Positions 1-64,000 of a stretch of 64,000 nucleotides of DNA are shown here, in pieces (the first letter of the stretch is position 1; each line of letters begins with the position of its first letter). The notes beneath the pieces were generated by a model, which ran no database searches, had not been told where the DNA came from, and worked only from the letters and a program-made list of their open reading frames with translations. Where the stretch lies: positions 1,488,001 to 1,552,000 of the forward strand of contig NW_019028981.1 of the NCBI RefSeq assembly GCF_002105155.1. Direction: 5' to 3'. Source of the DNA: Lobosporangium transversale (Eukaryota). A program made the position numbers and the translations under genes.

Positions 1-30
1 ATCGGCTCTTTACGTCGCCAACACGACTCT

Positions 31-73
<43 letters not shown>

Positions 74-1496
74 TACAAATCTATGGCAAGAATTCAAAGG
101 GAAGGCACCGGTTGATGGGTCTTCTGATGAGTAGCAGAACAGCAGCAGAAGGAACTGAATGTAAATAATCGATAGGGATAAAGATGATAAGGAGCAGGAG
201 AAGGATAAAAGGGATGAAGAGTAGGACGATGATGATAATGAAGCAGAGGAGAGTGTCCCCCAAAGTGAGTAAGAGGAAAGCGCGGCGTTTGTGATGTTAT
301 TAGGGTCATACACTTAGCCACTGTCGCGTCTGTGTCATCGGAAAAGCTCTTACCAAACAGCTCAACTTCGAGGCCGGCATCCTATGCTATTAAGTGAAGT
401 CAAATGCCCTACGCTGCTGCTCAGGATTATGTCTTGGACTGGGAAGGGGATTGGGATGTCAAAAACATCTGGAACCATTTGCAGGCTAATGATTTCCTTT
501 GAAAGGGTACTGATTTTAATGAACTTGAGATGGCGCAGCAAGTATTTGACTCATTCCTCAAACATTTATCTCCAGCGTTTAGAGCGGTTTGGTTGATGGT
601 ACATATACCACATGGCACAGTCGGGAAATTGTACAAAAAAAAAAAAAAAAAAAAAAAAGGTTGCTAATGGCATGTGCCCCCTGTCAATGGGGACAAGGCT
701 TTCCTTCCATCAAAACAGATGAAAAAGAGAGCCCTCACAGAGTTAGATGGTGAGGGAGTCGACTAGGCCCCTTTTTACAGCGCGCCTTCATGTACTTTAT
801 CTACCGCTTGTAGCAGAGGGAAAGAGAACATGTCGAGACACTATCAATAATGGCATTAAAAAAGTTTATTCCACTCGATGATATTAGATTGAGTGCATTG
901 CTTTTTCGAGACGAAAAAACACTTCCAGCGCGCTAAAGTATGGGGGGGTATTGATGAGGCGAAAAAGCAGCTCTGCTTTCTTCTACACTATCTACGAAGA
1001 ATACTATATTCGGGATGGACAAGGTAATTGCTACAAATTTGTCATTGGAGTAAATCTACGTTTTTTTTTTTTTTTTTTTTTTTAAATAAAAAAAAAGGCT
1101 AAAGTAACTGGGTAGCTAGGCAACCCGTAAAGGGCCATTTACATTAATGTCCACCATCGAACGGAATCCAATCCGGATGATGCTTCTTTGAGGTAGATGA
1201 GGGGGCTGAGAGTATCCTCACCCTGATTTTCAGATCCACGACGCGGAACAAATTACAAAGCTGACTTTTATTTGCCCTCAGGATATCCTGACTTCCTGTA
1301 TCTTGTGATATATGGCTTTGTTATTTGTTTTCTGCGTGTGAAGTATTCAAAAGGATATATGTAACGTTTATGACTAATAAATAATAACAATAATATATAA
1401 AAAGATGTAGTGGTATGTATAAAAATACACTGTTTTCCTCAATCTGCTCTATTGACCTTCCTCTCTCTTCTTGGCCTCGTTTCGTATTTTTGCATT

Positions 1497-3384
1497 TTAG
1501 ATTTTGATGTTGCCGAGATCAAACACTTCATAGTCCTTGGGGTAAGCACCTTTGCTCAGCTTCCTCTGTGAAGCTACAACGATTTTATAGACGCCAGATG
1601 GTAAGCTAGTAGGCTTTGTCGAAGTCTTGGACCCCATAACCTGACCTTCCCACATCCAGGACCCAAAGACAAGTTTACCTTCTTTTTGCGACAAGTCTCT
1701 GCCACGGGGGTCGCGCGCTGTACCAGCCTTGGTGTGAAGGTATCCTTTAAAAGCATTTTCGGAGTCATAGACACGGATCTCTCCTGAAGGTGTATGTGAG
1801 CCTAGGCGAGTTAGGATCACAGGGATCGTCTCTGTCAAGTCAAAGTAGTAGACACCCCCGTCTGGTACCTTAGTTAGGTTACCAGTCTTGGCATCCAAAG
1901 CAAGCAAGGTCGGGAATCCAAGATCAGTGTCCATGATAGGAACCTCGGAAACGTCTCCCTTCAGGCCAATGTAAGGGACGTTTACAGGAACACCGCCCTT
2001 GGATGAAGGGGTTGCAACAAGATAGCCAGAGTACAATGGAAACTGAGAACGCTCTCCAGCAGAAGGTTCACTGAACCGGATGGTGATTTTAGCGGATTTC
2101 CCAGCTGGAATCTTGACTGTGGTGGTCGAGAATATGACTGATGCGTAATCTGCTTCTACCAAGGGCTCCAACAGAGGGAAACTGTTCTTATTAGGGTATG
2201 AATTAAGGGCATCAGCTGGCACGTGCGATAGAGTGTAGGTTTCAGCCTTCTTGCCATGGTTTGTGAGAGTAATTTGGGCAGTTTTCTGGAGGTGGTTCGT
2301 ATCCAACAGATCGAGGTGATCGGGGGTGATAGAGGAAACGGTAGTGAGAGCATTGTAGACATTGACCAGCCCAGCGCCTTGTTTCACAGCCGAGGTATAA
2401 GTATTTGTATCAGCATTCTTAACGTAGGTGGCTGTATTCTTGAAGACCTTACGGACTTCATCACCACGTGGCTCGGATTTCTTTGCCTGGATGTAGAGAG
2501 CATGCGCACCAGCCATATACGGGGTAGCCATAGAGGTGCCGGATAAGACCTCGTATCCATTCTTTTTGAGAGGGAAGGTCGACAGAATGTTCCCACCAGG
2601 AGCCGAAATATCGGGTTTGGATCGGAGGTCACCATCTATTCCAAGAGAAGAGAAGCCGGATGGTCGACCACCTCCTTCAATCCGGAAAGTAGCAGGCTCT
2701 TTACCCCAAGTGAATTTGTTCTGAGGATTCTTTTTATAAGCAGTGATCAACTCCGTACCAGCCTTGTTTTCAATAGATGCCATAGGGAACTCTGGGATAC
2801 CAGCGATGGATACTAAGCCAAAGGGGACGGACTGAATTAAGACACCAGCTGCACCAGCTTCCTTGGCAATTGCACCACGGGTACTAGACTTGCAACGTGT
2901 GAAATCTCCGAGCAGGAGTACAACCTTACCCTTGACGTCCAAACCCTTATACGCGTCCGTGTCACATCCATCTGTAAGTGTACCGTTCTGATAGTGGATA
3001 GGGACTGGGGTGGCAGAAGCAGGGAGGCTGATGGCCTTGCCATAGCCATCTGAAGGCTTGTAAGCATATCTGTTTCCAGCGTAGGTGAAGTAAGGGTACA
3101 GTCCCACAATATTGTCAATGGAAGCGACTGAGGTAGAGAGGTCACCAAGGCCTGCATCAGAGACCATCCAAATGCCTTGGTCTCCGTCGTTGCCAGCTGC
3201 AGCAAGGATAGCCATCCCCTTGGCAATCAGCTTGTCACCGAGAACAGCCTGTGGGTTGCTCTTGAATGCGGACCCACCTCCCAGGGACAGGTTGATGAGC
3301 TAAAATGGGATTGTTTGTATACGTCAATTTTTGTTTCGTGTTTCGGAAATTTTTTTTTTAGCGTATAGCACACTTTCGCTAAAC

Positions 3385-3415
<31 letters not shown>

Positions 3416-4275
3416 TAAACATCTCTAAGTGCATTTTTTTGACTTACATCCATGCCATCGTGGTATGCTCGCTCCATTGCAGCTAGGATTACATCGTCTG
3501 CAGAACTACCCTCGCATCCAAAGACACGGTATGCACCCAAAGTTGCTTCAGGGGCTACACCCACAAATGGTTGTGGGGGCTTGGGATTGGTTTTGATTTC
3601 CAATGCATTCGCTCCAATGATACCTGCGACATGTGAACCGTGGCCGTCACAGTCCATAGGGTCAGGACCAGGTGTAGGCTTGTTTTCACCATTGTATTGA
3701 TCTCCTACAAAGTCCCATCCATATGCAACACGACAGTTTTTTCCAAAACATCCTTTGGTGGAGCCATGAGTAGCAAAGGCTGGGTGCTTGTAGTCAATAC
3801 CAGTGTCAATCACTCCAACTTTAACGCCTCTACCTGTCAGTTTCAATTTACGATGAACAATGTCAACACCTGTCATTGAATGGTATGATGTTACTGCAGG
3901 ATCGGTGGCATTGATATCAGCAGGGCGGGTCTTTGGGATGGAGTATAATTGGATAGGCCAGACGTTCTTGATAGTGGGGATGGCTGCTAGGTCGTTACCA
4001 TCGTGGTTAGAGAGGACAGAGATGGCTGCTCCGTTGAAGATGCCATACTCATTGCGGATCTCATAAGCGATCTGATGATCATTCAGAGATGTATAGGCAC
4101 TTGGATGCATAATCCCATCTTCATATTCAATGATGTAGCCACGAGCGATAGTTGGGGCCAATGATGATGTTGGTTTTGTAGGCTCTGATGAACTGGCTTT
4201 GAAATTGTGGAATGTTCCTGCAGAGACAAGAGTCACGGCAGTGAGAACCGAAACAATAGTGTTGAGGATCTTCAT
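1497..4275 (-). CDS. Secreted S8 subtilisin-like serine protease with PA domain and Fn3-like C-terminus (Vpr/C5a-peptidase type), 2 exons, about 876 aa
   Basis: Signal peptide MKILNTIVSVLTAVTLVSA. Catalytic motifs VIDTG, HGSHVAG and GTSMATP. GT-AG intron 3447-3300 joins HDGMD to LINLSLGG in frame. Confidence 0.93.
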
Positions 4276-5325
4276 TCTATAAGGAAACCAAGGGTGTGTT
4301 TCTGATAATTAAACAGTGTAATACAAAGATACTGCAGTGAAAGAAGGTTTCATTAATGGTGATGTGGGGAATAGAAAGAGACCAACAGCAATGGTCAAAG
4401 GAAGGAATGAAAGCAAACAGAAGAAAAAAGTAGACTAGGAACAGAATTAACCGAGCGAGAGAAAGAGGGGGATGTGGAGGGGAAGGATGGAGAGGAGGAT
4501 AAGGAGGAGGATAGGGAGGAGGAAGATGAGGAGGAGGCTGAAGAGGAGGGAGTAGGATAGGGATGAAGTTTTGAGAAAAGAGGGGGGTTGTCCCTTTTAA
4601 ATCTGTGCAAAGGCCATGTGCGGCTGTGTATCAGTAATGGCATCAAGGCAAACAAACAAACAAACCAGTACACTGCCAAGAAGAAATCTGATGCATCTGA
4701 TCTGGTTCGAGAACATATCATGCTAACCGCATGTCAAAAACAAAGTTACTGAGATTTGGATGAAGTATGCAACAGTAACATGTAGATTTATAGCAATAGG
4801 GATATACATGTGTTTGTGGTCATGGTCTTTTTTTTTTTTTTTTTTTTTAAATTAGTCTTGGTTATGCATCACTGCCAATGAGAATCAAGTAAAGCTGTTC
4901 TGCCTGTGCACTAGAGACAAATAAGAACAAAAAAACTGTCAACAAATGAATATCGCCTTACGCTTCTTGATGCCAATCGTAGTGTAAAAGTACAATTATA
5001 GAAAAAGCGCCTCCTTGAAGACTCTCTCCTTGATTTGCAAAGTGGAGCAGTGTGAACAATGTGTATAGTCCATGACATAGTTTTTTTATTTATTACCTTA
5101 ATTTTAACAAAAAAAAAAAAAAAAAAAAAAGAAAGATAGAAGAAAGAAAGAGAGTCTTTTTGGTGAAGACTGATCAAATGACTGACCGTTAGAAGTTAGG
5201 AAGGAATGCTATTCTTTATAGACAAGGCAAAGGCATAACAAGAAACAATTGACTAGACCAGACAAGGAAAAAAGAATAAAAAAATTAGTGGCAATATCCT
5301 CGTTTCTCATAGGCGTCAGAGCGTG

Positions 5326-5356
<31 letters not shown>

Positions 5357-5848
5357 CGGATACTGCATGAAGAGGAACCTTGATCACAATGATGTCAAAA
5401 GATAAAAAGTGAAGAAGAACAGTAAGCGCAGCAAATATTGTTTCTAGTTGAAATGAAAGAATAAAGCTTCCCAAAGCCTCTGGTTGTTCCTGGACCCTTA
5501 CATGATTCCTGAACATCCCTTGCAATCATTGTAAAAAAAGCTTTTTTTTTTTTTTTTTTTTTTTTTAATCCAGCTTATAGAAAAGAAAATCAAGGCAATA
5601 CATGATGAAGACTAGTTGCTGGTAATACAAAGATCTCCTAAGAACCAAAATGTTTGTCTTTGATCTATTTTTATTTGTCGACTTTTGTGTCAACATTGTC
5701 GTTTGTGCGCGCAATGGTAAATAATTTTCACTCGACAAACGCCATTGTTACACAGTCCATGTCATTCCTGATCCAAAATAGAATATCATTAACAGTAACG
5801 TCGCTCCCATCAACAATCATTATTAATATCATATTGTCACTGTCATCA

Positions 5849-8800
5849 TCAGATATAGCCATTGACCATAATTGTTGGCCTCTCATCATCGGCTCGTCTA
5901 CTCATCATCGCCTTCTTCATCAACTCCTGTTGAAAATGCAAAGCCTCTTCAGGAGTCGGTCCAGGGACAGAGATTGAGCACGACTCTAACGCACAACTCA
6001 TGTCCGGAATGGCATCTAACAACTTGTTCAGCATCTCTCCCGATATCGGACTCGCTACTTCCAACTGGAACATTCGGATCTCTCTAAAATCTAGCGCTTG
6101 CAACAAAAAGTACCAATCTTCTGCTTGGATTTCAACATCTTGGATTGAAACATCATCCAATGGTGCAATCCTCTGTGGACACTCAAACGCTGCACTCGCC
6201 AGTTCAAACGCGCCTGAGACATGCTGATTTATAAATGCTTCTGTGAACCCGGAAATTTCTTCCAGTCTCATAACAAACTCGCGTTGTTGCTGTTGGTAAT
6301 CATGATCCTGCTGATCCTGCTGATCCTGCTGTTGTTGTTTATCGCTGTCATTCTCGTGGCGACGTTGATGATAATTAGCGCTTATTCCGTTATTGTTATT
6401 ATGAACAGTAGCTCCTCCATTCCTGGCCCCACTTTTACCCGAAGCGCAGCGAGCAGCATGCTCTTCCCACAGTTCTCTGATCGGTGCGCTCTTGTAAAAT
6501 AACACCTCCGTGAACCATTTCTGATCCAATAATTGTCCATTCTTGACCCTGATAGAAATAGTTTTTAGGCTCGGTAAGATGGCTGTTTGAGGTGTCTTGG
6601 CCGCTAGATACTGAAGCATTCTTTGGGTGTTCGCCCCCCATACATCAAACATCGTCACCTTCGTCCCAATCGATATCATAAAATCTATAGACTTCCTAAG
6701 TGCTTCGGTCTGCATTCGTTCCTTGGCTTGATCTGAATTGGTAAGCATCTTTTTCTTCGTCTTCTTTTGGCCATTCACTGCTACAGCTTTACTGTTATTC
6801 TTCGGAATCTGCTGTCCCTGACTTTGTCTCTCGCCTATAGTGCTGTCTTCCTCATCTGAATACCCAGCAATGCTCTTTTTCAGCTTTCGAATATCAACAA
6901 TCATATTAATATTCTCAAAACTACCTCGCAGAATAATTTTTCGAAGATCCTCGAGTGTAGAGTCCTCCATCAGATGTGCATCCATGATCAAGATTTTCTT
7001 CAGCTTGAATGGCCCCTTCCTGGGTCTCAATGACTTCTCTAATATTGCGGCATCTTGGGACGTAATGCCATAAATATCAAGGCTACTTAATGACGTTGCA
7101 TACTTTTGGAACATCGATGCTACTTTGTCACCCTCATGGGTCGTAATCCGGACCTTCATCTTGCTAGGATCCGACATATCTGACCATTGGAATTCGGAAG
7201 ACATGCGATGATGTCGCTGAAAGATTTGGAAAGTCTTGAGCGTTGGATGGTTTGCCATTAAGCTCTTGTAACTCTCGTAAATCTGACTAGGATCATCTTG
7301 GCCCACGATTTCGAGCTCAACTGTCACCAACCGCTTGTTACTCTTGATAATATGCCACACTCTCTTTCGATCACGCGCATACGAATAACCAAGATACAAA
7401 CTCGTCAGTATTCTGGAATGAAGGAAGCAGTTATCAGATTTCAAAAGGCCACGGTAATGAATCGTATCTTGGTTCCCACGCTTCTCGAGCCACTGTAACA
7501 AATCTCCCGTCTGATATTCAGAGTCCTCAATTTCGGCCCCTGGCTGACCCGGCTTCAAAAACTTAATCGACACGTTTTCATGTATATCCTCCATAACAAG
7601 ATTCAGCTTTGTGAAATGGTGAAGGCCCTCAAACATGCTTCGGATCCGCTGGACTCCATGGTCAATGTCTGTAACTAGGATCCTCATGTTGATTTTATTG
7701 ATATCCTTAGAACTTCGCTTGAAACGGACCAGCCGGAAACGCTGATCACTAGTCGTAAATGTCCTAGTAATATCGTACCGCTCATTGTAACCATAGAGCG
7801 ACGGGTCATCCTTCGGGCCTACATCCATCACAAATGCTTCAATGTTCTTGTTCTTGAGTACCTCAAAAATAATGTCGGAGTATCCATGTCCAAACCCGAG
7901 CACTTTTCCCGAATATGCAGAATCCGTCCGTACTTGAACCCGGACACAGGCAGCCTTGAACTTGGCAATCGCCTGACGGAGTTCCTCCTCGTCTTCATTG
8001 TTCATTTCCCAGTCCAAAAAGATGCGCAACACCGACGTTGTTACCAGCTTCTCTGCCAACTTGTAGTATTCGCGTGCCCGTTCGCGAGTCGTGATCACGA
8101 CTCGGAACGCGCCTGTCGAAGTCCTGAATTCTGTTACAGTAGATGCAGAGTCACCGGAGAAACGGAAGGCGCTGGTCCAAGCATCATTAGGTGACATGGT
8201 GACACAGTGATGCAAGCATACCCAACGTACGTCTCGCTCTGGCGTTAGGATTGGATGCGTGTCCTCCAGCATCCGACGAGGATCTCCCAAAAAAAAGAGA
8301 CTAGAGATGGCAGCAAAATCTCTCTTTCCCAGTGGTGTCACCGATGGAATATCACTAATTTTCGTTGACGAACCCGATGGATCTTGGTTCAAGAAGCTCT
8401 GACTACTCTTGACCTTTTGATTTTCCAGATAAATGATCGCCAATGTAATCCGTGTCTGTAGCTCTGGATCTTTCTCTGCAGGGAAACAGCACAAGATATC
8501 GTTCTCATGGTGCACTACACCAAACTTGAGAGCCTCTAAGATGGCCATCATATAATCCCCAAATCGCTCGATCATTGATTGCTCAACTGCTCTTGTCAAA
8601 GGATGTCCCCATGGGCAATCCGTCAGGTTTGAGTGAGCAAAGGTCGTACTTGCTCTTGAGCGTCCGCCACAGTCGCATAGAAAATGAACTGCGAAGTCTG
8701 ACCAGGATAGTTTACTGGCAACCTCCTCAAGTGCAGCTTGGCCAACATTGACTGCCCATGAGGCAGCTGGTAAAACGATAAAAAGTTTAGGTGCAGAAGC

Positions 8801-10594
8801 CTCAATCCATCGGTAGCGCTTGGTAAGGATCTCTTGGACACGCTTTCGGACCACGTTAGCAGCAGTCAACCTATTAGGGTCTGCAATCTCGCTGACATCG
8901 GGTAATGGACTCCAGCTTTGTGATGGTGAGATAGTCAAAGGCCCAATGCTGTTGTCAGCAGCAAGCTTGGTCGAAGGATTAATAGACGTTGATACTATGG
9001 TGCTTGAGGCAGTTGATTTCAAGCCCCGTGAAGCTGTTTCCATCGTCGCTGATGGTTCTAGAATCTTAGATACTTGATTACTCTCAGCAAAAGAGAGCAT
9101 GGATTCAGCTGCAACGGGTTCTATCTTCTCATCCTTTTCCTTTTTATCTTCGATGGCTTTGCTAAGCTGTTGTTGAGACGGAGATGGAGGCTGAGAATTT
9201 GCCTCCGACTCGACTTCTAGTTTTAGCTCTTCAACTTTGGCATCCTTATCCATATCGTCCGCCGCAGCGCATACCATAGCGCCTATTGCGACAGGACTTT
9301 TCGGTTGCTTATTCGATCCCGAAGCCGCAGTAGTTCTCCTCTTTTGGCGCGCATGTGCAGCTAGAATAATCTGACGTCTAGCCTGTTTAGTTTGCTTGGC
9401 TGTAGTAATTATCCTTGATTGGTTTCCACTACTGATGTTGTTATTATTGTCAACTAGATGGTGGCCACCATGAACAAGTTGATAGTTAGGCTTCCATTCC
9501 TGGAAAATCGCATGCTCGTCTGCAGATTTGGTAGGATGAGCAAAAAGCGATTGCATGCTGTTACTTAATTCCCTGCATTGACTCTCCTTGGCTGCATTAT
9601 CCGCTTTAGCAGTGGCCGCTGCTGTCTCGTCATTTCTATCAATTATCTCTCCCTGCTTGTCGTCACCACTATCTTCTATTTCTCCTTTGCCTTGGTCGTC
9701 TTCAGTGTCGTCTTTGCTTGGCTCTCTTTGTTTGACACTTCCTACACATTTGTCTTCATCACTCTCACTAATATCGAAGTCATCTGACGTATGGCCATAA
9801 GCAAATCCCGATCGTTGAGGTAATGATGGTGTTGAGGAACGAGATGATGACGATAACGATGATGCCATAGTTGTAGTTGTTGGATAATTCAGCATAACTT
9901 TTGCTCCAAATTTTTGCGCCTCTATCATTCCAGGGTTACTTGCTCCATTCAATGAAGGGCTGGTCTGTAGCAATGAGGCTGCCAAGTAAGTTTCCAAAAG
10001 ACTAGCTCCAAAGGTAACAGGGGTTTCCTTGTTGCTATGATCATTTTTGTTGCTAGTTCTACCGCCATTGCCTTGGGATGCAGGTAGAGGTTCACCACAA
10101 CCAAGGAGTTCCTGTTGTCCTGCTTGAAGCACATGCTTCAACTTTGCATGTTTCTTCTGCTGTTGCTGCTGTTGTAGATCGGCATAGATAATATCAAGAA
10201 TGGTATCTGGATGGTATTTGATGCCATGTGGGCGTACTCTATTAAGATAATATAAAAAAAAATCAATTAAACACGGTTGCTTTTCCCACATTGCTTACTA
10301 AATAGCATTTTTTTTATTAGTATTAGTTGAACATTCCTGTTGCTGATTTTTATACCTGTAAAGATCTTGATCTCGCATAAAGGGCACATAAACATCGTTG
10401 TGCTGTACACGCACAACTCCTGGGAAGCAGTCAGTGATATCGGTCCAGATCACGTACCACTCTCGAGTGATTGGATGTTGAACTGCAGGGATACGTACAG
10501 GGTAAGGATGACTAGGAGCACGGAAGGCTTGAAAGACTGTTGTGGTGGTGGCGGTTGAAGAAGTCTCAGGAGCTTCATGGTGAAATGTGGCCAT
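5849..10594 (-). CDS. Large lineage-specific protein (about 1540 aa): small N-terminal domain, low-complexity linker, PxLFxxLP/FLCxCG/WxCxxH region, degenerate LRR/RNI-like C-terminus
   Basis: Exon 1 10594-10356 and exon 2 10238-5849 join in frame (DLYR/VRPHGIKYHP). Clear paralog with the same intron at 43770-48440. The LRR-like call is an impression from leucine spacing. Confidence 0.75.
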
Positions 10595-10916
10595 GGTTTC
10601 CTTTTGAAAAAGGAGAATAAAAAAAAAAAAAAAAAAAAAAAGAGGTGGAAGAAAGAGAGGAATATGAGAAAGGAGAAAGGGTTTTTGATTAGTTTCTATA
10701 TTGTATATAAGTGAATGAGAAAGAAGTGAAGCGAAATGAATGTGAAAATGGCGTTGTATACTTGTACCTGATAAAGAAATATTTAAATGAACGATTCTAT
10801 GTTTTACAAGTCACTTTCGAACTACCATTGTCCATTCTATGTCTTGAACAACACACGAGTTTTTTTTTTTTTTTTACTGTTAATACAGGGAGCTATAAAA
10901 AAGAAAAAAAGATCCA

Positions 10917-11567
10917 ATGGAATCCATTCTCGAACAACCAGTGGCAACATTGCCTTCGCCCAAACAACTAGATCACACAACGTTACATCTCTTGCCTTGT
11001 GGGATCCACCACGACGGAAACGCTAATATCAAGAGTTTTTTCTTTCTTGTCGATGGAGAATATCCTCCACCTTCTTTACAGAAAGTAAGCGTCTCTAAAA
11101 CAACTGAAGTTAATACAGCCACTACCGCTGTACCTACATTGACTCCAGGAACGTCAGAACCAACAACAATAACAACAGCAACAACAGAAGCAGTTTCCAC
11201 AATTGAATCAATCGCTGTCACTAAACCATCCGTTCCTGAAGTTTCCTTCCGTGGCCGCACACTCAAGGGTACGGTGATCCAAGTCCCTGAAGGATACAAA
11301 GGAAGTATTTACAAACCCTATGAAGCTCCAGTCAAATCATTTCAACAATCCCACCCACAACACCAAGATGTGAATATGGAAGAAGAAGAATATGAAGCTA
11401 TGTTGAAGGATATGCAAGAAGATCGAAAGCGACTAAGGACCGAAGCTCAGTTTGACGAGTTTATGGTGTGGGGCCATGATGAACAACCTACGTACAAGAA
11501 TGAAAAAGTCCTTCGTGCAATGCAATGGTTTGACATTGCAAAAATCTTGCACGAACCACTGTGTTAA
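10917..11567 (+). CDS. RNASEH2C: Ribonuclease H2 subunit C
   Basis: Motifs LHLLPCGIHHDG, SFRGRTLKG, VPEGYKG, FMVWGHD and the terminal W..IA..LH; single-exon ORF of 216 aa. Confidence 0.88.
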   Translation: MESILEQPVATLPSPKQLDHTTLHLLPCGIHHDGNANIKSFFFLVDGEYPPPSLQKVSVSKTTEVNTATTAVPTLTPGTSEPTTITTATTEAVSTIESIAVTKPSVPEVSFRGRTLKGTVIQVPEGYKGSIYKPYEAPVKSFQQSHPQHQDVNMEEEEYEAMLKDMQEDRKRLRTEAQFDEFMVWGHDEQPTYKNEKVLRAMQWFDIAKILHEPLC

Positions 11568-11683
11568 CATTAGCATTTCTATTAAGTATCAAGCATTGAA
11601 GGAGCTAGAGACTTGTTAGGATCTTTTGCGGTTTTTCTAATTGATATAATTGTACAATAAATTACTCTTCAAATCAGAGCAAC

Positions 11684-11714
<31 letters not shown>

Positions 11715-11790
11715 TGTTTTTATTAATGGATTGTTCTATTTTTTTTTTTTTTTTTTTTGATTCCTTGATTTGATGAAGATAATGTGCTGC

Positions 11791-12210
11791 TTAAAACTAA
11801 GAAAAAAAAAATTACGAGACAAACGATAAAGAAACAGGTCGTTAGGCTATGAAGGAAGCTGCAGCATCATAAAAAAAAAAAAAAAAGCAGATCAAACCCT
11901 TTTCAACATTCTTACTCTAATCTGATAGTTGCCTGCTTTGGTCATGTATCGGACCCACTTGACAGATTGATAATTACTCTTCTCAAAGACCTTCAAGAAC
12001 CGGACCAGCAGTCCCGAAGACGTGAACATAAGAACCTGGAAATCCATTGAGATTGGTGGACGTGACCACGCCTTTTTGTGTGTCATTGCTGTCAGGTTTG
12101 CTTCAGCCGTCAACATATACTCGGACTGGCCTTGGAACCGAGGGATCCTTTGTGGATCAAGAAAAAATTAAATGTGGGAGTTAGGTCCAGGAATGCAGGA
12201 AGGATATATT

Positions 12211-12244
<34 letters not shown>

Positions 12245-12512
12245 TAAAATAAAATATATACAAATAGTAGACTTACTTCCAAACAATCGAGTTCTCGCCC
12301 GGGACGTACTTCGCCTTGCCTGCAGAGGCCGAGCATGTCACGCCAGCCGTGTTGAGTGGAGTTGGAATATTGAGCACTACATTGTTGGCATTCAGCTTGG
12401 ATGAAAAGTTGGCCTTGACCAGCACACGATATTCAATCTTGGATTTCCCAATCTCTGTCACGACAGGGTGTACTTTGAATGGCAAGTTGATGTTGTCAGA
12501 AGTACGATATCT

Positions 12513-12545
<33 letters not shown>

Positions 12546-12800
12546 ATAAGCATGTATAAATCAGCATGTATAAAGTCAACATGTATATCTTTTTTTTTTT
12601 TTTTTTTTTTTTTAAAGATAAATCAAAAGAGCATAAACTCCATGAACCAAGATAATGTACCTCATGAGTTCGAATTCACCGTCAGGAGGTATAAAGCTGA
12701 TGGTGCGATCACTGTCAAACTTGCCCAGCTTGACGCACTGGTGGAACTGACAGTCGTCAATCTCGACTGTGTTGGATGATCTCCTACATCAATTTTTTTT

Positions 12801-12838
<38 letters not shown>

Positions 12839-13897
12839 AACGATAAGAAAACGAGAAAACGAGAAAAGAGAAAAGAAAAAGAAAAGAAGCTTCTCAACAT
12901 ACTTCCGATTAGAAGGGTCTTTCTCCAAGAGGACTTTGTCATTCAATCCGAATTTACACTCGGGCGTGCCAGACAGATAAGCCCTCATCATGATTTGACC
13001 AGCTACATCAGCTCTCAGCACGTTGCCCTGTACACTTAACAACAAGTTAACAGACTCAATCACATCAATAAACGCTTCATTCTTGCGGTACTTCACATCA
13101 CTCCTTCGCCATGATGTCGCTCCTGTCGCCTGGATCGTAATTCGAGCAGAGTCCTCCATAATCGCTCGCTCTGATTTCACAGACTCTGTTGTAATATACA
13201 TCTTGAGCGTATCTGGGTCACTGTTCTGGGGATATCCAAAGTCAAGGACCTCTTTTTTTTAAAAAGATTTGAATACAATATATGATTGTTAATATTCCCT
13301 TCCTTTCTCGCTTTCTCACAACTCCTCTTCTTTCTTTACTTACCATCTAGCAATTCATAAATAACCACAAAGTTGGCTTTGACAGCGTCTTCATCCAGTT
13401 TTCCGAAATACGATCGCCCCACATTAATCACTCGATAACAGAATTCAAAAATCAATGCTGCATTGGCGTTCCATTTCGTCAACGCCACAATATACAGGTT
13501 CTCGTGTCGGACATGAAAGAATGAAGTCGAACCCAGTGTGATAATAGGAGAACGCACATCTGTATTCGAAATCACTTGAATACGAAAGATGTCTGCAATC
13601 GAACGTCTATTTTTTTTTGTTTTTTAATTCAAAAATTAAAATTAATAGGTCAATGATTCCGATCTTTATCTCCATGGCATGGTCGTACGGACGAATACAT
13701 TCACTTTTAGATATGATAGTTGTTATTTTGTGCTGTGCTGGAATGTTCAGTTTTAGCTTTCTTTCATTCTCTCATTCTCTCTTTCATTCTTTCATTCTTT
13801 ATTATTTCCCTTCTTGTCCTTACTTGAGGTCTTGACGGTACAGTCTCGAGATGAGGACCTCTCCCTTCTGGTTGTAGATGAAGAATGCGCTGATCAT
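11791..13897 (-). CDS. AP2M1: AP-2 adaptor complex medium (mu) subunit, multi-exon
   Basis: Starts [23 protein letters not shown]. Contains [52 protein letters not shown] and [10 protein letters not shown]. Last micro-exon TTT TAA at 11796-11791. Confidence 0.95.
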
Positions 13898-14466
13898 TTT
13901 TTTATGACTTGCGAGTGTGACAAGGGAATGTGCGTGTATATGAATATGTATGAAAAGTGGTCCTAATGAATGTCACCGTTTCACCCTATCTTTTTTTTCT
14001 TCCTTTCATAAAAGGGTAGCCAATGTATGAATGTCTGTCAATGTAATCCAATGAGACGGGTAGGAGTTGGATGTATTTTTAACAGCGCGTTGTTCCTGAA
14101 ATAGCTTCCTTTGCTTTTCTCTTGGTTCAAGAAAAAAAGAGAGGCAGTTAAATGAATAAAAAAAATGTAAAGATAAAAAGAAAGAATTAACAAATAGAAA
14201 CATCCAAGAGATGGAGAGAATGGAGAGAATGAAGAGGATGGAGGAAAACAAAAAAGGGATGATGTAAAAAAAGAATGCAGGATGATAAAAAAAAGTTTAA
14301 AAAGAATGTGGACATGCAAAAGAGATGAAGGCAGTTGAAATAAACCTTCTCTGAGAGCATTTTATCTCATGCCTGAGAAATTAATCATTCATGTCTCTGT
14401 GGCTCTGTGGCTGAAGGATATCAAATTTTATTAACAGAAAAGTATATATATTTTACATCTTTTTCT

Positions 14467-15550
14467 TCAACCAAGGCGATGGCCACGTCCCCATTGATGT
14501 CCTCCTCCAGATCCAGAGCCGCCAGCTGTGTTGACTCGGTACATATTAGCAGTCTCCCCATTGCTTGCAAATGTTGCTCCTGCAACTTCCTGACGTGGCA
14601 ACAGTTTATAGAGCAGAGTAGGTGTTGGAATCAAACGGGGTCCTCCCATCCCAGGGTATACATGATTCAAAAAGTAGTACAGATGAGCAGATGCAATGCC
14701 CACAATCATATCCCAGGGAACAACCGCTCTTGAAATAACGAATGAGTACGCGATCAGGACCCAAGGGAAATAGATCGCCTATGTAGTAATAACAATAGCA
14801 ATAATAAAAGACAACTATCAGTTAAATATTTCATCAAGAGGAAAGTAAAGAAGTATTTTCAGCATTTTATTAAATCCTACCTTGAACTGAAAGCCAAACA
14901 TAAAAGATACTATCCTTTCCGAGTTGGATTGGGCCCAGAGGTAGATCACTGCGAGCAACAGCGACTGTGATAACATGACAAGATTCAAGAAATGTCCACC
15001 GATCTGATAAAAAAAATAAAAAAGAGCAGAGTACTCTGGTTAACCATAGTTCTCACCACATAAAAACGTTCGCACTGGTCTTTTTTTTTTTTAACTTACA
15101 GTAGAAATAATTGACGTGAACAAGATAAACCATGCGAAATCTGCAGATCGACCCGCAAATGTTGTGGTCTCGAGTTGGATTCCATATGTATACAGGAAAT
15201 AAAGATCAAACAACATGTTGAAGTCCAATCCTTTGACAAAGAACGGTGTCAACAGTCTATGAAGCTATTCCAAAGCCAAAAGTAATAATAAAATAAAAAA
15301 ACATTAATTTGCCAAGTAGACAACAACAATAGCAACAACAACTAAATATAGTAATGATAATATCTAGGGAGAAAAAAAAAAAGACCTATACCTGAAATCT
15401 GTAGATGACATGTGGCCAACTAAGAAACAGGAGTTGATAAGATAGTATCCCGAATGCTGGAGCCAGCGAGAGAAGTATAGTGGCGGTGAGTATTGATCGA
15501 GTGACGATAGGAATACTCCTGTACGCAGCAAGAAGTTCGTTTTCAGCCAT
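14467..15550 (-). CDS. Derlin (Der1-family ERAD rhomboid pseudoprotease), multi-exon
   Basis: Exons translate to SIPIVTR, LHRLLTPFF, FAGRSADFAWF, YLWAQ, FMFGFQFKAIYFPWVL and GIASAHLYYFL; ends GHQWGRGHRLG (SHP-box-like). Confidence 0.9.
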
Positions 15551-15963
15551 GATAACGTTCTTTGGATGGTGTTGATACTACAGCTATTGTCGTAGGAGAT
15601 TTTTTTTGTTTACTGAGTGCTGCTTCCTTATTGCTTGGCTTTCCTTTCTCCAGCTTAAAAAGCGGTCAGAGTCTTCAGTGATAGAATAAAGAAGGGAGAA
15701 AAGAAGAAGAAAGAGGAAATGAAAAGATGCGTAACAATAAAATGCAATGGAGTAGAGGAAATGTTTCCTTAGAATGTCCTGGAAAAACAATAATGGACAA
15801 AAGTTGTTCTAATGCGACCACTCACCAAGAACGTGTCAAATTAGGAGAAAGCAGTCTCCAAGTCACGAGATATTGGGGTTTCTTTTTAAAAGCTTGGGAG
15901 GGGTTTGAGTTCATCTTACTCTCATTTCACAGAAACCTATTACCTTCACACACATTATTAATC

Positions 15964-16839
15964 ATGCGCATGGTATGAGCAAGTCCCAATAGGACCATTG
16001 GACCTACATTGGGCTGCATAAAAATAAAATAGAAATAAATTAAACAATAAGGCTGTTTATGTTCATTAACCAAACAATGGAGATAAGAAATAATCGCAAT
16101 GGATCGTCTTTAAAAGGAATATTCACTTTAATTTATTTTATTTTTATTTTATTTTTTTAAAAAAAAATAGCTTGAAAAAGATGAAGAGGAAGGAGATATT
16201 CAAGTCTCATGGCAGGATCAACAAAATATCAACACCTTTAGCAAATATAATGCCAAATTCCAGGATTTAGAGGAGACGTATGAAGCTAAGAAGGTATAAG
16301 AACATGTGGCTATCAACATCGTTCAAAAAAGCAATTGAGAGACTTTCAAGAATAGGCAATTGAAGGCGAAAAGAAAGAAAGAAAGAAAGGGAAAGCTGAG
16401 ATTGGAATTTTGTATATAATAATTAGACTGAGAAGGAGTATCTTGACGATCTTGCATCAGAACTTGAGTTGGCAGACGAGGACGAGCCTGTCAGGTATGC
16501 TTACATTATGAAATATATCAAGGCCTTTTTTTTTTTTTTTTTTAAAAAAAAAAATAAAATAAAATAAAAAAAATAACAATAATAATAATTTCTAACTTGA
16601 AATGCTTCTTTTTACTGAAAAAAAAAAAAAAAAAAAAAAAAAGATATCGCATTGGTGAAGCTTTTGTATCACTTTCACTTGAAGAAGCTCAGGAACGGAT
16701 TACAAAATCTCAGCAAGAACTTGAGTCTGAAATTGAAGAGCTGAAAAAGCAGATGGACGAGGCTGTAGAAAAGATGGACGGTCTTAAGAAGGTTCTTTAC
16801 GCTCGTTTCGGCAATGCAATCAATCTTGAGAAGGATTAA
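15964..16839 (+). CDS. PFDN4: Prefoldin subunit 4, 4 exons
   Basis: MRM/LEKDEEEGDIQVSWQDQQNINTFSK, EKEYLDDL, YRIGEAFV and LKKVLYARFGNAINLE, with GT-AG introns. Confidence 0.92.
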
Positions 16840-17696
16840 ATAAAAAAAAAAGTGTCAAACATGGCAATAATTGGTCGCGGCCTTCTTCTTAAGAGGAATA
16901 TGTGTATGTATTTCTCAATATTTTCAATTGTAGTAAAAATGAAAAGTATTGCAAAGACTGACTGTGGAGTGCAACACAATTAATGAACAGAGTGCTAGGA
17001 TATTCTCAGCACTGTTCATATGTTTACGGTCTAGAGATATTTTCCTTTACCGAGAATGCTTCTATCAGCATAACACTACCTCTGATCCGCTTGTTTCCAA
17101 AAATCATTTGGAGCAAATGATGAAGAGCACGTAAAGGAAGGAAAAGGACAACAAGCATCACTAATCCAGTAAGCTCTTTGATGACCTCTCAAAGGATTAA
17201 TGTAGTCCACTCCACCTATTCCTATTTATCTCTCCTCGGTAGAGGGCCTTTCCCTTCTCTACATCACTCAATTGATTGTATTTAAAGCCTAAAAAAAAAC
17301 TAGGAAAGCTGATCTACCGACAAGAAAAAAAATCAAATCAATGCTTCTCTTGTTCATATGGATCATAAGGAAGAAGGTAGCTTGTTAGGATAAAAAAACT
17401 TTTGTTTAATCTTCCTTTTCGATACTTATTATACATTAAAAACAAGAGTCTGTAGTGGGGAATGATAAGTTATCGAAGGGAAAATGTTCATGCAATTTAA
17501 AGCTTGATAATTAGAAATAGGCCTATAGATTGAAAAAGGCACTGTATCAACTTGATACATGATTTGCGTTGCACACAGAATAGATACATTGATCTGTCTT
17601 TGTGCGTGAATGCCTGCAAAGGCACCACAACAGTATAGACAACGAAGATGTGTAAATATTTACCCTCGGATAGTCGTTTTACATGGAGCACACCTG

Positions 17697-17730
<34 letters not shown>

Positions 17731-18752
17731 ACACATTTATGCCGTAAAGTAACATCATAAAAGGCAAGCAAAGCTAGACTGCAACTTTACCATGTTAGGA
17801 GGAAGGGGGACTGTTAAAAGATTTATCCATGCTTAGCCTATTTTACCTCAATTATTTCAAGGTCCCTGCCATGGAATTGATATCATTTGAAAAATTGCTC
17901 ATTTCGTTTCTCGTTTCTTTATCATTTTCTTGAGCCTCAAGCTTCACAATCAGTAGCAACACTAGCAGTAAACACCATCAATACTTTTTAGTGTTCGTTG
18001 AGATAGCGACAGCGGCCTTTTTCGCTCAGGCCTCTTGTGGGAAATATGTGGAAAATATGTGGGAAAATTGCTGCACAAATTGGTCAGAACGAAGGGCCTA
18101 GATTCTCAGCAAGGTAGTCCACCTTTGTCGTTTATTGTCGAGGATGAAGAGGATAAGCAAACCTTTGCCACGGAAAGAGTAAGTGGCGTGAATTAGTTCA
18201 AGGGAAGGTGTCAACATTTCTTTTCTTTTTTTTTTTCCCTTGTCGTCGAATCGAACAAGCTCATCTTAACGGACGTGTACAAACAAAGATCCAAAATCAC
18301 GGAGATCCAGGGTTTCTTCTACATTCATTATTCCTTTTGGCGCTCCTTCTTTGATAAAAATCCTCGTTTTGGTGTGGCCATTAGAAAAGGTTCGTTTTTA
18401 TAAAAAGAAAAAAAAAAAAATTACCCCGTGTGAATAAATTTATCGCGGAATCGTATGATGGACTCAGAAAAAGTAATACCTCAGCCGAACAAATGTTGGG
18501 ATGCTGCTGACCAACTTGAGGAACGTGATTTGTGATTGGTTACGAATGAAAGTGCTTTGGTGAAAGGTAAAGAAATGCGCATAATAAATCTAAAAGAAAA
18601 TTCTCAATGCATACTAAACTCAATTCATGCGAAAGAATAGGAGTCAGCCAAGGCAAAGTCCTTCAATAGTTTTCTTATTTACAAGATTTTGACTTTATTT
18701 TCATTTTCAACAAGGTTCTCTCGCGTTTAAAGCGGCCGATAGATTGTCTATC

Positions 18753-19399
18753 CTAATTCTTATTGCGGAGAGCATCGAAGGGCTTGAAGGCATCACCTAA
18801 ATCCTCTTTTCTCTCGAGCTCCTTGAAGCGCTCCTGATGATCATTCAAGTACTGGGATTTATGTTCAGTCTCTGCAGGGCTAGGAATGGGGCGAGCTTCT
18901 TCGTTAGCCGCAAGGACCGAGATGGTAAGGGTGATGGTGCCCTTCTGCTTGCCCTTCTCGGTGTAGAGATCGAACCTGCCGCTGAGTGACTTGTTAGTAG
19001 CACTGTTGACCTGGTTCAAGGGGATATCAGCAAAGCCGATAGGGGCATCAGTGCCATGCTCTTCATCCATGACCTCGACGTACAAGAAAGCATGTAGGCT
19101 TGGATCAAAGTCAGTAAGGACCACGGTCTCGTTCCACTCAGCGCTTCTTCCAGCGTTTGACTTGGTGGTAGTTTTCTTGTAGGCGGCATCGTTCTTCATG
19201 TCCAAACTGACGCGCGCATAAGGGTCATTTCTGCCAAAGTCCTATTGACGATTGTTGTTATTATTAAAAAAACAAGGCTCAATAAGTAAAATGATGGGTG
19301 TGAGTGAGATGTGAACTTTTTAAAAGATGAAGGATAGCTTACCTCAGTATCGCGCAAACTTTTGGCGGAGTGAATATCGACTTGGAGATTGTAGGCCAT
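18753..19399 (-). CDS. Small single C2-domain protein, 2 exons
   Basis: LQVDIHSAKSLRDTE/DFGRNDPYARV, WNET, LYVEVMDEE, PIGFADIPL and GTITLTI match C2-domain strands with acidic loop residues. Confidence 0.85.
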
Positions 19400-22149
19400 G
19401 GTTACTGATGGATGAAATGGATCAAATAATAACAATCGGTTTGGTGGGAAAGAGTGCTTTGGAGAATGTTGGTTTGTCGAGAGGCGAAGATGAGGAAATG
19501 AGGAAGAAGAGAAAAGAAGGGAGGGAGGTTGAGGGTTTTATAGGAAAAAAATCCTTTCTTTTGGAAACGCCATGTCCACTCTCAAATGTTTATAATTAAT
19601 TGCTTCCACCATTGATGGTTCGTGACAAACATGGCTTTGCAGAGAAGTCAATGGAAAAAAAAAAAAAAAAAAAAAAAAAATCTACGACACAACTGAGAGA
19701 CGACACAACCGATATTATGTCACTAGCCTTCTCCAATCATTCTTGTAAGGTTTGCACATGAATCTTCCACCCTCTTCTAAATTTACCTTTGTATCACTAT
19801 ACTCAAGGCGATTGAGATTCTTTGTTTCGATCATATTTGCATGTAACATGTACACAGCCCCGATTCCTTAACAGCCGAAACTAATATATTGAATAATCAG
19901 TCACGACAGTCCAGAACTCCAGAAAAAATCGAAGAATTCCCAGGAGAGCAATTGTCTTACAAAGAGTTGCTCCTATTGCTGAGCGACCTAGAGCCAAGAT
20001 ACATCGAGGAGTAAATAGGTCCAGCGGTTGCTCTGTAGCGATCATCATTATCAGAAACAATCTAAAGATACTCGCATGTGTAAATCAAATTGCCTGGTTT
20101 GCGAGATTTGGCTGGTGTGGCCAACAACGTATTCCCATTGGTTCGTGCCTCTGTTCACTCTATATGAATATTTCTGCCGTAGAAAAGAACATTTGAGCCC
20201 TTTCAGTCTGTCTATTATCCACTTTTCGTGTGCATGTTTGTGGGAAAATAAGCTGTTTTATTTTCATGCTGCTGAACACTGATATCTCAATAATATATTC
20301 TCAGAGAAGCAGAGTTATTCCCACAATCAGTAAACAAGCCACCGCACTTTCATGGACTAGAGTTGTTATCAGCGACTAGTAAAATCATTCTCGCGGCTAT
20401 GCGGCCATGAAGTTTGGCAGAGGTCTCTTGTAGGGGCCGCTCAGGACGAAGGCGAATGTATATATATTATTCACAAGCTCAAAGTAAAAATATGTTTCTG
20501 AATAGGATAAAGTACTTTGCTTCTCAATAACATTACAGAGACGTCACTATGCAGTATGGCCTCTTGCAGGCAGGTCCCTTGCAACCTTTTGACAATGCAA
20601 CTACGGCATCCAAGGCGTTTGCTGAGGCCACAAAGTAAGGCTGTTCTTTCTAGCTGGCTTTACAGATGCTTTATACAGTAGTCCTAGGATTCATGGAGTA
20701 CATGTCTTTTCCAACTTCTTATCTTTGATCCACAAATGTTCTTCTTTAGGACGAAGCCTCGTACGCCTATCGCCATTACCACCTGAGCTTGGCACAGTCA
20801 TCATTATCTTTCATTTTTTTTCTCTTATGGTCACATCACAACACATTACATCGTTAGTATCGCTAGTATCAGCTCATCAGTAGAGTGAGAGATGAGGTAC
20901 AAGCGGCACATGCTTCGAACTAATTGCTCTTATGAATCATTTACAACTTGTGCATCATCTTCAGCGCTTCTCCTGTTTTCAGGATATTGGCTGCTTCTCA
21001 CATCTCGAAGTATATTTCCTGCCAGCAAGCATCCTCGGGACACCCCTTACTAACCCATTCTTCGTCCATGGTCTCAATTCCAGAATCCCTTTCGCTCTCG
21101 GGTTCGTTGTAATTATTATCACTTACAGTACTGAAAGGCAACACACGGGAACCGGCGATTGGAGTTGACCAAAAAAAAAAAAAAAAAAAAAAAAAAACTA
21201 TTGGGCAACGTTGGAGGTAAGATACTATGTCTGAGAAGTGTTTATTCATTCCTCCTCAATAGGCGACACTTACTGGATAGTTGTCTTTGCCTCTATCATC
21301 TTACCTTCCTTCTCTGGTATGGATAGCATAACCGTGTAATGCCTCGGACAAGAAAGTATTGATGCTTTTCTATTCTCCTTGGCCAGCATCCACATGTATT
21401 AACTTAACACCATCTCTCAATGCTTATGATTACATCCTTCTCTCTCACTAAGTAATTACACTATTGATTTACTTTATGTAGTTGAATCCTTCTGATTCAT
21501 GCTTGTGAAGGTATATGGTGTATTGAATATTCGTCACAGGTTCAGGTTAAATAGTGTCAATCATTTATCTAGCCTAGGAGAAGAGCATCGAGCAGAGAGG
21601 TTCTCGAAAGAGCGAAATTTCCATTACCAAATAACTTTCATTGACGGCAAAGGGACTAGTACTAGAATCTCCATTAACAAACCAGGTAGATTACATATTC
21701 ACTGAACCTAAATCTACTTTAATTTATGAAAGTACAGTCACTGATATTGAAGTACCAGAGCACCATTAACAATGTCAGGCTGACTATAAAAAAAGTCTAT
21801 TTGACCTACGAAGCAGACTGAATTATCAAAATAATAGGACCATTATATCAGCGGCATACAAATACAAGGGAGGCATTTTCCTGTCTAAGACGGCTTTTTA
21901 CATTTACGCACGTGTAAATGAGACAACACAGTAGCACAAACATTTTGACCATGTAGGCACACCAAATGTCGATAAAAAGGATTAGCGGTGGTTTGTGCGC
22001 GCCAATGTAGCCGACAATGCATCGCTGAGGCAAGCAATGCAAGTTAGTCTTGGAGGATGGAAAGGGTTTATGAGCTACTAATGTTCGTTCCTTAACTGGA
22101 AGAAATAAACCAATTGCTGACTTTTTTTTTATATACAACTTTCTTTACA

Positions 22150-22813
22150 ATAACAGTGTATCTTATTTATGCACAATCTTAAATGGGCATAGGAAAAGGA
22201 AGTCGCCGTAGAATAAAGATGTTCTGGTGTTTATTTTGCTCATTGTTTAACAACTATTTCCACAGCAGCAGAGGCCCAAGGTACAGTCACCGTCCAAGCC
22301 GTAGATATGGCTACGTTGATACAAATAACAAGCGTCAAGGCAATCTCGATCATTTATACAAACTCCAGCTATGGTACTGCAGTCTCTACAAACATCAGCA
22401 TTAGCCGCTGCGATGAAGTGGAAGAAGGCCAAGGTAAAAGAGAAACTTTGGATTTTCATCATGATAAAGGGGATTGAAGGCCAGCAAGAGTGCTTGGACG
22501 CTCGGAGATTCTGTTAAGAGCCCTGTAAAAGGTGCTATCATAGGCTATTGTGAGAAAGATCTTGATATAATGATTGTATGAAAGCGCTCTTGTGAGGACT
22601 TTTGCGAGCGATATGTCAGGTCAAGAATCTTATCGAGTTGTAATGTAAGGCATGGTAAATGATCAAAAGTTTGATTATTTCATATTCACGAAACAAATCC
22701 CCTACCTTGGGCTGGGTCATTCCATTTTTGCAATCCTTGCATCCGCGTCACGCTATAATATGTTTAAAAATGAAGCCGGTATGAATAAGGAAAGAAGCAT
22801 TGACCTTTATCAG
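22150..22813. repeat. Diverged direct duplication (defensin-like gene plus about 350 bp upstream), partner about 30500-31143
   Basis: Shared blocks such as TCAGGTCAA, TATATTCA.GAA..AAATCC..ACCTT, GCTATAATA and TGACCTTT.TCAGG. Boundaries approximate. Confidence 0.8.
22247..22462 (-). CDS. Secreted 10-cysteine defensin-like peptide, copy 1
   Basis: Signal peptide ending ANA. Mature part C-x2-C-x6-C-x5-C-x3-C-x14-C-x4-CCC-x3-C. The paralog at 30596-30802 keeps all 10 Cys. Confidence 0.8.
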   Translation of the reverse strand: MMKIQSFSFTLAFFHFIAAANADVCRDCSTIAGVCINDRDCLDACYLYQRSHIYGLDGDCTLGLCCCGNSC

Positions 22814-23399
22814 GGACATGGTAAATACAAGATCTTGTGGAGTACATGTAGTAAATGGGACCTAAAAGAGACAATGGCAAGGAATTTAGCAAATAACCAG
22901 ATTTACTGTATCACAGCGAGGGAAGGCGGAATGGCAAGAGGACCTGACAAGCACAAAGCCTTGTGTAGTAGTAAGTGGCTTTTAAGAGGCCGATATCATA
23001 TTTGTTATTGCTATTATTATTATTATTATAGGAGAAAGTGCTTCATTAAGAATAAGCATTTTCTTTTTATTGCCGGGATGAACTCATATGCCTGAATAAC
23101 GGCTCCTTACAGCATTTGAGGGTGTATACATCCTAACGCCCTTTTTGTAAGCAGAGCAGGGATGTAGAGTTGTTGACACCTTTGAAGTCGGCACTCTTCC
23201 TGCAAAACCGCGAAGATCCATAGCCCCTCTATTCAGGCAGCTCATCAAGTGGGCAGGGGTTATCCTAAAGGAAGACCTGTTCTCAATCTTCTGATGTCAA
23301 GAACCTACTTAATCTTGTCAAGCAAAACAACGGCTATATTTTCCAAGGAATCGCTGTTAAAACTTAAATTTTTAACCAAAGCACAGCTAGACGCATACT

Positions 23400-23990
23400 G
23401 GAATAGGATTTTCGGTCGCGTCTTAATTATGCAACTAAGAGTTGGGCCAAGGCATATCAAAGCGCGATTGGCTCTTGCCCAAGGAAAAAAAGATAAAAAA
23501 GAGTTTGATAGACTGCGAAGAATTAGGCATGGGTCTCTCGAGAGTCCTTATTGGTGAACGGAGGGTAAAAAGCATCTGCCAGAAAACATTAAGCTTCGAG
23601 CTGGCCGACCCAATGTTATGGCTTGGGCTGCCATTACTAAATTTACTTACAGTTTCTCATATGGCTCTGTCAGTCCTCCGTCCTCTTGTACAACACAACC
23701 TCTAAAATCTATTAGATCGTGTCCAACCCCCATGTCGTTAATTATCCATGAAGTATCAACATGGGGTTTAAGTCTTTCACTACCTTCCAGAATATTCCAA
23801 GTATAAAGCTTGGAAGTAGATCCGCGCAGGCTTTGGTCTGTGGAATAGCTTGTATCATCTGGATCAGTTGGTGAGGCAACTGAGGATTGTAGATTTCCTG
23901 GCATGATTTAGGCAATGAATATTCTGGCGTTTTTACTGAAGTAAAAAAAAAAAAAAAAAAAAAAAAGATGAGAAGAAATTCATTCATTAA
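23400..23990 (-). pseudogene. Decayed exon fragments of an unidentified gene
   Basis: Protein-like stretch YTWNILEGSERLKPHVDTSWIINDMGVGHDLIDFRGCVV between a poly-T/AG acceptor and a GTAAGT donor. Frame broken; no family recognised. Confidence 0.3.
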
Positions 23991-24728
23991 TGTTAGCCAG
24001 GGACTCCACAGCTTGGTTCGGAGTAAGACTACTTACAGTCTCCCAGAGTAAGGCTCCGACCGAAAGAAACTCACAGTAATATGTCTTGGTCTGTAGCAAG
24101 TCGAAATTGGTTTAAAAATTCATAAGAATGGTATAGCTTAAGCATACTAAACTAAGATTGTTTTACTTACAAATTTGTAAAAGAAGAATCGATCTCTCAA
24201 TCATTGTTGCCTCAAGCGCTTAGTAGTTCTAATGGGGAAGCACCTCGCAGTCCTCGTTACTGCCATAGTGGGTTTAGACTTTTCAGGTAGCATTTGAGAT
24301 GACATATATTTCCGGTACCAATCGCATCACGATCAAATACACCGCGGATCTACGGTAGTATTCTAACCGGTAAGACTGATTCTAGGGGGCTGTGCGGTTG
24401 GTGCGGCTGGCATGGTAGCAACGTGCACTGGCCGAATATCTATGAATGCCATCTAGCAATTTGACCTGATACTATTGCTGTTAGAGATAAAGACTTGCGC
24501 CTGCAATCAATCGATTTTTTAAATTCTCGAATGACAACCATTTCTAGATTAGATACAAATTCGGCAACATCCCTCTAGCGAAAAAGGCTGGAAAGGTGTT
24601 TTAATTCTTTTGAGGCTGAATGAAAAATGATAAAGGTTGCTAAATACGCTAAAAGAGTGGAGACAAGTAAATGGCGGACATAGTGCATCATGATGATATA
24701 GCTTGATATATGGCTTTCGCTGTTTTTT

Positions 24729-24774
24729 TACTGATTGATTTCTACTGATTGATTTCTACTAATTGATTTCTACT
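24729..24774. repeat. 14-bp tandem repeat (TACTGATTGATTTC) x3.3
   Basis: Read directly; lies 8 bp outside the 3' end of element A copy 1. Confidence 0.9.
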
Positions 24775-24971
24775 TCCCTGGCATATAGTCCGTCCCATTA
24801 AAAAACGAGACATTCCATCTATTGTAAAAAGAAGAAATGTATTAGAACACAGAAATAAATAAATAAATAAATAAATTAACCAAGAAAAAAAAGTATTATC
24901 AAGCCAATACTTACAATTTTTTTAAGACGGAGGCCTTTCTGGACCTAGTCATGTTTGTAGTAGATTGTGTC
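24760..24971 (-). ncRNA. Candidate Fanzor omega-RNA region (scaffold plus flank-derived guide), copy 1
   Basis: Lies between the stop codon and the element end, and is conserved in a third copy at 29132-29269. Predicted intron 24914-24819. RNA function is inferred only. Confidence 0.45.
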
Positions 24972-27952
24972 CTACTGTTGTTGCCGGCTTGTCTCTCCCC
25001 CTCCTCCTGGACCCAGCAAAGGTCCTTTCGGTGGTCTTGATCCCTCTACTCCTCCTCCTCCTTCATCTGAAAATTTCCTTTTTGTGGGTCTGCTACTACC
25101 ACCACCACTGCCACCACTGCCACCACTACCTCCACCGTCGCCACTACCGCTAGAAGCTTGGCCTTCAGTTCCTCCGTCCGGCGGCATATATTTTGCAGGT
25201 CGTTTTTGCTCTCTTATCTGCGACTCACAGACCCTTGCGATGTTCTCAGCACCAACAGCATCTCGATCAAAGTATGCTTTACAATTTCGACAGTACTTGG
25301 ATCGAAAAGGAACATTCTCCAATATACTGTCGCAGTGAGGCCGTGGACACTTGGCAGATGTGTAGTATTCATGACAACCTGCAATGGGGTAGTCTAGAGA
25401 TTTTGCCTGTTCGAGCCAGATTTAATACTCGTTAAAAAAAAGACTCAAAAATTAAATGTCATTGATCAAAGGATTTTTTTTTACCTTTTCAACAAGCTTC
25501 TTCATCAATATCCCATGCTTCGATACTTGTCCTCGGTTTGTCTTGAATGATCCTAGTCCAATACAGATCATTGCATTCGTATTGGCATCTCTTCTTCTTC
25601 CATTGCTTCCGCCCGCAAGCTTCAGAATTGCCTTGATCACATAATCAACGCATCCGTTCTGTGCTTTTCTATTATCCCAGCTATTCCGAACAAACCATCC
25701 ATCATTATAGAAATCGACAAGCGCCCTATATATAGTCTTCCTATTGTCGCCACTGGTCCCAGATCCATTGCTACTACTCACCTCAACTCCACTGTTACTA
25801 CCGGTCCCTGTTCCACTGCTACTACTGGCCCCAGCTCCACTGCTACTACAGGTCCCAGCTCCACTACCAGAGAAACTACCTCCAGTACTTGATGGAGCTT
25901 GATTTGGCAGCAAGCTCATATAAGCGAAATACTGTGTTAAAGTAGGCCTTGAGAATGACGGAATATTGCTTTCAATCTCTGTAATTCCTTTTCTAAGCTT
26001 TCGCCTCTCTAGCTCGCCCTGAAACTTCTTGGATGGTTTGTAAAGGCACGCTCTAGAAATCCGGAGGATCTCACGTTCGTTAGGTTTCCTTGGATCCAAC
26101 TTTGCAATTTTCATCGAGTACCTCTCGCCTGGATCGGTCCCAATGATAATGGTACTTTCGGGGGGAGGGCATGCTGCCTGGGTGTCATATTTAACTTCTA
26201 CATTCTCGAGGAGACGGGATCTCTGCTTCCAGTTGATCTCACGCCGGGGACTGGGACTCACCGGGAACAGTGGATTTGTGCTCGATGTACCTTCTTCAGC
26301 TGCTTTTTCTCCCTCGTCGCCATCTAAGAATGGTTCATCAACTTCCAGCAAGTCAATATCGCTGATACCTAGCAAGATATCGTCATCTTCATTTCCGTCG
26401 TCGTCTCCATCATCACCACCATCACCTGCACCATGGCCTGAAGACGAGGATCCCTGCTGAGCACTTGAAGAAGCCTGGACTGCTTAAGATCTTTGAGTAT
26501 CCGAAGGTTGGGCAGCTTGCGAACCTCTACCTCTTTTTTGCTTCGATGTGTCATAGGCAAGAAGTGTTAGGGTAAGGCCGTTTGTAAAGAACGATGTCCG
26601 TAGTTTCCTTCTAGGACCATCATCAGATTGCAGTCCAACGTCCTTGCATCCTTTCAAGGAAAACAGCTCCTGCAACAATATCCCCTTGTGGTTAAGGATC
26701 TTGTCCTCTGCAGCCCCCTTGGTACTCATGTTTAGTCCCAACAATTGGACTATTTCCTCTCGAACTGTTGGGTTAGACCATAATACTCATGAAGACTTTC
26801 GCATGGCTCCATTGTCCGCTTGGGGGGCCTCATTGTATCGTTTATTGATTGATTGATGTGATATAGTGATGATAATATTCGTCATATGATTGAGGCAATC
26901 TGAGTTGATTCGTTCTACAGCCTGACTAACTTGATCTTTTCTGTACAGCTCGACGAGACTTGATTTGTCGCATCATTTGCTTACTCGTCTTCTTGCGTTC
27001 CCTTGATGTATTTGGGTTGATAAACACTGCTAATAGAGTTTGTTGGGCCTGTTGAACCCAGAGGGAACCACAGCAACATATCATACCCAAGGTGATACAA
27101 ATATCTCTGTTGGAGTGAGTGGTGAACTGTGTGTGGTTCAGATGTAGTGGACATAAACGGCGAAAGAATGCATCGAATGGATGTGAGCGGTTATGAGAGC
27201 AAGGAAGAAGGGGTTGGTATGCCTGTTCAAGTCCTTGGCAAGAGAGCGTGAGTAGCAGTTGTGATCAATGGTATAGTTTCTAGACCCTATCTTCCACGTA
27301 CAGCATTGCATTATTGTTGTTTTCAGACCTGGCATCAATCATGCAAGGTATTTCTTTTTCTGAGGGTTCCTTGTGTCAAACGGCCAGACAGAAAGCTTAG
27401 AAGAGATACAGACACAACGGTGAAAAAAATGTATGCGAGCAAACAGTTGCTGTGTTTATTTGTTGTCTGCACATGCCTTCTTTCATCGCGGGCTTTGTTC
27501 CGAAAATATTTGGCAAATCTTTTTCCTTTTTTGTTCGTCAACCACTGTGTGCACGAATAACTTTTGTTTCTGTACATGCATAAAGCAGAAGAAATGAACA
27601 AACTTTATTTTGGCGATCACTCCATAATCAAAAATACTCCTAGGAGAGGATCAAACGCGTCGGTATTAATCTCGCTTCTGCTCTCCCTCCTTCCACAAGG
27701 CGCTGCACAATATCACCATTAACAGGGCGTCGTCTAGTAAGGAAAGGTACTTAGATAGTTCTTACTACAAGCAATAAGCGCATGCAACTACATCACCCCT
27801 ATCTCCACCATTGATGCCGGAACCCGAGAGCTAACGAATATCTCTGCTTTAACGCAAAAGTGCTGGAGCTGTTGGAGCAAAGAGCATCATATGAAGCCAT
27901 TCTCTGATAAGAAAGACTTTTTTTTTCTTTTGTTGTTACCTTTGACAAGGAT
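24783..27952 (-). mobile_element. Fanzor-carrying element A, copy 1 (3170 bp; inverted copy of 35489-38658)
   Basis: Every ORF is mirrored with identical translation (coordinates sum to 63441). Identity stops sharply at ATCCTTGTC (5') and GGACTATAT (3'). Confidence 0.85.
24972..26780 (-). pseudogene. 5'-truncated Fanzor/TnpB-like RuvC nuclease, family A, copy 1
   Basis: IIIGTDPG (RuvC-I), ICIGLG, CHEYYTS (RuvC-II Glu), CPRPHC/CRNC Zn finger and FDRDAVGAENI (RuvC-III). Intron 25484-25407; in-frame TAA at 26486-26484. Confidence 0.88.
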
Positions 27953-28778
27953 GTAACCACCTGTTTCAAATCAGTTCCTACAGACCGAGTCAAATCTACC
28001 CATGTATTCACCACAGGAGCACAAAGATATAACTTTGTGTAGAGAATCCTCATGCATATTCTGCAGTCGATTGCTCTCTATTAAAGCTCTCTATTTTTAT
28101 TGTTCGATGAGCTTTTCTTGCCAGAGAACAATGGAGTGAAAAAAAAAAAAAAAAAAAAAAAAAAACAGACTTCCTTACGTCCCCCCTCGGTATGTGTATC
28201 TGTCTGAACACGTCCCAACTGACATCCTCTCGACAATCCTTCCAAGACTGCAGTGCTTGAATGTGTACAGGGAACAAAAGAGGTCTAGATACAGGCTCTC
28301 TTTGTGACATTGAAGGAGATCGCATGTTTCATGGCTATCGAGACAAGGTACTCCTACAGGCACAAGACAAAGGTATAACTCGGTTCAAACTCAAAGGAAC
28401 GATTTTACCAATGGCCTTGTTTTGAATCCACTTGCCTATGACACAGTCCAGACGAAGAGACAGCAGCAGTTTGACGTAGATGAAGAAGATCTTAGCCAGG
28501 AATGGAAAATTTCTCAAGGATTCCTTAACACGGCGTGTTTTAAAGGCAGCCGGTGAAGGCCTGATAGATGAAGACTACGCAAACATAAGCTGGAAGAGGG
28601 GCCCCAAACTTCTTGAAAACGTTGGACTCATATTCCATGAGCCAGGGCGATGCTCATCTGCAAATACCACAACTACCGTCTAATGCGATCCTGGTATTGT
28701 TAATGCCCTTACGTTTTCTTCACTAGACCATCAAAACCCTGACCTGCGTCAAACGGTGAAGGTGAGAAGTAGGCTCGT
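27953..28778 (+). pseudogene. Decayed internal fragment (B') of the PIN-Fanzor gene family B
   Basis: Nucleotide similarity to the reverse complement of about 32960-32135, e.g. GGTATGTGTATCTGTCTGAACACG, GATGAAGACTACGCAAACATAA and GATCCTGGTATTGTTAA. Multiple frameshifts and stops; 5' limit approximate. Confidence 0.85.
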
Positions 28779-29131
28779 CAACAGCCTGTGTGGCTTATAT
28801 GCGTTGCACCAATGCTCACTGACAGGTTGAGTCCAAACTCGAGATACCAAAATAGCCTTCGTTGAATCCATGGGGAGGAAAGACACCAAGCCGGCAACAA
28901 CAATAGGATATGATCATTTGCATATTTCACAGTACACGTGTTACATGAAAATTTATAATACAGACATACTAACAGCTCTTTGTCCCATGGTGTGGTACCC
29001 GAGACAAACTTGTAGTTTTATTTTGATACAAATTTGGATAAATGCCCCATGGATGTGATGTGTGAACCCACATCCTATTCTCACTTACTTCTGCTCCCTG
29101 GTTACTGCTTGTCTGTCTAAAATTTTTCATG

Positions 29132-29269
29132 ATCTACTACAAACATGACTAGGTCCGGAAAGGCTTTCGTCTTAAAAAAGTTGTAAGTATTAGCTTGACA
29201 GTGCTTTCTTGATTGATCTATTTATTTCTATGCTTGGTCTAGATGGTGTTTTTTGATGGGGAGGACTAT
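29132..29269 (+). repeat. Solo diverged copy of the family A 3' terminal region
   Basis: ATCTACTACAAACATGACTAGGTCC...CGTCTTAAAAAA.TTGTAAGTATT...AGATGG...GGACTAT aligns to 38476-38656 and stops at essentially the same end. Confidence 0.85.
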
Positions 29270-30595
29270 TTAGACAACATATAGACCCCACATATCTTAA
29301 TCTATAATGAATTGGTTTGGTGGTATTGTTTTAAAAAATAGGTATATCTTCGCTTAAGGGACAGAAAGATAGACACAAGCAGGAAAAGGCAGGACAAAGG
29401 GTGTCAACAAGATTAACAAGAGAAAATAGAGTCAAATAACCTTGACTACAAACAGCACCATAGAATGTCAAAAGATGGGAGCTTTATAGGTGAGCTCACA
29501 AACTGAGTTACCGGAAGACAAATGCTTGTTGTGAAAAGGGGAAAAAGATAAATGGCAAAATGAACTGCAGGTGAAGAATAAGACATATGGGGAAAACTGA
29601 AGACTTTATTAAGAAGGAAGTTTCTTTGGCTTTTATACTCGGTAGTTTCTAGGTGAGGCGGACTCGCCTATGACTACAAAGGCTTTGGCAAAAATTCCTG
29701 TAAGCTGGTTCGACAGATTAGTGGATACAAAATAAACTGAAAATAATTTTAATGACCAGCCACACCACTTGCAATAACAAGCGAGTCAATTGGCCGCCAA
29801 TACATTTAAGAGTATTCAAAAAATATAAGGGATCGCGATCAAATGGAACGGGCTAAACAATAGAGCACAGAGAACTGAATGTGACCCGCCCGTGACTTGA
29901 TGAAAGCTAAATGGACAAATTTGCCCGTTTTACAGCCCAAGGAATAAATGAGGCGATTAAATCCAAAGAAGTACCAAAGCCTTGGCCCTTGTACCACTGG
30001 CTCGTGTTCTTTTTTTGAATGCATAGATGGATTGGACTCATGAACAATTTAGAAGAAGTCCATCGATTATATCATATATTAACACTGCTACTAAAAAAGA
30101 AAGGACAACTTTTAAGTATTTTGTATTGTATTGTCCTTTATTTGTCTGTAGTTGGAAGTGACCTGCTTCACAAACCACCAAAAGATCAAGATATCTTCCT
30201 ATTCAGTCAGTCCCTAACTTTCCAACAATAATACAGCACAAAGTAGGCTGCGTCATTTTTGTACGGATTTTTAATTCAGGGAAGCACAAGTATTCGGCCA
30301 CATTGTTAATTGTGCAAATGGACCACAAAAGCATGCCAAGTGTTGATAAAAAGAGGATAGTGGTGCTTCGTACGCACCATTGTGACCGGTAGTGGACCCA
30401 GTATTAGTTGCACTTGTAAGGTAAAAAGGGCTTTGAGTCTTGCTGGTGTTCATTCTAGGGTTGGAAGAGACAAAGCATTGCTAATTGTATATATTTGTTC
30501 ACAATAGCACTGTTCTTTTATTGGCTAGCTTAATGGACAGTCCTAAATAAGAAGGAAATGGGTTGGCACAGAATAACGTGGATAGTGTGTATTGC

Positions 30596-30802
30596 TTAAC
30601 AATCGGCTCCACAACAGCATTGGCCCCAGTCGCAATCGCCATCGTAGGCGTATTTGGGACTACGAGTAGTGCAAGCGTTCCAGCAATCTTTATCGTTTAT
30701 GCACAATCCGCTTGTGATGGTGCATCTTCTACAAACGAAAGCATTGGCTACTGCAATGAAGCTGAAGAAGATCAAAGCAAAAGAAAAGCTTTGGATTTTC
30801 AT
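30596..30802 (-). CDS. Secreted 10-cysteine defensin-like peptide, copy 2
   Basis: MKIQSFSFALIFFSFIAVANA signal peptide; same Cys framework as 22247-22462, including CxxxC and GDC...CCC. Confidence 0.8.
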   Translation of the reverse strand: MKIQSFSFALIFFSFIAVANAFVCRRCTITSGLCINDKDCWNACTTRSPKYAYDGDCDWGQCCCGADC

Positions 30803-31131
30803 GATATTGATGACTAGCTAGGTTGCTTGGAGTCTCAGAGGTTCCGAAGTTTCTGTCAAAAGTTGTTGCGGCTCTTGTGAAAGTTTTTGTTGCGATGACT
30901 GTGTGCAAAGACTCTTATGAGGCCTTTCGTGGGTATTGTATCAGGTCAAAAGTCTTGAAGGAGGCTCGTTGAGTGGTAATATAGCGCACGATAAGTGGTC
31001 AAAGGTTTGACTTATTTATATATTCATGAAGTAAATCCTATACCTTAGGCAAAGTCGGTCCACCTATACGTCTACGTTATGCTATAATAAGCTTAAAAAG
31101 GAGGTTGGAATGAATGAGGAAAGGATAGCTG

Positions 31132-31169
31132 ACCTTTTTCAGGAGCACCTTTTTCAGGAGTACCTTTTC
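31132..31169. repeat. 15-bp tandem repeat (ACCTTTTTCAGGAGY) x2.5 at the junction of the defensin-like promoter and the 3' side of gene B
   Basis: Read directly; similarity to the paralogous promoter (about 22800-22813) ends here. Confidence 0.85.
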
Positions 31170-31401
31170 CATTTGAAGTCTGGCAAGCATAAAGATTTGT
31201 TGTGGTAACAAAGGGGATCTAGAAGTGATATTAAGGAGAAATAGGGAGGATTTGGTGGTATCTGTTGATCTGTACGGTTTTTAAAGTTAGTCCAGAAATT
31301 CGGGGGCAAAAGATTAGAGAGGATGGATACAGGAGACGAAAATAAACAGAACTTACAAATTTTTTGTAGGTGTGCCGGCACCCAAATACTTGTGTCTAGC
31401 G

Positions 31402-34400
31402 TCATGCGCGCTTTGCAGCCGGAGCAGGCGACTCTTCCGTGGGCTTGTACTTTGCAGGTCTCTCTTGTCTCTCAATTTGAGCAAGACCGGTTCTTGCGAT
31501 GTTTTCCGCCCCTACTGCGTCACAGTCGAGGAATACCTTACATGTCCTGCAATATTTAGAGCGAGGGTACACCGTCTCTAAAAAGCTATCGCAGAGGGGT
31601 CGGGGACAGCAGGCGCTGGTGTAAAATTCGTGCGCTCCTACAGCGAAGTGTCCTCGTGCTTTGACCTAAGCGTTTCAAATGGCAGTCGTTTATTAGCAAG
31701 GGTTTTATGGCTTTCCAGCTTTGCTTACTTTTTTAAAAACAGCCATACCTGTGTGACAAGATGTCTCGTTATAGCAGTGTGCTTGCTGGGAACTCCTTTA
31801 CTACTTTCAAAGGACCCTAGGCCGACGAGTACTCCTTTATCCCCAAGCATCTTCAACACTCACTGTACCGCGTAGTCGAACGTAGCTCGTTGAGCCTTTC
31901 GTAGGTCCCATTTTTTTTTCAGGTGCCATCTGGACTCGTAGAACTCTTGAAGCACATCCAAATTCGTTGATCCTGTCTGTGTCTGAGACTCCTCGTTCAT
32001 CCATTGAAAGTACTCATTGTACGTATCCCTTCCAAACACAGGGATGGCGCTCTCAACCTCAATCATTCCTTTTTCACGCTTCCTTTTGTTCAACAGGTGA
32101 TTGAAGCGGAGGACGGGGAGGTACAAGAACCTGCTTCTCACCTTTACCGTTTGCCGCAAGTTAGGGTTGTGAGGGTCCAGCGCGGAAAACGTAAGGGCGT
32201 TAACAATACCAGGATCACATCCGACGATAGTTGTGGTGTTTGCGGATGGGCATCGCCCTGGTTCGTTGAATGTGAGCTCAACGTTTTCAAGCAGCTTGGA
32301 GCTCCTCTTCCAGTTTATGTTTGCGTAGTCTTCATCTGTTAGGTCTTCACCGGCCGCCTTTGAACACGTCGTGTTGAGAAATCCCTGAGAAAGCTCCAGT
32401 TCTTGGCTGGGGTCTTCTTCGTCTGGGTTGTGTCATAGGCAAGTAGATTCAGAACTAGACCGTTGGTAGAAATCGTTCCTTTGAGTTTGAACCGAGTTAG
32501 ATCTTTGTCCTGTGACTGCAGGGATACTTTGTCTTGATATCCACGAACCATGCGATCACCTCCAATGTCACAAAAGAGAGCCTGTATCAAAACCCCTTTT
32601 GTTCCCTGTACACACTCATACATTGCAGTCTTGGAAGCATTATTGAGAGGCAGAATACGCTCCAGCAGCTGCTTGGTATCTTCGTTCGCCCAGAGGATGT
32701 CAACTAGGGCGTGTTCAGACAGATACACATACCCGAGTGACCAGGGGGACGTAGGAAAGTCTGAGTATTTTTTCACTTTTTTGTTCTCCCGCAAAAAAAA
32801 CTCAATGTCGCTCATATCTTCGTTTGTTTTCTCGACATCAAACTAAAAAAAAAAAAAAAAAAAAAAAAAGGTGTGAATAAAGAGCATTTGATTGCAGAAT
32901 ATGCATGAAAATACCCCTACACAAGCTATACCATTGCGTTCCTGTAGTGCTGCCTTAATGATGTCTGTACTTGGCCCATTAGTAAGTCTGACGCTCTTGG
33001 AAATGTGATCTTTTTGGGATCAAAGCCTTGGACGTCCCCCAATGTGATGTCTATATCCTTTATTGGGGAAAGTTCAGTGGTGGCCTTGAAATGTTCATAA
33101 GCGAGGTGATGATGGGGCGTTTCTACCGCCTTTCCTTGTTTTTTTGCCCTCGCGTAAGCTGAATTGGGTCCACCTTGACCACTCAAAAGAAGGGTGGCGA
33201 GACGGAAGGAATAATCATTGCTATCCAAGACCTCGTCCAGTGCCTTTTTCCTCGACTTTGCTGCCCCTGGTAACCGCATGATCCTCTCAATGTCCAAGGC
33301 AATCGCCCAGTATGCATAGCGGCGTAGTCGGTTGAGGACAACAACTGCCCCTCGGATCTGGCTTGCAATACTATCCCTTTCATCTGCGTCCAGTCCGCCT
33401 TTCCTTGCCATGGAGGCCTTAAGGGACCCAATTGTTAAGGCCTTGATAGGGTGCTTACTGCTGTAGCTGTGATCAACCTTCGTAGCATCCTTCAAGTTCC
33501 TAATTGGTGCACCTTCTTTTTTAGCCCTGTGGGGCTTCTTGCCTTTGTGCTTCCGCTTTTGTTTTTTCTGTTGCTCCTTTTTTGCCTTTCTCCGACGTGG
33601 TGGATGCTTAAGGCCCGGCCTATCGTGCTGACGGCAGTTACTGATATCAACTGTGCGCCCATTCAATATGCTCGCCTTGTCAGAAAAGATGGGCCGGAAC
33701 TGGTTCTTATGTGACCCTTCCGCTATATAGAATGATGGTACGCCTCTACATTATTCAAGAAAGGGACTAACGATTAGTATTGGGGACGTCTGGTTTCAAG
33801 GCCAAAAACTATAGCTTGAGCTTTCTTACGTTCTGCGGCGCTGCGCTCGCCTTTGCTGAGCCATTCTATGGCGAAGATCCTTTCCATTGAGTAGACGCTG
33901 CTTGAAGTTATCGAACTCATTGTTCGATGGTAACGCTTGGGCCGACGTTTGATGGCCGGAAGTAAAAATGCGGAGAGCTACACTGAAACGGCCTTCCTCA
34001 GAGGCTACGTTCCTTCCCAACACCTTACTAGCTTCCCTTAGGCAGCCCTGAAGCATTTTATTATAGTTCTCGTTCCACTCAACCTTTCGAATTAATCGAA
34101 GATTAGTAATCGGGCCTGACGTCTCGAGGTTCCTTGAGTAGTCATTGCCTGCGATGGCACAGAATAACACCAGATGCGCGTGTGTTGGCAGTCTTAGTGC
34201 TTGGATAACGTTGTCTACGTCGTAAACCCCAAACTTCCGTCTACGGTGCGGAAGGGGTCGCACTAGGAAGCAGACTCGTTCGTACGCAAAAAAATCAGAG
34301 TCTTGGGATATCACGATCCTATCATTCTCCTCATCATGGCATCCTATGCATGGGTCCGCTTCATATGCACACAGACAGACATCGAAGACAGAACTAAGAC

Positions 34401-34866
34401 CTGTTGCCAGCTGATCCTTGTCCTGGACGCTCAGGGTGTGGACTTCTCGAAGACCCTTCTGGATGCGCCTCACGACTTGAGGACGAGTCCATACCCCACT
34501 CCGAGAATTTCTCTCGAAGGTGCTCATATTGTTCTCCAAAGCGTCCATATTTTTTTGTCTTATGGCTTGCCGTTCTGTCCTTGCTTTTTCTTTCTCAGTA
34601 CAAGGTTCCCCATCAATATGTATAGTCAGGTTGTCCGTTGTGAGAAGATCCTTTATCTCGAGTGCCAGGGACCTTCCTACATCAATGATGGTTTCGTTTT
34701 TCATCTTTGCATGGACGACTCTGCGGAGGATGTCGTAATAGAACGTACCGAGGAGATCTAAATGAACAGAATGGTCAGGATTTGCCGCCAAGAAAGTGCC
34801 CACGCCAGTTTCCGAAGGTAAAACCCCGCGACCCGCAACCAGTTTGAAGAAGGACTTCAGCCCCAT
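31402..34866 (-). pseudogene. FEN1/XPG-like PIN nuclease fused to Fanzor-type RuvC (family B), 4 coding exons, about 1078 aa when repaired
   Basis: Exons 34866-33830, 33745-32932, 32842-31749 and 31665-31402 join in frame through GT-AG introns. PIN motifs: MGLKSF, VHLD, IDG..K..R, YEAD, SQDSD, GNDY. RuvC motifs: VGCDPG, LVGLG, AHEFYTS, CPRPLC/CRTC, DCDAVGAENI. Lesions: 28-nt deletion near 32415 and TGA at 31862-31860. Confidence 0.88.
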
Positions 34867-35126
34867 GGTCAATATCTAAGCGAAAAGAGAAAGAAAAAAA
34901 GGAAAAATGGTGGTGATGAAAAGAAATGAAAAAGAAAAAAAAAAGAGCGACAAAAGTATAAAAGGATGAGCTTTTTTATGGTGTAAAGATTCAAAGCGAA
35001 TAGATAAAGAATATTGAGGGAAAGATACAGGAACAAGTGGCAGTGGTAAAAGGGATGGAACTTTGAAGGAGGAAGACAATGATCCCTTTTTATATCCTGG
35101 ATTGATGATGAGTTTTATCATTGTCT

Positions 35127-35356
35127 CATATAGTTTTGATATCGATCCTTTGCTTCACAGGCCACATCAATCTTTATTCAGTTCCTTTGTTTGGATTGGG
35201 GTTTTGTCCCAGTCAATAGCAGAGATTGACAAATAAATACAAGCTCTCGCATGAACGGCAGATTGGAAACAATAGCATTAAGATACCAAAGTGAGCATTC
35301 GAAAAAATCATCTCCATATACAGCATATAGTGTCGATGTCGATCCTTTGTTACACA
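35127..35356. repeat. Imperfect 33-bp direct repeat pair upstream of gene B (35127-35159 and 35324-35356)
   Basis: CATATAGTTTTGATATCGATCCTTTGCTTCACA vs CATATAGTGTCGATGTCGATCCTTTGTTACACA, 28/33 identical by hand count. Confidence 0.8.
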
Positions 35357-35488
35357 ATTTTTTTTTTTTTTTTTTTTCAGTTTCTTTTGTTTGCACTGGC
35401 TCTCGTTTTGTGCTTTGTGAGGAATTTAATGAATAAAAGAATATTTATAATTTTGAACAGGGGTAATAAATGCACTGACAGATATTAT

Positions 35489-38400
35489 ATCCTTGTCAAA
35501 GGTAACAACAAAAGAAAAAAAAAGTCTTTCTTATCAGAGAATGGCTTCATATGATGCTCTTTGCTCCAACAGCTCCAGCACTTTTGCGTTAAAGCAGAGA
35601 TATTCGTTAGCTCTCGGGTTCCGGCATCAATGGTGGAGATAGGGGTGATGTAGTTGCATGCGCTTATTGCTTGTAGTAAGAACTATCTAAGTACCTTTCC
35701 TTACTAGACGACGCCCTGTTAATGGTGATATTGTGCAGCGCCTTGTGGAAGGAGGGAGAGCAGAAGCGAGATTAATACCGACGCGTTTGATCCTCTCCTA
35801 GGAGTATTTTTGATTATGGAGTGATCGCCAAAATAAAGTTTGTTCATTTCTTCTGCTTTATGCATGTACAGAAACAAAAGTTATTCGTGCACACAGTGGT
35901 TGACGAACAAAAAAGGAAAAAGATTTGCCAAATATTTTCGGAACAAAGCCCGCGATGAAAGAAGGCATGTGCAGACAACAAATAAACACAGCAACTGTTT
36001 GCTCGCATACATTTTTTTCACCGTTGTGTCTGTATCTCTTCTAAGCTTTCTGTCTGGCCGTTTGACACAAGGAACCCTCAGAAAAAGAAATACCTTGCAT
36101 GATTGATGCCAGGTCTGAAAACAACAATAATGCAATGCTGTACGTGGAAGATAGGGTCTAGAAACTATACCATTGATCACAACTGCTACTCACGCTCTCT
36201 TGCCAAGGACTTGAACAGGCATACCAACCCCTTCTTCCTTGCTCTCATAACCGCTCACATCCATTCGATGCATTCTTTCGCCGTTTATGTCCACTACATC
36301 TGAACCACACACAGTTCACCACTCACTCCAACAGAGATATTTGTATCACCTTGGGTATGATATGTTGCTGTGGTTCCCTCTGGGTTCAACAGGCCCAACA
36401 AACTCTATTAGCAGTGTTTATCAACCCAAATACATCAAGGGAACGCAAGAAGACGAGTAAGCAAATGATGCGACAAATCAAGTCTCGTCGAGCTGTACAG
36501 AAAAGATCAAGTTAGTCAGGCTGTAGAACGAATCAACTCAGATTGCCTCAATCATATGACGAATATTATCATCACTATATCACATCAATCAATCAATAAA
36601 CGATACAATGAGGCCCCCCAAGCGGACAATGGAGCCATGCGAAAGTCTTCATGAGTATTATGGTCTAACCCAACAGTTCGAGAGGAAATAGTCCAATTGT
36701 TGGGACTAAACATGAGTACCAAGGGGGCTGCAGAGGACAAGATCCTTAACCACAAGGGGATATTGTTGCAGGAGCTGTTTTCCTTGAAAGGATGCAAGGA
36801 CGTTGGACTGCAATCTGATGATGGTCCTAGAAGGAAACTACGGACATCGTTCTTTACAAACGGCCTTACCCTAACACTTCTTGCCTATGACACATCGAAG
36901 CAAAAAAGAGGTAGAGGTTCGCAAGCTGCCCAACCTTCGGATACTCAAAGATCTTAAGCAGTCCAGGCTTCTTCAAGTGCTCAGCAGGGATCCTCGTCTT
37001 CAGGCCATGGTGCAGGTGATGGTGGTGATGATGGAGACGACGACGGAAATGAAGATGACGATATCTTGCTAGGTATCAGCGATATTGACTTGCTGGAAGT
37101 TGATGAACCATTCTTAGATGGCGACGAGGGAGAAAAAGCAGCTGAAGAAGGTACATCGAGCACAAATCCACTGTTCCCGGTGAGTCCCAGTCCCCGGCGT
37201 GAGATCAACTGGAAGCAGAGATCCCGTCTCCTCGAGAATGTAGAAGTTAAATATGACACCCAGGCAGCATGCCCTCCCCCCGAAAGTACCATTATCATTG
37301 GGACCGATCCAGGCGAGAGGTACTCGATGAAAATTGCAAAGTTGGATCCAAGGAAACCTAACGAACGTGAGATCCTCCGGATTTCTAGAGCGTGCCTTTA
37401 CAAACCATCCAAGAAGTTTCAGGGCGAGCTAGAGAGGCGAAAGCTTAGAAAAGGAATTACAGAGATTGAAAGCAATATTCCGTCATTCTCAAGGCCTACT
37501 TTAACACAGTATTTCGCTTATATGAGCTTGCTGCCAAATCAAGCTCCATCAAGTACTGGAGGTAGTTTCTCTGGTAGTGGAGCTGGGACCTGTAGTAGCA
37601 GTGGAGCTGGGGCCAGTAGTAGCAGTGGAACAGGGACCGGTAGTAACAGTGGAGTTGAGGTGAGTAGTAGCAATGGATCTGGGACCAGTGGCGACAATAG
37701 GAAGACTATATATAGGGCGCTTGTCGATTTCTATAATGATGGATGGTTTGTTCGGAATAGCTGGGATAATAGAAAAGCACAGAACGGATGCGTTGATTAT
37801 GTGATCAAGGCAATTCTGAAGCTTGCGGGCGGAAGCAATGGAAGAAGAAGAGATGCCAATACGAATGCAATGATCTGTATTGGACTAGGATCATTCAAGA
37901 CAAACCGAGGACAAGTATCGAAGCATGGGATATTGATGAAGAAGCTTGTTGAAAAGGTAAAAAAAAATCCTTTGATCAATGACATTTAATTTTTGAGTCT
38001 TTTTTTTAACGAGTATTAAATCTGGCTCGAACAGGCAAAATCTCTAGACTACCCCATTGCAGGTTGTCATGAATACTACACATCTGCCAAGTGTCCACGG
38101 CCTCACTGCGACAGTATATTGGAGAATGTTCCTTTTCGATCCAAGTACTGTCGAAATTGTAAAGCATACTTTGATCGAGATGCTGTTGGTGCTGAGAACA
38201 TCGCAAGGGTCTGTGAGTCGCAGATAAGAGAGCAAAAACGACCTGCAAAATATATGCCGCCGGACGGAGGAACTGAAGGCCAAGCTTCTAGCGGTAGTGG
38301 CGACGGTGGAGGTAGTGGTGGCAGTGGTGGCAGTGGTGGTGGTAGTAGCAGACCCACAAAAAGGAAATTTTCAGATGAAGGAGGAGGAGGAGTAGAGGGA

Positions 38401-38658
38401 TCAAGACCACCGAAAGGACCTTTGCTGGGTCCAGGAGGAGGGGGAGAGACAAGCCGGCAACAACAGTAGGACACAATCTACTACAAACATGACTAGGTCC
38501 AGAAAGGCCTCCGTCTTAAAAAAATTGTAAGTATTGGCTTGATAATACTTTTTTTTCTTGGTTAATTTATTTATTTATTTATTTATTTCTGTGTTCTAAT
38601 ACATTTCTTCTTTTTACAATAGATGGAATGTCTCGTTTTTTAATGGGACGGACTATAT
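35489..38658 (+). mobile_element. Fanzor-carrying element A, copy 2 (3170 bp)
   Basis: Reverse complement of 24783-27952 with no indel offset; different flanks on both sides. Confidence 0.85.
36661..38469 (+). pseudogene. 5'-truncated Fanzor/TnpB-like RuvC nuclease, family A, copy 2
   Basis: TNGLTLTLLAYDT, INWKQRSRLLENVE, GTDPG, CHEYYTS, Zn finger and DRDAVGAENI. Intron 37957-38034 is at the same position as intron 3 of gene B. In-frame TAA at 36955-36957. Confidence 0.88.
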
Positions 38659-38680
38659 ACTGACGTCCTAGTAACATTTC
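38470..38680 (+). ncRNA. Candidate Fanzor omega-RNA region, copy 2
   Basis: Conserved non-coding 3' end with predicted intron 38527-38622. UCCGUCUU (38510-38517) is complementary to GGGACGGA (38645-38652). Confidence 0.45.
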
Positions 38681-39166
38681 ACAGATCCAATTCAATAAAA
38701 AGATACGATGTCGCTACATCATAATCTCAGCGCGCATACAAAATAGCATGAGACACAACTTGATAGTTCATCAATCACTATCATTGCTGCCCATATGATC
38801 AATTTGATCAGAGCTTGCATCCAAACAGTCTTCGGTAGAAACAGCACAGTCTTATAGAAACATTATATAATGGTATCAGCCTTTGGTACTTTTGCTACCC
38901 TTACAACCTTTTCCCCATGGTCTCTTTAATATTTAAAATTAAAAGCAGAGAGAGGAGAGGAAAAAAAAGAAAATTGTGACGATAAAAAACTAAAAAAAAA
39001 AAAAAAAAAAGAAAAGAAAAAAAGAAAAGAAAAGAAAAAGAAAAAAAAAGATAACGATTATAATAACAATTACATCTTGAAGAAAAAAAAAAAATAAATG
39101 CATGTGAATCTGTATACGCCTTTGTATGAAAATATGTGTCAATGACTGCAGCACGAGTAATCTTGT

Positions 39167-42100
39167 CTATCGCTTCCATGAACGCTCGTCTTGGTCATCT
39201 TCACTCTCGTATCCTGCTTCGGCTGCTGTTGTAACAGCACCGCCTGGTGCTGTTGCTGCTGGTGTTATGTTTGCACCGCTAGTAGTCCCAAAGCCTGGGG
39301 ATTTGAAAGTAGATGTTGATGTTGCTACTGGTGTCGTCTGAGGCTCAGAGATCCATCCAAGTTTTAACGGACTAGTAGCGTTAGGCACTTGGCTGCCATG
39401 TTGCATCGCCTTTTCAGCCTCCACGCGGGTCTTGTACTGAACAGTTGCTGATGTGCCATCAGCCCCCAATGTAAAAGATTCAATTTCGCCAAACGCCTAT
39501 AATGGGTGTGAGAAATTATTTATAAACAACCATTGTAATTCAACTCGCCACATCCCAATAGTGTCTCTGGAGAAAAAGTAATAGTGTCAAAGATATTCAC
39601 CTCAAAATGCTCTTTAAGGCCTTCCTTAGAAGCCTCTTCGATGTTACTAACAGACAGCTTTGTAGATCGATTATCAATCCTAAATGTACGGTTGTGGGAT
39701 CCACCTCGCGTCCAAGTATTTGAGGGTGCTCCCCGACCGCGGCCACGTGGGAGGAAGCCACCACGACCTCTACTAGCATATCCTCCTTGATTTTCCAGAC
39801 CTAATGCAGCAGCCTAGTAAAAAAAAAAAAAAAAAAAAAAGTTACTATTAAGTTGATTTTATGATAGGTGTATATAATTCAAGAGCTGACCATATACCTG
39901 GGCTTGTAGTGCTGCAAGTTTCGCCTTCAACGCGGCCGTGGTCTCTGTCGCATCTGAGCTGGATTCAGATGCAGCTGAGTTGGTTGTCGTAGAAGCAGTG
40001 GGTTTGGCATTCAGGGCCTCCAGCTCTCGATCAAGTCTTTCTCTTTCCTTCTTTTCGGCTTCTTTCTGAAGCTCGGCTTGTCGCTGTGCCTCAGCAGCAG
40101 CAGCAGCAGCGCGAGCCTTCTCCAGAGGATCCACAGGTTCTTTAGTGACTTCAATCGCTACATTCTTCAATCCCTTCAAAATTTCATTCTTGTCCTCCTC
40201 AGACATATTCTTGTTTGCAATGATTTTTGCCAATAACACCTTTTGCTCTTCTTGCTGGCGTTGGATGAGTGCTTCCCTCTGGCGTTGAATCTCCATCATT
40301 GCCTTTTTGTTCTCATCCGCTTTAGCTGCTTTTGCTGCACGCTCTGCTGCTAACTCTGCAGCGCGCTCTGGGGTCATAAGGACGCTAGTTGGGGGCGCTT
40401 TGGATGCTGCATGCTGGCCATGATGGGATGTATGACTTGCGCTAGCATTTGTCTCAGGTCGAACTTGCCCTGCAGGTTTAGGCTGACGCCCAAAGGTTGC
40501 TGAATCTAGATCATCAGGCTGCCAATAGACTTTAACAAAACGGTTTCCAAATATCACATCTGGAGAATTATATGCAGCACTAGCCTCTTCCCGTGTGCTA
40601 TACTGAATCAGAGCCTTATGCATTGGCTGATCAACCTGAATATTGGTCAGATTTCCAAACCGTTTGAAAAACTCGTTCACTTTGTCAATTGTGTTAAACT
40701 CATCAGGGATATGCTCCACTACAAGTGATGTTTTGGTTGTTGCTGTATTTGATGCACCATTGAAACGCCCAGGAGTAGAATAGGGGTGCGAGCCACTACT
40801 TCGACCACGACCACGCATGCCTCTCAGACTGCCACGACCACGTATATTTCCACGACCCGATGCTTCTTGGTTGTAGCGAGCTCCCTCTTGTGTGCCTTGC
40901 TGTGGAGGCTCAAGAGCTGGTCTCAAAAGACCCAAATCATCTGTGGATAGTGATGAAACTTCAGGGTTGTATGCATCTGATGGGTTAGGTATAGGCGCAT
41001 TATGGAGTGGATCAGGAAAGAATGGAGGATGGCCGCCTCCCACACTCATTTGATTATTGGGCCCTATACCTGGAGCCATTCCAAGGATATTGAAAGGTCC
41101 TCCAGGCATATCACCAACAACGATCCTATCTTCGCCATGATCATACGGACACATATCTCCCCGCATACAGTATCCCTTTTCTAGAAACAAGAAATAGAAG
41201 CAAGAATAATGTTAATAAAGAAATAAAATCAAAATACTAATCCTAATGATCGTACATATATATATCACTACAATGCGATATATTACAAATAACGTACCAT
41301 CATAGTCGCGACACCTTTGGCGTCTCCTCTCCTGCCCAAATCCCGGCCCTCCTTGAGCACTACCTCGTCCTCCACGCATGTTGTCGCCTCCCCGCCACGG
41401 CCCTTGGTTCTGCTCTTGGAAAGTGCCACGGGGACCATTATCGAAATTTCCACGAGGACCATTGTCAAAGTTGCCTCGATTGTACTGCTGTCCGTTCCAT
41501 TGTTGGCGCTCGGCATTATGATTAAAGCCGGGTTGATTATTATTGTTATTCATTCCATTAAAGTTATTACGGCTATTGAACCCTGCGGTTGTCAAGCCAT
41601 GCTGTCTTATGCTGCGATCTCCACCACGACGATCATAATCGGAGTGTCCATTAGGATTCCCTCCATCGCTTGAACGACCACGTCTTGTGCTATACCGATC
41701 ATCGTCGCTTGGACGAGAGGGACTGTATTCTCGGCGTCGGCGATCAGAGTCGCGGCCATCATCACGGCGAGCATGCTTAAAACTCCGATCCTCGTCATCC
41801 GAGACGTCACTGTCTCCACGATGGTGCTTTTCAGGACCACGTGAAGACGGGATCTCATAATTGTCACGGTCAGCAGCAGGCCCAGTAGGGATGTATTCAT
41901 CGTCATAAATGGCAGCTCCACCTGGTAAAGCTGAGGAAGTAGCTGTAGTGCCTTTTGATGGTGATGTGGCTTCTGCCAATGCTGTGGTTCCTCGGATGTA
42001 TGATTTGGACTCCAACACCTGGAAGAGTGAAGTTACAAAGCGTTCCGTTTCTGATAAGATTTAATTGCAATAAGAACGCGAAGAAGGTCCGTCAAAATCA

Positions 42101-42467
42101 TGCTACTAGTTCGGGGTATATCTGCAGCGTGTAGCCTCTACAACATTCATAATCTAAGACCTGAACAAGTAGCTTACCATTGGTCAAAAAATCCTCAAGT
42201 TGTGAGATACACAGAGCCTGAAGCTCAGCATTATTCTTATCATGCTTAAGAAGAGCAATAATGTAGTCCGCCAACATGGAAGGATCAGCGTCCGAGCTAA
42301 GATTTAATCATTGATAACGTAAAAACCGATTAGCCATTTGACAAAGAGGATTGCAATGAAAAAGAGTGCCCATGGCAGCTTTGGGATGAGTGTCTAGCAT
42401 ACATAAGGGTCAGCTCCTTAGTAAGGTGGGCCTTCAAATCATCGTGAGCGGCATCGTCGAGATGCAT
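39167..42467 (-). CDS. RBM26/RBM27-like RNA-binding protein (PWI, CCCH zinc finger, two RRMs), multi-exon
   Basis: SDADPSMLADYIIALLKHDK (PWI), RCRDYD/EKGYCMRGDMCPYDHG (CCCH), LVVEHIP...FKRFG...IFGNRFVKVYW (RRM); ends ERSWKR. Confidence 0.92.
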
Positions 42468-43635
42468 GATTGTGTTCTAGGATTCTTTTGGAAATTAGGT
42501 TGTGAAGATCTTCGTTCGGTCGCGTAGCCCTGCAGTTGTTTTTCCTTAAAACTACGGTTAAGAGATCAACTGTTTCCGACGAGAGTCTGACAATTTGCAA
42601 TGTTGAAGAGTGGTGTTTCTCTAAGTACAGTCAGCGATGAAAAAGAATGATCGCTGAGCTCACGAAGGTACTAGCAGAGAAGACAGAATTGATGTCAAAA
42701 TGAAAACAAGACAAAAAATGTAGGAGAAATGTAACCACACACTTCACTGGCAATAGATGCATATCATTGTCCATAGTCAAGCCACTCTATCACATGATCA
42801 ATTGCGTTATTTCCTTGGAATAATCTTCCAATAAAGAATCATTATTTCCGTAAAGCCTAGGGTCTCTGGGCACACTCGTCTTGAGCATAAAAATTAGAGT
42901 TCGAGGGTGACTGGAGCACGTCCATAATTGAAATATGGATTCTTTTTTTACTGAATCGCCACAGCTTAATTCCGGGTAGCGGCCCTATGGAGACTAGTAG
43001 GTAGTCTTTCTTTATGCGATCCATATGCGCGAAAGTGTGTCGAATCGCATCAATACTCCAAACCTTGGACTTTAGTGAAGCTCACTTTGAACTCACTATC
43101 CGAAGCTTTTCTAAAGGACGGTGTCCTTGGGGGCTTAGGATTATCACCCTAGGAAAGTACTCGAAAAATATGCTTAATCCTGGATGGATGAAATTATCAT
43201 GACGTCCAATTCCTTGTATTGGGATATGTAGTCAGGAGATAGCCCTCAAAGCTTTTGAAATCTTCCCAGGCCGCCCCATAGCCAAAGCCATTTCGATGAA
43301 TGTAGCCCATCCACATCACTCTTTGACTTGAAAAATAAGCTGCGCTTTCAGTTTCCTTACTTTTCACTAAAGAAATAAGAGGAACAATAAACCCCTGTTT
43401 GGCAACGAAAATCTGTATTCATCATCTTACATTCAGTATTATCGTTCGCCACGTAATGAAGCTCTTGGATGGCAAAAAGGATAAAAAAAATCTCGTTCTA
43501 GGTCACTATATGCCAAGATGAGTTGATGCTTGCGATAGTCTCGGAATTAGCGAATTTTGATCGTGCTTACAAACACAAGAAGATATTCATATATTCAAAT
43601 AGGCATTTGAATTCGAGGATATGAGTCTGAAAACG

Positions 43636-43668
<33 letters not shown>

Positions 43669-43769
43669 AGCCGCGCCGTTTATCAATCAATTGGATTACT
43701 TTAATTTCAAAACAATCGCTACTCGACCTTTTTTTTTTATCCATATTTTTATTTTATTCTTCTCTCGAT

Positions 43770-46700
43770 CTAAAAATGTCTCCCAATGCTCACTAGTGCC
43801 GTCTTTTTCTTTAACTGCGGCATCAAGATGTTCTTGTACGCTAGGCCATACGCTTTTGGCAACCCATCACTATCTAGATGAAAGTTCTCCAGTTCACTTT
43901 CCAACGGTACAGCCATGACAAATGCTCTGATGGCTTCATTTTTCATAGGGGTATCAGGACCAATCCGAAGATATTTGAGTCGCTTAAAGTCAATTTCCTG
44001 CGCCAGTGTCATCCAGCCTTGGTGGCTGAGATTGACTTTATGTAGTTCAATAGTCTTGAGTGGTTGTTGAGTTTTATTCAGAAGCGACCGAGTCCAGGTC
44101 AGATCCTTCGTTGCTGCCGCAAATGGCCCACTGAGCCTCAGTTCTTGGAGTAACACCATATTGGAGGACTCAGGCATGCGTTTTTCCAATTCTGTAAGGA
44201 CCGCCTTCGTAGACTCACCATAGAAATGAATTTCTGTAATCTTGGTCGCAACCTTGGCCATGAACTCGCTGACACGAGTCGCATTCTTTGAGATAACTGT
44301 CCCTGTGAGTCGGAACTGCTGCAACGGCGTCCGTAATACCACCTTGGCGAGTTCATCTAATGAGGACGTAGCAATCGTAAATAGGTCCACAAGCGCAATA
44401 GTTGCTAGCTTGAGCTGACCCTTCCTTGACCGAGTGACTTTTTCAAGGATAGCAGCATCTGTAGCATTGATGTTGTTGATAAATAGTTGTAGCAGACAAG
44501 CGCCAAACTTTTGCAAGAGAGGCCCAATCTTGTCCTCCAGATAGCTCATGATCGAAAGCGTCATTTTGGATCTGTCAGAGACACCGTACCAAACAAATGT
44601 TGACTTGTTGGTCTTGCCCCAATCCTTGCAAAGATGTAATGATTCCATACTTGGGTGGTTGTGCATGAGAGCTTTGAAGTATTCAAACACTTGGCATGGA
44701 TCGTCTTTGCAGGCGATCACAAGCTCCAGCATTTTTAATCTTTTGTTGTTCTTAATCAGCTCTCGGATGCGTGGTCCATCTTCAGGAAATGAGATCCGAA
44801 TATTAACCTCCTTCAACGCGTGGGTCAACAAGTACTCGTTATTACCCGAGTGATACGTTCTCACAGTGATAGCATCATTCTGTCGCCTATTGAAAAAATT
44901 CACCTGACTCTCGGTCGCGTAGTTCTCATCCTCCTCTTCTTCTTCCGATTCTTCTTTAGCATCGTCTCCTTTTGTCTTTTCTTGACCAAACTCAATGTGA
45001 ATGTGGTCCCAATAGGAGGCCTCCAACGTGAGTTTAGATAACGTATGAAATCCTCGTAAGCCCATCCGAATCGCATTGGCAGCGCTGCTTAGATCCGCGA
45101 CCAAAATACCAAGCTGAACTTTAGGTGACATTGACTCCCGAGTGAACCAGGCTACAATAGGGTCAAGGTACATTACACCTTTATATGTAAATAATTCGTC
45201 TACTGTGTCCGTGTTCTCACCTCCTGCAGCACGACGCTCGATTGCACACGCCTGTATGTTCTTGTTCTTGATTGCCACCAGGATGAGATAGTGGTATCGG
45301 TGCCCAAAGATTTCATCTTTCTCCTGAAAATCGTGCTCACGGATATAAATCTTGAGACAAGATACTGAGAGTGAAGGAATCCTACCCAATAGATCCAAGA
45401 CATCCATCGTCGTAAAGTCCCAATCCAAGAAAACCGAAACAGCAGGTATTGCAACCATTTGCTGAACTATGTCAAAGAACTCCTTTGCACGCTCCCTCGT
45501 CCTGATCGTGGCGACAAGTGAGCCTAACCCAACATGAAGGCAACATAGCTTTGAGTCTGGATGATCTTTGAATTGAGATAGGAGCTTTTGTGCGGCTAAT
45601 GGTTTGTGCATATGATAATGTTTATAACACAACCAGCGCAGGTCACCCTCCAATGATCTGAAAGCAGAAAAGTCAGGTATCGGCCGACGAAGAGAGAGGC
45701 CTCCTGTTCGGTAGAAATCTGTTAATTGTGCTCCTGTCAGGGGTGCAATGACTTGAATGTCATTCAGGGACGTATAACCTCTACTAATTAACTGATGACT
45801 AGTCTCTACACCCTGCTCCATCAAGAATTGAATCGATAACATGATTTTCTTGCGCTCATCATTATCCTCGATTGGCGCCATCTTGACAGCACCTTCGATC
45901 GTAACCCCATACAGAAGCATCTCAAGGACAGCCATCATATGAGGACCAAGTTCTTTAGCGTCCTTTGAAAGTGTGTGACCAATATTGTCGAAATCTATGT
46001 GAGGAAGGCAAAGACATGTGTCTGCATTTCCATCGCGCCTATTGGAACAAGGCATGGTCACATTGTCGACCTTGCAAGGAAGATCGCCACATTCGCAGAG
46101 GAAGCAGACCATAAAGTCTTGCCATTTCAAAGCCGTCTTTGTAGTGCGATCACTATAATCATCTGAGCACGGCAGTAAGACAAATAGATGAGGACATGGG
46201 CTATCAAGCCAACCGTAGCGTTGAGCCAGAATATCTTTCCCTCTATGAGCAACAACATCTACGATGCTCAGGTGACAGATAGGTAAGCCTCCCTCCTCAG
46301 TCCACATTGCTTGGACAGCCTTCTCAATGCTCCTAGCTCTTTCTTCCCATGATGAACAATGGCTATAAGCGCCGTGTGTCCTTTGAACCTCAAAAGCTGA
46401 CATTGTGAGCGATGCGCGCCCTTGCTCGAATATCATCTCTTTCGTCCTAATCGGAGTTTTCAGGGTGGAGTTGCTGCCCTTTCTGTCATCCCCTGGTTCC
46501 TCTTCAGCTGGATCGTTGGTTTCTTTCTGATTTTGTTGCTCACACTTTGGCGAATCCTGCTCACACGTGCCTCCATTCTCTGAGGGGAAAGTTGAAGTTG
46601 TTCCCCACATTCGCTTCTGGCGGATCTGATAGAGTTGCCCAAAAAGTTTCCGCTGCTTCTCCTCGATTAACTCTAATTCTAATTCGATACCTTCCCTTTC

Positions 46701-48440
46701 ATCTGCGACCGCTTTGTCATCCGACGTCAGCGTTCCCTTTCGCAATCTGAATTCCAATCGGTCATTGGCTCGTTGTTTCATGGCAGCCAGTCTGGTGATC
46801 TCCTTCTTAAGTCCTTCGGATTGTATAGCCCATGAGCTGTTAACGGTTGTTGAGGTTGCTATTGTACTGGTTGTTGATGCAATTAGCGATGGATCCTGAT
46901 CCTGTCCTACTACTGACTCTTGTTGCTGCTGAATGGCCGATCCTTGATTCGAGTCCATCATTGGTTGCTCTTCTCTGTCAACTGATGATGGCCGCCCTTG
47001 ATCTAGAGCTTGGGATTGAGAATTAATTTCATTCATGTCCGCCTTCATCGCTGAGGATTTTTGCTTAATTTCGGGACTTGAGAGAATTGGATCATTGGCT
47101 GATGTCCGAACCAGCGTCAGTTCCGACTCCAATTTCAAAGGTCGTGGTGATGCACTAGTCTGGTGCTCGAGATGTGAAATCTGTGCCCTTAAATTTGGCT
47201 GCAGCTGCTTTAACAACTTCAACCGCACTTGTCCTTTTCCTGATTTTTGTTCTTGTCGGGAATTCTGTTCTCTTTTTTGTTCCTCTTTGCTTTCGGGCAG
47301 AATCTTTTCATGAGCTACGCTGCCGTAGGCCGCTACCATTTTGTCCACCATGGTCTTTAGGCGAGTATGGGCCAGCACCTGCGCTTCAAGCAAAGTCTCT
47401 TTCTCTACAGCACCCAGTACACCACTTGAAATAATATCCATAGCGGCGTCGACTTCTCGCAATGCTCTAAATATAGGCTCAAGGAGATTGTAAACTTCCT
47501 CTGGTAAGGAGACCCTTAGGTGTTCATAATCAGATGACTTATCCAAGGAACAATTCTTTGTATCGCCGCTTTGATTGGTATCGTTGATAATAACTTTTGT
47601 CATAGGAGCAGTAGCGTTGGGCTTGAGCGTTGGCGTTGAGGGTTCGCTGGCCGAGGGGGTCATGACAGGATCGGGATCATTAACTGTAATAGCTGGCCGG
47701 TAAGCTTCTTCAGCGGCTAGGGTATCAGACAATCTAACTGTGGCCGCTGAGGATTGAGCTTGTAAGTCGAAGGTATTAGGTGCAGTGAGTAGATCATTGG
47801 AGACTGTTGTCGTCGTCAGTTTATTCATGGCAGCAGCTGTCGTCACGTTCGATAATGCATCCTCGTCAAAATCAGAACCCTGATCCGCCTCAGCTGTTGA
47901 GCTTGAAAATGAGAATGGCGTATAGTTGCGAATGAGTGATGACTTTGACTCCGTAGAGAGGAATTGATTTGTTGAGAGGGATGTTTGCCCATAAATAACA
48001 TCCAGCAGAACACCCGGGTGATACTTTATTCCATGCGGCCTGACTCTATGTAAGATTCAAAAAAATAGTCCAATTAGACGATCAGTTGCATGTAAATCAA
48101 CAGTATACCAAAGCAAATATATAATAGGTAAACGTTTGTTAACCGAAACGAGATGGCATGTCTAAACACACTCTTACTTTAAATAAAAACAATGAGATAA
48201 TAAATAAAATACAAGGCAAATTCTTAAAATTTATCCCCCTTACCGATAGAGTCGCTCATCCCTGATCAGAGATACAAAAATATCACCGTGTTGAATACGG
48301 ATCACCCCTGGAAAGCAATGTGTGATGTCGTTCCAGATAATAAACCGATGACCTAATGTCGGATGGACGGCTGTACGGATACGAACCACCTGATCGCCAG
48401 ATCGAAAGCTTTGGTAGTCGCCATCATCATCCATTGCCAT
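43770..48440 (-). CDS. Paralog of 5849-10594, large lineage-specific protein with LRR/RNI-like C-terminus (about 1490 aa)
   Basis: Exon 1 48440-48244 and exon 2 48045-43770 join as RLYR/VRPHGIKYHP. Shared motifs PHLFVLLP, FLCECG, RWLCYKH, DDPCQVFEYFKALMHNHP and DAAILEK. Confidence 0.78.
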
Positions 48441-49083
48441 GTCTCGGTTATCCAAATCCCTTTGAGGTGATATCTGGCGGAATCTATTTCTTTCTTCTTT
48501 TTCCCGGCTTGGATAAACGCACAATAAGAAAGGTGAGAATGTTTGAGATAGAATGTACGGGAACCAAGAAAAAGATTAAAAAGCATGAAAACAAAGTCAC
48601 GTCATGTCACATGATAACTAGCATGGGAACCAGGACAATTTGAGCAATGTCTGTCAAACGTTCATGGTTTACAAACAGAGAATCACATTGGGCCATGTCA
48701 TTTTTGATACGCCTTTGTCTGGATTCCTTCTAGGCATTCGCTAAGAGGACGCGTCACGACTTGCGATAACATGTACCATATTCCACCTTTTAGGTCTTTT
48801 CAATGCCATGCTTCCATTATGAAACCCCAGCGATATTTCTATTTCAGTCGATAGTTGAGATGGACCCCTTAAAAGTATAATTCTTGACCATAGGCGCGTC
48901 GACAGCACCTTGGTCAATGTCTGTAGACCATGCTGCAACGCCTCTGTGAGACAAAGTAAAAAATCTCTTTCGCAACTCCACCTTTAGCTCCTGATTCTTT
49001 ACTTTCTCAGCCATCTTGCATCATCATTACTTTTTTTTTTTTTTTTTTTTTTTACCTCATTCCTAAACGAATCAACATACATC

Positions 49084-50035
49084 ATGGCACAATGGGGTTT
49101 AGAAGACAGACGGGCTCGCATTTGCCTGATCCCTCTTCCAAGCATCCCGCAACTCAGAGCCAAGGCACGCGAGGCTGGAGTTTACATATCTGGGGCTCTG
49201 GTAGGCTAGGCATTGATTATGTATTATCGCTAAGTGCGAGGATCCAAGCTGCCATATCTTCAATATAATGTATCTTATGCTTCGTCTTTACATCTATTGG
49301 TAGTTTGCGCTCGGTTGGTGGTTCTTTATCGACGCATGCGTACTCTCTAAGCATTTTGACGAAACTAACAATGAGAAGAAAGTATCAGTGGAGTTTGTCG
49401 ATTGGGTCCCTGGTATTTGCAGTGCCCTGGGCATGATCATGTATGTTGAAAAGAAAGTAAATGGCTCATGATCTCTACTCCTGCAATTTTCTCATCTTAT
49501 TGAACACATGGATCTGTCTCGTTCATACACCCTTTGTCGCTGTATAGCATCAATTGTGTTGACAAGGAGTCTCTTCGAGGTGATTCATTTTCTTTCTCGA
49601 ACACTGGTGGCATAAGCGTAGCCTGGGCTGCCAGGCTCTTTTTGTTTATTGGTTTTGCTTTCATGGCTGGGGGCCTTGCAGGATCTATTGTAAGTAGTCG
49701 TCCGTGAACAACTAGGTTTGTATGCCCTATGATCTCACACTCAACCTGTTATTGATCAATGTGTCTGATATTTGTGATTCATGCTCTACTAGAGCGTGAT
49801 GTGTATAAAATACCTCATTCCTGACTATGGTGATCCATTCGCGTATTGGGGCATCTGTAACGTAGTCCAGAATTCCCTCATTATGATAAGGTAAAAGAGA
49901 AAAGAGGGGTCCGATTTGATCTTTATATCAATACTCATTTCTAGTACTAATGCTTTGTTTATCGTGTACAGTGCCGCTTTGCTATGGATCACAGTAAACA
50001 CAGAATCAGAGTACCAATACAACTTTACGATCTAG
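49084..50035 (+). CDS. VPS68: Vacuolar protein sorting 68 / TMEM50-family membrane protein, multi-exon
   Basis: GVYISGAL/FALGWWFFIDA, FVDWVPGICSALGMI, INCVDKESL and ARLFLFIGFAFMAGGLAGS; ends ESEYQYNFTI. Confidence 0.9.
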
Positions 50036-50577
50036 GTGAAGCTGCGGAGCTGTCTAGACGATGGACATTTTGGAGAAAACAAAAAGAAATCGTAGTATCA
50101 GAGATGTAGTTCTCGGTGTGTATAATAAATAACTTATATTCTAGTTTCGCTGCTGCGGTGCAAGTGCGAATTTTGTGGCAATGTGCACTAAGCTTTTTTT
50201 ACTTATTTTTTTAATGGCGTACGCAGCCAAATAAGACAAATAAGGAAAGGAAAAATAATTCCATCTCGCTATTATGCGTTTTATGTCTAACAATGTGGAC
50301 AAATGTAAGTGTGGCTGTTCTGCAAGTCGACTTTGTGCTTGATACATTTGATACATGTGCAATTAGAACGCTTTGCCCTTCAGCCTTGGCCAAGACAATT
50401 GTTCCTTTTTTACAAATCGATCGACTCCTATTTTTATATTCCGCTAAAATCAGATATAAAAAGGCCGATCCATCTTTCTTCATTTTCTTCCTTTACCCCT
50501 TACCAACAAACTAAAGACATCAAAAAGGACCACACTTCTACAGATTACTCTCAACAAACTATAAAAAACAAGTAACA

Positions 50578-50940
50578 ATGACAGCGACTTCTCTCTACAT
50601 TGTCTTTGACAGACACCTCTCCAAGAAACCCATCTTACCTTCCCCATCGATAACACCATCATCCATCTTGATTAAAGACTGTCCGTTCTCAAGAACATCA
50701 AGTGACGATATTGAAGACGCCCTTCCAAATACTGGAATCTATGCCAGACGTGGCAGCTATAGCAGCACAACATCCTCTGGCTCGTTGATACATGACTGTC
50801 GTGCTTGCAATCTTCAAGACGGATTTGATCCCCAGAGTATGTCAAGGACTGAATCCAGGTCTTCTACAACCTCAATATCGTCCACTATGAGTCAAGCTCC
50901 ATCAAGACAACGTCGGGTTCAATGGGTCGATCAAGTGTGA
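50578..50940 (+). CDS. Hypothetical Ser-rich protein, 120 aa
   Basis: ATG in ACAATG context after a TATA-like/CT-rich leader; ends RRVQWVD (RVxW-like). No family recognised. Confidence 0.5.
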   Translation: MTATSLYIVFDRHLSKKPILPSPSITPSSILIKDCPFSRTSSDDIEDALPNTGIYARRGSYSSTTSSGSLIHDCRACNLQDGFDPQSMSRTESRSSTTSISSTMSQAPSRQRRVQWVDQV

Positions 50941-51322
50941 GGCAGATACATATCATCAGCCTAGTTCAGTTACTTCAATCTCCATCATCTTACATTTGTA
51001 TAATACTCAAAATAAAAAGCATTATTTTTTTCCCCCTTATTACCATGCATCATTTTGTCGACGTCATTCGGCCAAGATTTGTACTGTACTTCATTACTTC
51101 CTAGTCATTTCGGAGAAAGTTGAGTTTTCCGAGCAATTGTGTTAATGTGCGAAATGAGCCAAAAGAATAGATCACATTTAATCTGTTTTCTATTCCTCCT
51201 TTTTTCTTGTTCTCCATTTCTCTGTCTTCTTTTATTTCTTTGGCGAGGAAGAATATCAGACTACAGCACTATCTCTTTTTTCACAACAGTATTTCCGGAC
51301 CGTTGTCAACCCCATATACACA

Positions 51323-52717
51323 ATGTTCCGGCTTTCCGCTCAGACTACCCGCAAGGCCGTCCAGCGCCTCGCTGTTCAGGTACATCAGCTTATTCTTATT
51401 CCTTCCCTTCCTTATAAACAACCTTCATGTCTACAATCCCAAGGAACGTGTCCGTTTTTGTAATGTTCAATGACCGGATCGAGACGCATCTGAATCCCCT
51501 CACAAAATGACTGGAAAATGGAACACAGTTCCAAAATGGATCTTGTATTCTTCTATGGATGTGCGTACATTCATACCATTTACCAACATTAACATTTCGC
51601 CTCCAATTCTTCTTTCTTCTTCTCGAATCCAGGCTCGCTACCAGTCTACTAGCTCTTCTGCCACTCCTTCTCTGGTATTCATTGAGTTTAAAGCACAATA
51701 TCAGATAATTTTAGATCGACATTACAGTGTGCTCGCTGTAGCTTTGGAAAGAGAAACGCCTAATTGAATGTCCTCTAATGGATTTTATCCTAGAATGCCA
51801 AGAACATGTCAATGGCTGCCGCCGGTCTCGCTACTGCTGGTGCTCTTGCTTATCTGTCGATGGAATCTGTCGATGCTAATATGCTTGCCGATGGTCTCCA
51901 TCCTCCGGCTTACCCTTGGGAGCACAAGAAGAACCTCGCTACATTTGATCATGCCGCGTAAGAGACAACAGTCATTTATCTGCTACCGCCCTATGATTAG
52001 AAACAGCATTCTTTTGAGATCCAGAGTGAATTATGCCCATAAACGCGGAAGTTCATGTTTTTCATATTGTCAATGGAGAAATATTAACTTCACCATTTGG
52101 GATAACCACTTTCTCAATCATAAACTGTGAAAGACATATAGAGCGGACATGAAATTTCTACATCAATCAACTTTTCTATTACGTGGGATCTTTACAAAGC
52201 TGGAAAAAGACGTGAATCAACACTTACCCTTAGAGGGATTACATAACAATGTACATCATCAGGCTCGATTACTGATGTTACTATGTTTTACTATATTATT
52301 ACGACCATTAGTATCCGCCGTGGTTATCAAGTCTATAAGGAGGTTTGCGCTGCCTGCCACTCTCTTGACCGTATTGCCTGGCGCAACTTGGTCGGTGTCT
52401 CTCACACTGAGGCCGAGGTCAAGGCCATGGCTGAGGAGAATGAATATACTGATGGGCCCAATGATGTTGGAGACATGTTTCAACGTCCCGGAAAACTTTC
52501 AGATTACATGCCTCGCCCCTATGCCAACGAAGAGCAGGCTCGTGCTGGCAACGCCGGCGCTCTTCCTCCAGATCTTTCATTGATGATCAAGGCCCGCCAT
52601 GGTGGTGCCGTAAGTGTGCAGTCTTTTTTTTTTTTTTTTTTTTTTTTTTTCGTAAATCAACAAGCAAAGCTTCCTCATGCTACTTGAAGGAAAATCGTGC
52701 ATCTATTTATACGCTTC

Positions 52718-52748
<31 letters not shown>

Positions 52749-53233
52749 AATAGGATTACGTGTTCTCCCTTTTGACTGGATATCAGGACCCCCCAGCAGG
52801 TATTGAGATTCGTGAAGGTTTGAACTTCAACCCTTACTTCCCTGGAGGAGCCATTGGTATGGCTCGCGTTTTGTACGATGGTTTGGTCGAATATGAGGAC
52901 GGAACTCCTGCCACCACCTCACAGATGGCCAAAGATGTTACAGTCTTTCTCAGTTGGGCTGCTGAGCCTGAGATGGATGAGCGCAAGAAGATGGGTATGA
53001 AAGCTTTGACCTTATTGACCATTTTGACTGGTCTCTCCATTTATTTGAAGAGGCACAAGTGGGCTGCTCTCAAGACTCGCAAGATTCTTTACAAGTAAGA
53101 ACCTGAATTCACTTCACTTTTATTCTTTTGTATATATATTGAAGCAGAATGAAGGATGATGCTTTGAACATAATGTTGATATTTTGTCTGTTTTCATTTC
53201 TCAAATAGCCCACCCACGCCCAGGAAGCACTAA
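51323..53233 (+). CDS. CYT1: Mitochondrial cytochrome c1, multi-exon
   Basis: [29 protein letters not shown] (CxxCH), [24 protein letters not shown] and [11 protein letters not shown]; last exon NPPTPRKH stop. Confidence 0.96.
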
Positions 53234-53685
53234 AGACAAGGGATAGTGTCTGTGTGAACAAATAGTTTTCAATAAGTTTGTACCAGAAGATAGAAAGCAT
53301 TAAAGATATTTATAACCATTTTTTTTTTTTTTTTTATTTAATGCCTACGATTTTAATGCTTGTCAAAGTAGCCCTAAAGTATAACTGCAGCACACCAATT
53401 TCATGGGTATGTTTTTTTTTATTCTCTTGCAATTATCAAGGATGTCGCCCGCACTACACGTTTATCAAAGAAAAAAAAGAGCTCAAACGCTCCATTTAAC
53501 GCGTTTTTGGACTGAGCAAGGTCGTATAAAAAAAAAAAAAAAAAAGTGTGACGTTCAGAAATTCCGGACGTTTATTTAATAACATGTTCAATATCACGGG
53601 ATCAGATCTTTGTTAGAATCAAGGAGGAAACAAGATCATCTTAATTTTGTTCTGTTATTTGAAAGAATAAAGGCAACTCTCCATC

Positions 53686-54383
53686 ATGTCCACATTAGCA
53701 ACATTGCAGAAGAAACTTGAGACTGACTCGACTGCATACCAGACATTGCAAAAAGGTATATAATAGCGAAAAACATTGTAACCGCAACAACAACAGTAAC
53801 AGCAACAGTACACCACGTGAAGGGGAAAAAGCAAGAAAGAATAGGATTTTTCATGGATCAAATACAGAAATTTGATAATGAACCAGTGTTCATCATTCAT
53901 GAATACAGGAGGATAAGAGGGATAAGAGCAGGAGAAGAGGAGGTTTTTTTTTCTTTAAGATAGGAGAGAAGACATTAGGACGCGCTTTTTTTTTTTTTTT
54001 TTTTTTTATGGAAAAGGGAATGTCTGCGCTCCTAATGGTGTTTTTTTTTTTAATTGTATTTTTATTGTTATTTCCCAAGTGATAAAATAGACATTTTATT
54101 ATATTTTATTTTAATTATTTTATTTTTTTGTCTATTCATTAAATTCATAAAGATTACACCAAGGCAGTCGAGTCAAGGCAGAAATTGGATTCTCAGCTAC
54201 AGGAGAACAAGCTTGTGCAGGATGAGTTCAAGGTTCTGAAGGATGATGCCAACATCTATAAATTAATTGGTCCTGTACTTGTTAAGCAGGATAAGGCTGA
54301 AGCTGTCACGAATGTTGATAAGCGTATTGAATTTATCAAGGCTGAAATGTAAGAAGCTTCCCTTTTCATCATTTTCCTTTCCA

Positions 54384-54425
<42 letters not shown>

Positions 54426-54867
54426 CCTTCTTAGTAATGACAGCAACAAAAAATTTGACCCGATCACCTCTTGCACGTGCTATTATCTCAACATTAGTTC
54501 TTTATCATATCTTTTTATTATTATTATTATTATTATTTTGATCAGTTGGAAATAACAAGATAAGAGAGGAAAAAAAAAAAAAAAAAAAAAAAATTGCAGA
54601 GGATGGGATGATCAACACTTCCTTTTTTTTTTTCTTTTTTCCGTCCGCACTCCGCGGCATAATGCATTGATTGCATTGTAACAACGTCTTACGTTGTTTG
54701 TATATTGATGCAAATATTTTTTTTTTATTTTATTTTTTTTCCTGCGTAGTGATCGTGTTGAGAAGCAGCTAAAGGATCTCCAAGAGAAGACTGAAAAGAA
54801 AAGGGTCGAGCTTGTTCAAACGCAGACAGCATTGCAGCAGCTTGCGGCCCAACAACAAAAGAAATAA
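53686..54867 (+). CDS. PFDN6: Prefoldin subunit 6, 3 exons
   Basis: RQKLDSQLQENKLVQDEF and IYKLIGPVLVKQDKAEAVTNVDKRIEFI. Confidence 0.93.
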
Positions 54868-54909
54868 TAATAGTAATATTATATAATAATTCTAACAAAT
54901 AAAAATATG

Positions 54910-54949
<40 letters not shown>

Positions 54950-55508
54950 TTCTTTATTATTGTTTGACTGGATATGAGCGGCGAATGGACAAACAGTGTT
55001 GGATTATGTCGAGTAATTTCATGCATGCAACATTGAAAAAAAAAAAAAAAAAAAAAGGGCGCACAATTGTTTCCCTTGAACAAAACAAGGCTCACGCTTT
55101 TTTTCAACCCACTATCACCCTCAAGCTAATCAATGCTAAATCTCTAGCATGAATAATGCATAATCATGTACCACATGGATTTGATCCTATCATATTTGCG
55201 GAAAAATCATAGATGGTGTAGTTGCATTCCATCTGAATAACCTTTGGCCTCTTTTTTTTTATACAAAGAGCAATATGGCTCGTGCTTTACGTATCTTTAT
55301 AACGCTATTGTTAACCCTAACCCTTGGGTCTAAGATAAGAGCCCATCCACTTTTTTTTTTAAAAAAAAAAAAAATTAAAAAAACTGTAATGTGAACGATA
55401 TGAATAATGAGGAGAAAAAAAGAGAGATGTGTTTATGAATGTGCAGAATGTATAAGTTTCAAGAAAATGTGTCAAGGTAAAGGAACTAATACTAGCTATA
55501 CTATGTGA

Positions 55509-55539
<31 letters not shown>

Positions 55540-55544
<5 letters not shown>

Positions 55545-57868
55545 CGGACTTGCCCAGCTTGGAGGCAGCCTTGGAGACCTCGTTCAGACGAGCAAAGACC
55601 TCGGCAGTACCATCGATCATACCAGTGATATGGTACCTGACGCCATACTTTTTGCAGAGTGCTTCAACTGCGGGCTGGATCTTGGAGAAGCTATGGCGAG
55701 GCATTGAGGGGAACAAATGATGCTCGATTTGGTAGTTCAATCCTCCAGTGAACCAGTTCGAGAAGAGATTAGGGCGAACATCGCGTCCGGTGATGATCTG
55801 CTTGGTGAAAAAGTCCATGTCAACAGCCTCCTCCTTCGAGATGACGGGCATGCCGTTGTGGTTAAGCGAGAAGACCAATGCCAGGAGATTACCACACACT
55901 GCCTGGGACACCAAGAAATAGGTGATCATGCCAACGGGATCCTTAATGAACAAGAACATGGTGGCCAAGTACCAGGTCCAGTGCATAGCCAAGGAGAGCT
56001 GCTCGAGCAACGAAATAGGAACACGCGCACCAGAAGGCTTGTGGGCCTGACCATTAGGCAACACAAACAGGATCGACTGGAGGCACCAAGAGAGACGAGC
56101 AAAGGAGAGGATAGGGAAATAGAACCAGGTCTGGTTCAAAACCATGAAGCGACTCCACATACGAGTCAATTCTTCATCCGGAACGTCTGAGAACATTTCG
56201 AGAGCGTGCTCACTCCAAGTCAACAGAGGGTGAGTGTCAATATCGGGATCTTCGCCGTGAACATTGGGTGCTGCATGGTGAGTGTTGTGCTTGTCCTTCC
56301 ACCATGAGGACGAAAAACCTTGGCAGACACCGCCCAAGAAGGCTCCAAACATATCTCCCCAGAAACGGTCCTGGAATACCTGGTGGTGCAAAAAGTCATG
56401 AGCAAGCCAGCCGCACTGCTGCCAGAACACACCGAGAATAGCAGCCGAGGCTATGATGGCAAGGATCGAAGTTTGGCCCCATTTGGCAACAATAAATGTC
56501 GAAAGAGCCCAGAGTGAGAGATTGAACGAGACCTTGAAGGCATAGTAGGCTTTGGAAGAATCGTAGTAACCCAGGGATTGGAACAGAGCACGAAGCTTGC
56601 GAACCTCAGCCGCAAAGTCATCGTTCTTGATCGCACGGTCTGATTCATCAATGTCTCCGACATAGAAGTTGGCGAGTGTTTCCCAGGCTGATTCGGGATG
56701 GAAAGTCTCGAAGACATCTAGACACGGGAAACATGGTCAAAAGAGGTTTGAAAGTAGCTTATCAGTTTTTTTTGAATAGACTTTAAGATAGGAAGCAGTT
56801 GGTATGCATTGTTTGAGTAAGGTCGAATAGGACAAAAGGAAAAGACGCCAAAAGATATAAAAATTAAAGTTCACTGTTGCCGAAGGAAGGAAAGCATATT
56901 TAGTCTCATGAGTTCCCCAGGAGAAGCACCCATTGGACATTCTCTTTACTTCCAGAAGCACAGGAATTCGCGCGTGTGTGCGTGAATGTGAATGCTGTAT
57001 ATTTGGTGCGGTAAAATCGACGAGCCTTTTTTTTTATTTGTCAATATGCATCTGCAGAAAGAAGCATACGCCACATTTCCCCTTGCTTTGCTGTGTTAAC
57101 AAACACAATCATTGGAATGATAGTCCCCCCCAACACGTTACTAATGCTGATGAAATAAGCACACACCCACGAAGAAAAAAAAAAAAAAAAAAAAAAAGCC
57201 AACGAACTCCGAGGAATTGGGGGAAGGAAACTGTGTCTTAAGATAGACAAGTGGACTTTGCGCTCCCTCACAGACCTCTCTGACTCAGCATAATTACATT
57301 GATATCATCTTCTGTTAATGTACAAAGTCCATTGGGTAAAAAAATAAAAAATAAAAATAAAAAATAGAATTAAGCCTCTCGCCTCGGAGATCCAGTCCAA
57401 AGCTCTCGTTCTTGATATTGACTTTGTGAGGATATGTGCTGAATAAATGAATATAATGAAGAATAGTTGGTAGTCTATTGTGTCAAAGGGTCTGAAGGGA
57501 TTACATACCAGTGCCGTCCTTTCCGACGTGAGTGAGGATGACACTTCCACCAGGATGATCAGGAACGAATTCACGAACATCATAGACCTTGTTGTCGATG
57601 ATCATGAGGAATGGAGCATCAGCATCATTCTTGCCCTCAGCTAATGCATCAGCATTGAGAATCTCGGCCCGAGTAAAAGTTTTGACGTCTATTACACAAA
57701 AAAAGGGGTAAACAGGGGAATTCACGGACAAAGACAAGGACAGACAATTGGGATGGAGAGACAAAATCCAACGAACGGATATTATTAGTGTGTGAAGCAA
57801 GATATCTGATCAACGGAAATCTTTTAACAAACTAAAAAACATCTCTTTGTATTACTTGGAGAGGCCAT
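55540..57868 (-). CDS. Front-end delta-6 fatty acid desaturase with cytochrome b5 domain, 3 exons
   Basis: HPGG heme motif; His boxes HDFLH, HNTHH and QIEHH. 13-nt first exon, then exons at about 57688-57508 and about 56717-55540. Closely resembles the M. alpina delta-6 desaturase as recalled. Confidence 0.95.
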
Positions 57869-59273
57869 TTGAGAGAAGGAAAGAAGACGGAGAGGAGGGA
57901 GGAATAAGGGGAGATGGATGTTGAAGAAGAGAAGAAGTAAAAAAAAAAAAAGAGAGAGAGAGAGAGGGGAAAAAGAAGAAGAGCAAAAGAGGGCAAAAAA
58001 ATGGATGGGTGGAGAAGATAGGGTACATGTATAAATGTTAAATCCATGTAGACAATACACAAATGGTGTTTTTTTTTTTTTTTACTTTTTAAAGCGTGTT
58101 TATCATCATTGGATTGAGAAGATTAAGCGCATGTCTGCCCACTCCACTCTATAAAATGGAACTCAGTTCGAGTTAAAAGTCTTTGCGTTGACTTTTATAC
58201 TTTTTCACACTAATCCTGCGACACTAATACACTAACTACCCTCTCTCTCTCTCTCTCTTTCGCTCTTTTCTCTTCTCTCTCGACCTCTTATACAAAACCA
58301 AGAATGGAGAATTATATAAATGATTAGGATTGGTATACATGTATAATCTCAGAAGCATTACAGGACCTTTGTGTACATGTACATGTATATTTATAAATGT
58401 TTATAACAAAAACGTACAACCCTGCCCTGTCATTTGTACCTGTGTAGATCATGATCAATGATCCAATCAAATCCCAACAGGTCCCATCACACGTTACATC
58501 CAATAAAATCGTGCTCTTTCTGCTCTGTCTGCTGTGTGGGACTAAATTATACAGTTTGTACATGAACTTGGACAGTTGTATACATGTTTTGTAAAGATTT
58601 CTTCGTGTGTCGTTTTTTCTACCCTGAGTGCATGTGAGCCACTTCCCAAGAAAAGTCCCATATGAAGTTACTTACTCGGTACATGGACAAGAGCACATGC
58701 TACACGAATGTTCAGAAAACACGACACATGCGAACCTATGCCTACATGATACAGGTTCTTTTTGCTCACGTCAATACAGAACATTTATACACGCGTAAAC
58801 AAACTAAATGGATATGGGAGTTTTTTTTTCTCTTTAAAGCGTTTATTATTTTTTTTTTAACTTTTTTCTTCGCGGAGTCATTTATGAGAATAGTTGAATC
58901 AACATAGTAGTGGGATGGTAGTGAATTTGAGAAAATAAAAAATAAAAAACAATATCTGTACAATACATTATGAAGAAGACATGAAAAAATAAAAAAAGAT
59001 TTGAATGAGATATATCTATGAGGTCAATAAAAAAAAAAAAAAAAAAAAAAAAGACGCTGGCCAATGTGGGATTGCGAGAAAACGAATGAGCAAAAGATAA
59101 AACAAATGAAATAATAAACGGTATACATAATAAAGCGAAAGGAATGAAAATGGCAAGGTTCTTGAAAAGTAAAAATAATGTTTTTTTTTTTTTTTTTTCT
59201 TCTTTTTCCTTTTCTTTTTTTCTTTTTTCTTTTTTTTTCCTCCATGAAAGTAAAAGAGGCAAAACATGATTGA

Positions 59274-60965
59274 TCAGATTTCCTGTGGCTTCTTCTCATC
59301 CATGTTCACCACAAACGATCGTGTCCTCCGTGGCCGATGCTCCTCTCTGTCCTGAATTGGTCTTCCTTTCGTTCTAAAATGACTCTCCTTTTCCTTCTTC
59401 CCAAGTAACATCCTAGCCTCTCCTGCATCTTCATCCTCATCCTCCTCTTCTTCTTCGCCAGGGTACCCATTCAGTCCACTGTAATCATGGGCAAAAAAGG
59501 GTAGAGAGACAAGAAGAGAGAGAGAGAAAGAGATTTTGGAAACTAATCAGCAAAACGTGGTTTTCTCGTCTATGTCTGGTATTTGAGTGGTGGCGGAATG
59601 CTCTGCCTCCTAATAAACATAATAAAGCGCCGCAAACACGGGTGGGAGAAACAGAGCAAAAATTGTGGTTTGTAAACAGAGTTGTCACCGCCATTAAAGC
59701 CAGGAATATGAGCGTAGAATCAACAATGACCACATGAATGTAGCTTGCTCAGCACAGTCAAAATAATGACTCCAAGGAAGGGAATAAAAATAGAAAATAT
59801 AATAAAATATAATAAAATAAAATAAAAATGAAAACTTACTTTTTTATCGGGCGAATGAATCCAGGAATGGGAGAGTCAGGACGACCATAGAGATAGGTGG
59901 AGAGAATAACAACCACTGTTCCGATCTGGAATTGGAGTGATGGTTCAAAATCGAAAAAGTAGACCGAGATAATTCCAGAAATGATGATGGAAAGAGATGT
60001 GGCAAACCCCTTGAGAATATTGTCAGCATATTTGACGACAATGGCAACTAAAAGTCCTCCCAAGGCTTGGTTTGCAACTACAACCCATGTCATAAGTGAA
60101 TACCCTTGAAGAAGACCCCCCTCATAAATCTTTTGGCGATCGTAAAACATGGCGAGGAAGCTGAAGAGCGCTCCTGAAATGCCCAATTGAATATTTCGAA
60201 CCCACATATCGGCCTCTGCGCCTTTGAGGATCTTTTCAAAGTAACATCCTGCGAATCCAGAAGAGACACAAGATGTGAGCACGGCCAACAGTCCAATGAA
60301 GGGGTTCTGGACAGGACCAGTCTCTTCTTCAGCCCCATTGAGTTGGTTAGTTGCCTCGGCAATACTCTCACTCACAGCTGCATCAAGTATTTCATCTTCC
60401 GCCACAAGCTCATCCTTGGTATCCACAGTCACAACACTAGATCGAGCAGAACCCACGTTCTGTAATTGAACCAATGTGACTCCGACCATAAGCAGACAAA
60501 GTGCAAACCATTTTTGACTTGTCAATCTCCGGTTCAACATCAAGACTGAAAACACAGCTGTGGAAAGAATCTTCATTTGGTAGGTAACTTGGAAGGTTGC
60601 AGCCTCAAGGTTGGAAAGAGCGACGTAAAGCAAGTTGTTTTGGAGAGCATACAGACCCGATGGGACAAGCATTTTCAGAATTTCTCGTGGTTGCTCCAGG
60701 ATGTCCTTACGAATGATATACATAGCCCGAGATACGGACTTTGCATTATAAGCCAATACAACAACACAGGCTATGAGCTTAATGATCTCTGCGAAAAAAA
60801 CAGCCGTTGAGGCAAGATACATAGGTTGATCGGGATCCACATTGACTCGAGAGTAACGCATCATCAGGACCAGAGTACTGTTCTGAAGCAAGAGGACCAC
60901 AAGGGATAAATGCTTCATTGAAACACCCATGAAAGTTACACCATCATCTGTTAATAGAAGAGAGG

Positions 60966-60997
<32 letters not shown>

Positions 60998-61539
60998 AGA
61001 GGATAGTGCTCAAGCCTCAAAGGTGGTTCAACAAAAATAAAAGTGCTCGAGTGGAGCCATTTTTAGTTCCGGTCTCCTCCTTTTCCTTTCCATATTCTGG
61101 AGCCACAATGCGCACATAACGTGCCAGAGGACGGTCCAAGACACTCTTTTAGGGGTGGAAAAAGTTGTATACCATCAATGGTCTATTAGCATTGCCTCCT
61201 GTTCTTCCAAGCTGCATGGTCCTGTAACTGATTCAGTTTTGATCTCTTTTCTTCAATGGAAGCCACTAGGGATAGATGAACCAGATCAATGCGACAACAA
61301 ATACAAGAACTCCGTGCCAATATAAACTGATCTAATCACTTTGTCGCATCACCACTCAGATCCACTGCCCACTACTTCCTAATAGGAGCCGTTATCGAAT
61401 TTCACCGGGTTTCCAGAGAGACTGGTCTATAAGCAAGCCTAGGACTAAATGAAGGGGAGAGAAAGAGAAACTTACAGCGCCCACGTCCTTGCTGATGATG
61501 TATTGTTGGGAGCGAACCCAAGTGCTTTTCTGAGCTCAT
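59274..61539 (-). CDS. Nucleotide-sugar (UDP-galactose-type, SLC35A/Gms1-like) transporter, 3 exons predicted
   Basis: VPSGLYALQNNL, ATFQVTYQMKILSTA, SGFAGCYFEKILK and VVKYADNILKGFATS. In-frame exons 61539-61476, 60947-59840 and 59478-59274; terminal exons less certain. Confidence 0.88.
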
Positions 61540-63084
61540 ATCAAACGTCTATAGATCTATCCTTGTTCTTTTTGTCCTGGCTTGTGGCAACCTTTTCAGG
61601 ATGAAGGAACTGAAATGAAACTTGTCCTTGGGTGAATTGATGAAACAAGATGTAGAGTAAAAAGACTTGGTGTGACAAAGATTATGTGCAAAAAAAATAA
61701 AGTATAACAAGATGAAAAAAAGTGCAAACTGATCAAGTGAGATGAAGGAAAACAATAAAAAAGGATGAATGCTGAATTGCTACAAAGTAGAAGTTGGTAG
61801 AGACAGATGGGAAAGGAGAAGGAAGGAGGTGAAAGAGAGAGTTAAAGAAAGAAAGAAGAAAAGAAAATGTTGAGAGCAAACTGACTGGGAGTTTTTTTTC
61901 TTTTTTTTTAGTCTGCTTTTTTATCTCCTCTCTCTTCATCAATTTTGTCCTTTTCATCAGGTTGAACAACTTGAACGCTCTATTGTAATAATGTAGTCTT
62001 ATTATTGACGCTTCTGCTTCTGTCCTTGCTGTTGCTCTTGCTCTTGCTCTTCTCCAGTAGTCTAACAATTTATCCACAGATTCTGTTCCATGCAACTGCT
62101 GAAACGTGCTCTCTGTCTGGATCTTCATCCAACAGCAGCATGGCTCCCTCATCCACCTTTCTTTCAATCATTCCTTTCTTTTTTCCTTTACTCCCTTCAT
62201 CTTTTTATTTGATCTTCATCATGTATATTAGATATATGTCATTTATGTTTATATACATTTCCGCGGGTTCCTTTTCTTCGTCTTTCCAGACAGAACCATG
62301 TACTAAACTACGTGCAATGCCTCCCAGTCCCGGTGTCTAGATGTTATAGGTAAACATGTACAACGAACAGGTACTATGTTACTGTGCTACACCAGACTAA
62401 CACTGTACAACCCTGTGTTGGTGACGAATCAGAGCACGACAATCGAACCCAGCTCTTTTGCTCTAGATGATTCAAAACCAACTCTCTCCTTCTTTTGTCT
62501 GGCGATCTATCCAAAAGTTCTGGATGAAGTCATTCTACCGAGAAAACCACCTAAAGTACAGTAGAGGAGAGTTGCGTCCTGAATGTAAAGTGTTGTAAAC
62601 AAGAGTCCTTTGATGCCGTTCAGGTATAAATCCTTACTCATTCCATCCCCATCGGAATAGGAAAAAGGGTATATGGTTTAAACTTTATGGCTAACATCTG
62701 GCCCAATGACAGGGCTTAAATAAACAAAGCCAATCCAATCTCAACACTATGGACAGTAAAAAAAAAAAAAAAAAAAAAAAAGGGGGAATGTAATCGACCT
62801 CGTCTTCAAGGAGAGTGAAAGGGCGAAAGACAAGAGCACATTAATGGATTTATGCATCATGCCCTTTTCTTTTCTCTTCTCTCTCTTTTTTTTTTATTAC
62901 CCATCTTACAGATCATCACTAAGCTGGGTACTCTAAAAGAATCATGTTTGTAGAAAGATCTATTGTATACATATATCTTTATGAAAGTACATGATCCTTG
63001 CGTTGTACATGTGCATCCATGTGCATGCACCATTTTCAATGTGAAAAAGAAAAAAAGGAACTGATCAAAATGAAAGAAGAGCTT

Positions 63085-63117
<33 letters not shown>

Positions 63118-63526
63118 AAGCAAGCACATGAGAAAAATTGTTAATTGAAAGTATAAAGGGTGCAGATCAACAGACAGAAAGATTTTTTTATACACATAAA
63201 TTGTTGTGCACGAATTGACTCCACACGTAAAATAATGGAAACAAATAAATACACACTTATCAGTCATTCCCTGATTTCAATTGTTGGGCATAAGAGGTTA
63301 CCAAATATGGTGCCATGGGTGTATTCAGTTCAGAGAGATTACCAACAGTTGCTGATATTGAGGACCAGCACTCACCATGATCCAGCAACAGGAAATATTA
63401 ATCTGACATATGAAAGAAGTGGGTTCAATCATCCAATCACAAATCAATGGTAAATACTCGGATGGACAGTCTTAATTTATTCACTCTTTTTTCTGGTCTC
63501 ATTAAACGTCTCATTACCACCTTGAG

Positions 63527-64000
63527 ATGATTCCCAAGAAACTTCCACCACTCCCACCCATTCGTGATCTAATCCGTGTCTATGGTCTCTCTGCGAATCA
63601 AAAGTTTTCTCAGAACTTTATTCTCGATAAGAATGTAACAGGTCTGTCTCGTTGAGCTGATTGTGTTTTGACGAGAAAGGATCCGATCTGCAACTAACAT
63701 ACTGCTCCTTTTTATTTTATAATACATTTTTTGTATAAATCAGATACCATTGCACGCCATGCCAAAATATCAGTGGATGATAACCTTGTAGTAGAAGTTG
63801 GTCCAGGTAAAAACTTTTTCTTTTTTTTTTATTTTTATTATTTCTTTTTTTATTTTTTTTATTATTGTTTCTTTCTTTTTGAAATTAACACTTGGAATGA
63901 AATTATTAACACGTATATTGGTAACGATCAGGTCCTGGTCTTTTGACCCGATCAATTCTAGATGCTGGTGCACAACGCGTTGTAGTTGTAGAAAAAGACC
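63527..64000 (+). CDS. TFB1M: Mitochondrial rRNA dimethyladenosine transferase / transcription factor B1-like (KsgA/Dim1 family), runs off the window
   Basis: KLPPLPPIRDLIRVYGLSANQKFSQNFILD and VVEVGPG/PGLLTRSILDAGAQRVVVVEKD. Confidence 0.85.

Follow-up and report, generated by a model that had tools for sequence, protein, structure and literature searches.

The window, by which we mean the whole 64,000-nt stretch of DNA analyzed here, carries several Fanzor1-type elements, whose best protein matches are to Lobosporangium transversale (98% over the last exon). The DNA is fungal, and these matches suggest Mortierellaceae. Two inverted copies of one family (A) enclose one decayed A-like end, referred to as solo, and one element of a second family (B), as identified by self-BLAST (Table 1). 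In these elements a conserved segment lies between stop codon and right end and is followed by variable flank. The right end of the plus-strand A copy is at 38657 or 38658. The end of family B at 31259 was set by contigs of a sequencing run (X1, see below) that carry other flanks; contigs with other flanks also occur at 31268. Solo represents a decayed element's 3' end and carries about 220 bp of inserted sequence behind the stop codon. Family C is represented by a decayed 3' end with a weak protein remnant (E 0.08), for which no element end could be placed.

Table 1. Coordinates of the Fanzor1-type elements and their parts in the window
Feature	Position	Strand	Basis
Family A element, 5'-truncated Fanzor1-type copy	35485-38658	+	self-BLAST, tblastn
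Family A inverted twin	24783-27956	-	1 mismatch versus plus copy in 3174 bp
Fanzor1-type coding remnant of A (WED-RuvC-zinc finger); coding intron 37957-38034, nonsense TAA 36955-36957	36655-38469	+	
Catalytic residues of A remnant	D 37306, E 38071, D 38179	+	motif reading
Predicted SL1 hairpin; 5-bp core 38495-38499/38506-38510, 6-nt loop, 3 outer pairs	38491-38515	+	fold, covariation
A-rich linker segment between SL1 and intron 1 donor	38516-38526	+	alignment, fold
Intron 1, U2-type spliceosomal, 96 nt; GTAAGT...CTAAT (38596-38600)...AATAG	38527-38622	+	sequence and X1 junction
Last exon inside family A element: predicted SL2, inner hairpin, ends UA	38623-38657	+	fold
Flank, putative guide	38658-38672	+	copies differ from 38659; contigs with other flanks behind 38658
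Intron of family A mirror copy	24819-24914	-	identical to plus-copy intron
Decayed A-like 3' end (solo), 60-nt intron 29183-29242	29132-29270	+	sequence
Family B 3' end: SL1, linker, intron 31356-31270, 11-nt last exon, end 31259	31259-31404	-	
FEN1/XPG-like first exon of family B gene	33830-34866	-	joint 33745/33830 in X1, in frame
Decayed fourth 3' end (family C)	24091-24204	-	donor 24170, candidate acceptor 24091

Overall, five Fanzor-type 3' ends lie within 15 kb (24000-38700; donors at 24170, 24914, 29183, 31356, and 38527). The two A copies form a near-perfect inverted repeat around 7.5 kb. The whole arrangement could reflect an insertion hot spot, a composite element, or an assembly effect. 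In the family C region (24030-24420, minus strand), 24074 and 24036 are also donor-like and 23936 is a candidate acceptor, so that this is possibly a two-intron end. Some high-depth X1 contigs contain only the last ~90 bases of family B (31259-31349) joined to other sequence, and others contain family B with internal deletions, likewise joined to other sequence; both appear to be short non-autonomous derivatives. A repeated noncoding stretch with high contig depth and loose ends (29370-29900) is likely another mobile element. Two diverged paralogous stretches (22329-22814 and 30672-31143, 67% identity) contain, by eye, short minus-strand open reading frames with signal peptides and cysteines.

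A Helitron1 host element was considered and rejected. The definition of its ends that we used is 5'-TC, CTRR-3', and insertion between A and T, as given in PMC3627910, and this combination was not found. With a slash marking the border, the A copies fit A/TC and /T, yet they end in CTATA, and the flanks of B and of two related loci described below (L002 and L003) begin with C, C, and A, respectively. A self-targeting search with three 15-nt flanks returned no second match within the window at three or fewer mismatches.

The family A coding remnant retains several Fanzor motifs. At RuvC-I it reads GTDPGE, which includes the DPG motif described as a Fanzor feature (PMC10711439). The alternative catalytic glutamate, six residues before the zinc finger (HEYYTSAKC), and the RuvC-III RD (within DRD) are likewise described as Fanzor features in PMC13565253. 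At the place of the WED TDG motif both A and B have TNG (assigned by eye). The catalytic motifs are conserved across the protein family. A profile built from 104 proteins matched SpuFz1 with an E value of 3.1e-9 over 243 positions; its matches to Fanzor2 and TnpB/Cas12f were confined to a zinc-finger region of ~65 positions, with E values of at least 5e-8. By these profile comparisons, the family is closer to Fanzor1 than to Fanzor2 or TnpB.

The same profile matched FEN1, XPG, and EXO1 with E values down to 1.7e-14. Full-length members of the family (about 1000-1500 aa; P0049, P0088, P0115, P0134, and P0146) are fusions of a FEN1/XPG-like nuclease with Fanzor1, and the FEN-like exon of family B joins the next exon in frame, the intervening intron being skipped in X1. 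The FEN-like part is a possible transposition or repair module. Both A proteins in the window are broken (5'-truncated, with the nonsense codon at 36955), with no intact REC-WED-RuvC-TNB frame found, which means that other copies would have to supply any activity. The coding region of family B has one stop and frameshifts. The broken frames lower the case for an active copy in the window, not that for the origin of the family.

An earlier note on this DNA had predicted a spliceosomal intron after the stop codon and before the right end of family A, inside a putative omega-RNA, and had placed splice signals in A, its mirror copy, solo, and B. All of these lie where it put them, and the intron does occupy the omega-RNA position. 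The family B intron is 87 nt long with a branch-like CTAAC; a CTRAY branch match is absent from the solo intron. GT-AG ends together with a branch-site motif are present in A, B, and the related loci L002, L003, L004, L010, and L014. The pattern A-rich...TT/GTRAGY has eight matches in 235,098 bases (the window plus 16 loci, both strands), all of them at these element ends.

Evidence from RNA comes from one run (X1), compared as assembled contigs over positions 28000-42500; its status as RNA was a guess. X1 skips five other GT-AG introns, four of the neighboring host gene and one of family B, and one host-gene contig has 0 differences over 1284 bases. Because host introns are skipped and the host contig is free of differences, X1 behaves as RNA of this organism. 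The intron at 38527-38622 is real and spliceosomal, and the predicted splice is present in RNA: one X1 contig carries the exact junction from 38526 to 38623, with 34 nt on the shorter side and a depth of 241.5, which is not a splicing fraction. This contig could stem from any family A copy and marks a long RNA rather than a small one bound by protein. Two X1 contigs continue past 38658 into flanks unlike those of the window, so that transcripts of other copies read into their own flanks. No spliced junction of the family B 3' end was found among the contigs listed (which covered 8 of 15 pieces and 6 of 10 loose ends), only unspliced forms, in a data set that shows presence, not absence, and for an 11-nt last exon that is hard to place. 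Elsewhere in family B, one contig skips 141 bases with GT..AG ends on the opposite strand (31901-32041, plus strand; depth 199.7), which may be an antisense spliced RNA or a deleted copy.

Two other accounts of the introns were rejected. An IStron-like self-splicing group I intron would span the element; the introns here are 60-106 nt long with GT-AG ends. Rfam gave no match at E ≤ 1 in 28000-39500. A trigger for nonsense-mediated decay, which follows a 50-55 nt rule for the distance from stop to junction, gains no support from the distances of 26-78 nt, which fall on both sides of that rule.

Metagenome sequences indicate that the donor position is conserved far beyond the window. A scan returned 55 pattern matches, which gave 16 loci; L015 (an unrelated, weak match) and L012 (whose contig ends before the stop) were dropped, leaving 14. 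The sequences are not independent: L002 and L003 are 94% identical, A and solo are related, and nine of the 16 loci come from one assembly. Stops of solo, L007, L009, L014, and L016, whose frames are broken or run on, were placed by eye. A GTRAGY donor occurs within 80 nt of the stop in 9/14 loci, against a chance of 5.5% for each. It is at the homologous TT/GTAAGT position in six (L002, L003, L004, L006, L010, and L014), as in window A, solo, and B, in line with the earlier expectation that other copies keep the splice signals. The five loci with no donor within 80 nt are L005, L007, L008, L009, and L011; L005 has a decayed TT/GT at the homologous position. A scan of viral contigs gave 46 pattern matches, of which 0 were confirmed.

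The number of introns varies. L001 and L013 precisely lack intron 1; each has a donor beyond that site, by 14 and 3 nt, respectively. Since L001 is missing intron 1 and keeps its coding intron, its DNA reads as the predicted spliced junction. A second intron is present in L002, L003, and L004, where micro-exons of 6, 6, and 12 nt, respectively, precede a 7-nt last exon. Either intron can thus be absent across family members. The L001 and L006 contigs end before their acceptors, and no acceptor was placed for intron 2 of L013. In addition, L016 (4280-4440) contains a divergent Fanzor remnant with a single intron, 78% like intron 1 of L004, after a longer exon; with its donor in another context, it was left out of the folds.

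The spliced A RNA is predicted to fold into a hairpin (SL1), an A-rich linker, and a second stem (SL2) that starts at the splice junction and is closed by the terminal UA next to the putative guide. SL1 was predicted upstream of the junction in 12/12 selected ends, with 4-8 pairs; Fanzor1 SL1 has about seven. Over these 12 ends, which are not fully independent, the combined z score is -3.78 (mean of 76 control windows, -0.10), and SL1 alone reached z ≤ -1.99 in just 3/12 windows. In an unfitted alignment of 11 sequences 79% of SL1 cells are paired and 5/5 pairs have changed on both sides. A score as high was obtained in 0/500 shuffles (relatedness ignored), and the score is above those of all six slid controls. 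A covariance model of SL1, linker, and donor recovered its training ends and two close copies of them; its one match outside the training families was weak, the family C end (24165-24204, E about 0.09). Exons and hairpin are conserved around introns whose interiors have diverged and have little in common between families.

In family A, the predicted base of SL2 has five bases on each strand: one strand consists of the final base of exon 1 plus the four that open exon 2, the other of the element's five terminal bases. In the same register there are five pairs in A, L002, and L003, four in B, seven in L004, and three followed by a break in L010 and L014; solo has U-U at the terminal pair and then five pairs. 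The third pair changes from U-A to C-G in L010 and L014, whose ends were chosen by the SL2 pairing itself, so that this case is circular. The fourth changes from G-U to C-G in B, whose end was set independently. L002 and L003 part directly after CTATA, which fixes their end independently as well. Intron 1 falls where the linker meets SL2, and intron 2 interrupts the SL2 loop, such that in L002-L004 the two SL2 strands are split between the micro-exon and the 7-nt last exon. From SL1 to the end, the predicted spliced scaffold of A measures 71 nt and that of B 45 nt.

In A without flank, the SL2 base has a probability of 0.83 in the spliced versus 0.01 in the unspliced RNA, and the spliced model has a z score of -2.58 (3/300 shuffles as stable), compared with -1.05 unspliced. 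The other seven of the eight spliced models are no more stable than shuffles (z -0.89 to +0.23). When the flank of the plus copy is included, the probabilities in the A fold fall, that of the SL2 base to 0.33 and that of SL1 to 0.02. For L002 and L003 the homologous SL2 register has a probability of 0.11, and another register across both junctions is favored. In 7/8 spliced models there is, by prediction, a stem of 3-7 pairs from the terminal base at the scaffold end beside the guide. We conclude that the conserved cross-junction pairing is probably a short stem, U/AUGG with the terminal CUAUA. It may be that the scaffold has taken up a target-site duplication as its terminal TA, which has been described for Fanzor1 (PMC10711439).

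This architecture resembles that of characterized Fanzor1 systems. The omega-RNA of SpuFz1 (Spizellomyces punctatus) is described as SL1, a 6-nt linker contacting RuvC, and a stem 2 with a protein-bound base and a dispensable distal part (PMC10432273), and that of PpFz1 (Parasitella parasitica) as a 7-pair SL1 and a 4-pair SL2 (PMC11423790). Like these, the scaffold modeled here is encoded between stop codon and right end and consists of SL1, a short linker, and a single SL2 with its base against the guide. Its terminal UA would pair with the first SL2 bases as in SpuFz1, and family B has four predicted SL2 pairs as in PpFz1. In contrast, no intron is described in the main text of either study, whereas here the scaffold sequence is distributed among two or three exons, and an N-terminal FEN1/XPG-like domain is present in the protein family. 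By eye, the yeast-defined PpFz1 omega-RNA (PMC11423790 Table S3, LN731931) has a donor-like CAG/GTAAGC about 12 nt after its first hairpin, the place of intron 1 here; this may be chance or an unnoticed intron.

Other systems combine splicing with Fanzor or TnpB RNAs in different ways. The Chlamydomonas Cre-1 Fanzor (HERMES) also has a small RNA, which comes from a spliced mRNA's 3' UTR (10.1101/2023.06.13.544871). However, its four described introns are in the pre-mRNA of a multi-exon coding region, and the small RNA, within which no intron is reported, is described as starting about 100 bp downstream of the last exon. IStrons (IS605/IS607 elements with a group I intron and a TnpB omega-RNA) have splicing signals and omega-RNA together at the right end (10.1101/2023.11.20.567912). 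They differ in using a group I mechanism, whereas the introns described here are short, spliceosomal, and internal to the scaffold, which would come into being through splicing. In the literature covered by our search, which took in few subscription journals, we found no report of a spliceosomal intron inside an omega-RNA or of a FEN/XPG-Fanzor fusion.

The leading alternative, which we consider unlikely, is an ordinary 3'-UTR intron whose splicing is optional, with unspliced RNA also being loaded and the intron looped out or accommodated in a dispensable distal SL2. Intron-retaining contigs do occur in X1, a solo-like contig among them. Moreover, the retained donor U/GUA can pair with the terminal UAUA, with four pairs in A and L002-L004 and three in B, L010, and L014; SpuFz1 SL2 likewise starts with U-A and G-U pairs and can lose its distal part (PMC10432273), and GtFz1 is described as tolerating extra stems between SL1 and the guide (PMC11423790). 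However, the donor-end pairing has a probability of only 0.0001 in unspliced A, and the divergence of the intron interiors argues against this alternative, as does the protein contact described at the linker/SL2 junction of SpuFz1 (PMC10432273).

The earlier note had also proposed a stem across the intron. Pairing across the junction is predicted, but the UCCGUCUU/GGGACGGA stem that it named is probably not the conserved one. The 8-bp complement (38510-38517/38645-38652) exists, with 8/8 pairs in A and 7/8 kept in solo even though solo has lost 7 nt of A's inner SL2 hairpin, which speaks for the stem within family A, and X1 indels at 38623-38632 fall outside it. Yet it is confined to family A: B, L002, and L003 cannot accommodate it, and what corresponds to it extends over no more than 1 bp in B, 2 bp in L002/L003, 4 bp in L004, and 4-5 bp across L004, L010, and L014. 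The covariation expected of it did not appear, A and solo having no change on both sides. Its mean pair probability is 0.09 in spliced RNA without flank and 0.63 and 0.33 with the two copies' own flanks, so that it is favored with that of the plus copy (0.63). It also breaks the outer SL1 pairs, and Fanzor1 scaffolds are described as ending in a plain stem rather than a pseudoknot (PMC10711439). The 8-bp stem is thus probably a family A-specific alternative, and it is very unlikely that it is functional there, possibly as a pseudoknot with the SL2 base.

It is also highly improbable that the region is just a spliced 3' UTR with a DNA end signal and that these elements produce no working guide RNA. 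The copies in the window are indeed pseudogenes. Nonetheless, the catalytic motifs are conserved in the family, and the two strands of SL2, which belong to different exons and can be separated by about 200 nt of DNA, keep G-U pairs, which argues for structure at the RNA level.

To a last alternative, in which the spliceosome cuts rather than joins and so sets an RNA end, we give almost no weight: the donor beside SL1 is strong and conserved and fission-yeast telomerase RNA offers a precedent, but ligated exons are present in X1 and a cut at the donor would part SL1 from the guide. That telomerase RNA (TER1) undergoes first-step spliceosomal cleavage without ligation, and fission-yeast U6 snRNA and some fungal snoRNAs contain introns. 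All are cases of the spliceosome acting on structured noncoding RNA, as proposed here; they differ in being host RNAs rather than the guide of a transposon nuclease, and TER1 also in the absence of ligation.

We therefore return to the reading in which a spliced 3'-end intron and its joined exons form the omega-RNA scaffold, which we regard as probable. Since the joined exons are predicted to form such a scaffold, the guide is likely cut from spliced Pol II Fanzor mRNA. Specifically, Pol II (an origin suggested by splicing) would transcribe the Fanzor gene through its right end, and the spliceosome would take out one or two 3'-UTR introns. The joined exons would fold into SL1, linker, and SL2, the latter across the junction, with the guide supplied by the adjoining flank. 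Another copy could provide an intact FEN-like-Fanzor1 protein that would then bind the scaffold, and trimming could yield a small RNA of about 45-71 nt of scaffold plus a ~15-nt guide. The earlier suggestion that splicing assembles the guide scaffold is thus likely. The introns are most likely inherited 3'-UTR introns whose removal is needed for a compact fold, and a regulatory role of splicing, the licensing raised in the earlier note, is possible. More tentatively, and with less than even confidence, we propose that splicing is obligatory in a fungal FEN-like-Fanzor1 lineage. As many as three exons would contribute to the scaffold, among them a micro-exon of 6 nt and a terminal exon of 7 nt, and only spliced RNA would arm the nuclease, so that splicing would give the host or the element a switch for RNA-guided DNA cutting.

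According to the IStron preprint (10.1101/2023.11.20.567912), whether Fanzors process their own precursor is still to be determined. An intron inside the scaffold is a built-in tracer of guide origin: finding the junction in a small RNA bound by the protein would prove that the guide derives from a Pol II transcript that has been spliced. Published omega-RNAs were defined by folding the genomic 3' end or by expression in budding yeast (PMC10432273, PMC11423790), and the proposed arrangement, if true, would explain misses by either route. It would also predict that natural scaffolds can be very small, with about 45 nt for family B, and would identify the right RNA for the FEN-like-Fanzor1 fusion family.
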